Shown: positions 1-64,000 of the stretch, one piece after another | Numbering within the stretch: the stretch's first letter is position 1 | Layout of the letters: every line of letters starts with the position of its first letter | DNA from: a phage | Reading direction: 5' to 3' (one strand) | Assembly (NCBI GenBank): GCA_012401045.1 | Contig: GCA_012401045.1_4704.1 | Length of the DNA stretch: 64,000 bases | The notes under the pieces: model-generated | What the model saw: only the letters and a program-made list of their open reading frames with translations | Told to the model about the DNA's origin: nothing | The model's database searches: none | Program-made: the position numbers and the translations under genes

Positions 1-26
1 AATCCGTTCCTTCGCTAACGTTGCTG

Positions 27-434
27 TTAGTTTGGCGCGCCTTCATTTACTTCCTCCTGCCACTTGATAAAATTACCACGCTCGGATCGCAGAACACCAC
101 CCAGATCGTACGATATACCTTTCTCTGTGACAATCCCCCCAATCTGGAGATCAACACGTTCCGTCGTCGGATCGATATACTTGACACGGACTTTCAATTC
201 CACGCGATCGTAATAACGCATTAAATAATCATACAACATCCGGTACGTCGCATCTTCCAATTTGGGTGCGCTATACTGCGACGTTGCAATGAGGTACGGT
301 AGTGAAACGATGGAACCTTGATAGCAATACGACTGGGAATAATTCGATATTGCGAAATTGGTCATTAACCCATCCAGCTTTTTACCCGACGCGGTTAAAA
401 AGCTCGACAGTCCCGGTAACGGATTCGATGCCAT
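27..434 (-). CDS. hypothetical protein (135 aa)
   Basis: ORF track; ATG start; part of compact minus-strand gene block; no recognisable motif. Confidence 0.5.
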   Translation of the reverse strand: MASNPLPGLSSFLTASGKKLDGLMTNFAISNYSQSYCYQGSIVSLPYLIATSQYSAPKLEDATYRMLYDYLMRYYDRVELKVRVKYIDPTTERVDLQIGGIVTEKGISYDLGGVLRSERGNFIKWQEEVNEGAPN

Positions 435-447
435 GAGGAACTCCTCT

Positions 448-897
448 TTAAGCGTAATTCATTCCAACCAATCTATCGTAGTTAGGCATATGCCCTAACT
501 CCAGTTCGACGGGCATGGATACATTGGTGCGTGGTGCGTAAAATGTTCGCGTATGCATATCGATATACCCACAGTCCAAATAAACAATATCGGACAACTC
601 CGTCGGATGTTTAGGTGCGGGAATCTTTAGTCGATTATAACACTCAAGCTGCCACCAGGCATGAAAAAAGTTATTGTAGGCGTACGATTTACTGTTGGCA
701 ATTTTAAGACCGTAGATCACCCATAACGCCGCCATGAAGTTGGTCGCATTAATTCGCATCGGTTGTTCATTATTGAGCATGTACGTGTAGGTAAACAACG
801 GTGTGTTACCATCACCGAAACGTCCGACCAAGGTATTGTTCGTGTGTTCGACCTCAAAGGAAAAATGCTGGCTGCTATTGCCATCAAAATGGATCAT
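448..897 (-). CDS. hypothetical protein (149 aa)
   Basis: ORF track; ATG start; 13-nt spacing to downstream gene. Confidence 0.5.
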   Translation of the reverse strand: MIHFDGNSSQHFSFEVEHTNNTLVGRFGDGNTPLFTYTYMLNNEQPMRINATNFMAALWVIYGLKIANSKSYAYNNFFHAWWQLECYNRLKIPAPKHPTELSDIVYLDCGYIDMHTRTFYAPRTNVSMPVELELGHMPNYDRLVGMNYA

Positions 898-948
898 TCC
901 GTTCTCCTCAAGCTTTTCATTTCATAGAGTGGTGGAAATTCGTAGAAA

Positions 949-997
949 GTTACAAAAATAAAAAAGAATGGGCAGCCCCTCCCCACCCGAAGGTAGG
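949..997 (-). terminator. intrinsic terminator candidate
   Basis: Minus RNA hairpin CCCUACC-UUCG-GGUGGGG followed by U-rich run; downstream of CDS 1016..1480. Confidence 0.5.
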
Positions 998-1015
998 GAG
1001 AGACCGCAAATATAC

Positions 1016-1480
1016 TTAAACCAAAGCTGCGATAACGTCGTTAACATTACGGCCTCGCAACTCTGCCGCTAAACGAATAACTTCATCCAGGGAACGGTTT
1101 GTACGAATCTTGGCCACTTTCCAATTTTCAGGATACTGTTCGAAGTTAAGCAACCAAGTCATTACCTTTGCTTGTTCCATACCGTTGAGTTTGATTGTCG
1201 TGCGCGGATTGGCTTTGAACCACTTCTTGCTCAGCTGCGCCATACGGCGAACAGGGTAAGCGTAAGCGCGAGTCCAGTCTTTGGACAGATTGTCGAGTAA
1301 TTCACAGTAGCTGCTGTCGTAGTCTTTATTGATACGACGTAATAACCAGTTGGCGGTCATCTGATAAAGTTTATCATCTTCACGTAACCGCATACCTGCT
1401 ACTGCTAAATAAATGATAAGACCTGCGCCCAGGATGAGAGACAGGATAAACAGAATTTGGGTTTCTTGTGCTAAAGTCAT
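1016..1480 (-). CDS. hypothetical membrane protein (154 aa)
   Basis: ORF track; N-terminal hydrophobic helix ILFILSLILGAGLIIYLAVAGM; followed by hairpin plus U-run. Confidence 0.55.
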   Translation of the reverse strand: MTLAQETQILFILSLILGAGLIIYLAVAGMRLREDDKLYQMTANWLLRRINKDYDSSYCELLDNLSKDWTRAYAYPVRRMAQLSKKWFKANPRTTIKLNGMEQAKVMTWLLNFEQYPENWKVAKIRTNRSLDEVIRLAAELRGRNVNDVIAALV

Positions 1481-1599
1481 TTTACTATCCTCGGATTTCG
1501 TTAGGATTTAATTTCCAATATAAGGGCAATGTGATATGCCTTATACAGTCGATTGATGTTGTACATCACTTAAGTAATATAGCCGTGAAAAATGTTGGA

Positions 1600-2436
1600 T
1601 TAACGTGTTCTCCTATCACGATGCGTATACGACTGAAGACCGATGTCCATATGCGGTAACGTCAGCGTCTGCCAGATCTGTCGTGCGTAACGATCGAGCG
1701 TATGATCATCAGTAACACAATCGACGGGTTCGATGAGGTGAGTCGTATACTGGCTTTTCTCAGAGAAAGGTTCGATGTTAGCTGTATCGCCTAATCCGCT
1801 TTTCACCGTGAAGACAAGACGTGTGACGATCATCGCCTTATGCTGCTGTTCATTATAACGAAGGCTGCGGTATACGGCATAGCTTCCTCCTTTTAGGCTT
1901 CGGGTATAACGAAGGTCGGAGGTCGTCTCGGAAATCTGATACAGCATCCAGTCCAACGTATCACGCCAGTACGCATCATCCACATCAGGAACCGTAATAC
2001 CGTACCGCGTAGGCAGCAATTCTAAAAGCAATTTATAAAGTCCGCGACGTAAGCCATGCTCTTCTGTTTCCGATAAACCGTTTCCAACATAACGTGAAAT
2101 ACGCGTACGTAAATACGTACGGATGAACATATTCGCCATCAGTGTTTTCACTCTGCTACTGGTATCCTCAAAGCGATCAACGCTGAAACTCGTTTCAATC
2201 AGCCGTCCATTAAAATACAATGCAGCAACATACATCGCGTTATTACTATCACGTTCAATGTTTAAACGACCGCAGATATTAGCCGCATCGTTCATGGTAA
2301 ATTCTAATTTATCGTGTTCGATACGATAGATAATATCCTCTTGGGTTGCCAGGCTCGCAATGCGACGGTAGCCCGGAGAAGTACGTTTTACACTCATAAT
2401 TGTCCTCGTTTTCAATTTTAAGATTGCATGCGGCAT
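1600..2436 (-). CDS. hypothetical protein (278 aa)
   Basis: ORF track; ATG preceded by GGAGG (part of a GC hairpin arm). Confidence 0.6.
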   Translation of the reverse strand: MPHAILKLKTRTIMSVKRTSPGYRRIASLATQEDIIYRIEHDKLEFTMNDAANICGRLNIERDSNNAMYVAALYFNGRLIETSFSVDRFEDTSSRVKTLMANMFIRTYLRTRISRYVGNGLSETEEHGLRRGLYKLLLELLPTRYGITVPDVDDAYWRDTLDWMLYQISETTSDLRYTRSLKGGSYAVYRSLRYNEQQHKAMIVTRLVFTVKSGLGDTANIEPFSEKSQYTTHLIEPVDCVTDDHTLDRYARQIWQTLTLPHMDIGLQSYTHRDRRTR

Positions 2437-2438
2437 AA

Positions 2439-2464
2439 ACCCTCCCCGCCTTATGCAGGGAGGG
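2439..2464 (-). terminator. intercistronic CCCTCCC/GGGAGGG hairpin
   Basis: Between CDS 2480..3118 and 1600..2436; 3' arm overlaps the SD of the downstream gene. Confidence 0.35.
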
Positions 2465-2479
2465 TAGCCATTAAATGGA

Positions 2480-3118
2480 TTAACCTAATTTACCACCGGC
2501 GATGTTGGTGAAATCTTCGCCATCAGGAACTTGCAGTAGGATACGTGCCATGTCCCAGTTGGTTAATGTAATTGCTTTATCATCGATACTCAGTTCTGGT
2601 AGGTCGAGTTCATGATCATCAAACTCGTAGGAAATACTCCACGTTTCATCTGTTTTAGGATCGGTTATCAACACACCGTCTGTTACACGCATGTAGTCCG
2701 GGTGCAGTTCATTACTGAATGTGCTGAACGGATCGGTGTAACATTCAGCATATCCCTCGATCTGCTGACGCTGTGCCTTCGTACGTAATTCAGGGCACGC
2801 CATGATCAGTTGTCGAGATATACCGTTTGCGGCACGGAAGTCTTCCACGGTGTTACATGGCATAACCACATCGTCATGGAAGATGTTCTCCGATTGTCTC
2901 AACAGCGTCTTACGGAGTTCAGCATAGTTTATCTGATTGAATGCGTCGAACGTTGCTAACGATTCAGCGTAAAAATGCTTTACGTGTTCGCTTGCGCCGC
3001 CGAGGCTATTCATCAACTTGTGACCGTACTCCATGAAGCTTTTATCGAGACCGGAGGACATTTCTCCGAACCTCAGTGCACGATAACTGTCTCGTCCACC
3101 TGTAAATATTTGCGCCAT
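2480..3118 (-). CDS. hypothetical protein (212 aa)
   Basis: ORF track; ATG with AAGGAGG SD 7 nt upstream; immediately downstream of the split beta' gene. Confidence 0.6.
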   Translation of the reverse strand: MAQIFTGGRDSYRALRFGEMSSGLDKSFMEYGHKLMNSLGGASEHVKHFYAESLATFDAFNQINYAELRKTLLRQSENIFHDDVVMPCNTVEDFRAANGISRQLIMACPELRTKAQRQQIEGYAECYTDPFSTFSNELHPDYMRVTDGVLITDPKTDETWSISYEFDDHELDLPELSIDDKAITLTNWDMARILLQVPDGEDFTNIAGGKLG

Positions 3119-3133
3119 TACAGGCGTCCTCCT

Positions 3134-5359
3134 TTAGCAATGGTTGTTAGTTGCTTCTATTTCATCAAGATACGGTTCTACGTCATCGCCCTCCACGAAT
3201 TCGTTGAACCAACAGTCAATGGTAGAAATAACCGGCGACTGGTGTTCACATTTCTTAGATACCTTAAAAGGTACGTTATTATCCATCATACCGAGTTCGG
3301 GTCGAAAACGCCCGAAATGTTTCGCAGTCCAAATGTCTGGGACGATATGGTTGTTCATCGTAGTGTTCAGCATGAGTCGCTACCTCATACCCGCAGCTTT
3401 ACCTGCAGCTTCCGGTGTTACCGGAATGTCCAGAATATATCTTATCCATATTCCAAATGGAACGTAGGACTTCCGCGCTGGATCTCGCTTGAGACCACGT
3501 ATTCGTTGAACGTTCTCCTGAACGGAGCTTCGCTGCTGATCGAACATTGTCACGTACGGTAGGCATCCCCGAAGGGATTGTCATTGAAGCCGCGTACATC
3601 CGCTACCTTGTTTCTACCTTATCGGTTCCTCTTACGAGGCGTAGCAGCCTTAGCCCTTCCCAGCAATTCACGGAATCCAAGCTCTTCCTTTCGGAAGGCA
3701 GGGCCTATGATTAAGCGTCACCGTCGCTGTTTATCGACTATATCTTCATCCTCGTTGCGAGGAGTCTCCCGTTTTGGTCTGTGTTTAACAGAGCCTACTC
3801 TACTCGACATCGCGTCTTTCGATAGTCTGTGAGCACACATCTTAACAAACATTCGTGGATTCCTAAACAGGTGAATGTTCTTGTTGAGATGCTTCGCTGC
3901 GGATTATTCCCGTCCTACCTCTTTTACCGTACCCAGTTCATTACGCTGGCCCTCATCTATGTCACCACGATGAGTTGGTGTGTAGTCCGATTACAGAAAC
4001 TTCCCGTCAATTAGAGAGCTTTAACTACGTTCCTGTTACCAGAAACCCGACTCCGACGGCATCAATAAATCAACATAAGTTATTGATTTAATTGAAAAAA
4101 CTGAAGTCGGCATTATAACCTTTGAGGATCATCACGCTTAACCCGATGGTGTTATCCTGCGGATCGCGTTTAACCTTGGTGATTTCAAGACATTGGTTAC
4201 TGCTTCGGTCAAGTGATGGGTTTCGAACAAAGCCGCACACAATCCCATCGAACGGTGTATCAGCAATAAGCTCATCGTGCAGCTCGCTCATCATCGGATG
4301 ATAATTACGGACATGTTCCGCAACGAACGCACGCGCTGCTCTCGGTGAATAACCACGATGGAATAACTTGGATTGGATATGTTCTTTATTGGTTAAAGTA
4401 AATGGTGCGTATGGGAAATGCAGATGATAATAACGATGGTTCGCTGTTATCGAACTGATTACGGTACGCGTGGTGAATGGATGTAATGTACCTAATATGT
4501 TTTTACGTGTAATACCTTTCTTCTTACCGATGAACTCATCGAAAATCGCCGCGTGGTATTGCAGTAGCTTCAATTGCACTTTCGCCATCCAGTTTTCTTT
4601 CTTTCTGGCGCTCAAAGGTGTTGTTGGATGATAGATACTGTTCAACGTACCGATAGCATCGATCGCACCTTCCATTTTGCTATCCGCATAACGACCGGTT
4701 GGCGTATTCTCGATAACGAACATCATGGCCGCAGGAAAGCTGATATACTGACTGAAGAACTTATCACGATGGATACGGATGAATTCTCGTAGCGTGTCAA
4801 CTTTCTCCGTGTTCTTCGGTCCACGTAACGTCGGTCCTTTATACAAGATCTCCATGATGCGATCGAAGTTCTGTATAAAACTATTTACACCGCGACGTAT
4901 CCCGAATACATCGAATTGCTGCTCCAGATAGTTCTTGAGTTCGATGGGTCGTTTTACATTTGGACGGTAACTGGCATCAATGAGCCACGTCATCGTTTCA
5001 AAGCTTTTGATATTCAACTCGCTTGCCAGCACGAGATGGACCAACGGGTTAATGAACGCATCGATTCCTTCAGGAACACGCGCCCAAACCGTCGAACGAA
5101 TCTCCTGTTCTGCCGGGTAGGTCACAACCGTTTTACAGTTTGGACACACCGTGCCGAGTAGCTCACCACGATTGTAGAAACCACAACCACACTGTGGTGT
5201 GATATCCAGCGTATCGCTGGAGTAAACACGGGTGATAAAACTGTTTAATTTCTTCTTCTCTTCGACGACTTTTGTATCGTAATCATTCAACAAAATCGGC
5301 GTAAAAGGAAGTTCTGCGAGCTGTCTATCGAAACTCACGATATCGAGCATGATGGCCAT
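3134..5359 (-). CDS. RNA polymerase beta' subunit, N-terminal fragment (non-virion-type); coding sequence interrupted: exon 1 4104..5359, candidate micro-exon 3714..3726, exon 3 3134..3367 (spliced product about 500 aa)
   Basis: Exon 1 has zinc-ribbon CGCG...CPNC, RKNILG...TRTVIS and ends ...GYNADF (RpoC-like); downstream frame has HIVPDIW...GMMDNNVP; AGGAGA SD before ATG 5359. Confidence 0.7.
3368..3713 (-). ncRNA. group I intron B (candidate, ORF-less, about 346 nt)
   Basis: Minus-strand elements AAUUGCUGGGAAG (P), AUCAGCAGCGAAGC (Q), GUUCAGGAGAAC (R-like), AUAAGAUAUAUUCUGGAC (S); GAAA-capped hairpin; boundaries uncertain. Confidence 0.5.
3714..3726 (-). other. candidate 13-nt micro-exon CGACGGUGACGCU supplying (F)-D-G-D-A of the beta' catalytic loop
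   Basis: Lies between omega-G of intron A and the second intron; in frame with exon 1; P10 pairing CGACGG with guide CCGUCG. Confidence 0.45.
3727..4103 (-). ncRNA. group I intron A (ORF-less, about 377 nt)
   Basis: Minus-strand P AAUUGACGGGAAG, Q AAUCCGCAGC, R CACAGACUA, S AAGAUAUAGUC in canonical order; guide GGAGUCGG pairs exon end CCGACUU with U.G at splice site. Confidence 0.75.
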
Positions 5360-5401
5360 GGGGTATCTCCTACAAATGAAAAAGAACGTTAGGACGTATA
5401 A

Positions 5402-5425
5402 GGGAGGGAGGTTGCCCTCCCTCCC
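5402..5425 (-). terminator. terminator hairpin downstream of chimallin candidate
   Basis: Perfect 10-bp GGGAGGGAGG/CCTCCCTCCC stem with 4-nt loop; U-rich tail on minus strand. Confidence 0.55.
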
Positions 5426-5451
5426 GTCAGATTACATCGAACGTTCTTCCA

Positions 5452-7347
5452 TTAGAACAGATTGAATGCCCCACCCATGTTGTTAACGCCAACATTCGGA
5501 CGATCGCTACGTGCGTAGATGTTACCGGAGATGTTACCCAGACCACGAGCACGTGCTGCCATGTTACCACGAACAGCGGTACCTGCCAGATGCTGGATGT
5601 TCTCAGGACGGATGGTGAAGCCAGCATCAGCAGCGGCTTCGATCAGCGCCTGCAGTGCTAACGGATCGAAGTCGTAACGCATTGCCCAGCCGGTTTGTTC
5701 CCAGCTACCAGACAGAACACGATCGATGATTTCGTGACGAGCGACAACACGCTGAGACATCGTCATATCGGTACGGTCGAAGCTGTCTTCCCAAGCTTCT
5801 ACGGTATCCGGGTTAGTGATGTTCATCATGTACAGATCGTCCATATCACGAATATCGTGACGGTGACCATCCTGGTGGTTGTAGTGACCCAGCGGGATAC
5901 GGTTACCGGTAGCGTAGACCAGCGGTTGGCCGTATTGATATTTCTTGCTGAAGCAACCCAGGGTAACATCATCGAACGCACGGAAGAGGGCTTTGTAACC
6001 TTCGGAGATTTCACGGACTTCACCTTCAACTTTGCCCGTATAGATCTTCTCAGCCGCCGGGATCATACGCAGCAGCCAGCTGTACTCACCTTCTTCCGGT
6101 ACGTCGATAGAAATCAGCAGAGACGGATACAGTACCTGTTGCAGGAACTTGTAAATCTGCTCGTTGGTTTGAGTAGACAGATCCAGCGGTGCGGTAACTT
6201 CCGGATCCAGTACCATCGCCAGAGCACCCGGGTTATGCGGACCAATACCACGGGCAGCGTTGCTGATTAAAGACTGTGCCCACGCCATACCGCTGTTCAG
6301 CGTAGCGATGGTGCCAATCAGACCCAACACGAAAGTGTTCGGTGTGAACGCATCCAGCTCCAGCGGGTAAGCGCTGGTCATCACGTAACGCGGCTGGTAT
6401 TGTACAGTCGGCGGTACCGGATAACCGTTAACCAGAACAGGGCCTTGGTTGAAGGTCGGGTTCTGCGGGCTGTAAGTCAGGTCAATGTAACCGGTGGTGG
6501 CGACCAGACGCTGTTGACTATCGTAATCGCTCATCGCTTGACGGATGCGGTTAGAGATAGTTACAGTGATGTCAGAACGCACAGGGTTACCAACAATATC
6601 GCTGTCCTGCATACCGCTGGTGTTGTACTGAACGCTGCTGATTGGCTGATCGCTTGCCATCATGCCCAGGTTGAACTGCGGCAGACCCAGTTTATCACCG
6701 AGACGGATTTCGATCGCGGTTTGGATTGCGTTATCTGCAGCAGACAGCAGGGTGGTTGCCAGATGCGCAGATTCAGCGGTGATTTCATTGGTCACCACAG
6801 CCAGACCAGCGATACGAACAGTACCGTTAGACTTACCGCCAATAGCTGAGTACATTGCCGCCATGACTTCGTTGATGAACGTACCGTTCAGGTTATCAAC
6901 CCAGGTACGCGGTACCAGAATGTTACCATGCGGACCTTGTTCTTCACGACGCGGCAGCGGAGCCAGACCAGCAACCAGCGGAAGCACATAACCAAAGAAG
7001 TGGTTATGGTCACCAACTTTTGCACCACTCATAACGACCAGGGTCGGATACGGTACGCTGTACTGGTTCGGGTCAACCGCAACAAAGATGAAGTCGTTTT
7101 TGAACTGGGTATCTTCCAGATATTTCTCCATCAGACGACGGAGATTCAGTACCTGCTCGGAGCCAGTATTACGGCTAATACGACGGCTCAGTGTACGGTT
7201 GATCGTACGCATCGTATGAGTTACTTTAGGCTGGCCAGCAAAATCTGCAGCGGTTTCCAGCGCCTCATCAGCACGTTGTGCGGTGCGGGTTTCAGCTGCA
7301 CGAATTTCTACATTATCGTTACCGTTATTACGTACGTCTAAGCCCAT
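5452..7347 (-). CDS. chmA: putative phage-nucleus shell protein (chimallin-like), 631 aa
   Basis: Size and position immediately upstream of beta' gene as I recall for phiKZ gp54/gp55; strong SD AAGAGGAA; TATATTACCT promoter motif 73 nt upstream; no motif-level confirmation. Confidence 0.45.
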   Translation of the reverse strand: MGLDVRNNGNDNVEIRAAETRTAQRADEALETAADFAGQPKVTHTMRTINRTLSRRISRNTGSEQVLNLRRLMEKYLEDTQFKNDFIFVAVDPNQYSVPYPTLVVMSGAKVGDHNHFFGYVLPLVAGLAPLPRREEQGPHGNILVPRTWVDNLNGTFINEVMAAMYSAIGGKSNGTVRIAGLAVVTNEITAESAHLATTLLSAADNAIQTAIEIRLGDKLGLPQFNLGMMASDQPISSVQYNTSGMQDSDIVGNPVRSDITVTISNRIRQAMSDYDSQQRLVATTGYIDLTYSPQNPTFNQGPVLVNGYPVPPTVQYQPRYVMTSAYPLELDAFTPNTFVLGLIGTIATLNSGMAWAQSLISNAARGIGPHNPGALAMVLDPEVTAPLDLSTQTNEQIYKFLQQVLYPSLLISIDVPEEGEYSWLLRMIPAAEKIYTGKVEGEVREISEGYKALFRAFDDVTLGCFSKKYQYGQPLVYATGNRIPLGHYNHQDGHRHDIRDMDDLYMMNITNPDTVEAWEDSFDRTDMTMSQRVVARHEIIDRVLSGSWEQTGWAMRYDFDPLALQALIEAAADAGFTIRPENIQHLAGTAVRGNMAARARGLGNISGNIYARSDRPNVGVNNMGGAFNLF

Positions 7348-7416
7348 TTGGGATTCCTCTTTTCTTAAACTTTATTAAATGACGTCATTGAATCAGCTTC
7401 TACTCGCTCATTCACC

Positions 7417-7428
7417 TAGGTAATATAA
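7417..7428 (-). promoter_or_regulatory. candidate early promoter motif TTATATTACCTA
   Basis: Exact TATATTACCT also at 36381..36392 and 59085..59096, each 70-125 nt upstream of a minus-strand ATG. Confidence 0.5.
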
Positions 7429-7601
7429 CCCTGAAATTTTTTTCAATATTGGTGTAACCACATTGAACGATATAAACCCCTAGGCGAACGCTGCCGAGAA
7501 GCAACATTCTTTCTACATATAATCAGGATATGTCTGTAAACTTTTACTTCTCTTATTGAGAGTAAAGTCATATCCGTTTACTACCTTCTTACGGAGTTCG
7601 T

Positions 7602-8696
7602 ATGTTTCGTGTTTTAAATAACCTCCCGCGAACATCATCGGGTGTGCAGCCCGTCCCTCAGAAAGACTATCTAATACGCGAAGTTCAAAGAAACCTACAG
7701 ACAATCCAGAACCACTATCAAGGTTTTACCTTCGCGGTTCAGAGCGATCACATCCTTGCGTTACTGCTCGCACAGCTCCCTATGAGATACGACATCTCAG
7801 TACAAACTTACTACGATATGATTCTCGATCTTACTCCAGAATTGGGTAATCGTGTTAAGTTGACAACATCAAGATACGCGGGTAAGTTATTCGACGGTGC
7901 TTTCTATCCGGGATTGCACGAAGCTATTATCGCAACCGGTGAAAGTCGTCTTATTTCACGTGACGTTCTTGACAACTGGCGTAATTGGTCGCCGGTTAGA
8001 ATCGTGACACACCCATACGCAAATCTTCGTTACATTCCTCTTCACCGAAAGCAGGTTGAAGAAGGACGAGGTTTTGCGGTCATTATGGTTGATGTACCTT
8101 TATTAGCACTACAGTATCGAATGTGGTCTTTGGTCATGGGTCATAACGTCGACGGTAAATGGGTGGTTAAAGAACCGGTTACAAGCTTCCTTGCGAGTTT
8201 TCCGTTGGTCAACGCATTATATTCACACAACGATGTTGTTATACGCAATCGTTGTTTGTGGGTATCTCCGGCTAAGAATCCACTCAAATCACCAATTTAC
8301 GTTAACGACCTTGATAACGTATTCAGCCAAGTCGTTCTGTCCGTACAGCATCATTTATTACGAAGAAGACGAAGCTACACCGATATGCTTAAACAGATAC
8401 CGAGTTTATACGGGGATCAGTACCAAGCAACCCGAATGGGTTACACCGTCGATCTTCGACAAACCCGATGGGCAAGGGATCTGGGCTGTCTGTCGTTATG
8501 GCAACAACTCGTCACACTACAAAACGTATCTGAAAGCGTCGGGTTCAGCAGCCAGATCGATAACGACCTGTACCGTGCTGCCGACCGTAGTCTAAAAGAA
8601 GGTAACTGGGAGTCCTCTCCGTTACCTGGCGATTTAAGACGTGAAGTTATCGCACAGGTTGCCGACCTCTTAAAAATTCTTCCCGCTGGTGCATAA
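7602..8696 (+). CDS. hypothetical protein (364 aa)
   Basis: ORF track; ATG with ACGGAG SD; lone plus-strand gene ending at a bidirectional hairpin. Confidence 0.6.
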   Translation: MFRVLNNLPRTSSGVQPVPQKDYLIREVQRNLQTIQNHYQGFTFAVQSDHILALLLAQLPMRYDISVQTYYDMILDLTPELGNRVKLTTSRYAGKLFDGAFYPGLHEAIIATGESRLISRDVLDNWRNWSPVRIVTHPYANLRYIPLHRKQVEEGRGFAVIMVDVPLLALQYRMWSLVMGHNVDGKWVVKEPVTSFLASFPLVNALYSHNDVVIRNRCLWVSPAKNPLKSPIYVNDLDNVFSQVVLSVQHHLLRRRRSYTDMLKQIPSLYGDQYQATRMGYTVDLRQTRWARDLGCLSLWQQLVTLQNVSESVGFSSQIDNDLYRAADRSLKEGNWESSPLPGDLRREVIAQVADLLKILPAGA

Positions 8697-8715
8697 TAAC
8701 CTCCCTCCTCCCTTG

Positions 8716-8747
8716 CATCCTCCCAACCCGTAAGGGAAGGGAGGATG
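8716..8747. terminator. bidirectional terminator hairpin
   Basis: CATCCTCCC..CCC-GTAA-GGG..GGGAGGATG between convergent genes 7602..8696 and 8763..10916. Confidence 0.5.
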
Positions 8748-8762
8748 GGGTGGTGGGTTATG

Positions 8763-10916
8763 TTACTCTGCGGTTTCTTGCTTCGGTAAATAACTTGCTG
8801 CGATGTCTTGGGCTAACAATGTATTGTTTTTATTCGAGATGAAAATACCATAACTTTCCATTAACGCGTAATACGAACGCACGAGCGTAGAGATCAATCG
8901 ACGAATATCCATACCTTGAATAAAGATATCAGGAAGCCCGGAGGCTTCGATCACCGGTAATGGTATCGTTAAGTTGCTTATCGTTTTCTTATCGTTACGT
9001 ACAATCCAATCACGGAAACGTTGTTGTAACCCTTTATCCTCCCAGGAATCAATCCAATCGTTAAGAAGCGTTTTGTTCTTCGTCGCCAACGGCACACGAA
9101 CCCCAACATAGGGTGGTTCAGGGCAATGGCCGTACGATTGAGCAAACACCTCTTCCCACATATCGTAAGACTGTTTCGTTACTGCAACATGCGGTTTCAC
9201 TTTAACACGCGTTAAGAAATCAGGATCACCACGTTTCATAGACTCAACGATTTCGTTTTCTAACGAGATAATATCGTCAAGAACCAATCGAATGCTGATC
9301 TTCTCGTTACGTAACAGCTTATCCATGATACCACACATCATGCGTTCAACACGTTTGACGATCATTTTTGGTGCTGACGCATCACGCATAACCGGACCTT
9401 TCAATTCCAGCTTCGGTGGATTGATAGGAACCCCCTCACGCATGGTCATGTAACCGTAATAGTTTTTACCCATCGAGGTTAACGACAGAATCAAGAACAT
9501 ATATTCGTTCTTCATTTCCATCACGTACATATGCTCTTTCGCCACACCGATATTACCAGAACACATCGCCATCAGATGAACCGTAATCTGCGTAACCAGA
9601 TAGATAAGCGTGTTTGCTAAGCGCGTCGAAACTGGATTGATCTCCATATTTCCAAATCGCCACTGAACCCACTCCTGGCAGGTAAACACCGTCGAGTCGG
9701 TATCAGACAACACACCCACTTCACGGATTGCTGATGGGAAAGCATAAACACCAGCCGGTTGGTTCTCGGTACGCCAGAACGCCATAATCAAATCAGCATA
9801 GCTTTGAATACGCTGTAGCATTAATTTTGTCGTTGCTGCAGTAAGACGATAACCAAGCTCATTTCCTTTTTCTAGCGCTACGTAAATCGCTTCCCCATTC
9901 AAGAACTCCGTACATTGTGCTGTAATCCAAGCGACCGTGTTGTTATCCATGGAAGCAATAATGGCTTTAGCCTCTTCCATCGTTTCAACAGGTTCGGATG
10001 CCAGCTCGCATAACGAATCAAGAAAATCTCGAACAAATTCAGGATTAAGCTCACGTAACGAGTACAGGTTATTGCTGTACATGTAGCAGGCACGTTCCAA
10101 CGGTGTTAAACCAGTAATTAACTCCCGGATAGTCAGTTCTTTCTCTGGGTCGAAAGTATATCGATGCAAGCATTTCGATACGTTAGCCCAAACCTCTTCC
10201 GGCGTAGGGTAATGTAGTTTGTATTTTACCATTACCTGTTCAATGGCTTTACGATCGCTGTTGCGGACAATACTCACGATGTTTTCAATTGCGATATCAC
10301 AATCGTAATAATGGAAATTGCCCGCAAGGAAGCGTTCGTTGTTCGCATTGGCTGAACCTGAAGCACAGCGACACGTTGTCGTTAAACTTGGATGCGCAAT
10401 TGGATTATAAAAAGGGTTAAACTTGGACGCCTGGGTTCCTGACAAACTGTTGTTATCTAACTTGGTGTTGGTTTGTCGTTTATCGTGTAACTCAGCTTCA
10501 TCTTTACGTCCGTGTGCTTGCGCTATCGACATTTGTTTCTTTTGTTTCTTACGCAACTTACCGTTTTCAACCGCAAAGTCGCTTAGCACACTGGAACGTG
10601 TTTCACGTGGATAACAGTTAGCCCACACCGGCGTGATAATTAAATTATTTTCTTTAATATCATTGAAGTATTGGCTGAACTTGATGACTTCTTTTTCTCG
10701 ATTTCCTTCGGTGCGCTGTGTTAATACAAGGCAGTCGGGATCAACCATCCCGTATTTTCCACCAGGACGAACCGTATCAAGGACAAACTGCAACGCTTCC
10801 TGCTGTGATATCCCACGCATGCGCATTAAGAACAGGGTATAATCCTGTACCGCTTCTTTGGTCATATCCAACGTACGGCCATATCCGTTTTCATCGTAAA
10901 AGAACGGATTTTCCAT
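8763..10916 (-). CDS. hypothetical protein (717 aa)
   Basis: ORF track; ATG with GGAGGA SD; no motif recognised. Confidence 0.65.
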   Translation of the reverse strand: MENPFFYDENGYGRTLDMTKEAVQDYTLFLMRMRGISQQEALQFVLDTVRPGGKYGMVDPDCLVLTQRTEGNREKEVIKFSQYFNDIKENNLIITPVWANCYPRETRSSVLSDFAVENGKLRKKQKKQMSIAQAHGRKDEAELHDKRQTNTKLDNNSLSGTQASKFNPFYNPIAHPSLTTTCRCASGSANANNERFLAGNFHYYDCDIAIENIVSIVRNSDRKAIEQVMVKYKLHYPTPEEVWANVSKCLHRYTFDPEKELTIRELITGLTPLERACYMYSNNLYSLRELNPEFVRDFLDSLCELASEPVETMEEAKAIIASMDNNTVAWITAQCTEFLNGEAIYVALEKGNELGYRLTAATTKLMLQRIQSYADLIMAFWRTENQPAGVYAFPSAIREVGVLSDTDSTVFTCQEWVQWRFGNMEINPVSTRLANTLIYLVTQITVHLMAMCSGNIGVAKEHMYVMEMKNEYMFLILSLTSMGKNYYGYMTMREGVPINPPKLELKGPVMRDASAPKMIVKRVERMMCGIMDKLLRNEKISIRLVLDDIISLENEIVESMKRGDPDFLTRVKVKPHVAVTKQSYDMWEEVFAQSYGHCPEPPYVGVRVPLATKNKTLLNDWIDSWEDKGLQQRFRDWIVRNDKKTISNLTIPLPVIEASGLPDIFIQGMDIRRLISTLVRSYYALMESYGIFISNKNNTLLAQDIAASYLPKQETAE

Positions 10917-10991
10917 AAATCCTCCAAAAGTTATTTAGTCTGTCTACATCATCTCGTATATCTGTTAAAAAAGAAGGACGGCATAAAAAAG

Positions 10992-11019
10992 AACCGATCC
11001 AGCCGAAGCCAGATCGGTT
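10992..11019 (-). terminator. terminator hairpin flanked by A and T runs
   Basis: AACCGATC...GATCGGTT stem, A6 upstream and A5 downstream; after CDS 11215..11628. Confidence 0.5.
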
Positions 11020-11214
11020 AAAAAGGATAATAACTGACAGAAAGATATCGATGATGTTCGTGAAACAAGATCTTCTCTCGTGTACAATGATGCTAGATCA
11101 GAGGGAGGTTGTAACACGAGAGGTGGTCCGCCAAAGAAGGAATAAAAACACGAACCTATCTTATTTCACTGATGGCACTAACCACTCAAAATATATAGTA
11201 CCGTATGTAAAAGT

Positions 11215-11628
11215 TTACTGATTAATCAAGTCGTTAGCAACAATCTTGGTGTAACCTGCCTGATTAAGAATTTGATTAATTTTCGTCACGTCGGTCGCAT
11301 CCTCAATAACGATGCTGGGTTTATAGATCAGCGTCTTGGTAACGACGATTGTACTCTCCTTAATCCAAGGAATCCCTAGAATCACATACTCACCATCGGC
11401 TGTAATGACCTCGACGTAATTGTATTTCGTCGGATCGTTCGGTACACTAGACGGGAGCCGGGAATAAATCTGTTGGTGAATGGCGTCTACATCACGGCCG
11501 TTACGCACAGCCGTACGATAGTTGTACACGGCACTAATTTCTACTCCGTTGAAGTTAACCCCAAGTTCTGGGGCGTACACATCAAAACTCACAACAGAGC
11601 CAATCTTTTCTAAATCAGAAGCTGGCAT
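11215..11628 (-). CDS. hypothetical protein (137 aa)
   Basis: ORF track; ATG with AAGGA SD; followed by hairpin flanked by A/T runs. Confidence 0.55.
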   Translation of the reverse strand: MPASDLEKIGSVVSFDVYAPELGVNFNGVEISAVYNYRTAVRNGRDVDAIHQQIYSRLPSSVPNDPTKYNYVEVITADGEYVILGIPWIKESTIVVTKTLIYKPSIVIEDATDVTKINQILNQAGYTKIVANDLINQ

Positions 11629-11639
11629 AATAGCATCCT

Positions 11640-12161
11640 TTATTTAAAAATGTATTCATATCCGAAAGTCGTCGCTGACCAGACCCGGATAGATGATAGT
11701 GTTCCGCCACGATAAAACGTTTTTGTGAATTCCATATCCTGGACAACACGATAATAAACACGTCCGATAATACGCACGATAAGGTTTCGTGATAACGATC
11801 TCTCCTCGCAGTATTCATCGATAAAGTCATCGTCGATATCCGATAAGACAACATCCGCAATTTCTTGCAGTAGATTCCTCATCAGCATCTGCCTTCCTTC
11901 GGTACCCCACCCAGACAAACAGTAATCGTCTTCTGCCTGACTATAGATGTCGTTAACCGCCTGTTCGAGCAGTTGCTCAAGATAGTAGTCATCGCGTTTT
12001 ATAACGTGGCGACGGCGCTCAGTGGCGTATTTTTCCATCCTGTGTTTCTCTTGTTCGGCGTATGTATTAACGACGCCACAGTCTTTTCTGGATCGTCCCA
12101 CAATGCACGACGAAAACTGGATACTACCATAACGGTAGGATAGATTTGTACAACCTCCCAT
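11640..12161 (-). CDS. hypothetical protein (173 aa as tracked; true start possibly internal Met near 12038)
   Basis: ORF track; overlaps upstream ORF by about 160 nt in another frame; N-terminal 40 residues look non-protein-like. Confidence 0.4.
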   Translation of the reverse strand: MGGCTNLSYRYGSIQFSSCIVGRSRKDCGVVNTYAEQEKHRMEKYATERRRHVIKRDDYYLEQLLEQAVNDIYSQAEDDYCLSGWGTEGRQMLMRNLLQEIADVVLSDIDDDFIDEYCEERSLSRNLIVRIIGRVYYRVVQDMEFTKTFYRGGTLSSIRVWSATTFGYEYIFK

Positions 12162-12487
12162 CCGTAACGATGTGCGTTAGTCGTACGTCCGACATTGAAC
12201 AGACATAGCTGATTTAAGAAACAGAGCTGCATCTTCGTAAACAACACCATGTCTTCACGTTTAACGTATCCGAGGATATATGCATTCTCGAACGCCTCGC
12301 GTGACAAGACGGGACGATTAAGATACCGTAACGCTAATACCAACAACGTTGTTATGCGCAACGGATCTTCTGGGTCATTCATGGTGCTCAGCTCTGCTTG
12401 TAACCAGTCAGGGATAGTAACCGTCAGACGATAGGTATCTGTTCCACGATCAACCACATTCAATGTTGAAAAAGGCAACATATCCAT
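11999..12487 (-). CDS. hypothetical protein (162 aa)
   Basis: ORF track; C-terminal third overlaps next ORF and is compositionally odd. Confidence 0.4.
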   Translation of the reverse strand: MDMLPFSTLNVVDRGTDTYRLTVTIPDWLQAELSTMNDPEDPLRITTLLVLALRYLNRPVLSREAFENAYILGYVKREDMVLFTKMQLCFLNQLCLFNVGRTTNAHRYGWEVVQIYPTVMVVSSFRRALWDDPEKTVASLIHTPNKRNTGWKNTPLSAVATL

Positions 12488-13025
12488 GAATTCCTTCTAG
12501 CTCGAGGTTGTTCTCGCCGGTCTTCGGTAATAACCCACTGGCCGTTAACATCTGTGTCATCGAGTAGTCAAAGCACGGGAATATCAGGTTAACGGTTTCC
12601 TGGATCGCGTCAACATAACTATAAATGGCTTCATAATACTCACCGTCATGATCTACGCTAACCAGTTCCTGACACAGTTCTTCGCTTATCATTTCATATA
12701 CCGGCGGATACCACGATTGAAATGGTCGCTGCATACGTAACGACCAATACTCGTACGTCGTATACTGAAGCACGTCGTAAGCCGATACGTTAATGCGGTC
12801 GAAGAAAGCATACTTGTCCATATGCTGATACAACATCGCCAGCACGGTTTCCAAGCACACCGATATCCGCACGCCGTCATCTTTCCCGTTAAGAAAATTA
12901 GGTTTCTGCCGATAACGCACAAATGCCGACGGCTTTGATTGCATTATTCCACCACCAACCATAACGTCATACTCGTATCTAACGTAAAATTGAAATGCCA
13001 CCAATCTTCTACACGTGGAATCCAC
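12450..13025 (-). CDS. hypothetical protein (191 aa)
   Basis: ORF track; part of overlapping ORF chain. Confidence 0.45.
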   Translation of the reverse strand: MDSTCRRLVAFQFYVRYEYDVMVGGGIMQSKPSAFVRYRQKPNFLNGKDDGVRISVCLETVLAMLYQHMDKYAFFDRINVSAYDVLQYTTYEYWSLRMQRPFQSWYPPVYEMISEELCQELVSVDHDGEYYEAIYSYVDAIQETVNLIFPCFDYSMTQMLTASGLLPKTGENNLELEGIHGYVAFFNIECG

Positions 13026-13627
13026 GTACGAAGGATTTGGTTAACTTCGCTTCGCATCACCGATAAACGACAACGAAAATCGAACTTCTCATCGTGGCCG
13101 TAGTCTTCATGCATGAAAACTTCATCCAAAACGAACTCAAGTTGCATGTCGACATCACGGCCAGAGATATTCCGTTTGTACAGATACAGTTCAATCGTGT
13201 CGTAAAGCAACGTGTGAATATCATAATTTCCGTTCGGTGAGAAATAAGGTAATCGCTCATCGAGCATCGTAAACAGATATTCGCTGTAGTTTAATAACGG
13301 GATGATGTACCGACGCCCTGTCTGTGGTGTGCGAATATGTATCGAAACCTGACTTGGGCGCGGAATAACCGACGGCTTAGAATCGTCTCTCTGAAATTGC
13401 TCTAAAGATCGCAACAAAGGTGGCCGCATTGTAACTCTCCAACGCCCAATTGTAAGGCCCTTCCAACATGTGTTCCCATACGTGAATAAACTCACTACCG
13501 AAGACAGGCTCCAGCGCCATGGTGAGATTCGTAAGTTCTGACGCAGCCGCATGGTAAGCATCAACATGTCTTTCCATTGACGGATCGTCTTCATTGAAAA
13601 TACGTTCTGTGTCGCCAGCCCGCTCAA
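12944..13627 (-). CDS. hypothetical protein (227 aa as tracked; start uncertain)
   Basis: ORF track; first about 110 residues W/R-rich and overlap ORF 13377..14006. Confidence 0.35.
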   Translation of the reverse strand: MSGLATQNVFSMKTIRQWKDMLMLTMRLRQNLRISPWRWSLSSVVSLFTYGNTCWKGLTIGRWRVTMRPPLLRSLEQFQRDDSKPSVIPRPSQVSIHIRTPQTGRRYIIPLLNYSEYLFTMLDERLPYFSPNGNYDIHTLLYDTIELYLYKRNISGRDVDMQLEFVLDEVFMHEDYGHDEKFDFRCRLSVMRSEVNQILRTWIPRVEDWWHFNFTLDTSMTLWLVVE

Positions 13628-14006
13628 TAAGTTCGGTAATGAGATCTGTCCATGTCTCGTGACACGTCATCATTTCCTGTTCTCGACTTAGTATGCCGAT
13701 GTCTGCGTGGACGCTGGACTCGAACCGGTCTAAAAGGACCCGAAGAACGTGCACCTTGTCGATGTATTTCACCGTTATCCAGGAAAGCGGTTGCCACCGA
13801 CTCAGCATCCATCCGGTACTCGGGAACCCCAAACTCATATAGTACGGGTTGCACCGGACCGAAGACGGAGCGACGTTGTTTAAATCGCTCCTTAAGGGCA
13901 AGGCCTTGTTTAATATAAACGGGTTCATTGGCGAGTTGTTCCGCTTTTCGTTTTGCGTGAGCCAATCGAAGTTCTTCCAATTGCCCAAGCCATTCAAATT
14001 GTTCAT
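13377..14006 (-). CDS. hypothetical protein (209 aa as tracked; start uncertain)
   Basis: ORF track; C-terminal about 100 aa look protein-like, N-terminal part overlaps ORF 13624..14601. Confidence 0.35.
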   Translation of the reverse strand: MNNLNGLGNWKNFDWLTQNEKRNNSPMNPFILNKALPLRSDLNNVAPSSVRCNPYYMSLGFPSTGWMLSRWQPLSWITVKYIDKVHVLRVLLDRFESSVHADIGILSREQEMMTCHETWTDLITELIERAGDTERIFNEDDPSMERHVDAYHAAASELTNLTMALEPVFGSEFIHVWEHMLEGPYNWALESYNAATFVAIFRAISERRF

Positions 14007-14601
14007 CTGTTAGCTCCTGGGGACGTTCAACAATCGCGCCAGACGGGCAGATATTGATCGTAATGTTAATTGACGGCATCGCCATCACTCGAGGATTACT
14101 ATTACGTACGCGGACAACATGTTCGGTTGCTGATTTACGATCGACGCAATACTCTGTTTCTTGGAACTCAAATGCTTTTAACGGCGTTGGTTTTGTTTGA
14201 CGTTTAGGAACGCGGCCAAGATCAACAATATAGGCATAATCGCACACACGTTCTATTCCGTAAATACGGTTATCCGACCAGTTCTTACCAAACAGCTTGT
14301 TGTGATGATAAGACAAATATTCGGTTACCATACCCTGGACAACATCGAAATCTTCTCGAAATTCAGGTTGGTACCAAATCGGGCCGAGAATATCTGCGAA
14401 CGATTCATGACGATATCGAGGATCATGTCGAGTCCAGGTCATTCTCTGGTTAAGATCGAAATCCACCAACAACTCGGTTAATTGCAATTTTTCCTTCGGA
14501 GAAAGCTGGCGTTGATGATGCAAACTCAGACAATCGATAAGCGGTAATGAAACCCACGATGCTAATGTGTACAAATCGATCCTGGCTAATCTCTTGGTCA
14601 T
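13624..14601 (-). CDS. hypothetical protein (325 aa as tracked)
   Basis: ORF track; last about 40 residues Arg/His-rich and overlap next ORF. Confidence 0.45.
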   Translation of the reverse strand: MTKRLARIDLYTLASWVSLPLIDCLSLHHQRQLSPKEKLQLTELLVDFDLNQRMTWTRHDPRYRHESFADILGPIWYQPEFREDFDVVQGMVTEYLSYHHNKLFGKNWSDNRIYGIERVCDYAYIVDLGRVPKRQTKPTPLKAFEFQETEYCVDRKSATEHVVRVRNSNPRVMAMPSINITINICPSGAIVERPQELTDEQFEWLGQLEELRLAHAKRKAEQLANEPVYIKQGLALKERFKQRRSVFGPVQPVLYEFGVPEYRMDAESVATAFLDNGEIHRQGARSSGPFRPVRVQRPRRHRHTKSRTGNDDVSRDMDRSHYRTY

Positions 14602-14692
14602 ACTCTTTTCCTAAGTCCCCATTGTTTATACACACGATATCTGGGAATAGTTAAAATATACGGCGTAAAACGAAGCAGGAGAGTTTCTGACG

Positions 14693-15013
14693 TCATTTTC
14701 TCCCTCTTCGAATACTACCGATACCTCTTTCGTCTAAGACGTCCCAGGCACGCTTTATTTCATCCTCCGTTGCTCTGGTATCTGGAGGGACAACCATAAC
14801 ACAGTCGTGGAACGGCCAATGTGTAGGTCTGGGGTTAGCGAACAAATCATCCCATTCAAATGTCCATTCTTTCTTTGAGCGATTGTAGTAGAGTGTAAGG
14901 TACGTGTTGGTATACGCCGGATAACCGCGCATAACTTCAATATCCTTACGATCTTGCCGTTCCTGATTCCAATCGTTAAACCGCTTTCTTATTTTCTCCC
15001 ACCACTTTCCCAT
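14693..15013 (-). CDS. hypothetical protein (106 aa)
   Basis: ORF track; ATG with AGGAGA SD. Confidence 0.55.
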   Translation of the reverse strand: MGKWWEKIRKRFNDWNQERQDRKDIEVMRGYPAYTNTYLTLYYNRSKKEWTFEWDDLFANPRPTHWPFHDCVMVVPPDTRATEDEIKRAWDVLDERGIGSIRRGRK

Positions 15014-15066
15014 GCTTTCTCCTACACGGCATAAAAGCCTGCCCCGAAGGACAGGCTCGATAGAAC

Positions 15067-15267
15067 TTAACGACCATCCAATTTCAATGAAGGATGGTTG
15101 ACGATATGTGCGTGTTTTGCTGGGTCATATAGCTGATATGGAAAATAGCCATGCCATTGACGGCCTTGGCATTTCGTACACAGGAACTGACCAACACCTT
15201 GTCGATTCTCGTAAGCGAGTTCGGTACTATCAACATGACCGCAACGTTCGCAGATAAACAGCGACAT
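15067..15267 (-). CDS. small zinc-ribbon protein (66 aa)
   Basis: CERCGH...CTKCQG (two CxxC pairs); ATG with GGGGA SD; directly downstream of the tubulin-like gene. Confidence 0.5.
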   Translation of the reverse strand: MSLFICERCGHVDSTELAYENRQGVGQFLCTKCQGRQWHGYFPYQLYDPAKHAHIVNHPSLKLDGR

Positions 15268-15304
15268 AGCGCATCCCCATTCACTTGAACCTTTTGGTTC
15301 GGCA

Positions 15305-16285
15305 TTAGAAAAGCAAGAAACCGCTATTCTTCGCTTCCGCTACAGTTTCGTCACCAACTTTCGGTGCCTGTTGACGCGCGTTACGATGTTCGATGTAACG
15401 TTTCGCTTCGTCAGCGATTTGTTTGATAATACCCCCTAAACGATCGGTACTTAAAACAAACGACGTCGCTTCACGAATTGGGCTGCTTTCAGGCACAAAA
15501 CCATCGCAGCTGTAAATAGCGCTAACGCCCATGACTTTTGTCGCGTCTTTCGGATAAAGCGTACAGAAAGCAATCGGGCTATCGTTCTCTTTCGTCCAAT
15601 CGTATCCCATGAACGTATTCAGTTCGGTGATCGTTGGTTCCAAACCGGTAACACGTGGATGGTTTAAGAAGTTTTCCAGGTCGGCGCTGTCAAGACGACG
15701 GTTCTCGCCAGAAAACAGAACACAAAGCTGGCTAATAACAACCTGCACGTCCAGGTTGACATCCTGCTCCGATTTCCCATTTTCGCCATTCATGTGATAG
15801 CTAACAATCACTGGACGTTTCAACCCTTCTGCAGCCGCCATCAGTCCTTTGAAGGTGCGATCGGCGTTGATCGTTTGACGCTCATCATCGAACGAGGCAA
15901 CGATGCAACACACCACACGTTCACCACGTTCCAGCAGGTTAGCAACCAACGCAGGACCTGCAACAGAACCTGAACCACCGCTCAGACTAAAGACCACGAT
16001 ATTAAATTTACCTGGCGTATGCTTATTCAGAATACCCGGGATTTGTGAACAGATCAGTTCAGCGTTCTCATCACGCTTCTTACCAGAACCGTCTAACTCA
16101 CGACCGGCTGCATCTTTAAAGATGTAAATATGATCGTCACCCAGTGTGCTATCGCGTAGGTTAGCGCGGCTGGTATCGACATACGTCATGCTGTGTAATC
16201 CTTTCGCGACTTCGCCTTCAAATGCTGAGCCGATTTCGCCACCACAACCACCGACAGCCCAAATATGTACTTGGTTCTCTTGCAT
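15305..16285 (-). CDS. phuZ: tubulin/FtsZ-like protein, PhuZ homolog (326 aa)
   Basis: Gly-rich nucleotide-binding loops WAVGGCGGEIGSAF and SLSGGSGSVAGP (tubulin signature-like); size as I recall for phage PhuZ; TAGGAG SD. Confidence 0.7.
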   Translation of the reverse strand: MQENQVHIWAVGGCGGEIGSAFEGEVAKGLHSMTYVDTSRANLRDSTLGDDHIYIFKDAAGRELDGSGKKRDENAELICSQIPGILNKHTPGKFNIVVFSLSGGSGSVAGPALVANLLERGERVVCCIVASFDDERQTINADRTFKGLMAAAEGLKRPVIVSYHMNGENGKSEQDVNLDVQVVISQLCVLFSGENRRLDSADLENFLNHPRVTGLEPTITELNTFMGYDWTKENDSPIAFCTLYPKDATKVMGVSAIYSCDGFVPESSPIREATSFVLSTDRLGGIIKQIADEAKRYIEHRNARQQAPKVGDETVAEAKNSGFLLF

Positions 16286-16349
16286 GTGAACTCCTAACTT
16301 AATATGTATTTAACGTACAATGAATCTTTCTTTGCTAAAGGGGTGACCC

Positions 16350-17192
16350 ATGGGTGCTATTGACTACAGTGTAGATCGTATCTGTCGTACAATACCGGCA
16401 GATATCCTACAGTATTGCTATATCGATCGTTACGACTGGCGTAATCGCTATCCTCGTTCCGTAGAAGACATCATTACCGATTGGGTAATCCGTAAACGGG
16501 TTATCGGCGACATCGATATCTACGGGGGACTACAAACCGTTATTCCCCTTGATGATGCAGGTGTCACAATCGAAGAAGTCACCATTAACTGTTATGTTTT
16601 CCACATTCCGTTGGAAGCCACACAGGGACGTTATATCACGTCCGCATTATCCATTATTTCAGGGAGCGTGAACAACTACGGAATAAACTATAACGGGCAA
16701 TGGGGCGCTTTCAACCAAACCCAATTTCAACGTCAGCTTTGTGGGTGGAACCCCGCAAGCAACACGTTACAGCAAGGGATGAACGCGTTCGGTCCCATGA
16801 ACGTTCTTAGTACAGCCAACGTTGATATCATCGCCCCTAACACCATCATGGTGAACAACGTCACGCCTGTACAATTTCCCCTGAGCCTACGCTGTTTCCT
16901 TGCCCACGATCCGGAACTTACCAACCTCAGCATGGAGGTTTGGAACGACTTCTACAAACTCTGTTTATACGCCACGCAAAGTGACATCTACAACAGAACC
17001 GTTATCCGTCTCGATAGAGGTGTTACAGCACAAGGACAAGAAGTCGGTGCATTCAAGGAATACATCGATCGCTTTGCTGATGCTGAAAACACATATCAGG
17101 AATTCCTGAACGAAACGTGGGCAGGCGTTGCTGCCTGGAACGATCCGCAAACTAAACGTCGCGCCATTCGACTACAAACCGGTTACTTCTGA
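16350..17192 (+). CDS. hypothetical protein (280 aa)
   Basis: ORF track; ATG with AAGGGG SD; followed by hairpin 17205..17229. Confidence 0.6.
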   Translation: MGAIDYSVDRICRTIPADILQYCYIDRYDWRNRYPRSVEDIITDWVIRKRVIGDIDIYGGLQTVIPLDDAGVTIEEVTINCYVFHIPLEATQGRYITSALSIISGSVNNYGINYNGQWGAFNQTQFQRQLCGWNPASNTLQQGMNAFGPMNVLSTANVDIIAPNTIMVNNVTPVQFPLSLRCFLAHDPELTNLSMEVWNDFYKLCLYATQSDIYNRTVIRLDRGVTAQGQEVGAFKEYIDRFADAENTYQEFLNETWAGVAAWNDPQTKRRAIRLQTGYF

Positions 17193-17719
17193 TTAACGAC
17201 AGCTTCCTCCCTCGGTGTTTTCGAGGGAGGTATTTGCCGTTTAAACACTTTCAGCACGTTCGCAAATTCAGCGGCAATAATACAGGCCGAGGTTGATAGC
17301 TTATTACTGAAAATGAGATCGTCCGGTAAACAATCGAACTGAATACCGTATTGCGTCTTTGTCTCATCAACGATCAATGACGGTGTCGATCTTGTCTTCG
17401 CGATGTCGGTGATATACAAACGTAGAAATAATTCACCGTCTTCGCTATCCATAAAACGATAGGCGTTACCAGAAAACGCAACACATGGCGTAACGATAAA
17501 TTGAACACGATCGTCGGTCGGATGGATATTTAACCAACGTTCGATATCATTACTACTCACATTTCGCATATTTACTACGGTAAAAGCAAATAGCGTATCG
17601 TGATGTTTGGAATAATGCAGCACGTACGCCGCACCTTTCTTTTTGTGAATCCCTTCAATGTATTCTATTGTCGTATAGCCGGATTTATATAGCTTTACTT
17701 GCGGTTTATCACTCATCAT
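17183..17719 (-). CDS. hypothetical protein (about 178 aa; start moved to internal ATG overlapping upstream stop, ATGA)
   Basis: ORF track 17183..17800; tracked N-terminus overlaps upstream gene by 85 nt; Met at 17719 gives ATGA coupling. Confidence 0.45.
   Translation of the reverse strand: MMSDKPQVKLYKSGYTTIEYIEGIHKKKGAAYVLHYSKHHDTLFAFTVVNMRNVSSNDIERWLNIHPTDDRVQFIVTPCVAFSGNAYRFMDSEDGELFLRLYITDIAKTRSTPSLIVDETKTQYGIQFDCLPDDLIFSNKLSTSACIIAAEFANVLKVFKRQIPPSKTPREEAVVNQK
17205..17229 (+). terminator. terminator hairpin
   Basis: CCTCCCTCG-loop-CGAGGGAGG right after plus-strand CDS 16350..17192. Confidence 0.5.
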
Positions 17720-18015
17720 AACAACCCTTCCCGTTTCATCGCGGCACGCATACTTGCGTAAAGCGCATTCTTCATTGCACCCGGACGCAACGGATAACAA
17801 ATCTCATATCGACGTCCTTGTTTTACAGCAATTTTCCTTCCATTCAGAAACAACGTGCCATTATCCAGCAACAACTCACCTTGTAGTACCATGAGTCCTG
17901 CTTTAACATGACGTCCTTCTTCTTTCGTTAAGACCTTATAGCCGTGTTTATCCAATAACCACAATTCGTAGATACCATGCGCAGCCTTCGGCATTACTTT
18001 CTTCTTCGTCGTCAT
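17716..18015 (-). CDS. hypothetical protein (99 aa)
   Basis: ORF track; ATG with AAGGAGG SD. Confidence 0.6.
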   Translation of the reverse strand: MTTKKKVMPKAAHGIYELWLLDKHGYKVLTKEEGRHVKAGLMVLQGELLLDNGTLFLNGRKIAVKQGRRYEICYPLRPGAMKNALYASMRAAMKREGLL

Positions 18016-18027
18016 GGAAGATCCTCC

Positions 18028-18402
18028 TTAAACTCCTTGTCGGATCATCACCAACCGGAGCATGTTGTATTCCAATGTAGCGCTTTCTAATTCGAATTCA
18101 TATCGATACCAGAAATTCGGCTCTAATTGACCTACAACACATTTACGAACATCTGTCTGCACCTTCCTCGACAACACCTGTAACAGTTGTGTTATCTCCG
18201 GCTTGAAGTAATGCGCCAAACCTAACTGATCAGAATAAAACAGGCCACAATCAAAGATGGCCTGTAAAATAACATATTCAACCATCAGGTGACGCGCATC
18301 GGGGTCAGGGAATGGCGAACGTAAAGCGAGATCTAACACATCGACGATTGGGCCGACATAAATGGCGGCACGGTACTCACGAATAACACTGATGTTATCC
18401 AT
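18028..18402 (-). CDS. hypothetical protein (124 aa)
   Basis: ORF track; ATG start; 12-nt spacing to neighbours. Confidence 0.55.
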   Translation of the reverse strand: MDNISVIREYRAAIYVGPIVDVLDLALRSPFPDPDARHLMVEYVILQAIFDCGLFYSDQLGLAHYFKPEITQLLQVLSRKVQTDVRKCVVGQLEPNFWYRYEFELESATLEYNMLRLVMIRQGV

Positions 18403-18415
18403 GATAACCTATTCG

Positions 18416-19240
18416 TTAACTGTCGCTTTCTGACGTATCGACGTAGTTGAAAATACGATCCCGTAAACACTCGTAACGAGGCAACGCGCTAAGAATGATC
18501 ATCTTCAACTGCATCGCGATCGATACACGTTCTTCATCCGATGCATCGTCTCCCCATTTACCCGGCTTAACCTGAATGGGTTCGTGCGGATCCTGCGGGA
18601 ATATAAAGCTTAACAACAGATAATCCGTGCGGAACTCCCACACTTCTCGACCGTCGTTATCGGTTTCCTTACGCAACGTGAAGAGTTGACGTTCGGTGGT
18701 TGGATCCAACATCAGCGGTCGGCCACGAACAATCTCCAGTTTACGTGGGCTGACGAACGTCGTACGTTCAGGAAGGTATTTTTCAACATCATCCGTATCC
18801 AACAAGAACAAAATGATGTCGTCGAAATACTTCGGTGCGTACGTGTGTATCGGTTCACCGTCGCTATACGAAGAGATCTCTTGAAGTATTGGTGTCTTAC
18901 ACGAAAAGTTCTGGCATGAGCCGCGGGTGATCGGTAAGGTGGTCCATTGATGTTCTGTAGACAATTCAACAGGCACTAACGGATAGTCATCAATGAAAAC
19001 CACACACGTTGTACTAATGGGTATTCTTCCATCATTACCGGGTTCAAAAACCAAACGTATCTTACCGGTAATCAACGCCATCTCATCTGGCATTAAATGG
19101 CTTGCTGAACGGGCAAGTCTGAAACCGGCCGCCTGTTTATAAGGTTCGGGTTTATAGCCACGGACAATAAGAGAGACATCCGCAAGTTCAACGCTCACGA
19201 ACGCATCTTTGGTGTCTTCATTGTTCGTCGTTAACGTCAT
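18416..19240 (-). CDS. hypothetical protein (274 aa)
   Basis: ORF track; ATG start. Confidence 0.6.
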   Translation of the reverse strand: MTLTTNNEDTKDAFVSVELADVSLIVRGYKPEPYKQAAGFRLARSASHLMPDEMALITGKIRLVFEPGNDGRIPISTTCVVFIDDYPLVPVELSTEHQWTTLPITRGSCQNFSCKTPILQEISSYSDGEPIHTYAPKYFDDIILFLLDTDDVEKYLPERTTFVSPRKLEIVRGRPLMLDPTTERQLFTLRKETDNDGREVWEFRTDYLLLSFIFPQDPHEPIQVKPGKWGDDASDEERVSIAMQLKMIILSALPRYECLRDRIFNYVDTSESDS

Positions 19241-20255
19241 TGTTCATTTTCTCCATTGCAACGAATCGTTCAAGCTCGCGTAATAAACGCTCTTTTAACG
19301 CAGGATCAACTTCCGGAGCATGTTTATCGCGATACCATTCGGTCCCGTTGTATTGCAGGCTAACATGCCATGTTCCTAACGGGCTTTCCTCTGCAGCGGC
19401 GATGAAATTCTTAACGCCGGTTTTGGTAGGATACTCCATGATAGGAATAGCCTGCTTCAGATCCATTACGGTAAGATCCTGGAAGTTATAATCCAGGAGC
19501 GTTAATGCACGTTTGTCGCGTAACAGTAACCCGCAATCCAAGATAGTGAAATCGATACCCCAAAATTGTAGCTTACCGCCCGTACTGATAGGAATATGAC
19601 CGCGATAAACCGCGAGATAAATCTCACCTTTATCGGTTTCTTTATTGTATCCTGCGATGAATGCTGCGGTAATTAACGGCTGATCGCCTTTCGCAAAGAA
19701 AACAGGATGCGTACGATAAAGCCAATCATTACGGATTAAATCGGATACCTGACCTAAACGTGCCGTGGGCACCATTGTCGATCCTAAGTCACTATTACTA
19801 ACTTCGAATTGGTAATATTCAAACAGAACACCGTCGACTTCTTCTTTAGCGTATGGTTCACGATCCGGATTAGCGAGTATATAACGCAACTTATTATCGA
19901 TTTCGGCTACGCGTTCCTCATGGGTATCCATAAGGCTAGTGACGACGAAAGCAGCCAGATTACGTACGCTAAGGAACACGTCGTCTTTCTCCTGGTCGCT
20001 TAGTCCTTCTTCATCTGCTAGCGTTGTCCAATGCAGTGGTCCCTCCACCATTTTCAACCATTTGTCTTCACGCTCTGGGTAAACAAAGGGCTTGTGTACA
20101 GGAACGCTGGTATGCTGCACACGCAATAGTAACGAACAAGGGGATTGCATTATCGACTCCCATGGCACTATACCACTCGTGACAGCGATGACGTGACGAT
20201 TAAGAACAAGAGAAGCTGAATAAGTAATGTTATCTAATCCTGGTAATTGATCCAT
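19218..20255 (-). CDS. hypothetical protein (345 aa)
   Basis: ORF track; ATG with AAGGA SD; preceded by about 300-bp AT-rich intergenic region. Confidence 0.65.
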   Translation of the reverse strand: MDQLPGLDNITYSASLVLNRHVIAVTSGIVPWESIMQSPCSLLLRVQHTSVPVHKPFVYPEREDKWLKMVEGPLHWTTLADEEGLSDQEKDDVFLSVRNLAAFVVTSLMDTHEERVAEIDNKLRYILANPDREPYAKEEVDGVLFEYYQFEVSNSDLGSTMVPTARLGQVSDLIRNDWLYRTHPVFFAKGDQPLITAAFIAGYNKETDKGEIYLAVYRGHIPISTGGKLQFWGIDFTILDCGLLLRDKRALTLLDYNFQDLTVMDLKQAIPIMEYPTKTGVKNFIAAAEESPLGTWHVSLQYNGTEWYRDKHAPEVDPALKERLLRELERFVAMEKMNNDVNDEQ

Positions 20256-20504
20256 GATAGAAATCCTTAGTATGTTTGATATGTTGTTTAATTAACATAT
20301 TAAGTTTAAAAGAGGTTATGTTTTACGTATTGTTAATAACGTATTCTTATCTCTATTAAGTTATGTTCTATCTAAAGATAGTAAACAGATATAATGCTCC
20401 CCACCTCCCCATTCTCCCAAGTAATACTGGCCTACCGGCTCTCTCCTTTTTAAGGGAGAGAGTAAGCATTCAGTATTGCTCAAATGAATAAGCAAAACAG
20501 TATA

Positions 20505-20528
20505 AACTTACCGTCTCGAGTTATCTCG
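20505..20528 (-). terminator. palindromic terminator hairpin
   Basis: CCGTCTCGAG-TTAT-CTCGAGACGG; U-rich on minus strand; after CDS 20564..20917. Confidence 0.5.
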
Positions 20529-20563
20529 AGACGGCGTAGTAGTATCTGTTTATCTCTTTTATG

Positions 20564-20917
20564 CTAACAGCCTATTTCTGCATGAACCTTTAACGATTCG
20601 AATACATCTTGCTTCTTTATCATCGTCTTGTATAAACGTGATTGAGCAATGATCTTTATCCATTGTTGTGGATCGCGTAAATTCACATTTTCAAAACGGG
20701 GTGGGGTATTATCTCCGTCGAGTCGGATATACCCTAAGAGCAATCCTTCATGGTCTCCTCGACGGATTTCGATATGCGGTTTGAGGAAGACATGATTGTC
20801 TGGTGGATACCAGCTTACGGTGTAGTAATGGTTTCCTGAAACAACGAATTCGTGAACGGCTTTTGTCTCATCGTCAATGACCGCATTTACGCTGGGAATC
20901 ATTAATTTTTGAAGCAT
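20564..20917 (-). CDS. hypothetical protein (117 aa)
   Basis: ORF track; ATG start; followed by palindromic hairpin. Confidence 0.5.
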   Translation of the reverse strand: MLQKLMIPSVNAVIDDETKAVHEFVVSGNHYYTVSWYPPDNHVFLKPHIEIRRGDHEGLLLGYIRLDGDNTPPRFENVNLRDPQQWIKIIAQSRLYKTMIKKQDVFESLKVHAEIGC

Positions 20918-21501
20918 GGGACATAAACCTCCATCAACATCGCATAAAGCGCACCAAGCCCATGCAGGACTTGGTTAGGTGCAAAGGTCGGAGTGTAGCA
21001 TACTTGTTCGGTTGGTGCTTGTTGACGTAAGTCTAACGGATCTCCGTTGATAAGCATCTGCAGGAGATCAGCATCATCTTGCAATGTGTCTTCATCGATA
21101 TACGCATCAACACAAAGCAGTCGGTGTAACTGTTCTGGTTTAATTGAAATACCTACAACCATGCAGTTGTTGTAGGTGGCGTTGTCCAGAAAGAAGTGAA
21201 TGACGCCCGCTTGAGGATCGCCACCGTAGTGGAGCCAACGCGTAAAACCAGCCGACATCATCCATAGCGGGTTGTGTTGTAACGCACTGACGACGCGGGT
21301 CTCGAAATCCAAACCAAACTTCTGGAAGATTGCGCCCATCTGGAAACGATCTTCATCGAGACGGTAACGGAATATACAGGCATCCGATCCCGTTGAGTTA
21401 TCATACACCGAAAGATACCCACGATGGATTTCCACGGTAACATTGTTGTCGTCAAGCGTGGCGCTCGCAACGCCGTTAGAAAAGGTTGGAACAAAGCTCA
21501 T
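20902..21501 (-). CDS. hypothetical protein (199 aa)
   Basis: ORF track; ATG start overlapping upstream stop. Confidence 0.55.
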   Translation of the reverse strand: MSFVPTFSNGVASATLDDNNVTVEIHRGYLSVYDNSTGSDACIFRYRLDEDRFQMGAIFQKFGLDFETRVVSALQHNPLWMMSAGFTRWLHYGGDPQAGVIHFFLDNATYNNCMVVGISIKPEQLHRLLCVDAYIDEDTLQDDADLLQMLINGDPLDLRQQAPTEQVCYTPTFAPNQVLHGLGALYAMLMEVYVPCFKN

Positions 21502-22049
21502 CTTGTAATCCTTAATTTACCTGAATGAATTATCGTTGATGGGTCCACGACGCGACCGTATTTCGCGTTACGTAATACACGATGCCCAAAGAAGTCAGCG
21601 GTTTCCAAAACAACCGTGTAACAACCCAGCTGATGTTGATGTCCCCAAAACCGTTCAATGGGAATCCAGCAGGGCGACATGCCTTTGTGTCGCCAATCCG
21701 TAACACAGCCGAATTCAGCAAACTGTTCAGTAAACCACTCGTCAATGTCGGTATCCGTAAAGAGAAACACGTGGTTTTTAACCAGATAAGCGAACCCAGG
21801 ATAAAAAAGCTGAGGGTCATCTGGGTCACGGAGATAAACACGAAGTTTGTCTAGCGTACCCTCGACAACGATTGTATCGGGTAATCCTGGCGGCGTGAAC
21901 CGAAGTTGGAAGTTATCCTCGTTTGCCGAGGCGTTAACCAAATACCCCAGTTGAAGGGGTCGATGCAATTCGAAAAGGTTAAACGTTAATGCATATTCGA
22001 TATACTCTAATCCTATATTCATGTCTGACCTATGTGGTATGGACGGCAT
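21498..22049 (-). CDS. hypothetical protein (183 aa)
   Basis: ORF track. Confidence 0.55.
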   Translation of the reverse strand: MPSIPHRSDMNIGLEYIEYALTFNLFELHRPLQLGYLVNASANEDNFQLRFTPPGLPDTIVVEGTLDKLRVYLRDPDDPQLFYPGFAYLVKNHVFLFTDTDIDEWFTEQFAEFGCVTDWRHKGMSPCWIPIERFWGHQHQLGCYTVVLETADFFGHRVLRNAKYGRVVDPSTIIHSGKLRITR

Positions 22050-22154
22050 TGCATTGCCTTCCGCGAGTGTAATCAGGAAGGTAATGTAGGTTTATTTTAA
22101 TCTCCATTTCGCGATGATATGACAGTCTTTATTACGTTTACCATCTGAGGGAGC

Positions 22155-23399
22155 ATGCTCATGTCTTCTATTTTACAGGTGTTTAATGCGCATGCGGAAG
22201 GCATTGACATCGACGAGTATTTTGTTAATCAGGTTATCCGTTACGCGACACGCTTCCGTACGCAAGACCAAGAACACATGCGTTTTTTCGGTGGGGTTCT
22301 GTTAGGTGTACAGAAAATCCGATTCACAACAAGACATAACGATACATGGTTTTCAGACGTCTTGATGATGGATGAAGAAAGCTTACGACGCGATTTGAGT
22401 AAACTACCCTTCTACAATACGCAGACCAACCGTGTTGCCTCAAACGCCTTTAACCTAAGTTGCTGTTGGTTGCTTTATGCGATCTTCCACAGCAAACAAA
22501 TCAAAAAAGAAAAGGTTCGTGAAGCCGGGATGCTTGCAGCAATGCAAGTCCTCCATTATAAATTCATTTGCGGTCTGGTAGCACGACGTTATCCTTATAA
22601 CGCCGATCCGGCTATCGCCATTAAGGCGTACGATGAGTTAACCCTCAAATCAGGCATCAAGCGCATGAATAGCTGGAATGAGTACATCGACGAACGCTGT
22701 AACGCCATCATTGCGCGCAATAGCACGCATTTCAGTCGCTGGTCAACCCTGGAACCAGATAGTGTCGCCGAACGTTTTGTGCGTGATGTGAATACCGGAA
22801 TCCGTAAGGTTATCAACCGTATCACCGATACGTACTATGCGATGTATGAAGAGGGTAAGAAGATAGGCACGTCCTCTCAAACTGTAGAATTAGACGACGG
22901 CCTCGCTGTTCGCGATATCAAACGCAACGAAACCACTTATCGTCAATATCTGTTCGAAATCGCTTATGACCGAACAAGTTTCGTTAAACGTGAACTCATG
23001 GTCGTCATCCTCGACGTGCATCATACTACCAATCTTTTATCCCTTGAGCGAGCGTTAAGCTATATCAGCGCTAACGTAGAACGACCGACAAGAGACGGAA
23101 AACAGGTCTCTCAGATGTTGCGGCTTGTAATGGAGCATGCTATCGAGTATATCATCTTGAATAAGGTCGATATGCGCGATCTTACGTTCTTATTCTACAT
23201 GCGTAACGTGTACACGTCCAACCGTACCAGCAACCCGAAACTGTTAGAACTGCGTAAACTTGGCTCTGAAGTCATTAAGAAAGCAACCAACGCGAGAAAC
23301 GACGCTGAAGCTGCAGCGACACGTACCGGTGTCTTTCTGTATATCCTGCTTCGTGTGTTTAGCCGTAACTATTACGTTCGACGTGCGATGTCACGTTAA
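22155..23399 (+). CDS. hypothetical protein (414 aa)
   Basis: ORF track; lone plus-strand gene; TTTATTAC motif about 25 nt upstream. Confidence 0.6.
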   Translation: MLMSSILQVFNAHAEGIDIDEYFVNQVIRYATRFRTQDQEHMRFFGGVLLGVQKIRFTTRHNDTWFSDVLMMDEESLRRDLSKLPFYNTQTNRVASNAFNLSCCWLLYAIFHSKQIKKEKVREAGMLAAMQVLHYKFICGLVARRYPYNADPAIAIKAYDELTLKSGIKRMNSWNEYIDERCNAIIARNSTHFSRWSTLEPDSVAERFVRDVNTGIRKVINRITDTYYAMYEEGKKIGTSSQTVELDDGLAVRDIKRNETTYRQYLFEIAYDRTSFVKRELMVVILDVHHTTNLLSLERALSYISANVERPTRDGKQVSQMLRLVMEHAIEYIILNKVDMRDLTFLFYMRNVYTSNRTSNPKLLELRKLGSEVIKKATNARNDAEAAATRTGVFLYILLRVFSRNYYVRRAMSR

Positions 23400-23417
23400 C
23401 AATGTAACGGTAAAACT

Positions 23418-23684
23418 TTACTGACGTTGGTTATTATTTGAAGCATAGGGCTTCACCCAGGAGTACCATCCCTTTAAGTCGTTTATCCTCTCCTGGTTAA
23501 CTGTCGTTCTCTCACAGTGCTCGACAGACCAAAAATGCTCAGGCCTCATAGCCTCCTCTGGGAATGGAACCCAGAGGAGGACTATGTTTGCCTTAAAATT
23601 CAACGCGACCTTTTGTCGTAAACAATACACCTCTTTGCCAACAGAAAAGATCCTCCGATTGAGCGCAAACACGAATACCCGCAT
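23418..23684 (-). CDS. hypothetical protein (88 aa), doubtful
   Basis: ORF track; overlaps 23593..23913 by 92 nt. Confidence 0.3.
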   Translation of the reverse strand: MRVFVFALNRRIFSVGKEVYCLRQKVALNFKANIVLLWVPFPEEAMRPEHFWSVEHCERTTVNQERINDLKGWYSWVKPYASNNNQRQ

Positions 23685-23913
23685 CGAATAGATGTTTTGT
23701 TCTAGCGCTTAAACAATCAGGATCTTCTACATACAACAGAAGACGTTGGCATTTATTTTGAATGCGTTCGACAAGGATGTTCTTATCGCTTAAAATAAAA
23801 TGCGCGTTATCTGTTAAGTTATCGTCGGTTTCCAGCTGCTTGACAAGTTTGATTAAAATACGTAATTGCTCAAGTGTGTCATGATCAAGTGAATCACCCA
23901 TGGCGTACCTCAA
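23593..23913 (-). CDS. hypothetical protein (106 aa)
   Basis: ORF track; ATG start. Confidence 0.45.
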   Translation of the reverse strand: MRYAMGDSLDHDTLEQLRILIKLVKQLETDDNLTDNAHFILSDKNILVERIQNKCQRLLLYVEDPDCLSARTKHLFDAGIRVCAQSEDLFCWQRGVLFTTKGRVEF

Positions 23914-23986
23914 CGTTATACGTCGTTTGTATTATAATACGCTATCGTCTCCCCGCCAGTATTAACGGGGAGTCTGCAGACTACTC

Positions 23987-26218
23987 TTAGAAAAAACCGC
24001 CCGGGCGGTATTGACCCATCGTCATCCACGCATTACGAGAAATATTCCGTTCATTCGAAGAGCGGCTTATTTGACGATAAGTATTCGCTCGTTCCTCCCT
24101 TGCTTTCGTGATCATCGCATCAATAGAAACAGCCGCTGAATCCTCCCCACGTATTTTTCCTTTATACGTAAGAAGCTCTGCCTCCAATCGATCCAAGATA
24201 AGGCCGTTGGTTTCGGTCTTAAGCAACTCATAGATTTCAGCAACGCGTTGACGTAGCTTCGCCTGCTGTTGGTTAAGATACGCTTCATACGGATCGATTT
24301 CACCCGTTACAGATGCTGGTAAACGACTCATGACTTTAAGTGGATCGATACCGTAATGGATCTGTTTCTTAGCACGCTTGATGAACCACATCGCTAACAT
24401 CCATGCGAACGTCATGTCATCGTGCATTCCATCCTGGTGATCGACACGCCCATCTTTGATAACCAATCCGAGGATCTCGGAACACAGCATCTTGTCACGT
24501 AACTGCCCGCGGGTTTCTACAATACCTTCCATCAAGATGTCGGAATACAACTCCATACGTTTGCGCGCATCCGTTGTGAAGCCTAAATGCCGTTTACGTT
24601 GAGCATACCAACTTTCATCACGCATGCTCAATGGTAATTTCAGGTCTTCGAACATCGCTGGATTATCAGCATGCCTGTCTACAATCGTGTTGTATACGCG
24701 TTTGAACACGTCGATGCCCGCTTGCCGCAAGAACTCTTCAATTGCGTCTAACAGCATGATTGCACTGCTTTTACGTTCAGGAATCAACGTAACGTTCTTA
24801 AAACGCATCATGAAGTTGGCCATCCAACGAGCAAAAGAAAGCAGACTCAGTTTATTAAAACGTCCTGTCGCAACAACTTCTGCTGTTTCTACATCCACCA
24901 TCACCAAACCGATAGCGTCACGACCTATTGCATCGCTGGTGTCTAAACCAGCAACCACCTTATTGTTCTGCATGTATGTCTCGATTTTACCTCGAGGTAT
25001 ATACCAGTTAATGCAGTAGCCTTCAGGTGAGATCTCGATATGGTCGATTTCACGTTGTCCCGCCATGATCATCTCAACCATCTCAGCGGTTAACGGGCTT
25101 TCTGCTGAACCGTTGGTCCAGATGTTCATGTAGTCGCGGTCTTTCTGAAGTTTATCACCTTCCGTTTCGTTCATGGTTTTTGCTAACCATTCATCACTGA
25201 AGCCCAGCTGAGCGTGGTTCCATTGTGCCCCGATCCTGACGGTTGCTTTGCTGAGCTCGCACGGCACGTTGTTCAATACCGTCTGATGCAGATGCTTTTC
25301 ATTACGGCAGTCAAAGAAACTTTCAGAGAACGGCGCTGAACGCATGAAAACTTCATAAGCCCATTTGCCTTCGCGTTTATCCAATTCACCTGCTGTTGTC
25401 GTATAGATGATACTCGTCAGGTCGCCGTTGCTTAATGCTTCATCGCGTGCCGCACCCATCGCACCGATACCAGCAGGAACAATGATTTCGATGTATTTCG
25501 TAAACGCGGTTTCGTCGCTATGAAATAGCGGGGTTGTTAGACCACGGCCGATGTTTGTTGCTTGTTTCTTATCCGAACGTGGAATCTTTACCGATAACTT
25601 GTTCTTGAAACGTGTGTAGGTTACGTTCTCTTTGTTCGATGAATCACGGCTATCCAGCGTCCAGAGATACGCAGGCAGCAGATCACGTATACTACGCACA
25701 TCTTCTACTGTTTTCGTACGGGCATCACCGTCTTTTGTTAACTGAATAACCTCGGTGTTTCGACTACGAACATAGGTTAGATAGCAGAACAATCCTAACA
25801 TGGTCATGGATTTACCCGTCTGACGTATCTGTATCTGATACCAGTTCGTTCGGGTAAATATTCCCCAGAGCATCGGAATGTTACCGCGGTTAGCACGGAA
25901 TGAAATTTTGTTATCACCCGCTTTAGCCGGAACACGCATCACTTCACGGAAGAAGTACCATGGATTAAGATAGCATTCCGCACTGATCATCTGAATCTGT
26001 TCTGACGTCAAATTCGGTGCGTGGGGATCAACACCAATCAATCTTGGGTTTAATAACGCCATGAAAAACGCAGAGTTCCGGACACCGAATTCACGACGAT
26101 ATAAGATCGCTAAATCACGCCAACTTGTGTTTGTTGTTTCCCAGTGTGGAACAGCCTGAGGAAAATAATCCCAATCTTCCTCAAACAAGATGATTTTCTT
26201 CGGATCGACAATCGACAT
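23987..26218 (-). CDS. terL: terminase large subunit (743 aa)
   Basis: Walker A-like IRQTGKSMTM in N-terminal half; acidic nuclease-type motifs VVAGLDTSD and HQDGMHDD in C-terminal half; GGAGGA SD. Confidence 0.75.
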   Translation of the reverse strand: MSIVDPKKIILFEEDWDYFPQAVPHWETTNTSWRDLAILYRREFGVRNSAFFMALLNPRLIGVDPHAPNLTSEQIQMISAECYLNPWYFFREVMRVPAKAGDNKISFRANRGNIPMLWGIFTRTNWYQIQIRQTGKSMTMLGLFCYLTYVRSRNTEVIQLTKDGDARTKTVEDVRSIRDLLPAYLWTLDSRDSSNKENVTYTRFKNKLSVKIPRSDKKQATNIGRGLTTPLFHSDETAFTKYIEIIVPAGIGAMGAARDEALSNGDLTSIIYTTTAGELDKREGKWAYEVFMRSAPFSESFFDCRNEKHLHQTVLNNVPCELSKATVRIGAQWNHAQLGFSDEWLAKTMNETEGDKLQKDRDYMNIWTNGSAESPLTAEMVEMIMAGQREIDHIEISPEGYCINWYIPRGKIETYMQNNKVVAGLDTSDAIGRDAIGLVMVDVETAEVVATGRFNKLSLLSFARWMANFMMRFKNVTLIPERKSSAIMLLDAIEEFLRQAGIDVFKRVYNTIVDRHADNPAMFEDLKLPLSMRDESWYAQRKRHLGFTTDARKRMELYSDILMEGIVETRGQLRDKMLCSEILGLVIKDGRVDHQDGMHDDMTFAWMLAMWFIKRAKKQIHYGIDPLKVMSRLPASVTGEIDPYEAYLNQQQAKLRQRVAEIYELLKTETNGLILDRLEAELLTYKGKIRGEDSAAVSIDAMITKAREERANTYRQISRSSNERNISRNAWMTMGQYRPGGFF
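23991..24008 (-). terminator. intrinsic terminator overlapping terminase 3' end
   Basis: GC palindrome CCGCCCGGGCGG followed on minus strand by U6; encodes last residues RPGGFF. Confidence 0.55.
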
Positions 26219-26230
26219 ATAAACTCCTCC

Positions 26231-26257
26231 GATGGAGGGTGCCGAGCACCCTCCATC
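26231..26257 (-). terminator. intercistronic hairpin
   Basis: GATGGAGGGTGC-CGA-GCACCCTCCATC perfect stem, directly followed by terminase SD. Confidence 0.4.
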
Positions 26258-26268
26258 GTTGTATTACC

Positions 26269-28002
26269 TTATGCGACTTTACTAATAACGACTGCTGTGA
26301 TACCGAGATGTAGGTCGACGCCATTCTGTACTTTAATCCAGCGGATATACAGGTTAGCGTTATCCTGTCCCGTACCACCTGGGACGTTATTGTTCCTATT
26401 CCATTGCGAGATTTCGAAACGTTTCTGCACGTTAGGACCAACCATGATTTCAAAGTGGGTCGGTTCTGGTGCTTTCGATTCCGTTTTCTCAAGATAGAGC
26501 GGATGTGTCGCGTAGTAAAGTTGGTTCAACCATTCACCCAGATCTGAGTGTTTGTTCGTCAAGTCAACATACGCGTTACCAGCAACATCGTAAGTAAACA
26601 ACGCTTTCGTGTTACGACCGTACACATCCGTTGTCGTCGGCGTTGTTTGCGAGCTGAACGTTACTGTCCAGTAATCACCGGATGTTGCCGAACCTGCTTG
26701 CAATAGCGTCATTCGAATAGTCTGCGTATGACGTACGCGTTTGTAAACGGTAGGATCGACTTCATCTAACCAGATGTTGTACGCAAATTCCTGAGGTTGT
26801 CCGTATTTCTTCGGATTAAACTCAGGGCTGTTCAGTGCCAATTGTACTTTATCGGTTACGTTGTAGTAACGTTCACGGTCGACGTTGTACAACCAGAACA
26901 CCAGCTCGTATCCCACAGCATCAGATACCCATTGCGGATAGCAGAACAGTTTAACACTGTAAGCCCCTTTCGCTTCTTTAGAAACGACGGTATAAGGCAC
27001 ACTGATGTGTTTCACCGCTCCTGGTAACGCGTAGGATGTGTCCTCATCGTCGTCCAGGTAGTAGTGTAACGCCAGCGGATGTTTGCTGTTGATGACCTGG
27101 GACGTGAAGACGTTAAGGCCGTCCAACACAACCTTGTTACCAGTAACCGGCCAATGTTTAATGGAACCATCACTGTAAGTGACTTCAGCCTGAAGGTCGA
27201 CGGAATCCAGGTTGACGTTGATCGGTAACTCAAGCAGTTTGGTATCGCTGCTGCTCAGCCACGTTGATTTCAGTCGTACCCCGTCTTCCAGAATATATTT
27301 AATACCCTGGTCTGGGGTGCGTACATAGTCAGTGATACGAACGATCATGCGTTTCATGGATAGCGGCTGCGGACCGTCACCATAACCTACTACCATCACC
27401 TGCTCAAAATCTTCGACAGGCTTAATGCAGTAACCTTCACGAGGTGCCCAGATAGCTTTATTCGTTCCGTCTTTGTAAGCGATAAGCTGACACGGAATGA
27501 AATCGCTGATCTTATTCCCGCTGTTGTCATACATCGCACTGATGATTTCGCCTTTGGCGCTGATATCAGAACCGCGGAACACTGCGATACGTCGAATATC
27601 CGAGCCATGCAGATGGAAACGACGATCGATGTTCATTGTAGCAGGGATCGTGTTCGTATTAATCAATACACGCCATGTATCGTACGACCACGTCGGGTCA
27701 ATACCTTCAAAGGTTGTCGTCCCATCGCCCTGACCATCGAACGGAGCAGACAGCTGACCGATAAGTTTAAGGGTACTTAGTTTTGTGCGATCGTCTACGG
27801 CGATAACACGGTACACCGCATTCGTATCCCAGTCTTCAACTTTATCGTCCACGTTGGGGACGTAAAGTTTCCAGTCTTCTTCAACGCCATTATAGATCTC
27901 TTTATACGCATAGGTGGTATAGCGTCTGTCGAGATCCTGAATAGCGAGTTTATCCGGATGCTGTTGTGCATAAAGCACCGGATTGGTAATCTCTCTTCCC
28001 AT
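26269..28002 (-). CDS. putative virion structural protein (about 577 aa; track start GTG 28008, ATG 28002 preferred)
   Basis: ORF track; AAGGTGA SD before ATG 28002; in operon with terminase and neighbouring large genes. Confidence 0.55.
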   Translation of the reverse strand: MGREITNPVLYAQQHPDKLAIQDLDRRYTTYAYKEIYNGVEEDWKLYVPNVDDKVEDWDTNAVYRVIAVDDRTKLSTLKLIGQLSAPFDGQGDGTTTFEGIDPTWSYDTWRVLINTNTIPATMNIDRRFHLHGSDIRRIAVFRGSDISAKGEIISAMYDNSGNKISDFIPCQLIAYKDGTNKAIWAPREGYCIKPVEDFEQVMVVGYGDGPQPLSMKRMIVRITDYVRTPDQGIKYILEDGVRLKSTWLSSSDTKLLELPINVNLDSVDLQAEVTYSDGSIKHWPVTGNKVVLDGLNVFTSQVINSKHPLALHYYLDDDEDTSYALPGAVKHISVPYTVVSKEAKGAYSVKLFCYPQWVSDAVGYELVFWLYNVDRERYYNVTDKVQLALNSPEFNPKKYGQPQEFAYNIWLDEVDPTVYKRVRHTQTIRMTLLQAGSATSGDYWTVTFSSQTTPTTTDVYGRNTKALFTYDVAGNAYVDLTNKHSDLGEWLNQLYYATHPLYLEKTESKAPEPTHFEIMVGPNVQKRFEISQWNRNNNVPGGTGQDNANLYIRWIKVQNGVDLHLGITAVVISKVA

Positions 28003-28004
28003 TA

Positions 28005-30599
28005 TCACTCACCTTTGATTGTGTAAAACTTCGTGAAGTCCACGCGATCTTTCAAGAACTCACGACTGACGCGTTCTAAGAACCGCAGTTGTTTAACCGT
28101 AACTTCAAGCGGCGTCCAACTGTCGTGTGGATGAATAGAGACCATCCGCCAATCGTAATTACGTAACGCAGGATCGTAGTCATAGAACCATTTATACGGC
28201 TCCATGAAATCCATCAACTTAACGTCCTGCATATCAGGATCGGGATCGATAACACCGTTGATAAGATCGTACGTTACCGCCATCAGCGTTGGACTGATCA
28301 GCTGATATTTGTTTTCGATTGTGACCGGCGTATCGTACTTCACGCGAGGGAAATACAACGACATATAGTCTTCAACGCGTTTGTCGGTTTCAAGACTCTT
28401 ATCGCGTAGGTAATACGTGTCTGTATTAACCAGACCACGGATGGGGGCAATAACACGGTAGATCGCATAAGGCACCCCATCGTTGACTTTGATGTCGGCA
28501 GGGTATTGCGTGTCCTCTGCGGTAACCACTTCGCTACGATCGTAAATACGTCCACCAACCACAATACGAACAACATGGTCGTCACGAACATTAAACACGT
28601 CGTCGTAAGAAAGCTGATTATGCATCGTCCAACCGGTATCGTAAACGGTTTCACCGGTTAAGTCCGTACGTGGAAAACCAGTACATCTCACGGTAACCGT
28701 GTGCGTGTTCCCTTCACTGAAATACCGTTTCGCGTTGATCATGATCGTTGGCCATTTTACGATATAATCGATATCGCGTACCAAGCTGTAGCTTTTGGTT
28801 GCTCGCTCGTCACCTAACCATACTTCGATTTGACCAGGTTCGAAAGGCAGCGGATATTCAACATCAATACCCGTCGTAACATCCAACCATACGGTGTGGT
28901 TACGATGTTGTATTGTGGTCTTATACGCTAAGAAGTAGGTGTCGAACAATACTAAACCGGTTTGCTTTCTTCCATCCAACGACCATTTTATTACCCCGTT
29001 CTCTTCCGTTACCACAGAAGCATCGTCGGTAACATCCTTCCATGTGTTCGCGACAGGTTGTCCGTTACGAAGATTTACGCTATAACAGCGGTAACTCGCC
29101 CATTCACGGATTGGGACGTCGGCAACACCCATCACGTAATCAAGCGTTCTCCCACCAACACCCGATCGACCCTCAACATAGGACGTGGTTTCATATTGCG
29201 GATAAAAATGTCGGCCTGCCGGATGTTGCGTGATACCCAATAATAGACCGTCACTGTCGTACTCAAAGAACGTCGCATTTGCACGTAAACCCCATGGTAC
29301 TTCAGCGGTAGGGGTACCCATATCGTCAGTAACGCGTTGTGGACTATCTGCAACCAGTTTTGCCATCGCGTTATACCCGTAAGCGGAGGTCACCATGTCG
29401 ATCGTGATATTGCTTTCCTTATTACGCATGATGCGTGTATAATCACTGGCTTCAAGCGTGCGTGCAAAGAACTCGGGTATATTAGCGTTCTGTTCTAACA
29501 TCGCACCGACGATGATGTCGTCTGGAAGTTTATACAATTCGTGGATGCGGTTATGTTCAAAGGTTAACTGCGTTTTCAAACCGCTATCACGGACAACCAC
29601 TTCCAGGGTTAAATCACGAAGCGATTCTGCTCCATCAACCCGTTCAACGAAGTAGCTGACATAATCAACAGGAATCCCGTAATCACGATGTGTGAGCATG
29701 CGGATACTATTTTCCTGGTTGGTGTGGTAATAACGTCCTTTTCCGTTAGGCCCTTTCACGTAGATATCAACGTCATCACGATACCGGATTTTAGTATCCG
29801 CTTCATCTTTCGGCGGATGAATAAGATACTTCACTTTTTTGTCCAGATCGCTGTTGTACGTTTTAAGATCTTCTACACGGAAGCTGTACCGATGAACAAC
29901 GGTACCATCATAGACGACCTGAATGCTATCACCGATCTTAAAACTTGACGGTGGAATGTCTTCAACCGCTTCACCATTGATACTGCAGTGCGTCCAGCCG
30001 ATACCGGTTTCCTGAATCTTTTTACGCCAGGCGTATAGCTGACGCTGCCACTGTAGAACCTGTGTCGAGCTGGTTACAATCCCCCCAAGGACATGCACTT
30101 CACGCCCCGTCGGTTTCGTGTATGACGGATAGCCTTCTGCGAAGTCGGCGTTGAGATAGGTGCGCCAGTAATAATCACCAACGCCAAGGTCAGCGATATT
30201 CGGTTGGTCGAGCACACAGACCAGCATCGTTTCGTTTTCCAGATTACCCGTCCACGTTAATGTCAACGGGAATTCTTTACCGTCCTCGGTATAGATATTG
30301 TAATACGATCCCTTCACCTCACAGAACTTGCTGAGTTCTCGCCACCACAACCGACCCGCCCCGACATTAAAATCCTCCCCCATATGTCGTCCAATAACAA
30401 ACACATGGAACGTATTGGTATCATCAGGAAGATTGAATGTACGATGCCAAGCCGTAAAGTTTTTTACTGCGCCGGTCTTTCCGGTAATACGACGCATCTT
30501 GATACGATGCTGGTTGTCCATTAATGGACGGCAGTTCACATTCAGCGCAGCATGATTTATCAAGTATTGCGCTGTAGGATTAGAAGCGTTCAACACCAC
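28005..30599 (-). CDS. putative virion structural protein (864 aa)
   Basis: ORF track; GTG start with GGAGG SD 6 nt upstream; large gene between terminase and sheath candidate. Confidence 0.55.
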   Translation of the reverse strand: MVLNASNPTAQYLINHAALNVNCRPLMDNQHRIKMRRITGKTGAVKNFTAWHRTFNLPDDTNTFHVFVIGRHMGEDFNVGAGRLWWRELSKFCEVKGSYYNIYTEDGKEFPLTLTWTGNLENETMLVCVLDQPNIADLGVGDYYWRTYLNADFAEGYPSYTKPTGREVHVLGGIVTSSTQVLQWQRQLYAWRKKIQETGIGWTHCSINGEAVEDIPPSSFKIGDSIQVVYDGTVVHRYSFRVEDLKTYNSDLDKKVKYLIHPPKDEADTKIRYRDDVDIYVKGPNGKGRYYHTNQENSIRMLTHRDYGIPVDYVSYFVERVDGAESLRDLTLEVVVRDSGLKTQLTFEHNRIHELYKLPDDIIVGAMLEQNANIPEFFARTLEASDYTRIMRNKESNITIDMVTSAYGYNAMAKLVADSPQRVTDDMGTPTAEVPWGLRANATFFEYDSDGLLLGITQHPAGRHFYPQYETTSYVEGRSGVGGRTLDYVMGVADVPIREWASYRCYSVNLRNGQPVANTWKDVTDDASVVTEENGVIKWSLDGRKQTGLVLFDTYFLAYKTTIQHRNHTVWLDVTTGIDVEYPLPFEPGQIEVWLGDERATKSYSLVRDIDYIVKWPTIMINAKRYFSEGNTHTVTVRCTGFPRTDLTGETVYDTGWTMHNQLSYDDVFNVRDDHVVRIVVGGRIYDRSEVVTAEDTQYPADIKVNDGVPYAIYRVIAPIRGLVNTDTYYLRDKSLETDKRVEDYMSLYFPRVKYDTPVTIENKYQLISPTLMAVTYDLINGVIDPDPDMQDVKLMDFMEPYKWFYDYDPALRNYDWRMVSIHPHDSWTPLEVTVKQLRFLERVSREFLKDRVDFTKFYTIKGE

Positions 30600-31527
30600 G
30601 GCATGCCTCCAGGAGGTATTTCATGTTGGCTTGGAAATCATTGACGTCACGCGCCATACGACGCTGATCCGCCATGAGACGAGCCAACACGGTATCACGG
30701 TAACCACGATCGTGGTCAGCAGCAGAGCATAAAAGAATAAATGTTGGTGGATGCTCTAAAGCAATCCCAGCAACTTCTTTACTATAACCCCCAACCCAGC
30801 TGTAAGCGGTGATTTCAAACAACAACGCTTGGGTTAACGTGTTCAAACGGGGACTAATATTACTTTCTTTTAATGCTGTTACGAAAGCTGCCATGTTAGG
30901 GATATAACCCAGGTTTTCGGTTACGATACCGATGCTCGCAAAATCGTAACGAAGCGTTGTCTGGATGGTGCGCACCATAGTTAGTCTTTCATTATTTGTA
31001 AGGCTATCTTTAAACAGGCAAAGATAATACCATGCTGTTATGATGGCAACATCACGACGTTGTTGAAGGTCCAGCCCTAAACGTTGTGTGATTTGTCCGC
31101 TAATCCAATCACAAAAGACACGCATCGGGATAGGGCCAAGACGTTCAAAAGGACGTGTGCCCAAGGATTCCCATCCTACCTGAAGATACGCACGTGATTG
31201 AAGAAAGTTATATTCACGTTCGTTAACAACGGTAGTACGCGATCCTGGGCGTGAAGTATCTGTTGGGGTGCGCGCGTAAGCGCGTTGGTCGATAACAACG
31301 CGCTGTCCGTCCATCACTGTTTTAATGACCAACGGATGACCAAAAGAAGGGATATCGTCCAACGTATTTTTGTTGCCGATGACTTCGAGAACGGGAGTGT
31401 TTACGCCACTTTCTTCACCGGGTGCACTTAACAATCCGCCGACGTAAGCAACTTCGATAGCGGTTCGGATACGGTCAATGCCTTTTAGTTTTGTTCCAAC
31501 AGTTGTGTCGTAAGGAGAGATGAACAT
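30580..31527 (-). CDS. hypothetical protein (315 aa)
   Basis: ORF track; ATG with AAGGA SD; ATATTAC motif about 63 nt upstream. Confidence 0.55.
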   Translation of the reverse strand: MFISPYDTTVGTKLKGIDRIRTAIEVAYVGGLLSAPGEESGVNTPVLEVIGNKNTLDDIPSFGHPLVIKTVMDGQRVVIDQRAYARTPTDTSRPGSRTTVVNEREYNFLQSRAYLQVGWESLGTRPFERLGPIPMRVFCDWISGQITQRLGLDLQQRRDVAIITAWYYLCLFKDSLTNNERLTMVRTIQTTLRYDFASIGIVTENLGYIPNMAAFVTALKESNISPRLNTLTQALLFEITAYSWVGGYSKEVAGIALEHPPTFILLCSAADHDRGYRDTVLARLMADQRRMARDVNDFQANMKYLLEACRGVERF

Positions 31528-31589
31528 ATGTAATTCCTTTATTACGGCATATAAGAAAACGGGTTAAGCACACAGATTTACGCATAATT

Positions 31590-31597
31590 GTAATATT
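31590..31597 (-). promoter_or_regulatory. weaker promoter-like variant AATATTAC
   Basis: About 63 nt upstream of CDS 30580..31527 in divergent intergenic region. Confidence 0.3.
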
Positions 31598-31670
31598 TTA
31601 CGTTATGCCTATGACATTGTGTCACGTGTGCAATTATGTCATACAATTTCCTTAAATTAAGGAGAGTTCC

Positions 31671-33743
31671 ATGAGGCTTAAGAATAGCACGCCTCGCGCG
31701 ATTTTTACGGGCTTTAAAGAGGGTCTTACCACGGATCCGGTTACAGCCCCAGAGATCACGCCCATTCACCTCCCGTATGTTTTCATTCAGGGTGGTCGTG
31801 GTAAAGAGGACACCTTGCTGTTAACAGGGGACGCCCTGTCTACAGTCTACGGTGAAGATATGCTGAACTACCGCAGTAAGTACGCTTCTCCAGCAACACT
31901 GATTGCTCGCCAGGCGGCTTCTACAGGTAGCGCGATCTTCACAAAACGTTTGGTTGCGCCGGATGCAACGGCAGCACGCATCCGTATCGGTGTTGAAGTG
32001 GTCGCCGATAAACTGGTCGTTTACCAGCGTAACGCTGACGGGTCCTTTATGAAGGACACCGACGGCAACAAAATCCCTGACGGCGATAAAACCGTTGACG
32101 GGGTGAAAATGCGTTGGATTGTTAACCACGACAAAGATGCCGTAGCGCCTAACGCCTTCGGTAAAGATGAAGTGGTTATCGGACAAATGACCGCAGCTGA
32201 TGGTACCCAGAGCAACTACTATCCTATTCTGGATGGAATGGTGAGCTGGCGTGGTGCCGAAGGGGACAACATCGGCTTACGTCTGGAAGCACCGACCGCG
32301 CTGAGCAGCAACCCTACCCGTACCGATATCATCGAACGTATCGGTGCTTTCCTGTACCGCATTCAGTTCGTGGAACGTAAGTCTTCACGAACTGCGCCGA
32401 CGGTCATTCGTACGATCAGCGGTATGGAACAAGAAACCTTCGCGTTGCAGGAAGGTGTTATCCAGCCTGATGACGAAACCGATCTGTCCTTCGGTAAAGT
32501 GGTCGTTGATGCCTACGAGTATAATGAAACGGGTAACACCCCGATCTTTGCTCCGATGGATCAGATGCATCTTTATCAGAAGAACATCGATGAAGTCGTC
32601 AAGAAGCTGTACGAATCTGAAAGCAAAGTTAACAAAGATCTGTTAACCGACGTTGAATTCGTCGAAGGTCAGATGAACATCTTCACCGGTGTCGATTACA
32701 ACGGCATCCCGTATCAAACCATCGAAGTTCTCGATGCGGATCAGGGCGGCGTCATCTTTGATGGTACCAGCACCTTCTACGCAATTGATGGTAGCGACGG
32801 TGACGTCGACTGGGATACCTTCGACGCGTTAGCGAAACAGCAGTTCGAATCGTTCGGCAGAATGGGCGAAGATCTGGAAGACATGGCTTTCTATCCGTTC
32901 TCCATCGTGTATGACATTGGTTACAAAGTCGACACGAAGAAAGCGATGGCAAACGTCTTGTCTCTGCGTCCGGATGTCATGATCATTGCGTCAACCCATA
33001 CCTGGAAGGGTGTGGAACTGAATGTCGATGAAGAAAGCTCCATGGGCGCGATGCTGCGTAACTACTATCGTCTGCATCCAGAAAGCGTGCTTTACAATAC
33101 CCCGGCTTGCCGTGCTGCGGTATTCATGCAATACGGTGAAAGCATCGAAGCGCCAAGCCTGGGTAAAGTTCCGTTGACGCTGGAAGTTGCTAATAAACTT
33201 GCAACTTACATGGGTGCTTCGGATGGTGTTATCCGCGGTACCCGCATCGATAACAACCCCGGTAACGTTGTCACAACGATGCGTAAAATCAACAAGACGT
33301 ATCGTAACGCAACGGTCCGCGATCGTGATTGGGAAAACGGCTTGAACTATGTTCAGACCTACAACCGTAATTCCAACTTCTTCCCGGCTTGGGGCACGAT
33401 CTACAATAACGACCGTTCGGTATGGCGTTCGTTGATCAACGTGATCATCGGTTGCGATCTGACTCGCGTGTGCTATCGTCTCTGGGCAGAAACCACCGGT
33501 ACTACAGGAATGGATGAAACCCTGTTCCTGAAACTGATGGGCGAACGCTTCCTGGAATACACCACGGGCCGTTACAACGACCATGTGACTGTTAAGGGAC
33601 GTTTCTACCTGGATAAAGAAGACGGTTACAACGGCTTCAGCTATCACGGCGATATCAGCCTGATCGGCGATCCAGGCATGACCGTGGGTACGTTTACCAT
33701 CACCGGGCTGCGTCGTAACACCGAAGCAGCAGAAGCGGCGTAA
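31671..33743 (+). CDS. putative tail sheath protein (690 aa)
   Basis: Very strong SD AAGGAGA; size and sheath-then-tube order near terminase as I recall for phiKZ gp29/gp30; no motif confirmation. Confidence 0.4.
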   Translation: MRLKNSTPRAIFTGFKEGLTTDPVTAPEITPIHLPYVFIQGGRGKEDTLLLTGDALSTVYGEDMLNYRSKYASPATLIARQAASTGSAIFTKRLVAPDATAARIRIGVEVVADKLVVYQRNADGSFMKDTDGNKIPDGDKTVDGVKMRWIVNHDKDAVAPNAFGKDEVVIGQMTAADGTQSNYYPILDGMVSWRGAEGDNIGLRLEAPTALSSNPTRTDIIERIGAFLYRIQFVERKSSRTAPTVIRTISGMEQETFALQEGVIQPDDETDLSFGKVVVDAYEYNETGNTPIFAPMDQMHLYQKNIDEVVKKLYESESKVNKDLLTDVEFVEGQMNIFTGVDYNGIPYQTIEVLDADQGGVIFDGTSTFYAIDGSDGDVDWDTFDALAKQQFESFGRMGEDLEDMAFYPFSIVYDIGYKVDTKKAMANVLSLRPDVMIIASTHTWKGVELNVDEESSMGAMLRNYYRLHPESVLYNTPACRAAVFMQYGESIEAPSLGKVPLTLEVANKLATYMGASDGVIRGTRIDNNPGNVVTTMRKINKTYRNATVRDRDWENGLNYVQTYNRNSNFFPAWGTIYNNDRSVWRSLINVIIGCDLTRVCYRLWAETTGTTGMDETLFLKLMGERFLEYTTGRYNDHVTVKGRFYLDKEDGYNGFSYHGDISLIGDPGMTVGTFTITGLRRNTEAAEAA

Positions 33744-33758
33744 TGAGAGGAGTCCATA

Positions 33759-34649
33759 ATGCGTCCTGATAATACCCTACTCGGTGAACAGGGTGTTGGT
33801 GCTCTTAGCAACGCGGCTATGGTCGATATTCGTGCAGGTGCCCAAAACGGGTACATCAGCAATATCGGTACGTACGTTGCTAACGCCAACTACATTCCGA
33901 ACCAAATGTTCTGTCTCCTGCTGGAGGCACCACGTGGTTTCAACTATCTACCTAACCCGGATGTACAGATTGGTTATCTGAAGGCGTTGGTAGAAGAAGT
34001 TGCGCATTCGATTACCGGTCTGCAACGCGGATTGGAAGTTGAATTCGTTAGCGTCCCGGTTTCTGGTTCCGGTGAAATCCAGGAAGAAGTCTCTGACGTT
34101 AAACGTCCTCGCTCTAACCCGACTTTCGGGATCTATGAGAAAGAAGGTCGTTCCGTTAGTTACTTCCTGGAACAATGGATCACGTATCTGTTGATGGATC
34201 CGGATGCCAAATACCCGATGTTGTCGTCTATCGTATCCACTGGTGGTCCAACCGACCTGCTGGCGGATTATCGTAGCGCAACAATGCTGTTCGTTGAGCC
34301 AGACCGCCAACACAAAAAAGTGGTTAACGCCTGGCTGTGCACGAACATGATGCCTCACGGTACCGGTGACTGGACATCACGTCGTAACAAGAACGATGCG
34401 CCAAACGTGGTAGAATTGAGCATTCAGTTCACAGCGTTAACACAGACCAACTACGGCGTGCGTGCTTTTGCACAACGTCTGCTGGATAAGATGAACCTGC
34501 TCAAAGTGAACCCGGATTTCCGTCCGGCTTATCTGAGCGACATCGATCCGGCTGTGGCAGCGCAGAAGGTTGGCTACACCTTCGACTTTGATAACAACGA
34601 TACCTTTGAGGTACCGAATACTTATCAAAACGTAACACCTCGCGTGTAA
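33759..34649 (+). CDS. putative tail tube protein (296 aa)
   Basis: Strong SD GAGAGGAG; 15 nt after sheath candidate; followed by bidirectional terminator. Confidence 0.4.
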   Translation: MRPDNTLLGEQGVGALSNAAMVDIRAGAQNGYISNIGTYVANANYIPNQMFCLLLEAPRGFNYLPNPDVQIGYLKALVEEVAHSITGLQRGLEVEFVSVPVSGSGEIQEEVSDVKRPRSNPTFGIYEKEGRSVSYFLEQWITYLLMDPDAKYPMLSSIVSTGGPTDLLADYRSATMLFVEPDRQHKKVVNAWLCTNMMPHGTGDWTSRRNKNDAPNVVELSIQFTALTQTNYGVRAFAQRLLDKMNLLKVNPDFRPAYLSDIDPAVAAQKVGYTFDFDNNDTFEVPNTYQNVTPRV

Positions 34650-34672
34650 CGTAAAAAAAAAAGCATATTAAC

Positions 34673-34713
34673 CTCCCTTCCTTCCCCGGCCTTGACGGCT
34701 AGGGAAGGAAGGT
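34673..34713. terminator. bidirectional terminator
   Basis: CCCTTCCTTCCC...GGGAAGGAAGG stem, A10 upstream and T-rich downstream; between tube candidate and 34725..35264. Confidence 0.6.
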
Positions 34714-34724
34714 TTATGGTTTAT

Positions 34725-35264
34725 TTACTGTTTGTTCGTGGCTTCACGAATGAAAATGACATCAGGATATTCTTGAGATTCAATGAATTCAGGATTACGA
34801 TAACGACGAATATGACGCATCGTTGTACAAGCAAGTTTGTAAAGATGTTCCTCCTCACGTTGTGTTAATAACATCAGTTGCGCGTCTGGAATCACGAATG
34901 GGAGTCTTTCATTCACGTATTCCCGAAGGTCATCGAGATCATCGTGATGAATGCCCTCTGAGAGCTTATATAACGCTTCCAGCAATTCTAATCCACCGAA
35001 CTGGTAACTTCCTATTGTCGTCTTAAACAATGCGCCAGAACGCGTGGTGGATGCTCTATCGGCGACATCGTATTGTTCTAACATATATCCGTAGACCATG
35101 CTACGTCGATCCAGTGTATCCGTAACGAGATTACGCCACCGTTCCAGTCTTTCGAGCGCTTTGTCGATAGAGTAAACGATCATGCCATGTTCATCCAACT
35201 CTTCCGCAATACCCAATAGTTCATTGTTGTTAGGTTTTGCTGCACCGATAAGAAAAACACTCAT
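34725..35264 (-). CDS. hypothetical protein (179 aa)
   Basis: ORF track; ATG with GGAG SD; start overlaps upstream stop. Confidence 0.55.
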   Translation of the reverse strand: MSVFLIGAAKPNNNELLGIAEELDEHGMIVYSIDKALERLERWRNLVTDTLDRRSMVYGYMLEQYDVADRASTTRSGALFKTTIGSYQFGGLELLEALYKLSEGIHHDDLDDLREYVNERLPFVIPDAQLMLLTQREEEHLYKLACTTMRHIRRYRNPEFIESQEYPDVIFIREATNKQ

Positions 35265-35677
35265 TACTCAAACTCCTTATTCCAAAACTCGATTAATGAA
35301 TCGAGCTGTTCCTTACTGGTTATCTCACCTCCCCTAACAAAATGAAATCGTTCTTGAATGGCGATCTTTTCAAGGATATCGGTAAGCAAATGACGGTGAC
35401 AGAAATTTCCTGCAGGACAATAACACCCTAACACCACAACCGGATGGGAGAATAAAGCCAACCATTCCGGTGTATGATCAACAAAGCTTTTGCGCATAAG
35501 CGCGTAGTAGCCTGTGGTATATTCATCCTCGGTTAACGTTTTTGATTTGATTCCTGTAACAAGTTCCCATGAAGGTGCGAAGAGTGGGTTACCTGTTTTC
35601 ACCGTCGTGTCCAGTAGGAACGCTCGTGTGTCTGAAAGCCAACGATATTTGGCTAATTGAAGGGTGTATAAAAACAC
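35264..35677 (-). CDS. hypothetical protein (137 aa)
   Basis: ORF track. Confidence 0.5.
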   Translation of the reverse strand: MFLYTLQLAKYRWLSDTRAFLLDTTVKTGNPLFAPSWELVTGIKSKTLTEDEYTTGYYALMRKSFVDHTPEWLALFSHPVVVLGCYCPAGNFCHRHLLTDILEKIAIQERFHFVRGGEITSKEQLDSLIEFWNKEFE

Positions 35678-35780
35678 AGCGCTAACCCCAAAGGATAAAA
35701 ATAAAACCTTGACATAACCACCACCGCAACCCCATACAGGGCTACGGTGGGGTCATACAGAGAGACGTGTTAAGTTACAA

Positions 35781-36260
35781 TCAGTCTTTCAGCAGCTCAG
35801 CTGCATACGCACTGATGTTGTCGCGAATATGCTTAACCTGAGTTGTTGGGAAAGATTTCTTATACGCGGTGGTCAGGCGTCCGTAAACCTGTTTCTTCTC
35901 GTTAGAGCCGAAACCAACTTCAGCGCTACGTTGAACCGTTGCGGACACAACGTCTTTGCCCAGCGGCAGGGTTACAGAAACAACGTCAACCTGCTTGTTA
36001 TCCGCCATGAACTGCGCGCCAACGCGACCTACCGCCAGACCATGAGCCAGACCGATATCGGTGGTCAGTTTCTGTGCTTTTTCCAGGATTTCTTTTTCTT
36101 CCGGCGTTACCAGAGTACCCAGGAAATCACTGCCTAACTTCTGGCTACCAGATTCGTCCAGTTTAATACCAGCGGCGATTTTATCAGAAAGAGCCTGAAC
36201 TTCCGGACGTACGTTAGAAGTGGTTTCAGTCGCTACGGTGGTTTCTACAGCTTCAGACAT
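35781..36260 (-). CDS. hypothetical protein (159 aa), probably abundant early protein
   Basis: ORF track; TGGAG SD; TATATTACCT promoter motif about 124 nt upstream. Confidence 0.6.
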   Translation of the reverse strand: MSEAVETTVATETTSNVRPEVQALSDKIAAGIKLDESGSQKLGSDFLGTLVTPEEKEILEKAQKLTTDIGLAHGLAVGRVGAQFMADNKQVDVVSVTLPLGKDVVSATVQRSAEVGFGSNEKKQVYGRLTTAYKKSFPTTQVKHIRDNISAYAAELLKD

Positions 36261-36380
36261 GTTAATACTCCAATTAGTTTTTTCGATCGATCAAAAGGAT
36301 AAAATCAGAAGATTCTTTCTTCATAGGGAAAACACAAGTCGGTTAAGGTTTACTTCTTAAACTCCTTGCGTTCTATCAGT

Positions 36381-36392
36381 TAGGTAATATAG
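36381..36392 (-). promoter_or_regulatory. candidate early promoter motif CTATATTACCTA
   Basis: Second copy of TATATTACCT, upstream of CDS 35781..36260. Confidence 0.5.
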
Positions 36393-36395
36393 ACC

Positions 36396-37196
36396 TCAAC
36401 TTTTTTCCAATAATGCTGCAACGTTCCGCGCGAAACGAATTACCTTGTAATTGCGGGTCTGTTTGATATCTTCTTCCCCATCACTGTCACCTTCAGACGG
36501 ATCTTCCCACATGAAGTCTTGTTCGTCCGCTTTCTGTAAGTAGCGGTATAACTGCACCATGCTGCGTGCGGTCGGAGAGATAGCGCGAAGCTCATCCAAT
36601 TCTTCATCCGTGAGCAGAACATGCGGTGAACGCAGTGGTTCCATTGTTGTATTACACAACAGACGAATCAGCAGATCGACGCACGGAATAACCGAACCTG
36701 GTGAGGCGATTTCTGGGTGTAATGTATAACCCCAATATACGGTGTTAAAATACGTCAAAACAGCAGGTAGTGACGGATGTTCCATCGCACGGCCAATTTG
36801 CTGTCTTACGATAGATGCACGATCGTTCAATACATCGAAAGTAATCTGCTGCGGTTCCATAACCGCAAGTGAAATACCGTATGCGTCAGCCACACCCAGG
36901 ATTTCATGAAGGGCCGAACGTTCTTCTTCGGTGGATATTGTCCCGATTGCCTTACGCCCTGCAAGGTCAATCAGCATCGGTGAAACAGCTTCTTTAACCG
37001 CATTAAAAGAAGCCTGGTAAGCGTGTTTGTGAATATACAGTGTCCACGCTAATGCGCGCTCAGCCGCATGAAGCAGATCGACATAAGACAGTTCTTGATG
37101 GCATGGGCCATACACACTCACAGCAAGCTTGGTGGCTTTCTCAGAGGCTTGCATAATAACATCTGGTGATTTAGGCATATCGCGTTCTTCTTGCAT
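36396..37196 (-). CDS. hypothetical protein (266 aa)
   Basis: ORF track; ATG with AGGAA SD. Confidence 0.6.
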   Translation of the reverse strand: MQEERDMPKSPDVIMQASEKATKLAVSVYGPCHQELSYVDLLHAAERALAWTLYIHKHAYQASFNAVKEAVSPMLIDLAGRKAIGTISTEEERSALHEILGVADAYGISLAVMEPQQITFDVLNDRASIVRQQIGRAMEHPSLPAVLTYFNTVYWGYTLHPEIASPGSVIPCVDLLIRLLCNTTMEPLRSPHVLLTDEELDELRAISPTARSMVQLYRYLQKADEQDFMWEDPSEGDSDGEEDIKQTRNYKVIRFARNVAALLEKS

Positions 37197-37299
37197 CTTT
37201 TAAATTCCTACTTAACAATAAAGTTCATATACGGCGTATGTATCCGTAGAATAATGGGTTCTGGTAAGATCTTACATCAAAATGACGGCATAAAAAGTA

Positions 37300-37325
37300 C
37301 CTCCTTACCCATGTGGGTAAGGAGG
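37300..37325 (-). terminator. intrinsic terminator candidate
   Basis: CCTCCTTACCC-ATGT-GGGTAAGGAGG; U5 on minus strand; about 150 nt after CDS 37479..38288. Confidence 0.5.
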
Positions 37326-37478
37326 TTCGTCCATCACGACGAAAGGACGTTATGTGACGCGGTGTCCATAACGGCCCTGGTAGCAGGCATCAAAGATAAC
37401 AAAAAGGATGTAAGTTGAGCTAAACCACCTAAATACGGTAACGATTACTTCCGTACACAATATAACGCAACATCTTTT

Positions 37479-38288
37479 TTACCAATGATTAAAGCTGCCC
37501 GCTTTAACGACATCACAACGTAGGTGGTTACGTAACTGATCCAGGAAGACAACCGGACTGTCGCCAGACAACATAGCCAGCGCGTGTTGGCCACCGGAAC
37601 GAACAACAAGCTCATCGACCATTGGTGCTGTAATCGGGAGATCATACGCATCCATGATTGCTTTGGCTTCCTGTTCTACGTCTTTCTGGAACCCTTCCAT
37701 CGTCGGAGAGTCATATTTGGTTGCAAACTCGATCCCAGGCAAGTTAACGTAATCGTAAGTCATGACACGGGTCATAACACGACGGCGCTCACGTTGCCAG
37801 ATCTGAGGATCGGTTAACGCGCGAACCGAAAAACACACGTTCACCAACGGCGTTTCAAAATCTTTACGTAATGGATCACCGTACGGCCCGCAAGGAATAA
37901 CATCCCCCATCACCATCACGACAGGACGACCACGACGATCGCGTCCCGCTTCTTCTAACCAAATCTTAGAAAAGCAATGGCTTACCTTCGTTTCTTCGAT
38001 TCGTAACGCTCGCTGCAAAAAGCTGGTTGCATCCTGACCGATCTCTGGTTTAGGGTGACCGTATTCACCTTTCAACGAACGATTGCGTGCGTTTGTTTGC
38101 AGTAAGCTGTTTTCCAGAAACAGCGGTTTCGAACGCTCAAGTTCGTAATATTCTTCGGTATTGTTAAAACAGTTAAATCCGCCGATAACACAGGTGTAGG
38201 CACCGTCAGCATTAGGACGGATAATACCTTTCTTATTCACACCAAGATAACTGGTGCAAACAAGATTACTAATTGGTGGTTGCATCAT
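37479..38288 (-). CDS. hypothetical protein (269 aa)
   Basis: ORF track; ATG-ATG start. Confidence 0.55.
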   Translation of the reverse strand: MMQPPISNLVCTSYLGVNKKGIIRPNADGAYTCVIGGFNCFNNTEEYYELERSKPLFLENSLLQTNARNRSLKGEYGHPKPEIGQDATSFLQRALRIEETKVSHCFSKIWLEEAGRDRRGRPVVMVMGDVIPCGPYGDPLRKDFETPLVNVCFSVRALTDPQIWQRERRRVMTRVMTYDYVNLPGIEFATKYDSPTMEGFQKDVEQEAKAIMDAYDLPITAPMVDELVVRSGGQHALAMLSGDSPVVFLDQLRNHLRCDVVKAGSFNHW

Positions 38289-38366
38289 AACCCCTTTATA
38301 AGCAACTGAATGAAAAAAGCGTTACATTCCCGCTTTTACGTCAGAAGGTGACGCGTAAGCGTTATA

Positions 38367-39098
38367 TCACCATTCATACGATCCGGCGCACTGATGCCCC
38401 AACAGTACCAACGCGTCGTCTTTGGCAGCTAGGTATTTCTCTAACGTTATCCGTGAAACAGACACATTAGAGAAATCCATCACACCTAAGCGATGATCGT
38501 AATGGTTAATTTGCATCCGGTAATAACCTTTCTTTACCACCAGAAACTCGCCTTGACGCAACCATAGCGGAACGTTATCAACCTCCGCATGGATATAAAA
38601 CACCGGACATTCTGTCGTAACGGAGTTTTCCTTCCCATCGCTATCTGTAATCTTCCCTTTGGGAACAGCCGCGATAAAACATTCTCCGATACGCTCGGTT
38701 TGATACCCGTTTGGATAGCGCGGATCGTGAAATAACCAGTGCTCATCGCTAATATCAACATCGGATAATAACGTACGATGTGGACGTAAGGCGATATCAA
38801 ACGGAACACGATAAATAACGTACCCGCCTAACCAATGGGCTAAGTGACCGCCAGAAAAATACTGCTTGATTGCGGTACTGTAACCGTATATACAACCCAT
38901 CAAACTGCTGGACACACAGATCCTTGGAAACGACCCGTCTTCCATACGCAAGGTACGTTGAGGGATACGTGGCATCATCGTTTTCAGTTCGGTATCGGTG
39001 CTAATATGCAATAAACCGAAAGGAAGCGTTTTGCTCGGCACCCACGCACAACGTTCCATAATCGCTCTTGGGACAATAGTCTCGATAGACGATAACAT
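38367..39098 (-). CDS. hypothetical protein (243 aa)
   Basis: ORF track; ATG 1 nt after upstream stop. Confidence 0.55.
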   Translation of the reverse strand: MLSSIETIVPRAIMERCAWVPSKTLPFGLLHISTDTELKTMMPRIPQRTLRMEDGSFPRICVSSSLMGCIYGYSTAIKQYFSGGHLAHWLGGYVIYRVPFDIALRPHRTLLSDVDISDEHWLFHDPRYPNGYQTERIGECFIAAVPKGKITDSDGKENSVTTECPVFYIHAEVDNVPLWLRQGEFLVVKKGYYRMQINHYDHRLGVMDFSNVSVSRITLEKYLAAKDDALVLLGHQCAGSYEW

Positions 39099-39099
39099 A

Positions 39100-39810
39100 T
39101 CACCCCCTCAGAATCGCTTCTGTTTCGCTGATCGTATCCGCAGGATAAACCAAACTACTATCGATTGCGTTATTCACGTAACCACCCATTAAGTTGGTGA
39201 TGGTGTTTGTACCACTATCGATAATGTTTCGTAATCCGATATCGATGGCTTTTAACGTGCTGCGTTCCTCATCCGAAAGCAAACGCCATGCTCGACGACG
39301 ATCGTTGGGGTCACGTGTGGTGATAGAAGCCAGAACAGAATAGATGCTGCTATCCGCATTCAGTTTAACGCCTGCCAATTTCGCTGACGTGTAGAGCAGC
39401 TGATATTTTTCTTTCTCAGTGTACCACCATGGCACTTTACCGAGCGTATAGATCTCGTTATACATCAGCCATGGGAAAGAGTTTCGCATCACGACATCGG
39501 TTGACACCAACACCGTGTCACCGGGAAGAAACACAAACTCATAAAACGGCTGGCCATCCATGGTAATTTCACGGATGTCAGACGGGTCGATATGGAGCTG
39601 GGTCAATGCGTGGCTGACACCATACTGACCATCGGGAAGAATAATCGGGCAGCACGCACAAACCCGGTTCTCACTCCCGATGATAGATAAACCCAATCCC
39701 TCGTAACGGACGGGTGTCAGAATCGAACACCCGCCACGAGTAACAACAGATTTATCTTCTTGTATGTCCCAGTCCGCAAGCACCGCAGCACCGTTGCGGA
39801 CAAGCGCCAT
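39100..39810 (-). CDS. hypothetical protein (236 aa)
   Basis: ORF track; ATG immediately after upstream stop (coupled). Confidence 0.55.
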   Translation of the reverse strand: MALVRNGAAVLADWDIQEDKSVVTRGGCSILTPVRYEGLGLSIIGSENRVCACCPIILPDGQYGVSHALTQLHIDPSDIREITMDGQPFYEFVFLPGDTVLVSTDVVMRNSFPWLMYNEIYTLGKVPWWYTEKEKYQLLYTSAKLAGVKLNADSSIYSVLASITTRDPNDRRRAWRLLSDEERSTLKAIDIGLRNIIDSGTNTITNLMGGYVNNAIDSSLVYPADTISETEAILRG

Positions 39811-41334
39811 TTACACCTCGCTAATCTGGATAACGTAAAGCTGCTGGGCCACGTAATCGGTGGTCAGATGCATCGTTGCGATGGTCGCTGCTTCGAACAC
39901 CGTGAGTTCAGGACGTTCACGCATAATCAAATCGATCTCATCGATGAGACGGTTAACGCCTTGAGCGTCTTCGTGATGCATGGTTTTCACGTACAGCGTA
40001 CGGAAATACTGCTGGAAGTTAGCTACGTCGGTATCGGTAAGGGTAGCAACTTCACCACGTACGATTTCCATAACCTTCTTACGGGTATCTTCATCGAGGT
40101 CCACTGTAATCAGGTCAGCAAATACGCCCTGCAATGCCAACGCGTATGCACGTAAGCGGTTTGCGGCCTGCTGACTGGCTTTCATGTTGATGTAGTTACG
40201 GTAATGCTGCATGAAGCCTGCACCGTTAGCCAACAGCTCATCTTTACTGATGAGTTCACGTTCTAACAGGACAGCTGCGGTCAGTGCTTCCGGCGAACCA
40301 CCTTCTTGCAGATAACCCATGTAGACATCTGCGTTAACGAAAATCGTCATCGTTGACGCATCTTCAGCACGTTGAATCTGAGAAGCCGACGGTGCAGAAA
40401 GAATCAGCTCACCACGCTCCATACGCAGGATACGATCACGACCGACGCGGGCCATCCCGTTGATCGCCGCAGCGCGAGCTTGTTGCATTTTAGCGCGGTA
40501 GTTTTCAAGCATCATGTCGTTGCCGTCCTGGATATCTTCCAGCAGGTTAACGGCCCACATATAGCAGAGGAATGCAGGAGTTGCCGCAGCGCGGGAACCG
40601 TGGAATGCAACGTTATCGCTATCCGGATATGTAATCAGATAAGCGGTGTTGTTCGAAGAAGGAGCGGAACCACGGAAGAAATAGTTGTAGATGTCTTCCA
40701 GTGCCTGATCGCTCATCCCTTCCGTTGCTTGCTGTACAAAACGATCCAGGTTTTCATTACCGGTATACAGCAACGTACGCAGCTTATCGCCGGTGATAAA
40801 CGCAAGCTTTTCGGTTGGGGTGAAATCGTTATTAATCGAAATCAAGCCATTGAGATCGTAATCGCTAACTAAGGCCTGGTATTCTTCGGAGTTATAAAAC
40901 TCAGGGTAGTAACTCAGACTTACTGTCGGGATCAGTTTCGGTGCCAGGATGATCGAATCGATGCGTTTTTCCAGTTCCGGGTACAGTGCACGGCATTTCG
41001 GCAGGATGGTATTACGCGCCAACTCTTTGGCATACACCACTTTTTCCACCACGTCTTGAACTGCGGTCTGTAAAACTTCATCGTGGATATAAACCTCGCG
41101 TTCGCTGGCAGGTGCTACAGCGCCATCTTCGGTTTCATCAAGTGTTTCAGCAACAACCATACGTTCAGCACTAAGCTGCACCAACGCATCTGCGTCTTCC
41201 GGTGGCTGGTTCCAATGCATGGTTTCACAAACCGCGGCTAACGGCGTGCCCGGAATGGCTGCGACGATTTGATTACGTTTGATAAACCCTTCGACAATGG
41301 GCTCAACAGCATAGACGGTTTTATTGGTGATCAT
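39811..41334 (-). CDS. hypothetical protein (507 aa)
   Basis: ORF track; ATG start. Confidence 0.6.
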   Translation of the reverse strand: MITNKTVYAVEPIVEGFIKRNQIVAAIPGTPLAAVCETMHWNQPPEDADALVQLSAERMVVAETLDETEDGAVAPASEREVYIHDEVLQTAVQDVVEKVVYAKELARNTILPKCRALYPELEKRIDSIILAPKLIPTVSLSYYPEFYNSEEYQALVSDYDLNGLISINNDFTPTEKLAFITGDKLRTLLYTGNENLDRFVQQATEGMSDQALEDIYNYFFRGSAPSSNNTAYLITYPDSDNVAFHGSRAAATPAFLCYMWAVNLLEDIQDGNDMMLENYRAKMQQARAAAINGMARVGRDRILRMERGELILSAPSASQIQRAEDASTMTIFVNADVYMGYLQEGGSPEALTAAVLLERELISKDELLANGAGFMQHYRNYINMKASQQAANRLRAYALALQGVFADLITVDLDEDTRKKVMEIVRGEVATLTDTDVANFQQYFRTLYVKTMHHEDAQGVNRLIDEIDLIMRERPELTVFEAATIATMHLTTDYVAQQLYVIQISEV

Positions 41335-41567
41335 TACTGCGCTCCCTCCAACGCATTACTACCTACGGGTTCTTTGGTTTCCAGACGGCTGTTTAAGCGC
41401 GCAGCAACCGCATCTTCCAATCCCAACGGCATAACCTTTTTGTTCACGTCAGGATCGGCGGCATCATTACCAACGGTTTGACGTACGACCTCAGCAACCA
41501 ACGTTACCGCGTTCGTCAGCGCAACAAAGCTCGCTGCCCGAGCCGTGTTAAGTTGTTCTTGGTTCAT
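41334..41567 (-). CDS. hypothetical protein (77 aa)
   Basis: ORF track; ATG with AAGGA SD. Confidence 0.45.
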   Translation of the reverse strand: MNQEQLNTARAASFVALTNAVTLVAEVVRQTVGNDAADPDVNKKVMPLGLEDAVAARLNSRLETKEPVGSNALEGAQ

Positions 41568-41598
41568 TCACTTTTCCTTTTAATGTCAGAGCATCGCA

Positions 41599-41618
41599 TT
41601 CTTGACGTACGTCAAGAA
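41599..41618. repeat. 20-bp perfect palindrome TTCTTGACGTACGTCAAGAA
   Basis: Read directly; in intergenic region between beta-like gene and CDS 41334..41567. Confidence 0.6.
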
Positions 41619-41643
41619 GGTACTGCGTTCAGCGAAATAAACG

Positions 41644-41667
41644 AGCAGGGGCATGAAGCCCCCTGCT
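41644..41667 (-). terminator. terminator hairpin after beta-like gene
   Basis: AGCAGGGGC-ATGAA-GCCCCCTGCT; U-rich tail on minus strand. Confidence 0.5.
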
Positions 41668-41668
41668 C

Positions 41669-44600
41669 TTATTTAGCGTCGTTAAAGTAAATATCAACAG
41701 CTCGTTCCGTTGCGTAGAGGAGACCAAGATTCACAGTCCCAACCACTTCCGGTGAACCGATGATACGGTTAGCGATACTGGTGCCACTGAAGATAGCATC
41801 AAGGGTGTGCCCGTCTTCGGTTTTGTTCACACCATGACCCACGGAAGAGACAACGGATTTCGCTTGAGCTGCGAAGGTACCTTTATCGCCCATCCCCGCA
41901 CCAAGGTCGTAACGCATGAAAATACGGATTGCGATCTGGTTCTCGCCTAACGGATTACCGTCTATTCTCACGTTACTGTTATTGATACGCCCCGTAGCTG
42001 CTTCGTTGAGTTTCAGTTCCTTAACGCGTTTAGCTCGCGCTTTATCTGCATCACCGACGAGCGCCGCCATGGTTTCACTCATATCCTCAATCTGAGCGCG
42101 GTACAACACATCGATCTGTACAACTTCACCATGAACGTCAGCACGTGGGTTATACTGACTCATACGACGTAATGCTTCAACGGCTTCCTGACTCTCATCA
42201 CTCAGATCGGTCGCAATCGGTTCTTCCAGTGTTGCAAGGATCGTTCGTGGTTCAACATGATCGCCGATTTTCACGAGACCACGAATGTTGAGATGGGCGT
42301 CAACGATGAGCGTACGGCTCTTAATCGATGGTGTTACGAGACGATCGGCAAGATTGTCGAAGATATACGAACTGTCCTCGTGAGTCTCTGGAATATCCAG
42401 AATACCGACAAGAGACAGAACACCTGCGCGCCAAACAACCTGACCTGGGTTCCACCAATCGCGTTTAAAATAAAGACGATGGAAGACCACCACATCCTGA
42501 TCCTTAACGCGATCCCCGACTTTATAATCGGTAATAAGATCGTGAGGATAATACTTACCTGGTCCTTTCCCGATTATCGTGCCGAGTTGGAAAACCTCTT
42601 CTCCTAACTCTGGATCGTCGTATTGTATCGTAAGCGCAGTTTTGGTGACCTTCTTAACAACACCATCGCCTTGGGCAGCTGCTGCGAAGAGCTTACCAAC
42701 ACGATGCGCGATAACGGTCTCACCGCCGGTGCGCCACGGTTGTACATCGTAACCCTCAGCGGCAATCATGCGGTTGTGTTGGATCCCGACGAAGACCAGA
42801 CGTTTTCCATCATCACGGTCTACGGCTGGAACAGCTAACGCCGACGTACTCATTACCGATGAGATACCGTCTGTCTTTTCATCGAATGGTCGTGTTTCAC
42901 CATACACCGACACGATATTAGCATTAGGTGCAAGGTAAGCTGAGATACCCACATCCCCACTATCTTTCGTACCCTCTGACACAATACCAACATCGGACTT
43001 GTCGTATTCACGATCACGTGCGCGTCGAAGCGATGTCTTTGAACGACCCCCGATACCGGTCATCGTTGCTTCTTCACCCTGCTTGATATCCAGCATCGGG
43101 TTGGTTTCATCGATCACGATGGACGCGCTGTCGTCGAGAATTTGGTTCCAGACGCTTACCGGACTGATTGAGATTTTCTGGCGATTTCCTTGACTGCTGT
43201 TCTCATTCTGACGAATAGCGCCAACCAGATCCTTATACACCAATTCAGCGAACTTATCGTACGTTTTAAAACGTTGGTAGTTCACATCGTTGGTGTTAGG
43301 TGCCCAGTCATCCAGAAGCAGTTCAACAGCACGCAGTAACAACATGGCGAAATCGGTAGGTTCTCCCATGTTCTGTAGCAACGTACGGCTTACCGGATCA
43401 ACGAAAAGACGCTCCATGAGTTCAAGTTCGCGTAAATGGCGAACCTTAAGTCCAGCACCATCAACAACGTTAAAATAGATATCTCGATTGTCGAAAGCAC
43501 CGCGAGCGTAACCGATGTAGTTACGGTATTCGTTAAACCCACCCAGCAACAACGTCGTCATGCGATCGTCTTTACTGAAGATCAAACTTTCGTCATCAAA
43601 GCTCACCGCGAATTCATCGGGTGCTAATCCCATACGAGAACCGCGAGGTACCGTACGATAGTTCGCTTTAAGATGTTCTAATAACGGGGTAAGTCCACCC
43701 AGATAACTTAGAACGACACCAACCGGAATACGTACACCCATGAATTCAAGATCGGCGGCTTCGATCGGCATCTTAGCCGCATTGATACCGAAGAAATCAG
43801 GGAACGTCCCTACAGGTGTTGGTGTTTGTCCTGACTGACAGATATAGAGCTGATTGCGTTTATCGATTGCTAAGAATTCACCCAGCGTGTTACGCGCAAA
43901 CGTCAGGAGCCCTTCGGCTAACTGTTCGTTGAACCGATCTTCCCCGATGAACTCCGGCAATGTCTTTGTATCGAGACGTATATCCCAATCAGCAAATTGG
44001 ATTTGGGTATAGTTGCGTGCAAGCACAGCGAAGTAATACGGGACTTTGACGGCCGGATCAAAGACGTTACCACGTTTTAACGTGGTTAAGGGTGAGGACT
44101 TATCGTAATACATCGCTGTAAGTTGGCGTGTTAACCAACGACCGGCGTTATTAACGACACGCTCTGAACGTTTAACAAACACCTTACCGTAGGCGGTACT
44201 CAACGCAACTTCGGATGATGATACCTTTCTAATAGGTTTATCAACACGTTGTTTACGCATCCGGTATTTGATGCCGTTAACGACATAAATGCCGTCCTTA
44301 CGAACCTTCGGCAACATCACCGGGAACGTGGTTGGGACACCGCCTACAGGGGCCAGTTTAATCGTGATAACTTGATAATCCCCCATCACGTCAACAACAT
44401 CTTCAACTTTATATCCCGTGACAGGGTAACCTGCCTGTTGTACGGCAACAACAGCGGCTGCGATGTCCTTTTGCATCACGTGTTCAACGTAATGTTTATC
44501 CCACACCGCAAGCGTCGATTTACATAGGCTCTTATCGACGATAACATCCGCTTCCGGCATAACCTTTGCTGGCGCTAATTTCGCGGCTTTTGGTTTAACT

Positions 44601-46015
44601 TCAACATACTCAGCAAGTGTTAATCCAGAACCGTCGGGTGCTTCGATTTCATGGATGGCGTCGGCATTACGCATCGCTGCTTTATATTGGACACCGCTTA
44701 ACTGACCCGCATCCGCCAGATCGCTCGCGCGCACCAACACCGCATCCGATAACGACTGAATATATTCACCGTGTGTTTTTGGTAACGTTGCCGCGTCAAA
44801 GACATCAACCTTTTCTTCTTCGGTATCGTCGGTAACGACCTCGAAGAGATCGTCGGTAATGTCCTGATCTTCATCGGGTTGGAAATCCGGCTGTACTTCT
44901 ACCCCGGGTACTTCACGGACATCTTCGAACGAGCGTTCTACAATGGCGTTCCACGCATCAGCGTCATCGTCTTCATCCGACCCACCAACCAACTCCGCTT
45001 CTAACTCATCGGGATCAAGAACAGTGGCCAGATCCTCACCGTTAGGAAGCACGACGTCGCGATCATCGTACTCTGCATCCGGGCTGTCCGCAAGAATATC
45101 TCGCTCTTGACGAAGAACCTGTTCCTCTTCTTGTTTCTGTTCTTCTTCATTCGCGCTCTGCGACCATAGACGTGTTACCGCCATCATCCAACGACGCTGG
45201 AAGGTTTCGAGTGTCGTTTTATCGAGTTCTTCCCCTTCCTTTACAAGCCCGGTACGCCATTCTTCCAACAGGCCGAGATTCAGCGTAAAGAAGTACACGC
45301 CGTCTGTAAATACAACGTTAAGCTTATCCAGCGTGGCTCTGTCTAACGAAGCCATCGTGCTGTTCTCACGATCGGTTCCCAGCCAGCGGAAGAAGTCAAA
45401 GAACGACAGCTCCTCCGGCGTAGCGAAATTCATGAGGTTGTTACGGGTCGGTGCCTGTTGCGTGGTACGCATCAACGAAATCTTCGGCAATGTTGACGGT
45501 ATACGGAACAACAGAAAGTGTTGGCGATCGCTTTGCTGCGCGATTTCGTTGGCTTTCGACCAAATTGTTTTACGTACGTTGAACCATTCATCATACCAAC
45601 GGGTGAGCGTTGGACGATAGATGTACATGTGGTTAAGATGTGCGTAGTTAGCAACGATCTGAGCGTTGATGTTTTTCTCCACCGTACTTAGATCGGTAAC
45701 CAAACGAAAACGACGATGTGACGCACGATAATCCAATTTCGCTCGTGGGAGCTGGAATCGCTGATCACGTCGAGGTGCACCCTGTTTGGTTGCGAGATCA
45801 TCAGCAAACGAAATCCATAGTTGAGCACTTTCTTTACTCAACATGTATTCGTTTTCTGGAGGACCTATCAATGAAGGATCCGTTGCGGTGTAATGATAGA
45901 CAGCATAACGTGGCAGCTGCAATAGCTGCACTAAACGTAATCTCGGTGACAATAGCTCTTGGTAGCGTCTGACGCCAAACTGTCGGTAGTAATCAAGGTA
46001 TTTAAGTTTTGCCAT
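41669..46015 (-). CDS. RNA polymerase beta-like subunit with long N-terminal extension (1448 aa), probably virion RNAP
   Basis: RpoB-like motifs: GIGGRSKTSLRRARD...DVGIVSEG...GDVGIS (fork/Rif region), LAVPAVDRDDGKRLV, VKIGDHVEP, GMGDKG near C-terminus; coupled 3 nt after beta' paralog. Confidence 0.6.
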   Translation of the reverse strand: MAKLKYLDYYRQFGVRRYQELLSPRLRLVQLLQLPRYAVYHYTATDPSLIGPPENEYMLSKESAQLWISFADDLATKQGAPRRDQRFQLPRAKLDYRASHRRFRLVTDLSTVEKNINAQIVANYAHLNHMYIYRPTLTRWYDEWFNVRKTIWSKANEIAQQSDRQHFLLFRIPSTLPKISLMRTTQQAPTRNNLMNFATPEELSFFDFFRWLGTDRENSTMASLDRATLDKLNVVFTDGVYFFTLNLGLLEEWRTGLVKEGEELDKTTLETFQRRWMMAVTRLWSQSANEEEQKQEEEQVLRQERDILADSPDAEYDDRDVVLPNGEDLATVLDPDELEAELVGGSDEDDDADAWNAIVERSFEDVREVPGVEVQPDFQPDEDQDITDDLFEVVTDDTEEEKVDVFDAATLPKTHGEYIQSLSDAVLVRASDLADAGQLSGVQYKAAMRNADAIHEIEAPDGSGLTLAEYVEVKPKAAKLAPAKVMPEADVIVDKSLCKSTLAVWDKHYVEHVMQKDIAAAVVAVQQAGYPVTGYKVEDVVDVMGDYQVITIKLAPVGGVPTTFPVMLPKVRKDGIYVVNGIKYRMRKQRVDKPIRKVSSSEVALSTAYGKVFVKRSERVVNNAGRWLTRQLTAMYYDKSSPLTTLKRGNVFDPAVKVPYYFAVLARNYTQIQFADWDIRLDTKTLPEFIGEDRFNEQLAEGLLTFARNTLGEFLAIDKRNQLYICQSGQTPTPVGTFPDFFGINAAKMPIEAADLEFMGVRIPVGVVLSYLGGLTPLLEHLKANYRTVPRGSRMGLAPDEFAVSFDDESLIFSKDDRMTTLLLGGFNEYRNYIGYARGAFDNRDIYFNVVDGAGLKVRHLRELELMERLFVDPVSRTLLQNMGEPTDFAMLLLRAVELLLDDWAPNTNDVNYQRFKTYDKFAELVYKDLVGAIRQNENSSQGNRQKISISPVSVWNQILDDSASIVIDETNPMLDIKQGEEATMTGIGGRSKTSLRRARDREYDKSDVGIVSEGTKDSGDVGISAYLAPNANIVSVYGETRPFDEKTDGISSVMSTSALAVPAVDRDDGKRLVFVGIQHNRMIAAEGYDVQPWRTGGETVIAHRVGKLFAAAAQGDGVVKKVTKTALTIQYDDPELGEEVFQLGTIIGKGPGKYYPHDLITDYKVGDRVKDQDVVVFHRLYFKRDWWNPGQVVWRAGVLSLVGILDIPETHEDSSYIFDNLADRLVTPSIKSRTLIVDAHLNIRGLVKIGDHVEPRTILATLEEPIATDLSDESQEAVEALRRMSQYNPRADVHGEVVQIDVLYRAQIEDMSETMAALVGDADKARAKRVKELKLNEAATGRINNSNVRIDGNPLGENQIAIRIFMRYDLGAGMGDKGTFAAQAKSVVSSVGHGVNKTEDGHTLDAIFSGTSIANRIIGSPEVVGTVNLGLLYATERAVDIYFNDAK

Positions 46016-46018
46016 GGG

Positions 46019-47707
46019 TTAGGCTCCACGAGGTCCCGTTAAGTTGCGTAATAGGAACGCAACCGTATCGTAACCAATATCGATGTTGAATTTATTTTTA
46101 CCACTTACCCAGAAAGCTCGCTTCTTGTGCGAGTTGGTAATTTCGTCAATAGCTTCCATGGAATAAAGAACGTTAACCGAGACCGTATCACCATCAAAGT
46201 CCCCACCAAGTCCGGCGAGGTATGGCGCAGGGACAATAGTCGTTTCTACGAACGAAGCATTAGGTAACCAGTCGGGGTATTCCCATGCGATAAATCGTTC
46301 ATCCGTTATTGGTTCCCAGTTACTATCCAGTTCGGTTTTCGGTTTTGCGGCGACGGTTGTACGTGCGTAACAGGTTAACGGGATAACGGATTGCATACCT
46401 GATACCGGATAACGTGTTACCATCGCAGCCAGGTTATTCCAGTACTTATATCCGGCAATATAGATAAGCTCGGTGTAAGTAATGGGGTGAACATCCGCGC
46501 CAGGTTTATTCAACATCTCCGGGGGTAATTCACTCATGCCACGGAATAACCGAAACGAATCGTTGTTCACATAGACGAGGCAAAGATATCGTCCATTGAC
46601 CATGATAGGCTCGTTACGCACGCCAGGATCGCTTAAGGTGTTCAGTAAACGTTCTATTCCGTCCCATGTTGTAAAGTCATCGATGGTGTCTGGATCAAGC
46701 GTGACGCGCTCACGTTCCATCGTTTCGGTATCAGTAAGTTCAACTTCTGTAACATCACGGACAAATATTTCCTGCAAAATACCGGTACGTAACGCATGTT
46801 GCGTTACTGGGAGAGCGGCTTTACTCATCTGGTATAACCCTAACTGAACCGCGGTACAGGAAGGCTGGTTAGGCGACCCTAATACCTCCGTTGTGGGGTT
46901 AATTGCCGAAATAACGTTACGGGTTGAGTTCCAAACGCGACGTGAACCAAACTTACCTTGGAAGATCCCTTTCTTACCCTGGAACATATCCAACAGTAAA
47001 GCGTAGATATCGTTGAATGTTCTCTGTAAGCTCCAGCGCTGGCCGTCGTAAACGGGATCGGAATAATCTTTTAATCCATCAGGGACGGTGTTAGAAATTG
47101 CAAGGAAACGACGATACAACTCCGTGATTTCTTGCTCGCTTTCATACCCACCTTCTTTTACTTCTATTTCACGTAAGCCTGCAGGCAATACCAGTAAGTG
47201 ACGGGTCATCGCTTTGAACATGTTCTCTTCGACAACTTTAATTCGTAGCTCTCGTTGAGCTGAACCCGTTGAAACGAACTTGATATCCGCGACGTGTTGT
47301 GCAAAGAACCCGTATCCTGTTTGTCCTGTTAATGCATCAGACGCAACGAAGTCGCGTTGTTCGGGATCCCACCGAGCGTACGCCTTCCCCGACATGATAT
47401 CGCCATAGAGGTGTTTTAATCGAATGAGACGGTCGTAAATGACAGGATGCAGGATTTCAACCTTGCATTCAATCACCGCAAATCGACGGTCTCGATCTTC
47501 ACTACCCGCACTACCAAAGATGGTGTAAGAATAGAAACCATCATCGTGGAAATTACCGGTGCTTGGGTCACGAATGCTCATGCTCGTGATCTTGGGGAGA
47601 AAACGTAACTGCTGTTTATCGAGGTGTAAAATACTAATATTAAACGGCTCTCTGACTTTAGCCATGGAGACACTCCTCTTTACCACCACCGGCTGCGGCG
47701 GTATCAT
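46019..47707 (-). CDS. RNA polymerase beta'-like subunit, N-terminal fragment (562 aa as tracked; alternative start ATG 47665 with AGAGGAG SD)
   Basis: LGGDFDGDTVSV catalytic-type motif about 55 aa from C-terminus; RFAVIECKVEILHPV near N-terminus; no zinc ribbon. Confidence 0.55.
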   Translation of the reverse strand: MIPPQPVVVKRSVSMAKVREPFNISILHLDKQQLRFLPKITSMSIRDPSTGNFHDDGFYSYTIFGSAGSEDRDRRFAVIECKVEILHPVIYDRLIRLKHLYGDIMSGKAYARWDPEQRDFVASDALTGQTGYGFFAQHVADIKFVSTGSAQRELRIKVVEENMFKAMTRHLLVLPAGLREIEVKEGGYESEQEITELYRRFLAISNTVPDGLKDYSDPVYDGQRWSLQRTFNDIYALLLDMFQGKKGIFQGKFGSRRVWNSTRNVISAINPTTEVLGSPNQPSCTAVQLGLYQMSKAALPVTQHALRTGILQEIFVRDVTEVELTDTETMERERVTLDPDTIDDFTTWDGIERLLNTLSDPGVRNEPIMVNGRYLCLVYVNNDSFRLFRGMSELPPEMLNKPGADVHPITYTELIYIAGYKYWNNLAAMVTRYPVSGMQSVIPLTCYARTTVAAKPKTELDSNWEPITDERFIAWEYPDWLPNASFVETTIVPAPYLAGLGGDFDGDTVSVNVLYSMEAIDEITNSHKKRAFWVSGKNKFNIDIGYDTVAFLLRNLTGPRGA

Positions 47708-47910
47708 CTGAACACACGAGAGACGTAATGGGTGATGGCGTCACCCATCGCTTCCTTGCTTGAGGCGAGGAAGTTATTAGGTTACGTACCTGCCTGATTT
47801 TATCAGGTGGGCGATGTGTGAAGTTACGCTTCAACATTATCAATGCCGAAGGTAAACTTCGTGCATCACGTTCCAACGTAACATGGGAACGTATCGAACT
47901 GGAGGTATAC

Positions 47911-50900
47911 ATGGTAGATAAAACCCGTGTTGAGGGTGATGATAATTGGGACAACTGGGATGAAGACTTCTCCCTGGATCTCGATTTTAACGAACCCAAA
48001 GACGATCGTAAACCGATAACACGCTTTGCGATAGGAGCGGTTAAAGGTGCTGCTGAGGATCTTACTTCCTACGAAAGAATGAAGGAGATCGCCAGAAACG
48101 CATTGCCTAAGGGCTACAGCGACGGTATGGATCTTATTGATTCCGCCGTCGGATCCACGAAGGAACTATACAATGAAGCCGTTCGTGACGTTCTTCCTAA
48201 GGTCCAAAGCTCAAAACGGTTAGCCGCACAACTGACCAAGAAATACCGTGCGAGCATGCCCGATTTCTCGAAGAAAATTCTTGAGCAATGGGAGCGAGAA
48301 GCCAAGGAAGAAGACGAACGTAAACAAGCTGAAGAAACCCTTCGTCAACGCATGGCGAGCGCGGGGGACGATGAGATCGCCCGCAAGGTTGCCGAGGCAT
48401 TAGGCGAATCAGCAAACCAAAGCGCGGATCAGTTCGCTGAACAGCAAGCGAAAGAGAGTATCCGTGACGATATCGCTGACAAACGGTACGCTGTAACCAA
48501 CAAACAAATGAGTGCGATGCAAGAAGGCGTCGCCAAGATGGTTGGTTTCAACAATGAATTCGCTGCACGCTACATGCGTAAAAGCCTGGAACTGAAATAT
48601 CGTTCCTTAGCGATTCAACGTGCAAGTTTTGATCAGCATAAAAAGTTAGCCGAAGTCTATATCGGTTTATTACAAAACATCCAGAAGAATACGGCTTTAC
48701 CTGATGCGGCTAAAGCAAAAATGTCGGAAGAATTCCGCCGTAGCGCGTACCAACGTTTCTTTGGTAATGCGTTAGATGCGATGAGTTCTTTCGAGAACCG
48801 TTTCTTTGCCGATGTTAAGAAAAACCTTGCCACCAACGCATTAGGTGCTTTAAAAGGCGTCGTGTCTGGCGCAAACGATGCGTTATACGGTTTAAACGAA
48901 GCACGTGACTCGATATCCATGATGGATGGGATGGGGTCAGATGGCGATATTAAGGAAATGCAAGGAAAGATGTTGGGTCAGTTCATTGGCTCAACTGTCG
49001 CACCATGGATGGCTAATAAAGGCAGGATGGCGTTACGCGATTTAGCAAAACGTCACCCCAATGCTAAATTCGCTAGCGCGTTAAAAGCCGTGGATCAAGG
49101 TGGTGAGGCTGCCGCTTACACAACGCGTAATCTCGGTAAACTGCTCCAGGAAGATATTCGTAAGAACGAATTCAATCTTAGCGATCCGTTTTACAAGCAA
49201 TTGTTACGCGGTGCAGGGCGTTGGGCGTTCAACATGGACAGCGGACGTAACTTCCGCGTGATGAACGACACCGCTGAAACACTGGCAGAGCAAACATCTT
49301 TCGACGGTTTAACCTACCGCAGCATCAACGAGGTTATTCCAGGCTTTCTTGCACGCATTCTGAAAAGCAGTGAAGGCATCCGCACCGGAAACAGCGATCC
49401 TGACTACGAGGTCTATGACGGCATCAGCGGGCAATTCGTGTCTCAGCGCACGCGTGAGCAAAGCGTCAACGACACGCTGTTTAACAAACGTTCATTTGGT
49501 TATTACGCCAGCCGTTTCAACGAGGTTATCTCGGTCATCGATCCCGATAAGCAATTATCGGAAAAAGCCAGGAAGGCACTGGCTAAACAGTTGGCACGAG
49601 ATAGCGACGCGAACATCGCATTCGACCCGGCTCGTTTTACGGATGAAAGCAACTTCGATCGTAGTATCGACCGTGACGCTATTAAGGAACTTTCCACGTA
49701 CTTTCGTGACCGTTACGGTATTCGTGACGATATCAACGATAAGGGGGAACGTCATCAGGTCATTGGAAACCGCGGGCAATATTACACGGAACGTAACCGA
49801 GCCGATCTTCGTTACGGTAATCTGAAATCTTTACAACCGGATATCCAGCGTAACCTTAACCTGCTGAAACGTACTGGTGACGTCCAATATCTGGAACGGA
49901 TCGGGATTGTAACGAGAAATAGCGACGGAAGTTACTCGGTTAATCACGATAGGTATTTCTCTGAAATCGATCGGTACATCGACCGGCCGGAGTACGCTGA
50001 CCGCGGCGATGTTAATACGCGATTAACCGCTCAGGAAACAAGAGCGCTGGCGCTGGGTTATCGTGACGCAAAACCATCAGCTGGTGACGTCCAAAATGTC
50101 GGCCTGCCGAACATCGGTCGTAAGGCTGCTGGAACAGTAACCGTTGATGAAAACATCGGCTACGATAAATGGTGGAACGACACAGGTGTTATCACCACAT
50201 CGCTTGAAGAACAGAATCGAGCGTGGCAAGAGCTTTATCTCGAGGCGTTGTCCGAAGCATCCGAACAACGTGTTGAAATGCTTGCGCTGCTGAAAGCCAT
50301 TTCTGAGAAAGACTGGTCTAATAACGTTTCGCTGGATGGTGAAGATGTACCTGAAGGTACAGCACCCATTTCATTTATCGATCGTGCCAAACAAAAACTC
50401 GGCGGACGCAACCTGTTTAAAGGCGGCCGCAATCTCCTCTGGAAAGGAATTAAAAATACCGCACGTTTAGGTGTTAAAGGCGCACGCTGGGGTGCAGAAC
50501 GCACGTTGGGTAGTTTGGTAAATTCTGGCCGACGCATTATCAATTTCAACCGCTTCGTGTTCGGCGCATTATCCAAGGTTGATCAGGTTCCGTTTGACAT
50601 TTACGTTAAAGGGGAATCCCAACCACGCATATTGGTTGCTAAACTTCGTCAGGGGTTATACTTCGATGAAGCGACAGGAAAAGCCGTAAAACGGATGAAG
50701 GATATCAAAGGCCCACTCGTTGATGCGGATGGAAACATCGTAATCAGCAACGAGGATATCGAGAAAGGGTTGGTCACTCGCGCTGGTCGTGCCTTTGAGA
50801 ATTCAGGACTTAAAGCATGGGCACGTGAAGGTCTTAATGGAATAACGACGGCATTAAGTCTCCCACGGATGTTAAAACGCGGTGCGGTTGAGATCTACAA

Positions 50901-53900
50901 ACAGCTTGACAAAACACCCGACGTTTACGTCAAGGGAGAATCAACGCCTCGTCTGTTGTCCATGGTGTTAGCAGCGGGTGGGTATTTCCGTCGCTCGGAT
51001 GGACAAGTCATCAAAAATCTTGAAGACATCGATGGTGATGTTGTTGATGCACAAGGTAACGTCGTACTTACGCTTGCCGACATGCAGAAAGGACTTGTCG
51101 ATAAATACGGTAAAGCGATTCGTCGTTTAAAAGAAAAGCTCATCAACTTCGGTGTAAAAGCTTTTACGTTACCGTTAACGTTGCTACGTAAGACAAAGGA
51201 CATCCTTAAAGCCCTTCCAGGTAAAACCGTTAACGGTCTACGGCGGATGGGATTAAATTTCCAATCACCTGACGCGTTACTGGTGGGAACAACGTCGAGC
51301 ATGGTAGATCGCCTCGATGCTATTTACCAGCTTCTTGACCAGCGTATGCCGGGAGGTGATAAGGATTACCGCGATTGGAATGGCGATGGTGTTCGAGAAG
51401 GATCGTTGGAAGACCTGAAACGTAAGCGTGAAGCCAAGGAAAACGGTAAGGATGACATCGGCAAAGATTCCAATAAAGGAGAAGAAAAGGAGAAGAAACG
51501 AGGGTTACTCGGAAGCCTTTTCGATATGCTCGGTGATACCGCAATAGGTAAACGTCTCATGGCGAGTCCGCTTGGAAAAATTCTGGGTGGTCTTGGGGCG
51601 GTGTTAAGCGGCGGTGCGTCGTTAACTGGGTTGTTGGGCAAAGGTCTCATTAGAGGAACCGGCGCGCTGGTCAAGGGAGGACTAAGTGCGGCAGGATGGT
51701 TAGGACGTGGTGCGTTAATGGCGGGTGGGGCCGCGTTGAACGCCGTTGGTGGGTTATCGGGATTAGGTGCATTCCTCATCTCACCTGTTGGGCTTGCTAT
51801 CGCTGGCGGTGCGTTGGCTGCTTATGCTGGATGGAAGATCTATCAGCATTTCGCCGAGAAGCCTGACCCGATGCAGAAGCTCCGTCTTATTGCATACGGT
51901 GCAAAAGGGGACGATAAAGACTTCAATAAGAAGCTGCTTGCGACAGAAACATACCTCACCGACCATGTGGTTATGACCGGGGATACCATCGGATTCGATC
52001 CGAAAGCCGACTCGGAAAAGATTCTCGAAATCTGGGAATTGTCTCTGGAAGATTCCGACCGAATGAACGAATGGAAACGCTGGTATCTGCATCGTTTTAT
52101 TCCTGTTTTCGCTCGCGCGTACAAACTCTGGAAAGAGCATATGCCGGACGAGAAGAAATACATGGAAATGGATAAATATCCGAACGGTGAGAACAAAGTG
52201 AAATGGTCGGAAGCGTTTATCTGGCCTTCCGATAGTCCTGATGGTCCGTATTACGTCGAAGCTAACCCGTTGGGTTCTTCTGGTGCGACGCGTTATATTG
52301 CTGGTCAAGACGTCAAAACCTTGATGCTGAAACAACTCGAAGCCATCAAGAAAGAGTACCAGAATCAGATTAAGCAATACACTCATGATGAGGCTATTGC
52401 TGATTGGTCACGGATGTCTGACACACAACGTAAATCCGTTGCGCCTAACGCATTACGTGGTCAGAAAGCGTCATTACGTTTTAACGATAAACGTTACAAC
52501 AGCGCTGGTGCTAAAGGACGACAGAAACTGGATGCAACCGCGGTTATTGAAAGCGTAGACCGCCGTGGTAGGAAATGGGTTGCCGGTGGATACATCGATG
52601 AACTCACCAGTCTTCGTGTTCGTGCGTACGGTATTAAGGTTCCGTTGTTAAGTCAGATAAAAGTGCTGATGGAACTTGAAGACGCTGTAGAACCTGGCGT
52701 TGTCGCTGAAGGTAAAGGTGTTAAATACGGTGGCGATCTTGTCGCGCTCTACAAGAAATTCGCGACGAAGTTCGGAAGAGACGTTAACAGCAAGCATGAT
52801 CAGGATATCTGGTTTGCTTGGATGAACAACCGTTTCCTGCCCGTCTTTTTAACCTATTACCAACAAGTTAGCGACATGGGCGGTCAAGGACTTCTGTCCG
52901 ACGTGGTACAGAACCTGAAAGACAGCCAACGCTGGGAAATCGGTGAAGCACTTGTCGCAACGCAATACCGTGATGAGAAAGGTACACTGCAGCCTGTATG
53001 GTCCTGGAATAGTTGTGGTTTCTCCGGTACTGAAGCTAACACCACCAGCAGTTCAACAAAGAGCCAACTCGATCTGTTAAAAGAATATGCGGATAAAGAG
53101 AAGGTTCGTGAGAAGAACGCGGAAGCATCGCAAGAGGATACCGATAAATTATCGAAGATCCAAGAGCTGATGATGAAGCAGGCTGGGTACGAGAAGAAAG
53201 ACGGTGTCTGGCAGAAGAAATCTCGCATTACCGGCGGGATGAGTAACTCCGAAGCGAATTACAACCCCAATAGGAATAAGGTCGGTGAAAGCAGCTTTAC
53301 GGCTTCGGCTACTTCCAATGCGGGATTAGGGTCAACCGGCGATCTTACCGGATTGCCTAACATGGGCTTACAGAAACCTGCAATGGGACCAGGTCCTGAA
53401 GCTGGACGTCGTGCGCTTGTTAAATCCGCTGTAAAACGCGGCATTACCGATCCGATGGAAATGGCGATGTTCCTTGCGAACATCGAACATGAATCGGGGA
53501 ACTACACTCACGTACGTGAGGGGAACTATAAGACACCAGAGCGTCTTAAACAGGTCTTCCCTTACAAATTCCGTGATGTGCAGGATGCCGCACAGACGAT
53601 CAGCATGGGTCCGGAAGTGGTATTCGAACGTGTGTATGGTAATCGTAAAGATCTCGGAAACACACAGAAAGGAGACGGGGCGAAGTATTTAGGACGTGGC
53701 TTCATTCAGGTTACCGGTAAAGCTAACTACGCTCGTCTGTCCAAGACCTTGAATAAGGATCTTGTCAGCGATCCGACCTACCTGGAAACGCCGGAAGGTG
53801 CAGCGGAAGGTAGTGTCGCATGGTGGCTCAACCGAGGTAACGTATTACGCGATCCCGCAAAACGGGGTGACGTACGCCAAGTTCGTTATCTAGTTAACGG

Positions 53901-54576
53901 TGGCTATAACGGATTACGTGATGTTGAACAACGTTCTGCATATTGGATTCAGGCAGCTAAGAATGGCACCCTGAAGAAAATGATGGACGAGTTATCAGGG
54001 TCAACATCAGACGATCAAGCTGAAGGACCGACCACTGCCGAACAGGTGAAGAACGAAGCAGCACAAGAGGCAAACGGAACACCTGCTGTAAGCAACGATC
54101 CGCAAGCCCCAGTATCTTCTACCACCCCTGAAGCTAAACCGTCTGCGGCTGCCGGGACGGCCCCAGCACCTGGGGAAGCATCACCAACGCCTGGAAGTTT
54201 CGAAACAGCAAAAGCCGCGGCAGGACAACCGACATCAACTCCAGCACCTAGCGATTTGCCGTCAAACCCAGGCGCAAATCGAGGGATATCGGTTCCGAAT
54301 ACACCTGCACAGGTTGCGCAGTCTGCGACACAAACGTCGGCTGCAAGTGAGAACTTCTACGGTAGCGCAGGTGAAATTCTCCGACAGCAGCTGACCACAC
54401 AGCAGAACATCGAGAAGAACACCGGTAGAACGAATGAACTTATTTCGGAATTAATCCAAGCCGTTAAGGGTTCTTCTATCGGTAAGGGTTCTGCAAGTCC
54501 TTCTCAACAACAGACGATGTCACTACCTAATCGTCCGCAAGGAATCTCTCCAACACGGACAAGGTACGCACAGTAG
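47911..54576 (+). CDS. giant virion-associated protein with C-terminal GH19-like peptidoglycan hydrolase domain (about 2221 aa; track start GTG 47818)
   Basis: GH19 motifs FLANIEHESGNY, YLGRGFIQVTGKANY, SVAWWLN near 53400..53965; Gly-zipper hydrophobic segment; ATG 47911 has GGAGG SD. Confidence 0.7.
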   Translation: MVDKTRVEGDDNWDNWDEDFSLDLDFNEPKDDRKPITRFAIGAVKGAAEDLTSYERMKEIARNALPKGYSDGMDLIDSAVGSTKELYNEAVRDVLPKVQSSKRLAAQLTKKYRASMPDFSKKILEQWEREAKEEDERKQAEETLRQRMASAGDDEIARKVAEALGESANQSADQFAEQQAKESIRDDIADKRYAVTNKQMSAMQEGVAKMVGFNNEFAARYMRKSLELKYRSLAIQRASFDQHKKLAEVYIGLLQNIQKNTALPDAAKAKMSEEFRRSAYQRFFGNALDAMSSFENRFFADVKKNLATNALGALKGVVSGANDALYGLNEARDSISMMDGMGSDGDIKEMQGKMLGQFIGSTVAPWMANKGRMALRDLAKRHPNAKFASALKAVDQGGEAAAYTTRNLGKLLQEDIRKNEFNLSDPFYKQLLRGAGRWAFNMDSGRNFRVMNDTAETLAEQTSFDGLTYRSINEVIPGFLARILKSSEGIRTGNSDPDYEVYDGISGQFVSQRTREQSVNDTLFNKRSFGYYASRFNEVISVIDPDKQLSEKARKALAKQLARDSDANIAFDPARFTDESNFDRSIDRDAIKELSTYFRDRYGIRDDINDKGERHQVIGNRGQYYTERNRADLRYGNLKSLQPDIQRNLNLLKRTGDVQYLERIGIVTRNSDGSYSVNHDRYFSEIDRYIDRPEYADRGDVNTRLTAQETRALALGYRDAKPSAGDVQNVGLPNIGRKAAGTVTVDENIGYDKWWNDTGVITTSLEEQNRAWQELYLEALSEASEQRVEMLALLKAISEKDWSNNVSLDGEDVPEGTAPISFIDRAKQKLGGRNLFKGGRNLLWKGIKNTARLGVKGARWGAERTLGSLVNSGRRIINFNRFVFGALSKVDQVPFDIYVKGESQPRILVAKLRQGLYFDEATGKAVKRMKDIKGPLVDADGNIVISNEDIEKGLVTRAGRAFENSGLKAWAREGLNGITTALSLPRMLKRGAVEIYKQLDKTPDVYVKGESTPRLLSMVLAAGGYFRRSDGQVIKNLEDIDGDVVDAQGNVVLTLADMQKGLVDKYGKAIRRLKEKLINFGVKAFTLPLTLLRKTKDILKALPGKTVNGLRRMGLNFQSPDALLVGTTSSMVDRLDAIYQLLDQRMPGGDKDYRDWNGDGVREGSLEDLKRKREAKENGKDDIGKDSNKGEEKEKKRGLLGSLFDMLGDTAIGKRLMASPLGKILGGLGAVLSGGASLTGLLGKGLIRGTGALVKGGLSAAGWLGRGALMAGGAALNAVGGLSGLGAFLISPVGLAIAGGALAAYAGWKIYQHFAEKPDPMQKLRLIAYGAKGDDKDFNKKLLATETYLTDHVVMTGDTIGFDPKADSEKILEIWELSLEDSDRMNEWKRWYLHRFIPVFARAYKLWKEHMPDEKKYMEMDKYPNGENKVKWSEAFIWPSDSPDGPYYVEANPLGSSGATRYIAGQDVKTLMLKQLEAIKKEYQNQIKQYTHDEAIADWSRMSDTQRKSVAPNALRGQKASLRFNDKRYNSAGAKGRQKLDATAVIESVDRRGRKWVAGGYIDELTSLRVRAYGIKVPLLSQIKVLMELEDAVEPGVVAEGKGVKYGGDLVALYKKFATKFGRDVNSKHDQDIWFAWMNNRFLPVFLTYYQQVSDMGGQGLLSDVVQNLKDSQRWEIGEALVATQYRDEKGTLQPVWSWNSCGFSGTEANTTSSSTKSQLDLLKEYADKEKVREKNAEASQEDTDKLSKIQELMMKQAGYEKKDGVWQKKSRITGGMSNSEANYNPNRNKVGESSFTASATSNAGLGSTGDLTGLPNMGLQKPAMGPGPEAGRRALVKSAVKRGITDPMEMAMFLANIEHESGNYTHVREGNYKTPERLKQVFPYKFRDVQDAAQTISMGPEVVFERVYGNRKDLGNTQKGDGAKYLGRGFIQVTGKANYARLSKTLNKDLVSDPTYLETPEGAAEGSVAWWLNRGNVLRDPAKRGDVRQVRYLVNGGYNGLRDVEQRSAYWIQAAKNGTLKKMMDELSGSTSDDQAEGPTTAEQVKNEAAQEANGTPAVSNDPQAPVSSTTPEAKPSAAAGTAPAPGEASPTPGSFETAKAAAGQPTSTPAPSDLPSNPGANRGISVPNTPAQVAQSATQTSAASENFYGSAGEILRQQLTTQQNIEKNTGRTNELISELIQAVKGSSIGKGSASPSQQQTMSLPNRPQGISPTRTRYAQ

Positions 54577-54587
54577 TCATTAGTTAA

Positions 54588-54606
54588 GGGCGGGAATCTC
54601 CCGCCC
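54588..54606 (+). terminator. terminator hairpin after giant virion gene
   Basis: GGGCGGGA-loop-TCCCGCCC followed by TCTTCTT. Confidence 0.5.
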
Positions 54607-54625
54607 TCTTCTTGAGGAATGTTAC

Positions 54626-56767
54626 ATGGGTATTCTTGTTCAAAACGCCCTAATCACCAAACAAGCGTTTTTATTACCAGGCGATAGCAGCACTCTGAGC
54701 GCCGACATGATTAAAGCGAGACATACACCGTATTCCTACGATAACGTCGATGATACCACCTTAGGTGGGAACTGGGTGCTTAACCCGCCGCCGCAATATA
54801 CAAAATTTGCCGACATCAAAGAACGCCGACGTGCGGTTATGCCGGGATCAACGGGCATGGGTCGAGGCTATAGTGAAAGCATTAACAGCTTTAAAGAGGT
54901 CGTTACATTACGATTCGGTAAACCTCGCTTTACAGGCGCAAGTATCTTCTTTACTGATTTCTACGATGCGGATGTTGCCGTAACGGTTAAAACCGGTCGC
55001 GATCCCGGTATTCTTTATTACGCAGCCAAAGCGTATACCACCGTTCTTTCTTACCTCACACCTCTACCCTACTTGTATATGGTTGGACGTATCGGTCGAT
55101 ATTTCCTGGGTAAGCCTACCAGTCAATATTACTATCAAGTACCAACCATGCACGTGTATTGGGCGTCTTTCCAAACACTGGTAAACCAAACAGCGATAAA
55201 CATGGGTCTTATCGCCGGTGCCGGTAAAGATAAAGGCTATGTGGAAGAAGGGGGTACCGTACTCCACCAATATTCAATCGGTGGTCAGAACGTTGAAGAA
55301 TTCATCAACTACGCCTCTAAGACGCTACCGGGGATTTATAAGAAAGGTGGTGGGATCGATATCTACCAGATCGCAACACGACGTCAGCGCATACAGAACG
55401 CATGGGTACGTCGTATTCAATCCATGATGGAAAACGATTACTCGTCTTACGAGGAGTTCTGGAACGATCTTGATAAACGACTTGATAGCGGAGCATTTCC
55501 ATCGGATGTAACCGGCCGTACGTTAACGCAGTATCTCGCCGACACGCAGAAGTCTGCTGTTTACAGTGCGACAGCTGGTGATAATAAACAAACGATGGAC
55601 GACCTTTTATTCGGAAGGGCCTCATACACCAACAAGGACGCTGATGCCAACTTCAATGTCTCTGCAGTCACCTCCGACGGCGGTACGTCAACACAAAGTC
55701 AGGGTACAACAGCCAATGTCGGTAATTCGACATCAGGGACAACGCAAGCTTCAACAGCAGCATCGACGGCTGGAGGTGCGAACGTACAGAGCAAAGGAAT
55801 CGGGCAAACGAACGCAGCCGAAGAAGCTACATTTCTTGATCTGATGGATGCTGAACTGGCTGACGGTGCCCAGTTTATCAGTTTTCGAGTCGATTCTGTC
55901 ACCAGTGTAACCGAAACGTTTTCAAACAGCGCTTCAGAAAGTTCTATTGCACAGACGATGAATAGCCGTGCACAAGCGAACATCGAACGTCGTTTCACCC
56001 TTTCCGGTGGTAATACAGGTTGGGCTGTACTAGACGAAGCAATCAAAGCCGGTTCCGATCTCGTCAACGGTGCTATTTCCGGGATGGGTCTGGATGGTAT
56101 TTTTGGGGCCTTCATGGGTTCCGGCTTCGCTGACATTCCGAAATTCTATTCTGGATCGTCAGTAAGTCTACCGCGCGCCGATCTGACGATGGAATTGCGT
56201 TCCTGGAGTGGGGATCGTTGGTCGATCTTTACGAACCTCATGGTGCCTCTTTTAGCTATCCTTGCAGGTGGTTTACCTCAGGCTACCGGTAAATCGTCCT
56301 ACGGGATGCCGTTCATGTGTGAATGTTATATCCCTGGTAAAGTCCAGATTAAAATGGGTCTTATCGACAACATCACTGTGACGCGTCACGTTGGAAACGT
56401 GCCATCAACACGTGAGCGGTTACCGTTGGGTATCGATGTCAGCTTCAGCGTTTATGACCTGTCGTCCATCGTCGCCATGCCGATCACAACGACGGCCGCA
56501 TCGATCGCAAAATTGGATCCTCGTGGCTTCTTAAGTGATCTTCTTGCTGACGATACCCCACTCAACAACTATCTTGCTGTATTATCAGCATTGACGCTTA
56601 CGGAACAAGTTTACATGATTCCTGATTTAAGTCGTCGCATGCATAAAACCATGGCTGATATCGATAGTTTCTGGAGCAAAGGTAATTTTGCTAGCTGGTT
56701 GTCTGACACCATGCCTGGCAGGATAGCATCAGGGCTGTTATGGAAACGTACAGAACGTCCGTTCTGA
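54626..56767 (+). CDS. putative virion protein (713 aa)
   Basis: ORF track; GAGGAA SD; Ser/Thr/Gly-rich low-complexity linker; follows giant virion gene. Confidence 0.6.
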   Translation: MGILVQNALITKQAFLLPGDSSTLSADMIKARHTPYSYDNVDDTTLGGNWVLNPPPQYTKFADIKERRRAVMPGSTGMGRGYSESINSFKEVVTLRFGKPRFTGASIFFTDFYDADVAVTVKTGRDPGILYYAAKAYTTVLSYLTPLPYLYMVGRIGRYFLGKPTSQYYYQVPTMHVYWASFQTLVNQTAINMGLIAGAGKDKGYVEEGGTVLHQYSIGGQNVEEFINYASKTLPGIYKKGGGIDIYQIATRRQRIQNAWVRRIQSMMENDYSSYEEFWNDLDKRLDSGAFPSDVTGRTLTQYLADTQKSAVYSATAGDNKQTMDDLLFGRASYTNKDADANFNVSAVTSDGGTSTQSQGTTANVGNSTSGTTQASTAASTAGGANVQSKGIGQTNAAEEATFLDLMDAELADGAQFISFRVDSVTSVTETFSNSASESSIAQTMNSRAQANIERRFTLSGGNTGWAVLDEAIKAGSDLVNGAISGMGLDGIFGAFMGSGFADIPKFYSGSSVSLPRADLTMELRSWSGDRWSIFTNLMVPLLAILAGGLPQATGKSSYGMPFMCECYIPGKVQIKMGLIDNITVTRHVGNVPSTRERLPLGIDVSFSVYDLSSIVAMPITTTAASIAKLDPRGFLSDLLADDTPLNNYLAVLSALTLTEQVYMIPDLSRRMHKTMADIDSFWSKGNFASWLSDTMPGRIASGLLWKRTERPF

Positions 56768-56780
56768 TATTCACCGCATA

Positions 56781-56818
56781 AACCCCTCTCCCTTCCCTGA
56801 TGGGTTGGGAGAGGGGTT
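56781..56818. terminator. bidirectional terminator
   Basis: AACCCCTCTCCC...GGGAGAGGGGTT 12-bp stem between convergent genes. Confidence 0.55.
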
Positions 56819-56821
56819 ATG

Positions 56822-57889
56822 TTAACCCAACGTCACCGTCGGTAAATCAGGATAAAGTTTCTTCAAGCCTGCCATCGTGGTGGCAGTTGTATAATTCTTA
56901 CCCATCGCAGCAAGAGATGCGTATTTCCTACTGCGGGAGAAAAGAGAATAGAACCCACTGGATGTTTCCATCCACATCGTGAGGAGTTCTGCATCATTAC
57001 CGTGATAGTTCGTTTTACTCCATCCTGGTTTAAACGCATCAGCAAAATCAATTAAACGCGATGCTTCAGCGTCGTATTCTTTAAGGGTAATATACGATGG
57101 GATACGGTAGTTACGAAACAATAACGTAATGAGTTCAGGGACAACGCTACGGGCACGTTCAGCAGTAATAAGTTCGGTGATAACGGCAGCTGTACGGAAA
57201 TCGCCGTTAAGGCCAACGCTGCTTAACGATTCCGCTAAAGTGGTTGCCATCGCCACTTTATCCTCCGCTGATCCAGAGTCATACAGACTACGTACGTCGA
57301 TATAGTTGCCCGCTAATGCGGCTTGACGAATCAACGATGTGACAACCGTCCGGTTCGTCTTATAGTCGTTGTAGCTGAATTCGGTTCGCGTTTTCCCTTG
57401 ATCGTCGAGATACCGATCAACAATCGTCGACAGTTTATAATACTCGTCGCCAGACATCAGACTATCGAGAAGCTTAACGTTTCCATCTTTATCAATAAGC
57501 TTCCCTAACGCACCATTGGATTGCTGGTTAATGGTACTGTAAATCTGGTCTTTTACTTGCGATAGAATGTTATCGGTTGACGATATATTCAGGCCAGTAA
57601 CATCTTTGATCTTATTCATCAACGCGTTTTCATTCAGGGAGATTTTGCCTCCGCTGATATCGATGAAAGAATTAAGATCGCTTATGGAAATCAGGTTTCC
57701 TGTTAACGCCGATAATGTACTATTGATACTGTTCGTAATACTGCTGCGAAAACTGGTTAACGCATCCGCCGCTGAAACAGCGGTACCGCTAACCGCTTTA
57801 AGGAGCGTATCACGCCCTGTCGAAAAATCGCTGGTGATGGTTTTGATCTTGGACGTATCTATACTCGGCAGTTTGTCGTAAAGACTCAT
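56822..57889 (-). CDS. hypothetical protein (about 355 aa; track start GTG 57940)
   Basis: ATG 57889 with AGGAGG SD 6 nt upstream; tracked N-terminus lies in a terminator hairpin. Confidence 0.55.
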   Translation of the reverse strand: MSLYDKLPSIDTSKIKTITSDFSTGRDTLLKAVSGTAVSAADALTSFRSSITNSINSTLSALTGNLISISDLNSFIDISGGKISLNENALMNKIKDVTGLNISSTDNILSQVKDQIYSTINQQSNGALGKLIDKDGNVKLLDSLMSGDEYYKLSTIVDRYLDDQGKTRTEFSYNDYKTNRTVVTSLIRQAALAGNYIDVRSLYDSGSAEDKVAMATTLAESLSSVGLNGDFRTAAVITELITAERARSVVPELITLLFRNYRIPSYITLKEYDAEASRLIDFADAFKPGWSKTNYHGNDAELLTMWMETSSGFYSLFSRSRKYASLAAMGKNYTTATTMAGLKKLYPDLPTVTLG

Positions 57890-57927
57890 CACGTCCTCCT
57901 GAAAAAGAAAAAAGAAATACGGCATAA

Positions 57928-57955
57928 AGCCTACCCACACAATGGTGGGTAGGCT
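57928..57955 (-). terminator. intrinsic terminator candidate
   Basis: AGCCTACCCAC-ACAATG-GTGGGTAGGCT; long U-rich tail on minus strand; after CDS 57972..58484. Confidence 0.6.
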
Positions 57956-57971
57956 AAGATCAACATCGATG

Positions 57972-58484
57972 TTAAACTTCTTCGTTTTCTGAACCTAATG
58001 ATTCAGCATCTGGATCGTCAACAGGAATGGTTGCATCAAAATACCGTTTCGTATGCGTGGTTGTATATCCTACGCTATCTGTGATGGAAATCGTAAACGT
58101 GACTTCCCTTGCACGGATTAAGCGTAGTTTATTCATGAAGTTACGGAACGGCATCGATCCCCGATTCAACTCCTTAATGACGTTTCCCCGAATACTGGAA
58201 ATGTCTTTATTCGTTTTATCAGGGTGTCGTTTCTTCACATCACGCATATGTCGGGTAATATACGAATTGAGCTGATTTGCGCCGATCCCTCTCTCCGTAT
58301 AAATCTGCAACAGGAACTCCGTAAGGAAATCCTGTCTACCCGTAGGCGTCCAGAAATTGTTACCGTGATTGTAGTTAGTCGCTCGTCCTCGATTGCTTTG
58401 AGGATTTTCATCATCGCTTTCATCACGACGCTTAAGCGGATTAATGCGTGCGCGGAAAGAGACTTCATTATATTTATTTGTCAT
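57972..58484 (-). CDS. hypothetical protein (about 170 aa; track start TTG 58529)
   Basis: ATG 58484 overlaps upstream stop (ATGA coupling). Confidence 0.5.
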   Translation of the reverse strand: MTNKYNEVSFRARINPLKRRDESDDENPQSNRGRATNYNHGNNFWTPTGRQDFLTEFLLQIYTERGIGANQLNSYITRHMRDVKKRHPDKTNKDISSIRGNVIKELNRGSMPFRNFMNKLRLIRAREVTFTISITDSVGYTTTHTKRYFDATIPVDDPDAESLGSENEEV

Positions 58485-58996
58485 AATACACCAGTGTACT
58501 GACTGAGTGCGAAGGTTAGGAGTTCGCAACAGTCTCTCGCTAGTTTCCTTGTTTTGCGTAATCCATAAGCCGCATCCAAATCGTCACGTTCCGCCAGCGC
58601 GTCTAACCACGTCGCAAGTATGCGTCCATACTCGATAACGTCACGCATGAGAACGTCGAACCGGATAACACGACCATCGGCATCAGCAAGCCAACGATTG
58701 AACGTGATTTGTGGTGCTAGTATTGCATATGTTCTCTCCTCTAATGCGATTATGTTTATGTTGCCTTCGTTATCGAACGCTTGATGCCAACGGCGAAGGT
58801 CAAGCATCAACGACTCAGCGTCCATATACCACAACGGTAAATACGTTTTACGTGCAACGCGTATATCGTAGATGTTGTGAACCCAGGACGTTGTTTTGTA
58901 AAGCAACAAGAGTTCGTTTAACCGTTGCCTATCATCTTGAAACGTCTTCCTTTTATAACGTTGGAACGCACGCCTCAAGAAAAAGCGATGTAACAT
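58481..58996 (-). CDS. hypothetical protein (171 aa)
   Basis: ORF track; ATG with AGGTGA SD; TATATTACCT promoter motif about 92 nt upstream. Confidence 0.6.
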   Translation of the reverse strand: MLHRFFLRRAFQRYKRKTFQDDRQRLNELLLLYKTTSWVHNIYDIRVARKTYLPLWYMDAESLMLDLRRWHQAFDNEGNINIIALEERTYAILAPQITFNRWLADADGRVIRFDVLMRDVIEYGRILATWLDALAERDDLDAAYGLRKTRKLARDCCELLTFALSQYTGVL

Positions 58997-59084
58997 GGCA
59001 TCACCTATGTATCATTCTTGCAGGCATCAATGAAGCCATCACAAGAAGGTAACGTTATACGTCGCCTTCATGACTGTCATCATG

Positions 59085-59096
59085 AAGGTAATATAG
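59085..59096 (-). promoter_or_regulatory. candidate early promoter motif CTATATTACCTT
   Basis: Third copy of TATATTACCT, upstream of CDS 58481..58996. Confidence 0.5.
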
Positions 59097-59129
59097 TCCT
59101 GTTATTTTTTTCAATACGGAGAATGTAAA

Positions 59130-59759
59130 ATGAGCGAATATGGTGTTGCCCCCGTAGATGATGAACCGCAAGAAGCACCTGATAAATTCGAGGTCCGTCT
59201 TGACGAAACCCGTAATATCCGCCAACGATTTATTCAACGCCTTGAAATGCTGTTAGATAGCGAATTCAAAGATTTCGAGCTTAATCCTGGCGCTGATAAC
59301 AAAGCCATCGTCGACGTCGAAAACGTCGACCGAATAGGTAAGCTGTTGTTGAAATCGTTGGGCGATAACGACAAAGTCGACTTAACGTTGAAACGTATCA
59401 GTGCCGACCAGGCCATGAATGACAGCGCACTGAAAACAGCACAAGCCCTAACCGAAACCATGCTGCGCCGCTTAGGTCAGATGGATCAACATCCTCTCGC
59501 AGCAGGGGCTGTTTATGAAGGCGAAGTCGTGAAGCCAGTCACGCCTGAAGAACGTGATCGTCGACTTGGTTTTGCGTCATTGGAAGAGTTCGATAGCAAG
59601 GAGTTCTCACCAGGCGTTCTCATCCAGGGACGTGTCGAAGAAACCAGCGATGCTTTCTATGCTAGAATGGCTCAACTGACGGCGTCGGTTCGTGAGGAGG
59701 TATCTCAGAAGATGGCTGCAGATCATCAGTCTTCGGAGGCGTCACACGAGGAGGAATAA
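59130..59759 (+). CDS. hypothetical acidic protein (209 aa)
   Basis: ORF track; ATG with ACGGAGAA SD. Confidence 0.55.
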   Translation: MSEYGVAPVDDEPQEAPDKFEVRLDETRNIRQRFIQRLEMLLDSEFKDFELNPGADNKAIVDVENVDRIGKLLLKSLGDNDKVDLTLKRISADQAMNDSALKTAQALTETMLRRLGQMDQHPLAAGAVYEGEVVKPVTPEERDRRLGFASLEEFDSKEFSPGVLIQGRVEETSDAFYARMAQLTASVREEVSQKMAADHQSSEASHEEE

Positions 59760-60450
59760 AATAACTGAACCATTTTATTCCAAAGAACCGCATGAACATC
59801 ACAGGCGCGTTAGAAAGTTCGATTGCTTCGTAAAGTTTGTCATAAGCCAGATCGGAATCAGGGATGGTTTCACTGATTCGTCTGGCTACAACCAATACGT
59901 TACAAATCGGATTGTCTTCTAACAGCATCTGATTGGGGAGGTGCCAGCGTTTGAAATCGTAAAAGAACATCGCATTATACGTCTTACGGATTTCTGACGG
60001 ATGCAGTGTGGCCGGATGACGGTAAATAATCTCAACGCTATCTTGCGCGCCGAGGTATTGCTGGATGCCTTCTTTTAACGCAATTGCAGCATCTCCCACA
60101 AATTCAAACGGGTACGTATTCACATGAACCGAAAAATCCGGTGCGGCAATCCCTGTCAAGCGGTCTTTCATGTAGTCCGCAACCACGTAACATAATCGCC
60201 ACATCAACTCCGTCGGAATACATTTATCAAGAATGGTTTCATCGATATTTGCCAACGCACCCTTAAACTCTTCGTAAGTGTAAGTAACACCCGCCTGCTT
60301 TTCCGGCTCCAGGTTATAGGGTCGGTAATGCCATTTCTTCCCCCACTTTCTGATAGCCTCAGGATCCAACGTTGTTGCTACCGCCATTTCGATATCAAGC
60401 AGCGCCTCGAGTTCTACGTACACCGTCACTAACGCCGCATTTCCAGTCAT
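59662..60450 (-). CDS. hypothetical protein (262 aa)
   Basis: ORF track; 3' end overlaps convergent gene by about 98 nt. Confidence 0.5.
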   Translation of the reverse strand: MTGNAALVTVYVELEALLDIEMAVATTLDPEAIRKWGKKWHYRPYNLEPEKQAGVTYTYEEFKGALANIDETILDKCIPTELMWRLCYVVADYMKDRLTGIAAPDFSVHVNTYPFEFVGDAAIALKEGIQQYLGAQDSVEIIYRHPATLHPSEIRKTYNAMFFYDFKRWHLPNQMLLEDNPICNVLVVARRISETIPDSDLAYDKLYEAIELSNAPVMFMRFFGIKWFSYFIPPRVTPPKTDDLQPSSEIPPHEPTPSVEPF

Positions 60451-61154
60451 CGTTGCTCTCCAGCTTCACCGGTTAACATCTGCATATCGGGAGACGTTTT
60501 AATTTTCTTCTCGTACTCTTTTGTTTGTTTGAATACCAACTCACCGATTTCTTCCAATTCTTCAACGGTGACGGTATGCAAATAAAGCAACGGAATAATC
60601 CAGGTATTCGCACGAAGCATATCCCGAATATCATCAACGGTGGGTAATTCCGTAAAGAACTGTTCGTCTACCGCGAATAAATCCCGGGCGATACCATCCA
60701 CCAGTTTATGATTGCTTTCATGGATCCATGCAAAACTTCCAGCAAGATGATCGATAAGCATATCGATGTCATCGACCGTTGAGAACACTGTACGCCGAAC
60801 GTGCGTTGTGAGGTCCATCGTAAAACCCATTAACGAAGGGGTTTCCTCAGAACGGAGTTCACGCCAAAGACGGATCATGTTTTCAGGGATAAACAAATCA
60901 TGGATGAACGTCACACTGAATTTCGTAACCCAGTCACGAATTGTTGCACCTTTGGAATATTGTTGCGGTGGGGAATACAAATACACCCAACGTTTTGTGT
61001 ACGCGATAACTTCCTTTCGCATCGCCGCATCTAAAACAAGCACGTAACGATCGGAAGCAAGCTCTTCTAATAAAAGCTCGAACGCAGTATCACTCTCTGG
61101 GGAGAACGATCGTTTTATTTCTGCGATACGTCGTGATAACCGACCACGTAACAT
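60447..61154 (-). CDS. hypothetical protein (235 aa)
   Basis: ORF track; 4-nt overlap with downstream gene. Confidence 0.55.
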   Translation of the reverse strand: MLRGRLSRRIAEIKRSFSPESDTAFELLLEELASDRYVLVLDAAMRKEVIAYTKRWVYLYSPPQQYSKGATIRDWVTKFSVTFIHDLFIPENMIRLWRELRSEETPSLMGFTMDLTTHVRRTVFSTVDDIDMLIDHLAGSFAWIHESNHKLVDGIARDLFAVDEQFFTELPTVDDIRDMLRANTWIIPLLYLHTVTVEELEEIGELVFKQTKEYEKKIKTSPDMQMLTGEAGEQR

Positions 61155-61156
61155 AA

Positions 61157-61831
61157 TTAGCCCTCATCAAGGTTATTCTGGAGATGCATCGCGGTGAGGA
61201 TAACGCCAACCGCCGAAACCGATTTTGCCTTGCTGTCTTCAGGGAGCTGCTCCAAGCTTACGGTACCTGTTTCTAACAGCATGCGGTTCATTGCGTTGAA
61301 CTTCTTATCGTCACCACCACGAGCCTGCATCAGCTCTCGGTTCACGTTCGGCATCGACCGTCCTAACGTCGCTTGCATTTCCGGCTGGCTCCAAGTGGAA
61401 CCTTTACTATCACCCGTCGGCTGATTGGTGAGCTGGTCCTTGGTGTTGTTGTTTTTCGGAATCGAAATTTTAGCACTCAACGTTTCGGCTTGTCGGCGGT
61501 TTGGAATCAGGTACAATCTGGTTGGGCGGTCACGAAGCACCAATTGCCCTGTTTTCTGGTCGGTGAGATAAATGCGTTGGAAGAAAGGGAAACCGTATTT
61601 CTTACCGACTTCCAACGCACGTTTTATCGTCACCTCGTTTTTGTTCATGTTGGGTACCCAGATGGGTAGAATCTCTTTCTTATCCCGACATAAACGCATA
61701 TAGGCATCAAACGTCTCATCATCGATTTCAGCAAAACGTTTTTTGTAAATAGCGTAAGTCGGGCTCGATTCACCCACCAGGTCTTTGATATACCCAAGAA
61801 TGAATTTTTCTGCTGCAGCGCGGTTGGACAT
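61157..61831 (-). CDS. hypothetical protein (224 aa)
   Basis: ORF track. Confidence 0.55.
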   Translation of the reverse strand: MSNRAAAEKFILGYIKDLVGESSPTYAIYKKRFAEIDDETFDAYMRLCRDKKEILPIWVPNMNKNEVTIKRALEVGKKYGFPFFQRIYLTDQKTGQLVLRDRPTRLYLIPNRRQAETLSAKISIPKNNNTKDQLTNQPTGDSKGSTWSQPEMQATLGRSMPNVNRELMQARGGDDKKFNAMNRMLLETGTVSLEQLPEDSKAKSVSAVGVILTAMHLQNNLDEG

Positions 61832-61840
61832 AAACGTCTC

Positions 61841-62182
61841 CTATTGTCGTGTCTGTTGCGGAAATACCCGAAACACCTGGACAATGATGTTCTTGTCCTC
61901 GCGGTTGGCGATGTCGATCATGTGTTTTGTTCCAGGACTTTTGAAATCCCAGAACGCAATTAAATGCGTAATGACATCGCCCATCCACTCATTGCGTCTG
62001 AATCCAGCACCTTTACGATAAGGACCATCCCAATCGGCAGGAAACGTGGTGTATTTAAACCCGTAATCCTTCGCGTAGCGGCGCACATGCAAATCAGCGC
62101 CTGAATGCGCACCGCCAGCAATGAGATGAACTTTGTCGTGAGGAAGGTTGTGTAACATCTGGTTCATACGCTTTTCGAACAA
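61841..62182 (-). CDS. hypothetical protein (113 aa), possible Rossmann-like nucleotide-binding fold
   Basis: ORF track; HLIAGGAHSGADLH Gly-rich loop; assignment tentative. Confidence 0.45.
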   Translation of the reverse strand: MFEKRMNQMLHNLPHDKVHLIAGGAHSGADLHVRRYAKDYGFKYTTFPADWDGPYRKGAGFRRNEWMGDVITHLIAFWDFKSPGTKHMIDIANREDKNIIVQVFRVFPQQTRQ

Positions 62183-62235
62183 GGGATAATCATCCCAGTA
62201 GCGTGATCCCGATACCCCTACACGATAGGGTTCGC

Positions 62236-62556
62236 TTATCTTCCACCGCGCAATGACTTTACGTTGCGTGCGATAAAGGGTGCAACGTAATCACGGAAAT
62301 TATGGATCCATCCTTTAATGGGTTGGTTGTCTAGTAAGCACTCACGTACCGAAAACGTACTTACTTCTAATACACCAAACTGTAGTCGCCAATAGCGATT
62401 GATTTCAGCTTGGGTATGTTCTAATGTCATGTACTCAGGAACACGAGCCAATAGGTCGTGTTTAAATTGCTCAGCAATCGCTGGTTGATGTGACGCAATT
62501 GTCTGCGTGATAACATCAATCAGTTCATGTGCATGCTTGATAGCAGGTGCGGTCAT
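62236..62556 (-). CDS. hypothetical protein (106 aa)
   Basis: ORF track. Confidence 0.5.
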   Translation of the reverse strand: MTAPAIKHAHELIDVITQTIASHQPAIAEQFKHDLLARVPEYMTLEHTQAEINRYWRLQFGVLEVSTFSVRECLLDNQPIKGWIHNFRDYVAPFIARNVKSLRGGR

Positions 62557-62568
62557 TTATTTAGCCTT

Positions 62569-63993
62569 TTATTTTTTACTCGGACGATTCAATGCGGGTA
62601 CCGGGTTCTTTGGTTGCTTTGTCTTTTCATCCATCCAGTACGGGAAGTACTCACCAGTACGCATACGCAATAAGTCCATTGTGGACAGGAACGGCAGCGG
62701 GTTAGGATCGTCCAGATACGTCCAGTAACCACGCGTGTTTAACAATACATCCCAATCGAAACCTTTTGCTTTAAGATCGTCGTACAGTTCCTGTGGGGTG
62801 CAATACAGCTGTGGGTTTTCGTAAACCTCTTGACGCCAGAGATTATGCATTTGACACAGCTCCGACGTAATTTCCAGAGCACGCTGTAAATACTCATCCT
62901 CTTCGCAGAGTGAACGAATGGTCGTACGCTGCAACGCAACATCCGGATAAATATCCAAATATACCGTTGAAGCACCATCAGCTGACTTACCACCTGACGC
63001 ATGCATACCCCAACCACGCATCCAATCTTTATCACGCAGGTAGTGGTATTCCGTTAATGATGGTTTAACCCCTTCGCTCTGACTAACCACAATCGGGAAC
63101 GGTAAGCCGGTGGGTCCGTTTTTAGCGCGCATGTTAAAGACTTGAATCAACTGCAGATCGGTATCCCCGATAAGGTTGTCACCAGGCCCACGCGGATAAA
63201 GGACGCGTTTATCCGCGTTCTGAAGAATCGTCAGTTTATCGATTTTCCAGAGGTTATTCGTATAAAACGTGAAGCGTTCCGGGACGTTCTTAAACTTCTC
63301 ATCGCCCTTAAACCCTTTCAGTTTTCGTACCGGTTGCTGTCCCGGCATACCACCAACGTTTACACCGTCACCAAGGTGGGCGGTCATGGTAATGTAGATA
63401 CCCGCCGACGCTGTGAGTACTGGCATCTGTGATAGAATCTGGCTTTTCGCAGCTGCTGAACGCATCGCTTCAGCATTCAGTTTTGCGCCACCCGCGGTTT
63501 CTTTATCGAACAGTGCATCAACGGCATCGATTGGTAATCCAGAGAAACTGTCGATGAGTACAACGGTCGGCAACCACCAGGTATAGTTCTCACCATGTTT
63601 ATTAATAAACGGAACGGCTTTGCGTTGAGATTTATCTTTGACCTTATCGTCACGGAATTTCTTAATCGCATCAAACCAAATGTTACCGCTCATCTGAACA
63701 GCATCGGTGATAAACACACGTTCTTCTTCGAAAAGATCAACACCTGCGATATTAGACATGTTCATCGCAAGCGTTAAGATACGTGTTGTCGTTAACGACA
63801 TTTCGGTGTCGTAAACGCTACTATTGCTGTTTGCGTAACGATCGATAACGCGTAACAAGCGAAACATTATGAACGTGGTTTTGTTCATGTTGCCGCGAGC
63901 GCCTGCGCCCTCAACAAGCATCATGCCGCCGTTACAAATGCTTTCACCGTGTTTACCGATATAGTACCGACCGCCAGATGTGGGAATATCCAT
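62569..63993 (-). CDS. RecA/UvsX-like ATPase (474 aa)
   Basis: RecA-core-like GGMMLVEGAGARGNMNKTTF (Walker A-like) and hydrophobic strand ending in Asp, TVVLIDSFSGL (Walker B-like). Confidence 0.5.
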   Translation of the reverse strand: MDIPTSGGRYYIGKHGESICNGGMMLVEGAGARGNMNKTTFIMFRLLRVIDRYANSNSSVYDTEMSLTTTRILTLAMNMSNIAGVDLFEEERVFITDAVQMSGNIWFDAIKKFRDDKVKDKSQRKAVPFINKHGENYTWWLPTVVLIDSFSGLPIDAVDALFDKETAGGAKLNAEAMRSAAAKSQILSQMPVLTASAGIYITMTAHLGDGVNVGGMPGQQPVRKLKGFKGDEKFKNVPERFTFYTNNLWKIDKLTILQNADKRVLYPRGPGDNLIGDTDLQLIQVFNMRAKNGPTGLPFPIVVSQSEGVKPSLTEYHYLRDKDWMRGWGMHASGGKSADGASTVYLDIYPDVALQRTTIRSLCEEDEYLQRALEITSELCQMHNLWRQEVYENPQLYCTPQELYDDLKAKGFDWDVLLNTRGYWTYLDDPNPLPFLSTMDLLRMRTGEYFPYWMDEKTKQPKNPVPALNRPSKK

Positions 63994-64000
63994 TAAGCAA

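What the first reader, a model, noticed from the sequence alone, without database searches (positions are those of the whole stretch)
3727..4103. Group I intron A: core elements plus P1/P10 guide pairing define both splice sites
On the minus-strand RNA the canonical elements occur in order and with typical spacing: P AAUUGACGGGAAG, Q AAUCCGCAGC, R CACAGACUA, S AAGAUAUAGUC (R/S give the P7 pairing GACUA/UAGUC). A guide sequence CCGUCG-GAGUCGG (about 4047..4060) pairs its 3' half with the exon-1 end CCGACUU (7 bp, terminal U.G wobble at the 5' splice site after 4104). Its 5' half pairs 6 bp with CGACGG, which immediately follows a G at 3727 (candidate omega-G), giving P10. The intron is about 377 nt and has no homing-endonuclease ORF.
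Basis: seen in the sequence. Interest (0 to 1): 0.8.

Follow-up and report, generated by a model that had tools for sequence, protein, structure and literature searches.

The report
Group I intron splitting phage RNA-polymerase gene
This is a genuine 377-base group I intron with no reading frame of its own, sitting in the catalytic-site codons of an RNA-polymerase gene of a Goslar-like jumbo phage; it is a classical kind of element whose near-identical copy is already annotated in phage Goslar, although it lies in an unusually crowded cluster of introns.

Summary
The observation and the interpretation both hold.

- **Model match.** Rfam Intron_gpI matches 4094..3727 over the full model, at 49.3 bits and E 1.6e-9 for the whole window. 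That is 0.7 bits under the gathering score, so the default scan is silent.
- **Guide sequence.** The guide at 4059..4047 is the only 13/13 complement of the ligated junction CCGACUU|CGACGG in the window, and 0 of 5000 shuffles match it.
- **Host gene.** The intron sits in the non-virion RNA polymerase beta-prime gene (phiKZ gp55 homologue), next to chimallin. Splicing rebuilds the catalytic motif NADFDGD.
- **Natural controls.** Seven copies of the intron keep 99% of my proposed pairs, and P1 shows two compensatory changes. Five related phages have an empty site (GAY TTY GAC GG).
- **Already annotated.** Phage Goslar (98% identical) carries "Intron_gpI" here, plus a 1065-bp HNH endonuclease cassette that the window lacks.
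- **Short exon 2.** It is only 13 nt and is followed by a second intron (3713..3359). Relatives carry up to three introns at four sites within about 30 nt.

It is a new member of a known kind and of modest interest. Self-splicing itself is inferred, not tested.

The parts
4104..5359 (-). Exon 1 of the non-virion RNA polymerase beta-prime N-terminal subunit gene (phiKZ gp55 homologue). It ends ...AAT GCC GAC TT.
   Evidence: The ORF 5359..4088 runs 5 codons into the intron before a stop. tblastn matches chimallivirus RNAP beta/beta-prime genes. The gene lies next to the chimallin gene, as in Goslar, PhiPA3 and Eowyn.
4104..4110 (-). 5' strand of P1 (CCGACUU). The 5' splice site follows U4104.
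   Evidence: It forms 7 bp with 4053..4047, with a U4104-G4053 wobble. Two pairs covary in five relatives.
3727..4103 (-). Group I intron A, 377 nt, with no ORF.
   Evidence: Rfam RF00028 at 49.3 bits, E 1.6e-9. 97.6% identical to the intron annotated in Goslar. Across seven copies, 99.2% of 728 pair cells are paired.
4062..4094 (-). Hairpin inside the P1 loop (P1 extension), 12 bp with one bulge.
   Evidence: Read from the sequence. 98.8% of cells are paired across 7 copies, but the pairs are almost invariant.
4047..4060 (-). Internal guide sequence. 4053..4047 pairs with exon 1 (P1). 4059..4054 pairs with exon 2 (P10). G4060 can add a seventh pair in some copies.
   Evidence: It is the only 13/13 complement of the ligated junction in the window, and 0 of 5000 shuffles match it. 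P10 pairs change only G-C to G-U. The seventh pair is broken in 3 of 7 copies.
4029..4046 (-). P2 hairpin, 7 bp, with a GUAA loop.
   Evidence: 100% paired, with U-G to C-G and U-A to U-G changes.
3896..4018 (-). Span holding the 5' strand of P3 (4018..4014), P4 (P element 4012..4000 with bulged A4007, Q element 3905..3896), and P5 with three extra hairpins.
   Evidence: Rfam alignment. Helices 5-10 are 100% paired.
3833..3897 (-). P6 with a long extension (P6a, P6b).
   Evidence: 100% paired. One compensatory pair (C-G to U-A) and two one-sided changes.
3735..3831 (-). Catalytic core. P7 comprises the R element 3831..3823 (with bulged A3828) and the S element 3746..3736. Also here are the candidate P7.1 and P7.2 hairpins (3822..3776), the 3' strand of P3 (3770..3766) and P8 (3763..3749).
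   Evidence: Rfam alignment. P7, P3, P7.2 and P8 are 100% paired but nearly invariant. P7.1 is 92.9% paired.
3727..3727 (-). Terminal G (omega-G). The 3' splice site follows it.
   Evidence: It is the last position of the Rfam match. It is followed by the P10 target CGACGG. The empty-site alleles fix the insertion point.
3714..3726 (-). Exon 2, a 13-nt micro-exon CGACGGUGACGCU. It supplies the last base of the Phe codon and then Asp-Gly-Asp-Ala.
   Evidence: The reading frame and the gap-free alignment with intron-less homologues. L131 and L137 carry this stretch joined directly to both neighbouring exons.
3359..3713 (-). Group I intron B, 355 nt, with no ORF. It has a short P1 (GCU|UA with UAGGC).
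   Evidence: Rfam at 20.9 bits here and 28 bits for the copy in L009. The stems I assign as P2, P7 and the 3'-terminal hairpins show compensatory changes among five copies. The site is empty in L131-L133 and L137.
3134..3358 (-). Exon 3 (MNNHIVPD... to the stop codon). Goslar annotates it as a separate hypothetical protein.
   Evidence: Alignment to the C-terminal ends of PhiPA3 gp054, DT01 and Eowyn. Goslar annotation.

Best explanation
Window 4103..3727 (minus strand) is a self-splicing group I intron with no ORF of its own. Its architecture is that typical of phage introns: extra hairpins between P7 and P3', extended P5 and P6, and no P9.

It interrupts the non-virion RNA polymerase beta-prime gene of a Goslar-like nucleus-forming jumbo phage. 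The insertion falls inside the Phe codon of the catalytic NADFDGD motif.

**Mechanism (inferred from the anatomy).** The guide GAGUCGG pairs with the end of exon 1, CCGACUU, placing U4104 in a wobble pair with G4053. A free guanosine bound in P7 attacks after U4104. The guide's 5' half, CCGUCG, then holds the first six bases of exon 2 (P10). G3727 enters the G site and the exons are ligated.

The next 13 nt are a micro-exon, followed by a second independent intron (3713..3359). Both must be removed to give a 497-aa subunit reading ...GYNADFDGDAMNNH....

**Mobility.** The window's copy has no endonuclease, so it cannot mobilise itself. Goslar's copy carries an I-HmuI-like HNH endonuclease cassette just before the terminal G. 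The occupied site should be immune to that enzyme.

**Shown:** the sequence elements, their statistical uniqueness, the covariation, the empty-site alleles and the restoration of the motif. **Inferred:** catalysis, the order of splicing and the mobility behaviour.
For: - Rfam RF00028 matches over the full model at 49.3 bits, with E 3.6e-11 and 1.6e-9.
- The guide is uniquely complementary to the ligated junction, 13/13, and 0 of 5000 shuffles match it.
- Over 7 natural copies, my 104-pair structure is 99.2% paired, against about 40% when the partners are slid. Three pairs have compensatory changes, two of them in P1.
- Empty-site alleles occur in L009, L131-L133 and L137.
- The spliced product aligns without gaps to PhiPA3 gp054, DT01 and Eowyn across NADFDGD.
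- Pfam RNA_pol_Rpb1_2 scores 36.9 bits when spliced and 15.8 bits unspliced.
- The orthologous Goslar feature is annotated Intron_gpI.
- Goslar's extra 1065 bp encodes an HNH_3 plus NUMOD1 protein flanked by a 14-bp stem.
- Introns in phiKZ gp55 and other chimallivirus RNAP genes are reported in the literature (PMC11512511, PMC11620839).
Against: - The Rfam score is 0.7 bits under the gathering score, and 46.5-46.9 bits for the copies in relatives.
- There is no P9. Only 8-9 nt separate P7 from the terminal G.
- P3 has only 5 bp.
- The minimum free energy is not unusual (z = -1.35). The minimum-energy fold cannot include the P3/P7 pseudoknot.
- The seven copies are 93-98% identical, so most core pairs never vary. 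The P1 covariation probably reflects a single evolutionary event.
- I have no RNA or protein data.
Confidence: 0.9

Rival explanations
1. It is a decayed, catalytically dead intron relic. The gene would then be expressed as separate polypeptides: the 423-aa exon-1 ORF and the 79-aa ORF starting at ATG 3373. This would fit the general pattern of jumbo-phage polymerases being split into several genes.
For: The score is below the Rfam gathering score. P9 and the endonuclease are missing. Exon 3 has its own upstream in-frame ATG at 3373. Goslar's annotators called the pieces separate genes.
Against: Without splicing, the subunit would lack two of the three catalytic aspartates, which are encoded only by the 13-nt micro-exon. 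All core pairings are intact in seven copies, and P1 has co-evolved with silent exon changes. The exons keep exact register with intron-less homologues.
Confidence: 0.05
2. The intron is real, but the main splicing outcome differs from the one proposed. One possibility is exon skipping, in which exon 1 is joined directly to exon 3. Another is use of a different 3' site, because the micro-exon is so short.
For: Exon skipping by closely spaced group I introns is documented for phage Twort orf142 (Landthaler and Shub 1999, known to me from the reference list of PMC11878797; the paper itself was not readable here). Only 13 nt separate the two introns. P1 of intron B is weak, with 3 exon base pairs.
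Against: Joining exon 1 to exon 3 gives GAC TT+A TGA, which shifts the frame onto a stop directly after the junction and loses the Asp-Gly-Asp codons (read directly from the sequences). P10 of intron A specifies the micro-exon precisely. Both introns have their own empty-site alleles in nature, which implies independent units.
Confidence: 0.04
3. The resemblance to a group I intron is a chance occurrence in an intergenic spacer.
For: No match is reported at the Rfam gathering threshold. The folding energy is unremarkable.
Against: E is 1.6e-9 for the window. The guide is unique. The element is absent precisely at the predicted boundaries in related genomes. Removing it restores a catalytic motif.
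Confidence: 0.01

Closest known systems
Annotated 'Intron_gpI' ncRNA of Escherichia phage vB_EcoM_Goslar (MK327938 Goslar_00187; NC_048170 HOV27_gs001)
   Same: It lies in the same gene at the same insertion point. It is 97.6% identical over 373 nt, with the same guide sequence and the same downstream intron B.
   Different: Goslar has a 1065-bp cassette just before the terminal G. It holds a 336-aa HNH_3/NUMOD1 endonuclease ORF between the arms of a perfect 14-bp stem. The window has only 'AC' there. The Goslar records do not join the exons and do not annotate intron B. I found no mention of introns in the Goslar genome paper.
Intron of phiKZ gp55 and its relatives (seen here in phiKZ-like phage T2P)
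   Same: It interrupts the same polymerase subunit gene at the same catalytic motif. It is a group I intron (80.4 bits) with remnants of an HNH ORF. The phiKZ gp55 intron is cited in PMC11512511.
   Different: It is inserted 8 nt upstream, between the Asn and Ala codons (N|ADFDGD). It belongs to the other intron lineage, sharing its 3' tail with introns B, C and D rather than with intron A.
PhiPA3 gp210 intron in the virion RNA polymerase beta gene (Birkholz et al. 2024, PMC11620839)
   Same: It is a putative group I intron in a chimallivirus polymerase gene, inserted next to conserved aspartates. It carries an HNH nicking endonuclease of the type present in Goslar's copy of intron A.
   Different: It lies in a different polymerase and a different subunit. 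Its endonuclease is present and has been shown experimentally to nick the rival phage's gene and confer a competitive advantage. Nothing of that kind has been tested for this element, and the window's copy has no endonuclease.
Classical phage group I introns of subgroup IA2 (T4 td, nrdB and nrdD; SPO1-family DNA polymerase introns with I-HmuI)
   Same: They share the P/Q/R/S consensus, extra hairpins between P7 and P3', insertion in catalytic-site codons of an essential enzyme, and optional I-HmuI-like endonuclease ORFs. Part of P4-P6 gives weak blastn matches (72-74% identity) to unannotated stretches of several Bacillus phage genomes; I did not check whether those stretches are introns. The subgroup comparison rests on my own knowledge.
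   Different: The host gene differs, the window's copy has no P9, and I did not test the subgroup assignment against a subgroup-specific model.
Staphylococcus phage Twort orf142, one gene with three group I introns (Landthaler and Shub 1999)
   Same: Several independent group I introns are packed into one phage gene.
   Different: Here the introns lie within about 30 nt of coding sequence and are separated by 13-nt exons. Their presence varies between near-identical genomes. I could not read the Twort paper to compare exon lengths.

Membership tests
Group I intron (Rfam RF00028) | Significant full-length match to the family covariance model | tested here: met
   49.3 bits over model positions 1-253/253, with E 3.6e-11 and 1.6e-9 on the whole window. 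This is 0.7 bits below Rfam's curated gathering score of 50, so the default scan is silent.
Group I intron (Rfam RF00028) | P1 helix between the end of the 5' exon and an internal guide, with a U-G wobble at the splice site | tested here: met
   CCGACUU (4110..4104) pairs with GAGUCGG (4053..4047), with U4104 opposite G4053. All 7 copies are 100% paired, with two compensatory pairs. The guide is unique in the window.
Group I intron (Rfam RF00028) | Terminal guanosine at the 3' splice site | tested here: met
   G3727 is the last matched model position. It is conserved in all 7 copies.
Group I intron (Rfam RF00028) | Conserved core helices P3-P8, including the P4 (P/Q) and P7 (R/S) pairings | tested here: met
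   The Rfam alignment and my manual structure agree. P3, P4, P5, P6, P7 and P8 are 100% paired in 7 copies, against about 40% with slid partners. Most of these pairs are invariant, so they say nothing for or against by covariation.
Group I intron (Rfam RF00028) | Precise removal restores a continuous, conserved host gene | tested here: met
   NADFDGD is rebuilt and the product aligns without gaps to intron-less homologues. The Pfam score rises from 15.8 to 36.9 bits. Natural empty-site alleles exist.
Group I intron (Rfam RF00028) | Guanosine-dependent self-splicing | not testable with these tools
   This needs in vitro transcription with GTP labelling, or junction reads from infected cells.
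Subgroup IA2 (phage-type group I introns) | Additional P7.1 and P7.2 hairpins between P7 and the 3' strand of P3 | tested here: inconclusive
   A 46-nt insert at this place folds into two hairpins. P7.2 (3795..3776) is 100% paired but invariant. P7.1 is 92.9% paired with two broken cells. No subgroup-specific model was available.
Mobile (homing) group I intron | An intron-encoded homing endonuclease ORF | tested here: not met
   The window's copy is 377 nt and the short ORFs tested have no Pfam match. Goslar's copy has an HNH_3/NUMOD1 ORF. The window's copy is therefore an endonuclease-less allele and is not itself mobile.

The most novel reading that the evidence does not exclude
The roughly 30 nt that encode the catalytic loop (KGYNADFDGDAM) of the Goslar-group non-virion RNA polymerase are a battleground for at least four independently inserted group I introns from two lineages.

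In 12 near-identical genomes I find six combinations: A+B, A(+HNH)+B, C+A+B, D+B, D alone and C(+HNH) alone. Up to three introns are separated by 13-nt micro-exons. In the window the first six bases of the micro-exon form P10 of the upstream intron (a seventh pair is possible) and its last three form part of P1 of the downstream intron.

If so, occupancy by an endonuclease-less intron such as the window's intron A would act as immunity against the endonuclease of a co-infecting relative. The system would then be a natural snapshot of the gain, decay and loss cycle of homing endonucleases, and of competition between introns, inside a phage nucleus where splicing is uncoupled from translation.
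Probability: 0.45. Interest if true: 0.55.

Novelty: new member of a known kind. Interest (0 to 1): 0.35.

Why it matters
For annotation, the beta-prime subunit of the Goslar-group non-virion RNA polymerase is mis-annotated. Public records show a truncated 423-aa protein plus an unrelated 79-aa "hypothetical protein". The real product is a 497-aa protein from three exons that carries the catalytic aspartate triad.

For biology, this adds a well-defined case to the emerging picture that nucleus-forming jumbo phages carry introns in the catalytic sites of their polymerase genes. In PhiPA3, the endonuclease of such an intron is a weapon in phage-phage competition.

Natural alleles of the same intron exist with and without the endonuclease. 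Empty sites and neighbouring introns only 13 nt away also exist. Together these give a ready-made system for testing intron homing, immunity by site occupancy, and the coordination of two ribozymes that share one micro-exon. None of this changes what is known about how group I introns work.

Tried and rejected
- **Default Rfam scan of the window.** It reported nothing. The match appears only with an E-value threshold.
- **Minimum-free-energy folding of the intron.** It was uninformative (z = -1.35), because the fold cannot include the P3/P7 pseudoknot.
- **Search for a strong guide for intron B.** No run longer than 3 exon base pairs turned up. I accepted a short P1 (GCU|UA with UAGGC) only because the related copies keep it with compensatory changes.
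- **Scan of viral contigs for the 14-mer TAATTGACGGGAAG.** It gave over 120 mostly unrelated loci. nhmmer with intron A found only weak relatives there (L062, L035, L112). L062 and L035 are bona fide group I introns in other genes, but I did not use them for covariation.
- **Candidate pairing between the 3' tail (UAAACAG, 3733..3727) and the P6b loop (CUGUUUA, 3870..3864).** Dropped. It gives only -6 kcal/mol, is not the best partner in the intron, and is weak in other copies.
- **Literature search for a description of the Goslar intron.** The Goslar genome paper has no occurrence of 'intron'. Reviews of nucleus-forming phages discuss only the PhiPA3 case.
- **Twort three-intron paper.** It could not be opened.
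Full report
**1. What is in the sequence**

| Element | Sequence | Coordinates |
|---|---|---|
| P | AAUUGACGGGAAG | 4012..4000 |
| Q | AAUCCGCAGC | 3905..3896 |
| R | CACAGACUA | 3831..3823 |
| S | AAGAUAUAGUC | 3746..3736 |
| Guide | CCGUCG-GAGUCGG | 4059..4047 |
| End of exon 1 | CCGACUU | 4110..4104 |
| Terminal G | G | 3727 |
| Start of exon 2 | CGACGG | 3726..3721 |

The interval 4103..3727 is 377 nt.

**2. Is it more than chance?**

- The default Rfam scan of the whole window reports nothing, but only because the match falls 0.7 bits short of the curated threshold.
- With an E-value threshold, RF00028 (Intron_gpI) matches 4094..3727 over the entire model (1-253/253) at 49.3 bits. E is 3.6e-11 on 1.4 kb and 1.6e-9 on the full window. 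The match ends exactly on G3727.
- The 13-nt guide pairs at all 13 positions with the ligated junction CCGACUU|CGACGG. None of 5000 dinucleotide-preserving shuffles of the intron reaches 13. It is the only such 13-mer on either strand of the 64-kb window.
- The folding energy alone is unremarkable (z = -1.35). The minimum-energy fold cannot include the P3/P7 pseudoknot.

**3. Host gene and the effect of splicing**

The window is 98.3% identical to Escherichia phage vB_EcoM_Goslar. The interrupted gene lies next to the chimallin (nuclear shell) gene. It is the homologue of phiKZ gp55 and PhiPA3 gp054, the N-terminal beta-prime subunit of the non-virion RNA polymerase.

Exon 1 ends AAT GCC GAC TT and exon 2 begins C GAC GGT GAC GCT. 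The ligated sequence therefore reads N-A-D-F-D-G-D-A, the universal catalytic magnesium-binding motif of beta-prime.

The reading frame then meets a TAA. The rest of the protein (MNNHIVPD...) starts 355 nt further on. The stretch between (3713..3359) is a second group I intron, here called B:

- Rfam gives 20.9 bits here and 28 bits for a diverged copy.
- It has a U before the 5' site and a G before the 3' site.
- Among five copies it shows compensatory changes in the stems I assign as P2, P7 and the 3'-terminal hairpins.

Exon 2 is thus a 13-nt micro-exon (3726..3714). With both introns removed, the 497-aa product aligns without a single gap to the intron-less proteins of PhiPA3, pPa_SNUABM_DT01 and Eowyn across NADFDGD and beyond. 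Its Pfam RNA_pol_Rpb1_2 score is 36.9 bits against a cut-off of 25.3. The exon-1 ORF alone scores 15.8 bits.

**4. Comparative evidence**

Scans of viral and metagenome contigs gave eleven other Goslar-group genomes. Their intron content in this short stretch differs:

| Genome(s) | Introns present |
|---|---|
| Window | A + B |
| Goslar | A with an HNH cassette + B |
| L010, L134, L135, L136, L138 | C + A + B |
| L009 | D + B |
| L131, L132, L133 | D only |
| L137 | C with an HNH ORF only |

The insertion sites are:

- C: GGG T|AT
- D: AAC GCT|GAC
- A: GAC TT|C
- B: GAC GCT|ATG

The genomes without A read GAC TTT GAC GG or GAT TTC GAC GG continuously. They are natural empty sites and confirm the insertion point.

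I aligned the seven copies of intron A and counted a 104-pair structure written from the sequence: P1, P1 extension, P10, P2-P8, P7.1 and P7.2.

- 99.2% of 728 cells are standard pairs, against 39-43% when the 3' partners are slid by 1-3 columns.
- Three pairs carry compensatory double changes.
- Two of these are in P1. Where the exon reads CAGAUUU instead of CCGACUU (silent changes in the Ala and Asp codons), the guide reads GGAUCUG instead of GAGUCGG.
- P10 changes only between G-C and G-U. A possible seventh P10 pair (G4060 with U3720) is broken in three copies.

Caveats: the copies are 93-98% identical, most core pairs never vary, and the P1 changes are probably one event.

**5. Relation to Goslar's annotated intron**

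Both Goslar records already carry an ncRNA feature "Intron_gpI" at the homologous place. The existence of this intron is therefore not new. I found no published description, and the Goslar genome paper has no occurrence of the word "intron".

Goslar differs from the window by 1065 extra bases that replace "AC" immediately before the terminal G. They consist of a perfect 14-bp stem (UUACGUGCACCGAC with GUCGGUGCACGUAA) around a 336-aa ORF with HNH_3 and NUMOD1 domains and a weak I-HmuI-like match.

The window's copy, like five others, has neither the ORF nor any P9 hairpin. Only 8-9 nt separate P7 from the terminal G. The endonuclease of L137's intron C is a 27%-identical homologue of Goslar's.

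**6. Mechanism**

The best-supported reading is a conventional group I ribozyme.

1. The guide docks the end of exon 1, with U4104 opposite G4053.
2. An external guanosine attacks.
3. The guide's 5' half holds exon 2 through P10.
4. G3727 replaces the external guanosine in the P7 site and the exons are joined.

The first six bases of the micro-exon serve P10 of intron A, with a possible seventh pair in some copies, and its last three serve P1 of intron B. The two ribozymes need not compete for the same bases. The order of splicing is unknown.

Lacking an endonuclease, this copy cannot home on its own. Because it disrupts the presumed target site, it should protect the genome from the Goslar-type enzyme. 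This is an inference by analogy with other homing systems and with PhiPA3 gp210 (PMC11620839).

**7. Comparison with what is known**

Group I introns in catalytic-site codons of essential phage genes are classical. Introns in phiKZ gp55 and other chimallivirus polymerase genes are cited in PMC11512511. An HNH-bearing intron in the PhiPA3 virion polymerase has been studied functionally (PMC11620839).

The phiKZ-type intron, seen here in phage T2P, sits 8 nt upstream of site A (N|ADFDGD). It shares its 3' tail with introns B, C and D rather than with A. Xanthomonas phage LucasX has yet another intron two codons further upstream.

Intron A's P4-P6 region gives weak blastn matches (71-76% identity) in three places: a stretch annotated as an RNAP beta fragment in PhiPA3 (gene 065), a hypothetical gene of Pseudomonas phage HPP-Temi, and unannotated stretches of several Bacillus phage genomes. 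I did not check whether these stretches are introns. The extra hairpins between P7 and P3' suggest subgroup IA2, but I could not test that with a subgroup model.

**8. Verdict**

The element is a new, endonuclease-less member of a known kind, and its orthologue is already flagged in GenBank.

What is less ordinary is the context. Up to three introns are packed into about 30 nt of catalytic-site codons, with 13-nt micro-exons between them. Occupancy varies between genomes that are otherwise 93-98% identical. That context, rather than intron A itself, accounts for the modest interest score.

Noticed in passing
window 3359..3713 (minus strand), with micro-exon 3714..3726: A second ORF-less group I intron (B, 355 nt) lies only 13 nt downstream of intron A. 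Rfam gives it 20.9 bits. Its P1 has just 3 exon base pairs (GCU with GGC). Related copies show compensatory changes in the stems I assign as P2, P7 and the 3' hairpins.
   Followed up: partly
L009 5241..5975; L010 5240..6365; L131 3975..4345; L137 855..2245: Twelve Goslar-group genomes carry six different combinations of four introns (A, B, C, D). The insertion sites lie within about 30 nt of the KGYNADFDGDAM-coding stretch. L010-type genomes have three introns and two 13-nt micro-exons. No fully intron-less allele was seen.
   Followed up: partly
L001 4671..5735 (Goslar): The 5' arm of the stem around Goslar's HNH cassette reads CCGACUUC. This is identical to the last 7 nt of exon 1 plus the first nt of exon 2, so it could be a second substrate for the intron's own guide. 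The chance expectation for such a match is about 1.6%.
   Followed up: no
L009 5612..5625: The copy of intron B in L009 has C instead of U just before the 5' splice site (GAU GCC|AGAGCC...). That gives a C-G pair where group I introns almost always have a U-G wobble.
   Followed up: no
L009 5241..5600 and L131 3980..4330: Intron D is a 78-85% identical relative of intron B, inserted 18 nt upstream after AAC GCT. The five exon bases before the splice site (ACGCU) are the same as at B's site. This suggests transposition to a look-alike site recognised by the short P1.
   Followed up: partly
L137 917..1880 versus L001 4707..5717: The endonuclease ORF inside intron C of L137 sits in the P1 loop. 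It is a 27%-identical homologue (E 2e-26) of the one inside intron A of Goslar, which sits just before the terminal G. Related endonucleases therefore occupy different introns at different positions.
   Followed up: partly
window 3134..3373 and 4088..5359 (minus strand); Goslar gp247 and gp185: Public Goslar records annotate exon 1 as a complete 'RNA polymerase beta subunit' ending in intron-encoded residues (SFFN). They annotate exon 3 as a separate hypothetical protein. The exons are not joined, and intron B is not annotated.
   Followed up: yes
L006 2395..2441; L010 5565..5608; L009 5555..5600; window 3359..3400: Introns B, C and D and the phiKZ-type intron of phage T2P share a conserved 3'-terminal hairpin module (GGGUAUGgAGUAGCGAaCCAUACUGAAgA...), although their cores differ. 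Intron A lacks it.
   Followed up: no

What the first reader, a model, noticed from the sequence alone, without database searches (positions are those of the whole stretch)
3714..3726. Candidate 13-nt micro-exon encoding the DGD catalytic aspartates, flanked by two introns
Splicing intron A as predicted joins ...AAT GCC GAC TT to C GAC GGT GAC GCT, restoring N-A-D-F-D-G-D-A in frame. The next in-frame codon is TAA, and a second complete set of group I elements begins right after. So DGD seems to sit on a 13-nt exon between two self-splicing introns. Finding GAYGGNGAY by chance in the right frame within a spacer of about 70 nt is well under 1 percent likely. I do not recall a micro-exon of this kind carrying a polymerase active site in a phage RNAP, so this may be undescribed.
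Basis: inference. Interest (0 to 1): 0.9.

Follow-up and report, generated by a model that had tools for sequence, protein, structure and literature searches.

The report
13-nt exon between two self-splicing introns
In this Goslar-like E. coli jumbo phage, the four codons for the catalytic Asp-Gly-Asp of the phage's own RNA polymerase sit on a 13-base exon between two group I introns, so current annotations of this essential gene are wrong and the site turns out to be an unusually dense intron hotspot.

Summary
The gene is on the minus strand next to chimallin and is the phiKZ gp55 homologue (non-virion RNA polymerase beta'-N).

Gene model:
- exon 1: 5359..4104
- intron A: 4103..3727
- micro-exon: 3726..3714 (CGACGGTGACGCT)
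- intron B: 3713..3359
- exon 3: 3358..3134.

The ligated product (497 aa) reads NADFDGDAMNNH and aligns without a gap to intron-free homologues and to solved phiKZ gp55.

Close relatives (99-100% identical exon 1) carry natural alleles without introns A and B. These read GAC TTY GAC GGN GAC GCN ATG AAC at exactly the predicted junctions.

Intron A's guide sequence pairs with exon 1 (7 bp, U.G) and with the first 6 bases of the micro-exon. The exon 1 pairing shows two compensatory changes. The intron B family has a group I fold with 35 of 93 pairs compensatory.

Across 20 distinct relatives the 13 bases vary only at third codon positions.

Relatives show five insertion sites in about 31 bases, up to three introns at once, and micro-exons of 11 to 18 bases.

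Splicing itself was not observed here. I found no prior description. I rate it a new variant of a known kind (Twort orf142, 23-nt exon).

The parts
4104..5359 (-). Exon 1 of the nvRNAP beta'-N gene (phiKZ gp55 homologue). It ends ...AAT GCC GAC TT. Read as a plain ORF it runs on into intron A to a stop (423 aa, ...NADFSFFN*).
   Evidence: It is 100% identical to Goslar gp247. It lies directly downstream of chimallin (5452..7347, minus strand), as gp55 does in phiKZ.
3727..4103 (-). Intron A: a group I intron of 377 nt with no endonuclease gene and no P9 hairpin. It begins CAGUUU and ends ...AAACAG (terminal G at 3727).
   Evidence: RF00028 at 49.3 bits, E = 3e-11, with its end at 3727. Annotated Intron_gpI in Goslar. 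RNAalifold predicts P1. Goslar and L023 carry HNH endonuclease genes in the P9 position.
4047..4059 (-). Internal guide sequence of intron A, 5'-CCGUCG GAGUCGG-3'. The GAGUCGG part pairs with exon 1 CCGACUU (P1, U.G at the splice site). The CCGUCG part pairs with micro-exon bases 1-6, CGACGG (P10).
   Evidence: P1 shows two compensatory pair changes between alleles (CCGACUU/GAGUCGG versus CAGAUUU/GGAUCUG). P10 changes are wobble-only.
3714..3726 (-). 13-nt micro-exon CGACGGTGACGCT. It supplies the third base of the Phe codon plus Asp-Gly-Asp-Ala of the NADFDGD catalytic motif.
   Evidence: Intron-free alleles have the same bases contiguous with both flanks. Across 20 distinct alleles only positions 1, 7, 10 and 13 vary, all third codon positions.
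3359..3713 (-). Intron B: a group I intron of 355 nt with no endonuclease gene. It begins UAAUCAUAGGCCC and ends ...CUGAACACUACG (terminal G at 3359).
   Evidence: RF00028 at 20.9 bits, E = 0.0099. In the family alignment A1, 99.6% of cells are paired and 35 of 93 pairs are compensatory, against at most 4 in slid controls.
3703..3710 (-). Internal guide region of intron B, 5'-UCAUAGGC-3'. GGC pairs with micro-exon bases 11-13, GCU (U.G at the splice site). UA pairs with the first two intron bases. UCAU can pair with exon 3 AUGA (P10, with one bulged A).
   Evidence: P1 was predicted independently by RNAalifold, with compensatory changes at two pairs. P10 is my own reading of the sequence.
3433..3504 (-). 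The two strands of P7 of intron B (GAAUA at 3504..3500 and UAUUC at 3437..3433). They enclose the 3' strand of P3 and P8, which gives the group I pseudoknot.
   Evidence: helix 14: three Watson-Crick variants (GAAUA/UAUUC, GAUCA/UGAUC, GAGUA/UACUC). Coordinates.
3134..3358 (-). Exon 3, ATG AAC AAC CAT ... TGC TAA, 74 codons plus stop. In Goslar it is annotated as a separate 79-aa hypothetical protein that starts inside intron B.
   Evidence: Colinear with homologues and with phiKZ gp55.

Best explanation
The window comes from a Goslar-like nucleus-forming jumbo phage. Its gene for the N-terminal half of the beta' subunit of the non-virion RNA polymerase (phiKZ gp55 homologue) is interrupted by two unrelated, ORF-less group I introns only 13 bases apart. 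Both lie inside the codons for the universally conserved NADFDGD metal-binding motif.

Each intron is a ribozyme that removes itself from the pre-mRNA by the usual two transesterifications.

Intron A:
- Its guide sequence pairs with the last 7 bases of exon 1 (P1, with U.G at the cleavage site).
- For the second step it pairs with the first 6 bases of the micro-exon (P10).
- Its 3' end is the G at 3727.

Intron B:
- Its guide sequence pairs with the last 3 bases of the micro-exon, GCU (P1, U.G).
- It probably also pairs with AUGA at the start of exon 3 (P10).
- Its 3' end is the G at 3359.

The two footprints on the micro-exon (bases 1-6 and 11-13) do not overlap, so the introns can act independently and in either order.

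Only the fully spliced mRNA encodes an active subunit (497 aa, ...GYNADFDGDAMNNH...). All other products end in a stop:
- unspliced: ...NADFSFFN*
- only A spliced: ...DGDA*
- micro-exon skipped: ...NADL*

Shown here: the sequence anatomy, the conserved folds, covariation, colinearity, and intron-free alleles with the predicted junctions. Inferred: that both ribozymes actually splice in vivo, and the order in which they do.
For: Identity and context:
- The window is 98.3% identical to phage Goslar over this gene region (window 2400-5400).
- The gene lies next to chimallin.

Intron detection:
- Two RF00028 matches abut the 13 bases.

Colinearity of the ligated protein:
- It matches intron-free homologues without a gap: Eowyn NADFDGDALGGLLILD, Xoo-sp14, Simmy50 and PhiPA3.
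- It matches PDB 7OGP chain A (phiKZ gp55) at E = 1e-74 with no gap across the junctions.
- It matches Pfam RNA_pol_Rpb1_2 at 36.9 bits, above the cut-off, spanning residues 371-428.

Natural intron-free alleles at sites A and B, in phages whose exon 1 protein is 99-100% identical:
- L012-14 read GAC TTT GAC GGY GAC GCR ATG AAC.
- L018 reads GAT TTC GAC GGG GAC GCG ATG AAC.

Intron A:
- P1 is 7 bp and P10 is 6 bp in every allele.
- P1 has two compensatory changes that track synonymous changes in exon 1.

Intron B family:
- 93 pairs including the P3/P7 pseudoknot; 99.6% of cells paired; 35 compensatory pairs against at most 4 in slid controls.
- RNAalifold finds P1 with the micro-exon's GCU on its own.

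Selection on the micro-exon:
- It varies only at third codon positions across 20 distinct alleles.
- The chance that 4 variable sites all fall on the 5 third positions of 13 is 5/715.

Database hits:
- The exact 497-aa ligated product, in both the Goslar and the window version, exists on two short contigs in Logan assemblies.

Viability:
- Goslar, which has the same A+B arrangement, is a cultured, viable phage.
Against: - No RNA or protein data were available here, so splicing is inferred.
- Both Rfam scores are below the curated gathering score of 50 bits (49.3 and 20.9).
- Intron B's P1 uses only 3 exon bases, and its P10 needs a one-base bulge.
- Intron A in this window has no P9 hairpin at all.
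- I could not fetch the two Logan contigs that encode the uninterrupted protein. I therefore cannot say whether they are spliced RNA or intron-free DNA.
Confidence: 0.9

Rival explanations
1. The junctions of the second intron differ from those proposed. For example, the micro-exon could be 10 nt (CGACGGTGAC) and exon 3 could start at ACG ATG, or another in-frame G could be used upstream of 3358.
For: P1 of intron B is short (3 exon bases) and its P10 is imperfect. Several in-frame positions after a G exist between 3390 and 3358.
Against: - A 10-nt exon would end in C and the intron would end in U. That violates both the U.G rule and the terminal-G rule.
- Longer 3' exons would add residues between DGDA and MNNH, which no homologue has.
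- Intron-free alleles read GCN ATG AAC directly.
- All B-bearing alleles keep GCT at this codon, whereas alleles without an intron at that site use GCA or GCG.
Confidence: 0.03
2. The gene is broken. One or both introns are decayed relics that no longer splice, and the polymerase works without this subunit's DGD or uses another copy.
For: Both introns lack endonuclease genes. Intron A lacks P9. Both Rfam scores are below the gathering score.
Against: - The DFDGD aspartates are the catalytic metal ligands of all multisubunit RNA polymerases (established knowledge).
- The same arrangement is present in viable, cultured Goslar.
- Only synonymous change is seen in the micro-exon.
- Compensatory changes keep P1 of intron A paired with a changed exon and maintain the intron B fold. 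This shows ongoing selection for splicing.
Confidence: 0.03
3. The tandem arrangement is used for regulation. The micro-exon is sometimes skipped, as with the 23-nt exon of Twort orf142, giving a truncated inactive subunit (...NADL*) and so tuning polymerase levels.
For: Exon skipping is documented for tandem group I introns in Twort orf142, Coxiella 23S rRNA and engineered Tetrahymena pairs, and in a Bastillevirinae polymerase gene. Skipping here would cause a frameshift to a stop.
Against: - Introns A and B are not similar to each other, so they cannot form one composite ribozyme.
- Intron A's P10 guide (CCGUCG) has no complementarity to exon 3 (AUGAAC).
- Intron B's P1 guide does not match the end of exon 1.
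- Skipping should therefore be disfavoured, and there is no sign of selection for it.
Confidence: 0.05
4. The whole 745-nt insert is one composite element, either a twintron or a single intron with an internal domain. On this view the DGD match inside it is coincidental.
For: The two ribozyme matches are almost contiguous.
Against: - The 13 bases are exonic in alleles lacking introns A and B.
- A B-type intron occurs without A (L010, L025, L029, L022).
- The motif match has an expected count of about 0.002 in the insert.
- Intron A's guide pairs with the first 6 of the 13 bases as a 3' exon.
Confidence: 0.01

Closest known systems
phiKZ gp55/gp56/gp56.1: a group I intron with an HNH endonuclease in the same nvRNAP beta'-N gene
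   Same: It is the same gene and the same motif. In phiKZ the intron sits at AAT|GCT (N|ADFDGD), and the solved protein chain is the fusion of PHIKZ055 and PHIKZ056.1. Introns in phiKZ RNA polymerase genes are cited in the literature. Its 3' terminal sequence resembles that of introns B, C and D here.
   Different: phiKZ has one intron, with an endonuclease gene, and no micro-exon. Its insertion site is 18 bases upstream of site B and 10 bases upstream of site A.
Staphylococcus phage Twort orf142: three group I introns with a 23-nt exon between introns 2 and 3
   Same: It is a phage protein-coding gene with tandem self-splicing group I introns flanking a very short exon.
   Different: - The Twort exon is 23 nt. 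Here it is 13 nt, and 11 nt in relative L022.
- The Twort introns 2 and 3 are near-identical IA2 copies and skip the exon. Introns A and B here are dissimilar.
- The Twort gene encodes a tail tube protein, not an enzyme active site.
Coxiella burnetii 23S rRNA: two group I introns flanking a 34-nt exon
   Same: Two dissimilar group I introns are separated by a short exon.
   Different: The gene is an rRNA, the exon is longer, and the host is a bacterium.
Mitochondrial mini-exons between group I/II introns (for example fungal cox1)
   Same: Exons shorter than about 4 codons between organellar introns occur regularly and are missed by gene finders.
   Different: These are in organelles and often depend on maturases. 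They are not in a phage or a bacterial setting.
PhiPA3 vRNAP intron with endonuclease gp210 (Birkholz et al. 2024)
   Same: It is a group I intron at the conserved aspartate codons of a jumbo-phage RNA polymerase gene. Its HNH-type endonuclease acts in competition between co-infecting phages.
   Different: It is in a different polymerase (the virion RNAP) and is a single intron. Introns A and B in this window carry no endonuclease.

Membership tests
Group I intron (Rfam RF00028): intron A | Covariance-model match at or above the curated gathering score (50 bits) | tested here: inconclusive
   49.3 bits, E = 3e-11, full-length model match 1-253. This is 0.7 bit short, so it is absent from the gathering-threshold scan. 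The Goslar copy is annotated Intron_gpI.
Group I intron: intron A | P1 helix between the end of the 5' exon and an internal guide, with U.G at the cleavage site | tested here: met
   CCGACUU pairs with GAGUCGG (7 bp, U.G). There are two compensatory changes in alleles where the exon reads CAGAUUU. RNAalifold predicts the helix.
Group I intron: intron A | Terminal G and P10 pairing of the guide with the 3' exon | tested here: met
   The intron ends ...AAACAG. CCGUCG pairs with micro-exon CGACGG (6 bp), immediately 5' of the P1 guide. Only wobble-compatible changes are seen in 7 alleles.
Group I intron (Rfam RF00028): intron B | Covariance-model match at or above the gathering score | tested here: not met
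   20.9 bits, E = 0.0099. Family copies score 18-28 bits. Membership therefore rests on the structural features in the rows below.
Group I intron: intron B | Conserved core P3-P8 with the P3/P7 pseudoknot, supported by covariation | tested here: met
   Alignment A1 (12 copies of B, B' and D): 19 helices, 99.6% of cells paired, 35 of 93 pairs compensatory, 0 of 500 shuffles reach this, and slid controls give at most 4. P7 appears in three Watson-Crick variants.
Group I intron: intron B | U.G at the 5' splice site in P1, and a terminal G | tested here: met
   GCU|UA pairs with UAGGC, found by RNAalifold, with compensatory changes at two pairs. The intron ends ...ACG. The B' variant in three contigs has C-G instead of U.G.
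Group I intron: both introns | Guanosine-dependent self-splicing | not testable with these tools
   This needs in vitro transcription and splicing, or RNA from infected cells.
Multisubunit RNA polymerase beta' (phiKZ gp55-type nvRNAP beta'-N) | Sequence homology including the NADFDGD metal-binding motif | tested here: met
   The ligated protein matches PDB 7OGP_A at E = 1e-74 with the motif aligned and no gap. Pfam RNA_pol_Rpb1_2 scores 36.9 bits against a cut-off of 25.3. 307 phage records match.
Mobile intron carrying a homing endonuclease | An endonuclease ORF inside the intron | tested here: not met
   In the window, ORFs inside the introns are at most 66 aa and have no Pfam match. Goslar's intron A carries a 336-aa HNH_3/NUMOD1 protein and L023's carries a different 320-aa HNH_3 protein.
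Twintron (intron nested within an intron) | No exon sequence between the two ribozymes; one interrupts the other | tested here: not met
   The 13 intervening bases are coding sequence in alleles lacking introns A and B.
Twort orf142-type tandem introns with exon skipping | Two near-identical introns able to act as one ribozyme | tested here: not met
   The MAFFT alignments group B with B' and D and show A as a separate type. The guide sequences of A and B are unrelated. Skipping itself is not testable here.

The most novel reading that the evidence does not exclude
The roughly 31 bases encoding K-G-Y-N-A-D-F-D-G-D-A in Goslar-like phages are a polymorphic battleground for mobile introns.

What the data show:
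- There are at least five insertion sites within this one phage lineage, and seven across chimalliviruses.
- Eight configurations occur among 20 distinct alleles, with up to three ribozymes at once.
- Micro-exons of 11, 13, 13, 15 and 18 bases are almost entirely taken up by the guide pairings of the two flanking ribozymes.

The unexcluded novel reading has three parts:
- Stacking is driven by competition. Each inserted intron splits the recognition site of the neighbours' HNH endonucleases (immunity), while ORF-less introns 11-18 bases away hitch-hike by co-conversion.
- The P10 and P1 footprints set a lower limit of about 11 bases on a group I exon. Sites 5 and 8 bases apart were never seen occupied together.
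- As with PhiPA3 gp210, the endonucleases may act as weapons between co-infecting Goslar-like phages.
Probability: 0.35. Interest if true: 0.8.

Novelty: new variant of a known kind. Interest (0 to 1): 0.68.

Why it matters
- **Annotation.** Goslar is the E. coli model for phage-nucleus biology. Its GenBank and RefSeq records annotate only one intron and list exon 1 (423 aa, ending NADFSFFN, without the catalytic aspartates) and exon 3 (79 aa) as separate proteins. The true subunit is a 497-aa product of three exons. Anyone expressing, knocking down or modelling this polymerase needs the right gene model.
- **Group I intron biology.** To my knowledge a 13-base exon (11 bases in a relative) is shorter than the documented phage and bacterial cases (23 and 34 bases). 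Nearly every base is under three constraints at once: it codes an invariant active site, pairs with the upstream ribozyme, and pairs with the downstream ribozyme. This gives a natural system for asking how short an exon two ribozymes can share.
- **Intron invasion and competition.** The many natural alleles, with and without each intron and with different endonucleases, make invasion, co-conversion and competition at an essential active site directly testable in an E. coli phage.

Tried and rejected
- **Rfam, gathering threshold, whole window:** nothing. Both introns are just or well below the cut-off, so E-value mode was needed.
- **Pairwise global identities between all intron types:** uninformative. 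Cheap gaps gave 69-87% for everything. I therefore make no homology claim between intron A and the pEa_SNUABM_54 intron, although both contain GCCGUCG as a guide.
- **Fetching the Logan contigs that encode the exact 497-aa product:** A look-up through the neighbouring 212-aa gene only returned the longest genomic contigs.
- **Scanning viral and genome collections for a fully intron-free allele pattern:** BLAST of the ligated junction against complete E. coli genomes and plasmids found no match.
- **Reading the Twort orf142 paper directly:** not held. The exon size was taken from a later paper.
- **Literature searches for a prior description:** searches on Goslar introns, jumbo-phage RNA polymerase introns and micro-exons between group I introns in phages found only single-intron reports.
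- **Alternative 5' splice site for the B' variant** (exon ending GAU): considered and rejected. No guide pairing supports it, and it would delete or add a residue after DGD.
- **A covariance model of the intron B family:** not built, because at 355 positions calibration would exceed the limit.
Full report
**What is at the coordinates**

On the minus strand an ORF starting at 5359 reads ...ILKGYNADF and then runs into SFFN-stop. The bases 3726..3714 are CGACGGTGACGCT, followed by TAA. Joining exon 1 (ending GAC TT at 4104) to these 13 bases gives TTC GAC GGT GAC GCT, which is F-D-G-D-A.

At Rfam's gathering threshold the window has no match. In E-value mode two separate full-length matches to RF00028 (group I intron) appear on the minus strand:
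- 3727..4094: 49.3 bits, E = 3e-11
- 3413..3723: 20.9 bits, E = 0.0099

The first ends exactly on the G that precedes the 13 bases. The second starts inside them, because the model counts the end of the 5' exon as part of P1.

The pattern CGAYGGNGAYGC occurs once in the 64-kb window on both strands, at this spot. The expectation is 0.27 per 128,000 positions. That is about 0.002 in the 745 bases between the flanking exons.

**What the gene is**

The region is 98.3% identical to Escherichia phage vB_EcoM_Goslar. The gene lies directly downstream of the nuclear shell protein chimallin, as gp55 does in phiKZ.

The ligated product is exon 1 (5359..4104) + micro-exon (3726..3714) + exon 3 (3358..3134), 497 aa. 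Evidence for its identity:
- It matches PDB 7OGP chain A (phiKZ gp55, nvRNAP beta'-N) at E = 1e-74. The stretch lkgyNADFDGDaMNnhivPDiw aligns without a gap to lkapNADFDGDqLNltlmPDvy.
- Pfam RNA_pol_Rpb1_2 scores above its cut-off and spans the junctions.
- 307 phage records hold a homologue, and 260 of them have most of the query in one place.
- The intron-free genes of Eowyn, Xoo-sp14, Simmy50 and PhiPA3 read NADFDGD-A/E/Q-L-x-x-x-L-x-x-D, which matches the proposed NADFDGD-A-M-N-N-H-I-V-P-D.

This colinearity fixes the start of exon 3 at 3358 (ATG AAC AAC CAT). At 3358 the upstream exon ends in U and the intron ends in G, as group I introns require.

**Natural intron-free alleles confirm both junctions**

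Scans of IMG/VR and of metagenome contigs, plus a look-up of the neighbouring gene, returned 22 more Goslar-like loci. Their exon 1 protein is 99-100% identical to the window's. Together with the window that makes 23 loci, 20 distinct sequences of this region and eight intron configurations.
- Three contigs (L012-14) have only a different intron, D. Downstream of it they read GAC TTT GAC GGY GAC GCR ATG AAC AAC CAT without interruption.
- L018 has only intron C and reads GAT TTC GAC GGG GAC GCG ATG AAC.
- Both are exactly the sequences that splicing of A and B would produce in the window.

Across all alleles, the 13 bases vary only at positions 1, 7, 10 and 13. All four are third codon positions. 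The chance of that is 5/715 if the sites were unconstrained. The micro-exon is therefore under selection as coding sequence.

**Intron A (4103..3727, 377 nt)**

Its guide sequence at 4059..4047 is 5'-CCGUCG GAGUCGG-3'.
- GAGUCGG pairs with the last seven bases of exon 1 (CCGACUU), with U.G at the cleavage site.
- CCGUCG, immediately upstream, is perfectly complementary to the first six bases of the micro-exon (CGACGG). This is the textbook P1/P10 arrangement.
- In the alleles that also carry intron C, exon 1 ends CAGAUUU (synonymous changes) and the guide reads GGAUCUG. That is two fully compensatory pair changes plus a U-A to U.G change. RNAalifold finds this helix unaided.
- P10 shows only C-to-U changes opposite G.

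In Goslar the same intron carries a 336-aa HNH_3/NUMOD1 endonuclease gene in a terminal hairpin closed by a 14-bp inverted repeat. L023 carries a different 320-aa HNH gene at the same place. The window and the C+A+B alleles have neither the gene nor the hairpin: the intron ends ...AUAGUCGAUAAACAG.

**Intron B (3713..3359, 355 nt)**

Its Rfam score is weak, but it belongs to a family with several diverged copies in these phages: B, a 91%-identical variant B', and a paralogue D that BLAST aligns at 78% identity over the 5' part and that sits at another site.

On a 12-sequence alignment I tested a structure with P1, P2, P3-P9.2 and the P3/P7 pseudoknot:
- 99.6% of cells are paired.
- 35 of 93 pairs show changes on both sides.
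- No shuffle of 500 reaches this.
- Versions with the 3' partners slid by 1-3 columns give 1-4 such pairs.
- The guanosine-binding helix P7 occurs as GAAUA/UAUUC, GAUCA/UGAUC and GAGUA/UACUC.

P1 pairs the last three micro-exon bases plus two intron bases (GCU|UA) with UAGGC, again with U.G at the splice site. RNAalifold predicted this helix independently, and two of its pairs covary. UCAU, just upstream in the guide, can pair with AUGA at the start of exon 3 if one A bulges out. This P10 is my own reading and is the weakest element.

All seven copies of B in that alignment have GCT for the alanine codon. Alleles with no intron at that site use GCA or GCG. This fits a requirement for U at the splice site.

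**How it most likely works**

- The two ribozymes touch non-overlapping parts of the micro-exon. Bases 1-6 form intron A's P10 and bases 11-13 form intron B's P1. Each can therefore fold and react independently and in either order (inference).
- Only complete splicing gives an open reading frame. The unspliced message stops after NADFSFFN. Splicing A alone stops after DGDA. Skipping the micro-exon frameshifts to NADL-stop.
- Skipping should be rare. Intron A's P10 guide has no match to exon 3, and intron B's P1 guide does not match the end of exon 1.
- Neither intron in the window encodes a protein: ORFs are at most 66 aa and have no Pfam match. Their spread presumably depends on endonucleases carried by neighbouring introns in other genomes. 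At 13 bases apart they would be co-converted together. In this sample intron A never occurs without intron B. Both of these last points are inference.

**A possible direct trace of the spliced product**

An exact-sequence look-up found both the Goslar version and the window version of the predicted 497-aa protein in the 15-billion-protein collection. Each is on a single short contig (8.8 kb and 1.9 kb) and each comes from Logan assemblies only. The interrupted forms (423, 434, 449 aa and others) are each recorded on up to 118 contigs, the longest about 240 kb.

This is what assembled spliced transcripts would look like. It could also be an intron-free DNA allele. I could not retrieve the contigs to decide. 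None of the 23 genomic loci examined is intron-free.

**The wider picture found on the way**

The micro-exon is one instance of a denser phenomenon. Within the codons K-G-Y-N-A-D-F-D-G-D-A, Goslar-like phages use five insertion sites:

| Site | Position |
|---|---|
| C | GGG T\|AT |
| D | GCT\|GAC |
| E | GAT\|TTT |
| A | TT\|C |
| B | GCT\|ATG |

Eight configurations were seen among 20 distinct sequences:

| Configuration | Distinct sequences |
|---|---|
| C+A+B | 8 |
| D only | 3 |
| D+B' | 3 |
| A+B (no endonuclease) | 2 |
| A(HEG1)+B (Goslar) | 1 |
| A(HEG2)+B (L023) | 1 |
| C(HEG) only | 1 |
| C(HEG)+E+B | 1 |

- C+A+B genomes have two consecutive 13-base micro-exons, ATAATGCAGATTT and CGACGGKGAYGCT.
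- In the first of these, bases 2-6 can pair with intron C's guide (P10) and bases 7-13 form intron A's P1. Twelve of its 13 bases are therefore engaged (for P1; the P10 is my reading of the sequence).
- L022 has micro-exons of 11 and 15 bases. Its intron E scores 55.3 bits, above Rfam's threshold.
- D+B' genomes have an 18-base exon.
- Sites 5 bases apart (D and A) or 8 bases apart (C and D) were never occupied together. The sample is too small to make this more than a hint.

Other chimalliviruses add two more sites:
- AAT|GCT in phiKZ and KpGz_1.
- GGT|GAC in pEa_SNUABM_54, whose guide GCCGUC pairs with GACGGU.

All endonucleases seen are I-HmuI-like HNH proteins.

**Comparison with what is known**

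- Group I introns in jumbo-phage RNA polymerase genes are known. phiKZ gp55, gp180 and others are cited, and the solved phiKZ gp55 chain is the gp55+gp56.1 fusion.
- The PhiPA3 virion-RNAP intron lies at the conserved aspartate codons, and its endonuclease acts in phage-phage competition.
- Tandem group I introns flanking a short exon are known from Twort orf142 (23 nt) and Coxiella 23S rRNA (34 nt).
- Mini-exons under about four codons are common in mitochondria.

I found no paper that mentions a second intron, a micro-exon or intron polymorphism in Goslar or its relatives. The database records annotate one intron and three separate proteins.

I therefore rate this a new variant of a known kind. 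It has the same mechanism and the same class of element. What is new is an exon shorter than the phage and bacterial precedents I could find, one that carries the catalytic triad of an essential polymerase and sits inside a polymorphic array of up to three ribozymes.

**Limits**

- Splicing was not observed.
- Both Rfam scores in the window are below the curated threshold.
- Intron B's P10 is weak.
- Intron A lacks P9.
- The B' variant has C-G instead of U.G at its 5' splice site in three independent contigs, which I cannot explain.

Noticed in passing
L011:5243-5621 (also L015, L016, L017, L019, L021, L026, L027, L030): A third group I intron, C (365 nt; RF00028 30.3 bits), is inserted at GGG T|AT. 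It leaves a second 13-nt micro-exon, ATAATGCAGATTT, between introns C and A. Three introns and two 13-nt exons therefore lie within about 31 coding bases.
   Followed up: partly
L022:3650-5800: This configuration is C(with HNH gene)+E+B. A further intron, E (RF00028 55.3 bits, above threshold), sits at GAT|TTT with P1 GCAGAU/GUCUGC. It leaves micro-exons of 11 nt (ATAACGCAGAT) and 15 nt (TTTGATGGTGACGCT).
   Followed up: partly
L010:5602-5625; also L025 and L029: The B' variant of intron B follows GAT GCC, so the base before the 5' splice site is C, paired to G, instead of the near-universal U.G wobble. It is seen in three distinct contigs, so it is not an assembly error. Whether it splices, and how well, is unexplained.
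   Followed up: partly
L010:5252-5601; L012-L014:5252-5601: Intron D is a paralogue of intron B (BLAST aligns about 190 bases of its 5' part at 78% identity). It is inserted 18 bases upstream, after AAY GCT. The site resembles B's own site GAY GCT, and both are read by the same GGC guide. This looks like transposition of a B-type intron to a look-alike site.
   Followed up: no
L001:3170-4237 versus window 3727-3740; L023:4350-5440: Goslar's intron A carries a 336-aa HNH_3/NUMOD1 endonuclease gene in a hairpin closed by a 14-bp inverted repeat (TTACGTGCACCGAC...GTCGGTGCACGTAA). L023 has a different 320-aa HNH gene at the same place. The window and the C+A+B alleles lack both the gene and the whole P9 hairpin.
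   Followed up: partly
Proteins P0002 and P0003: The exact predicted 497-aa ligated product, in both the Goslar and the window version, exists in Logan assemblies. Each is on one short contig (8.8 kb and 1.9 kb). They may be assembled spliced transcripts. The contigs could not be fetched.
   Followed up: partly
L001:1542-2813 and 4591-4830 (Goslar records NC_048170 and MK327938): The public annotation lists exon 1 as a 423-aa 'RNA polymerase beta subunit' ending NADFSFFN, which lacks the catalytic DGD. It lists exon 3 as a separate 79-aa hypothetical protein that starts inside intron B. Only intron A is annotated.
   Followed up: yes
L020:13169-14540 (phiKZ): The phiKZ gp55 intron (with HNH gp56) sits at AAT|GCT, the same site as in KpGz_1. 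Its 3' terminal sequence (GGGTATCAATTAACGACTGATACTGAACAATACG) resembles that of introns B, C and D of the Goslar group.
   Followed up: partly
(cluster members and index): Goslar-like phage proteins are deposited as hypothetical proteins of Salmonella enterica, E. coli, Shigella and Enterobacter, on contigs of about 240 kb. The downstream 212-aa gene is listed in 420 index blocks. These phages seem very common in isolate and gut sequencing data.
   Followed up: no
Window 3721-3722 with 3362-3363 (alignment A1 columns 5-6 with 374-375): RNAalifold proposed a 2-bp contact between micro-exon bases GG and the 3' tail of intron B. It showed apparent covariation between the B and D copies. It may well be chance and was not examined further.
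   Followed up: no
Window 3720-3735, minus strand: A small alternative hairpin, GUCG-AUAAACAG-CGAC, can form across the 3' splice site of intron A. It would compete with P7 and P10. Its significance is unknown.
   Followed up: no

What the first reader, a model, noticed from the sequence alone, without database searches (positions are those of the whole stretch)
3368..4103. The two introns are ORF-less and look like diverged duplicates
Neither intron carries an ORF with HNH, GIY-YIG or LAGLIDADG features; the only ORFs inside (66 aa at 3399..3599, 61 aa on the plus strand) look non-coding. Both share CAGCGAAGC after Q, near-identical P (AAUUG[A/C][C/U]GGGAAG) and S (AAGAUAUA[G/U]UC) boxes, with compensatory changes in the P4 pairing (GACGG/CCGC versus GCUGG/CAGC). 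This suggests duplication of one intron into adjacent positions of the same codon block.
Basis: seen in the sequence. Interest (0 to 1): 0.5.

Follow-up and report, generated by a model that had tools for sequence, protein, structure and literature searches.

The report
Two unrelated introns splitting polymerase active site
Two real, ORF-less self-splicing group I introns sit 13 bases apart inside the codons for the catalytic NADFDGD motif of a Goslar-like jumbo phage RNA polymerase gene; they belong to different intron lineages and are not duplicates of each other, while related phages carry other intron combinations at the same spot.

Summary
The window is about 98% identical to Escherichia phage Goslar. 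On the minus strand, the gene for the N-terminal part of the non-virion RNA polymerase beta' subunit (phiKZ gp55 homologue) is interrupted twice. Intron 1 is 4103..3727 (377 nt). A 13-nt micro-exon, CGACGGTGACGCT (3726..3714), encodes (F)DGDA. Intron-minus alleles in related metagenomic phages confirm both junctions. Both introns are group I. For intron 1 the evidence is Rfam E=4e-11, canonical P1/P10 pairing, and a guide sequence that covaries with the exon. Intron 2 scores weakly in Rfam, but 29 of 95 modelled pairs covary, including the P3/P7 pseudoknot. Neither carries an endonuclease ORF; Goslar's intron 1 has a 1,065-bp P9 hairpin with an HNH gene that is missing here. The "diverged duplicates" idea fails. 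The shared boxes are the family consensus, and the two introns show no detectable similarity to each other, whereas each has closer relatives elsewhere. A true paralogue of intron 2 does exist at a neighbouring site in sister phages. Four insertion sites lie within about 33 nt, and that block is hypervariable at synonymous positions.

The parts
4104..5359 (-). Exon 1 of the non-virion RNA polymerase beta' N-terminal subunit gene (phiKZ gp55 / 201phi2-1 gp107 homologue). It ends ...GGT TAT AAT GCC GAC TT (..GYNAD + 2 nt of F). The mechanical ORF runs on to 4088 by read-through into intron 1 (SFFN*).
   Evidence: ORF list. tblastn and annotation of homologues. Protein alignment with invariant NADFDGD. 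Pfam RNA_pol_Rpb1_2 on homologues.
3727..4103 (-). Intron 1, a 377-nt ORF-less group I intron. The 5' splice site follows U4104 and the last base is G3727. It has a P4 with a bulged A, a P6 extension, two hairpins between P7 and P3, a P8, and no P9.
   Evidence: Rfam 49.3 bits, E=4.4e-11. 97.6% identical to the Goslar feature annotated Intron_gpI. The intron-minus allele L256 reads GATTTCGACGGG. Fold.
4047..4059 (-). Internal guide sequence of intron 1, CCGUCG|GAGUCGG. GAGUCGG (4053..4047) pairs with exon 1 CCGACUU (4110..4104) to form P1, with a U4104-G4053 wobble. CCGUCG (4059..4054) pairs with micro-exon CGACGG (3726..3721) to form P10.
   Evidence: Read from the sequence. The MFE fold recovers P1. 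The pairing covaries: L010-type alleles have exon CAGAUUU with guide GGAUCUG, two compensatory pairs.
3728..3731 (-). Point where Goslar carries an extra 1,065 bp: a P9 stem made of a 14-bp inverted repeat (TTACGTGCACCGAC ... GTCGGTGCACGTAA) enclosing a 336-aa HNH/NUMOD endonuclease gene. The window has only a few bases here (..GATAAACAG).
   Evidence: blastn breakpoints at query 770/773 against L001 2270/3336. Sequences. Pfam HNH_3, NUMOD1 and I-HmuI_NUMOD-like on the Goslar ORF.
3714..3726 (-). 13-nt micro-exon CGACGGTGACGCT. It supplies the third base of the Phe codon plus Asp-Gly-Asp-Ala, that is the DGD of the NADFDGD Mg2+-binding motif.
   Evidence: Translation and alignment to uninterrupted homologues. 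The same codons are contiguous with their neighbours in alleles L250-252 and L256.
3359..3713 (-). Intron 2, a 355-nt ORF-less group I intron. P1 is GCU|UA with UAGGC (U3714-G3705 wobble). P10 is UCAU (3710..3707) with AUGA (3358..3355). P3 is 3675..3669 with 3477..3471; P4 is 3665..3660 with 3539..3534; P7 is 3504..3500 with 3437..3433. It also has a P5 extension, P6, P7.1, P8 and three P9 hairpins (3426..3370). The last base is G3359.
   Evidence: Rfam 20.9 bits, E=0.014. Covariation on 12 sequences: 97.5% of cells paired against about 40% when partners are slid, and 29 of 95 pairs with changes on both sides, including 2 in P7. The unconstrained MFE fold recovers most of the modelled helices, including P1-P5, P6a, P7.1, P8 and P9; the short P6 stem is not recovered and P7 cannot be, being a pseudoknot. 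Intron-minus alleles L250-252 and L256.
3134..3358 (-). Exon 3, ATG AAC AAC CAT ... (MNNHIVPD...NNHC*), the C-terminal 74 residues of the subunit. The mechanical ORF starts 15 nt further upstream, inside intron 2, at ATG 3373.
   Evidence: ORF list. Alignment to homologues. The 74-aa and 81-aa (MDFDGDAMNN...) gene calls in related contigs.

Best explanation
The region holds two independent, ORF-less group I self-splicing introns of different lineages. They are inserted 13 nt apart in the codons for the catalytic NADFDGD loop of the phage's non-virion RNA polymerase beta' subunit.

The primary transcript must lose both introns to give one reading frame, ...GYNADF-DGDA-MNNHIVPD.... Each intron should splice by the standard guanosine-initiated two-step transesterification. 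Intron 1 aligns its exons with one guide sequence: P1 is CCGACUU/GAGUCGG and P10 is CCGUCG/CGACGG. Intron 2 uses a short P1 (GCU|UA with UAGGC) and a short P10 (UCAU/AUGA). The 13-nt micro-exon is therefore used at both ends, its first 6 nt in P10 of intron 1 and its last 3 nt in P1 of intron 2.

Shown here: the intron boundaries, the group I folds, the absence of ORFs, and the lack of any special relationship between the two introns. Inferred: that both introns self-splice in vivo. Also inferred: the window's intron 1 most likely descends from a Goslar-like, HNH-bearing mobile intron that lost its whole P9 hairpin together with the endonuclease gene. This locus is one allele of a polymorphic intron hotspot with sites G^Y, NA^DF, F(TT^C) and DA^M in Goslar-like phages.
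For: Identity and gene.

Intron 1: Rfam E=4.4e-11, P1/P10 pairing and fold, and exon-guide covariation between the window and the L010-type alleles.

Intron 2: Rfam E=0.014. Orthologues and paralogues score 26-28 bits. The covariation test gives 29 of 95 pairs with changes on both sides, 0 of 500 shuffles reaching the observed value, and slid controls at about 40% paired.

Junctions: alleles lacking intron 1 and/or intron 2 read ...GATTTCGACGGGGACGCGATGAAC..., and homologues keep DGD + 7 aa + PD.

ORF-less.

Different lineages.

Endonuclease loss: Goslar has a 1,065-bp P9 hairpin with an HNH ORF at this point. Intron C has a short P9 hairpin (CUUACGUGAAAGACGUAAG) and intron 2 has three, whereas the window's intron 1 has none.

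Population: six allele types, and none of the 40 cluster members read is an uninterrupted protein of about 497 aa.
Against: No RNA or protein data were available, so splicing is inferred and not observed.

Neither intron reaches Rfam's gathering score (49.3 and 20.9 against 50).

Intron 1 lacks P9 altogether, which is unusual, and 3' splice-site choice would have to rely on P10 and the terminal G.

P1 of intron 2 has only three exon base pairs.

In one relative (L009) the base before intron B is C, not U, giving a C-G pair where a U-G wobble is expected.

Fold-energy z-scores are modest (-1.86 and -2.54).

The direction of the endonuclease event (loss or gain) is not proven.
Confidence: 0.85

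Rival explanations
1. One reading: intron 2 and intron 1 are diverged copies of one intron that duplicated into an adjacent position of the same codon block.
For: Both belong to the same broad phage-type class of group I introns, with extra hairpins between P7 and P3. They share the P, Q-adjacent and S boxes and lie 13 nt apart. Duplication to a neighbouring site does happen in this system: intron A and intron 2/B are 71-74% identical.
Against: Local alignment z=0.05. Global identity is 54%, the lowest level in the comparison matrix. There is no nhmmer hit between them even at E=1000 with filters off, while intron 1 hits PhiPA3 and many other viral introns and intron 2 hits A/B. The core covariance model of the intron 2 family gives intron 1 only 2.4 bits. 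The shared boxes are the Rfam consensus and are common in unrelated viral introns. Intron A, the true paralogue of intron 2, lacks CAGCGAAGC. The P1, P2, P5, P8 and P9 architectures differ.
Confidence: 0.05
2. The second region is not a working intron. The gene is genuinely split, and the 79-aa ORF (3373..3134) is translated on its own from ATG 3373, as GenBank and RefSeq annotate for Goslar ('hypothetical protein').
For: The Rfam score is low, 20.9 bits. Both Goslar records annotate a separate CDS. The ORF has an ATG with a GAGG a few bases upstream. Jumbo-phage RNA polymerase subunits are commonly split (PMC7598289).
Against: The product would lack DGD, which is invariant in all homologues. 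The 13-nt DGDA segment is conserved and in frame between two ribozyme folds. Sister phages have the same codons uninterrupted. Helix covariation, including the P3/P7 pseudoknot, shows selection on RNA structure. The five extra N-terminal residues of that ORF lie inside the covarying P9b-tail region.
Confidence: 0.03
3. On direction of evolution: the ORF-less intron 1 is the ancestral state, and Goslar's copy was later invaded by a free-standing HNH endonuclease gene.
For: ORF-less intron 1 is the commoner form: the window, L010, L253, L254, L255 and L257, against Goslar alone. The HNH genes of intron 1 (P9 loop) and intron C (5' region, L256) sit at different positions and are only 27% identical, so endonuclease genes do move independently of the ribozymes.
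Against: An insertion into a loop should leave the P9 stem in the ORF-less copies, but they have no P9 at all, only 9 nt between P7 and the terminal G. Intron C has a short P9 hairpin and intron 2 has three. A perfect 14-bp inverted repeat is a plausible substrate for clean excision of the whole hairpin.
Confidence: 0.3
4. The whole stretch 3359..4103 is a single intron or a twintron, and the 13 nt between the cores is not exon.
For: The two Rfam hits are only about 3 nt apart.
Against: Removing the whole stretch would join ..GACTT to ATGAAC, giving TTA TGA (a stop) and deleting DGD. The 13 nt are exon sequence in intron-minus alleles. Each core has its own P1, P10 and terminal G.
Confidence: 0.02

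Closest known systems
Goslar 'Intron_gpI' feature plus HNH endonuclease gp186 (NC_048170 169269..169645 and 168235..169245)
   Same: It is the orthologue of intron 1: same gene, same insertion site (F codon, TT^C), 97.6% identity over the first 373 nt.
   Different: Goslar's intron is 1,440 nt, with a P9 hairpin enclosing an I-HmuI-like HNH/NUMOD gene, while the window's copy is 377 nt with neither P9 nor an ORF. The Goslar records do not annotate intron 2, the micro-exon or a joined CDS.
PhiPA3 RNA polymerase introns: the gp210 HNH intron in a beta subunit gene (Birkholz et al. 2024, PMC11620839) and the intron in the gp065 region (nvRNAP beta)
   Same: These are group I introns inserted at catalytic residues of chimallivirus multisubunit RNA polymerase genes, with HNH endonucleases in some copies. 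The gp065-region intron (Rfam 79.2 bits) is detectably similar to intron 1 and shares a GUAGCGA-loop 3' hairpin with intron 2.
   Different: They are in a different subunit and at a different site, single and not tandem. gp210 is experimentally shown to act in inter-phage competition, whereas nothing functional is known here and the window's copies have no endonuclease.
Staphylococcus phage Twort orf142 (three group I introns) and nrdE (two introns), Landthaler & Shub 1999 and 2002 (from my own knowledge; the 1999 paper was not in the library)
   Same: Several related group I introns in one essential phage gene. Exon skipping between neighbouring introns is a known risk.
   Different: I could not check the exon sizes there. 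Here the spacing is 13 nt, and the intron content varies between near-identical phages.
Phage T4 td/nrdB/sunY and SPO1 DNA-polymerase introns (subgroup IA; I-HmuI nicking HNH endonuclease), from my own knowledge
   Same: The core consensus is the same (AAUUGCGGGAAA, CCGCAGC, AAGAUAUAGUC), as are the extra hairpins between P7 and P3. The endonucleases in Goslar intron 1 and L256 intron C hit the I-HmuI NUMOD-like and HNH_3 Pfam families.
   Different: The host gene differs. The window's introns have no ORF, and intron 1 has no P9.

Membership tests
Group I intron (Rfam RF00028) | Score at or above the curated Rfam gathering threshold (50 bits) | tested here: not met
   Intron 1 scores 49.3 bits (E=4.4e-11) and intron 2 scores 20.9 bits (E=0.014), with nothing in the gathering-mode scan. 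This is a near miss for intron 1. Intron 2 needs the covariation evidence.
Group I intron (Rfam RF00028) | P1 helix formed by the 5' exon and an internal guide sequence, with a U-G wobble at the 5' splice site | tested here: met
   Intron 1: CCGACUU/GAGUCGG with U4104-G4053, covarying with the exon in L010-type alleles. Intron 2: GCU|UA with UAGGC and U3714-G3705. The wobble is U-G in 11 of 12 sequences and C-G in one, and the two intron-side pairs covary.
Group I intron (Rfam RF00028) | Conserved core P3-P8 with the P3/P7 pseudoknot | tested here: met
   Intron 2 family: P3 and P4 are invariant and paired. P6, P6a, P7 (three pair types at one position), P7.1 and P8 covary; 97.5% of cells are paired. 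Intron 1: full-length Rfam alignment with P3, P4, P6 and P8, and complementary GACUA/UAGUC for P7.
Group I intron (Rfam RF00028) | Terminal G at the 3' splice site, and P10 with the 3' exon | tested here: met
   G3727 followed by CGACGG, which pairs with CCGUCG (6 bp). G3359 followed by AUGA, which pairs with UCAU (4 bp). Both junctions are fixed by intron-minus alleles.
Group I intron (Rfam RF00028) | Self-splicing with guanosine cofactor | not testable with these tools
   This needs in vitro transcription and splicing, or RNA-seq of infected cells.
Subgroup IA-like phage introns | Extra hairpin(s) (P7.1/P7.2) between the 5' strand of P7 and the 3' strand of P3 | tested here: met
   Intron 2 has one hairpin (3495..3482), all 5 of whose pairs covary. 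Intron 1 has two predicted hairpins in 3822..3771. No finer subgroup assignment was attempted.
Mobile group I intron with homing endonuclease | An intron-encoded HNH, GIY-YIG or LAGLIDADG endonuclease ORF | tested here: not met
   There is no ORF with any endonuclease signal in 3359..4103. The orthologue in Goslar does encode an HNH/NUMOD protein.
   there is no similarity above background, and each intron has closer relatives elsewhere.
Twintron / single composite intron | The sequence between the two cores is intron, not exon | tested here: not met
   The 13 nt encode DGDA and are contiguous exon sequence in alleles L250-252 and L256.

The most novel reading that the evidence does not exclude
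The 33-nt block encoding GYNADFDGDAM in Goslar-like phages may be a battleground of competing group I introns. At least three ribozyme lineages occupy four insertion sites, in at least six allele combinations, among phages that are otherwise 98-99% identical. Endonuclease genes are gained and lost, modules are exchanged between the introns, and synonymous hypervariability is confined to the block. On this reading, ORF-less introns such as the two in this window persist because their presence, together with the recoded flanking codons, destroys the target sites of the HNH endonucleases carried by neighbouring introns of co-infecting phages. They would then act as immunity in the kind of intron-endonuclease interference competition shown for PhiPA3 and phiKZ.
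Probability: 0.3. Interest if true: 0.7.

Novelty: new member of a known kind. Interest (0 to 1): 0.45.

Why it matters
Practical point: the Goslar records annotate this essential polymerase subunit as three unrelated genes, and the same fragments appear as separate gene calls in related contigs. The true product needs two splicing events and a 13-nt exon that encodes the Mg2+-binding aspartates. Functional work on Goslar by knock-down, mutagenesis or structure determination has to take this into account.

Biological point: the locus is a natural series of intron-plus and intron-minus alleles at four sites a few nucleotides apart, with and without homing endonucleases, in a phage family where an intron endonuclease has already been shown to decide competition between co-infecting phages. 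The series could be used to test three things: how neighbouring introns interfere with or protect against each other's endonucleases, how introns move to nearby ectopic sites, and whether two ribozymes can share a 13-nt exon without exon skipping.

Tried and rejected
The Rfam gathering-threshold scan of the whole window gave nothing, and the E-value scan of all 64 kb found no further introns.

Megablast of the region against complete E. coli genomes and against PLSDB plasmids gave no match.

Literature searches found no description of these introns. I looked for Goslar with introns, for Chimalliviridae with introns, and for tandem introns with micro-exons; the Goslar genome paper does not mention introns. 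The Twort three-intron paper is not held.

A full-length covariance model of intron 2 would exceed the size the tool can calibrate, so I built a trimmed 133-position core model. It is narrow (effective number of sequences 1.22) and splits even intron 2 into two hits because of the large peripheral inserts. Its failure to find intron 1 is therefore supporting evidence and not decisive.

The 14- and 16-mer scans of IMG/VR are partly chance hits. Only 62 of 119 and 31 of 120 loci show intron-like similarity.

I could not resolve the 3' end of the third intron in L219, where there is no terminal G if the protein reads DGDEVNF.

I did not build a formal phylogeny of intron cores.
Full report
**What the region is**

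The window is a close relative of Escherichia phage vB_EcoM_Goslar, a nucleus-forming jumbo phage. Positions 3000-4500 match Goslar at 98.4% in two pieces that lie 1,065 bp further apart in Goslar. All genes here are on the minus strand.

The 423-aa ORF at 5359..4088 is the N-terminal part of the non-virion RNA polymerase beta' subunit, the homologue of phiKZ gp55 and 201phi2-1 gp107. It lies just downstream of the nuclear shell protein gene (5452..7347). The ORF ends ...LKGYNADF and then runs into a stop. Uninterrupted homologues continue NADFDGD-x7-PD. The missing DGD is encoded 377 nt further on, and the rest of the protein (MNNHIVPD...) another 355 nt beyond that.

**Check of the observation**

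The two ORFs named exist, but four further small ORFs lie inside the region, including an 84-aa one on the plus strand. None shows any endonuclease signal in Pfam, so the introns are ORF-less.

Rfam finds nothing at gathering threshold. In E-value mode it reports two adjacent full-length Intron_gpI matches: 4094..3727 (49.3 bits, E=4.4e-11) and 3723..3413 (20.9 bits, E=0.014). No other intron turns up in the 64 kb.

**Boundaries**

Intron 1 is 4103..3727.
- Exon 1 ends CCGACUU. This pairs with GAGUCGG (4053..4047) and gives the canonical U-G wobble at the 5' splice site.
- Immediately 5' of that, CCGUCG (4059..4054) pairs with the first six bases after G3727, CGACGG. One guide sequence thus forms both P1 and P10.
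- In sister phages whose exon reads CAGAUUU, the guide reads GGAUCUG. That is two compensatory pairs.

The micro-exon is 3726..3714, CGACGGTGACGCT, giving (F)DGDA.

Intron 2 is 3713..3359.
- P1 is GCU|UA with UAGGC, including a U-G wobble.
- P10 is UCAU with AUGA, and the last base is G3359.
- Metagenomic sister phages settle the junctions. L250-252 read GACTTTGACGGTGACGCG-ATGAAC and L256 reads GATTTCGACGGGGACGCG-ATGAAC, with no interruption at these two sites.

**Does the second region fold as a group I core?**

It does. I aligned 12 distinct sequences: seven orthologues of intron 2, the more diverged orthologue B of L009, and four copies of the paralogue A. I then scored a hand-built P1-P9 structure that includes the P3/P7 pseudoknot.

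| Measure | Result |
|---|---|
| Cells forming standard pairs | 97.5% |
| Same measure with partners slid 1-3 columns | 37-46% |
| Pairs with changes on both sides | 29 of 95 |
| Shuffles reaching the observed covariation | 0 of 500 |

P7 reads GAAUA/UAUUC, GAGUA/UACUC and GAUCA/UGAUC in the three types. The hairpin between P7 and P3 (P7.1) changes at all five pairs. An unconstrained MFE fold reproduces most of these helices, including P1-P5, P6a, P7.1, P8 and P9.

**Are the two introns diverged duplicates?**

They are not.
- Local alignment of intron 1 against intron 2 scores the same as against shuffled sequence (z=0.05). blastn recovers only the short core boxes.
- Global identity is 54%. 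For comparison, intron 1 versus the PhiPA3 gp065-region intron is 62%, intron 2 versus its orthologue B is 85%, and intron 2 versus its paralogue A is 73%.
- nhmmer with all filters off and E up to 1000 returns 228 hits for intron 1 and 275 for intron 2 across 2.1 Mb of fetched viral loci. Neither query ever hits the other intron.
- A covariance model of the intron 2 family core scores intron 2 at 51+15 bits and the intron 1 region at 2.4 bits, below chance hits in coding sequence.
- The shared boxes are the Rfam consensus and are common in 33 other viral introns (from a biased sample). The real paralogue of intron 2 lacks CAGCGAAGC.
- The peripheries differ. Intron 1 has a 7-8-bp P1 whose loop contains a hairpin, a bulged A in P4, a long P6 arm, two hairpins between P7 and P3, and no P9. 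Intron 2 has a minimal P1, a branched P5 extension and three P9 hairpins.

**What relatives show**

Goslar-like genomes differ in intron content within the codons for GYNADFDGDAM.

| Genome(s) | Introns present |
|---|---|
| Goslar | intron 1 with HNH gene + intron 2 |
| this window | intron 1 + intron 2, both ORF-less |
| L010, L253, L254, L255, L257 | intron C at GGGT^AT + intron 1 + intron 2, with two 13-nt micro-exons |
| L256 | intron C carrying a 323-aa HNH gene, and nothing else |
| L009 | intron A at NA^DF + intron B (orthologue of intron 2) |
| L250-252 | intron A only |

Intron A is a genuine paralogue of intron 2. It is inserted after ..ACGCU, the same 5'-exon pentamer as at the intron 2 site, and uses the same GGC guide. 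Duplication to an adjacent site therefore did occur in this system, but for a different pair of introns. Similarity between A, B and intron 2 is mosaic along their length, which points to exchange between copies.

Among the 40 members read from the 159-member protein cluster (found in Salmonella, E. coli, Shigella and Enterobacter assemblies), the C-termini show read-through into intron A, C or 1. None is an uninterrupted protein of about 497 aa. The nearest uninterrupted homologues are 62-65% identical.

The 36-nt block differs at 5-9 positions between allele types, all of them synonymous. In most comparisons the flanks differ by only 1-2%; in the four alleles checked in detail no change lies within about 100 nt upstream.

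A more distant jumbo-phage homologue, L219, also has introns at NA^D and within DG^D.

**The endonuclease**

Goslar's intron 1 has, 5 nt downstream of P7, a 14-bp perfect inverted repeat enclosing a 336-aa HNH_3/NUMOD1/I-HmuI-like protein. The window has only a few bases at that point.

Intron C has a short P9 hairpin and intron 2 has three, while ORF-less intron 1 has no P9 at all. I therefore favour deletion of the whole hairpin, at roughly 0.6-0.7, over later invasion. The HNH gene of intron C sits in the intron's 5' part and is only 27% identical to Goslar's, so endonuclease genes have also moved independently of the ribozymes.

**Mechanism and status of the steps**

Shown here: the gene identity, the intron limits, the group I architecture and its covariation, the absence of ORFs, the lack of a special relationship between the two introns, and the allele series.

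Inferred: both introns self-splice by the guanosine-initiated pathway, and the mRNA is joined as E1-13 nt-E3. Skipping the micro-exon would create a TTA TGA stop.

Against: there are no expression data, both introns fall below Rfam's curated cut-off, P1 of intron 2 is very short, intron 1 has no P9, and the fold z-scores are modest (-1.9 and -2.5).

**Comparison with what is known, and novelty**

Group I introns at catalytic residues of phage genes are well known, and so are several introns in one gene and cycles of endonuclease gain and loss. An HNH intron in a PhiPA3 polymerase gene has been shown to act in competition between phages (PMC11620839).

Intron 1 is already marked in the Goslar record by an Rfam match. 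Intron 2, the micro-exon and the joined gene are not annotated there. I found no description of them in the held literature.

I rate this a new member of a known kind. The interesting extension is the dense, polymorphic intron hotspot in the NADFDGD codons.

Noticed in passing
L202 (IMGVR_UViG_3300034096_001425), about 660..8954, minus strand: Seventeen Rfam gathering-level group I intron matches on one strand within about 9 kb, several only 40-110 nt apart. This is an extreme tandem intron array in a 39.8-kb viral contig.
   Followed up: no
L219 3440..4600, minus strand: A distant jumbo-phage homologue of the same polymerase subunit has three introns: after ..IQRN, after ..SMNA (the same NA^D site as intron A), and after GACTATGACGGT (DG^D). 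The third intron appears to end ..AACTAGTA before GACGAAGTT, so there is no terminal G if the protein reads DGDEVNF. This is unresolved.
   Followed up: partly
L001/L002 (Goslar NC_048170 / MK327938) 167622..170910: The public Goslar records annotate exon 1, the HNH gene and exon 3 as three separate CDSs (exon 3 as 'hypothetical protein') and mark only the first 377 nt of intron 1. There is no joined CDS, and intron 2 and the micro-exon are unannotated.
   Followed up: yes
window 4126..4104 plus 3726..3714 (codons LKGYNADFDGDA), compared with L009, L010 and L250-L256: The 36-nt exon block differs at 5-9 positions between alleles, all synonymous. In most comparisons the flanking 600 nt and 225 nt differ by only about 1-2%; in the four alleles checked in detail there is no difference within about 100 nt upstream. 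This is a very sharp spike of silent variation at the intron insertion sites.
   Followed up: partly
Protein cluster P0001 (159 members): Goslar-like contigs of 236-248 kb occur in many Salmonella, E. coli, Shigella and Enterobacter assemblies. The commonest exon 1 gene call (434 aa, 84 contigs) reads through into intron A, not intron 1. A 422-aa variant (..LKGSTLICNFV) suggests yet another intron form at the G^Y site.
   Followed up: partly
A3 alignment; L009 5252..5976: Similarity among intron A, intron B and the window's intron 2 is mosaic. The 5' 57 columns of A are 86% identical to the window's intron 2 but 63% to B. The P9 region of B is 82% identical to its neighbour A but 74% to its orthologue. 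This suggests exchange between the paralogous introns.
   Followed up: partly
window 5452..7347, minus strand: The 631-aa ORF directly upstream of the polymerase gene corresponds, by position and length, to the Goslar CDS annotated as nuclear shell protein. This fits a nucleus-forming jumbo phage.
   Followed up: no
window 48642..48747, plus strand: A weak Rfam match to the ribosomal S15 leader (24.2 bits, gathering score 39.5, E=0.21). It is probably chance.
   Followed up: no
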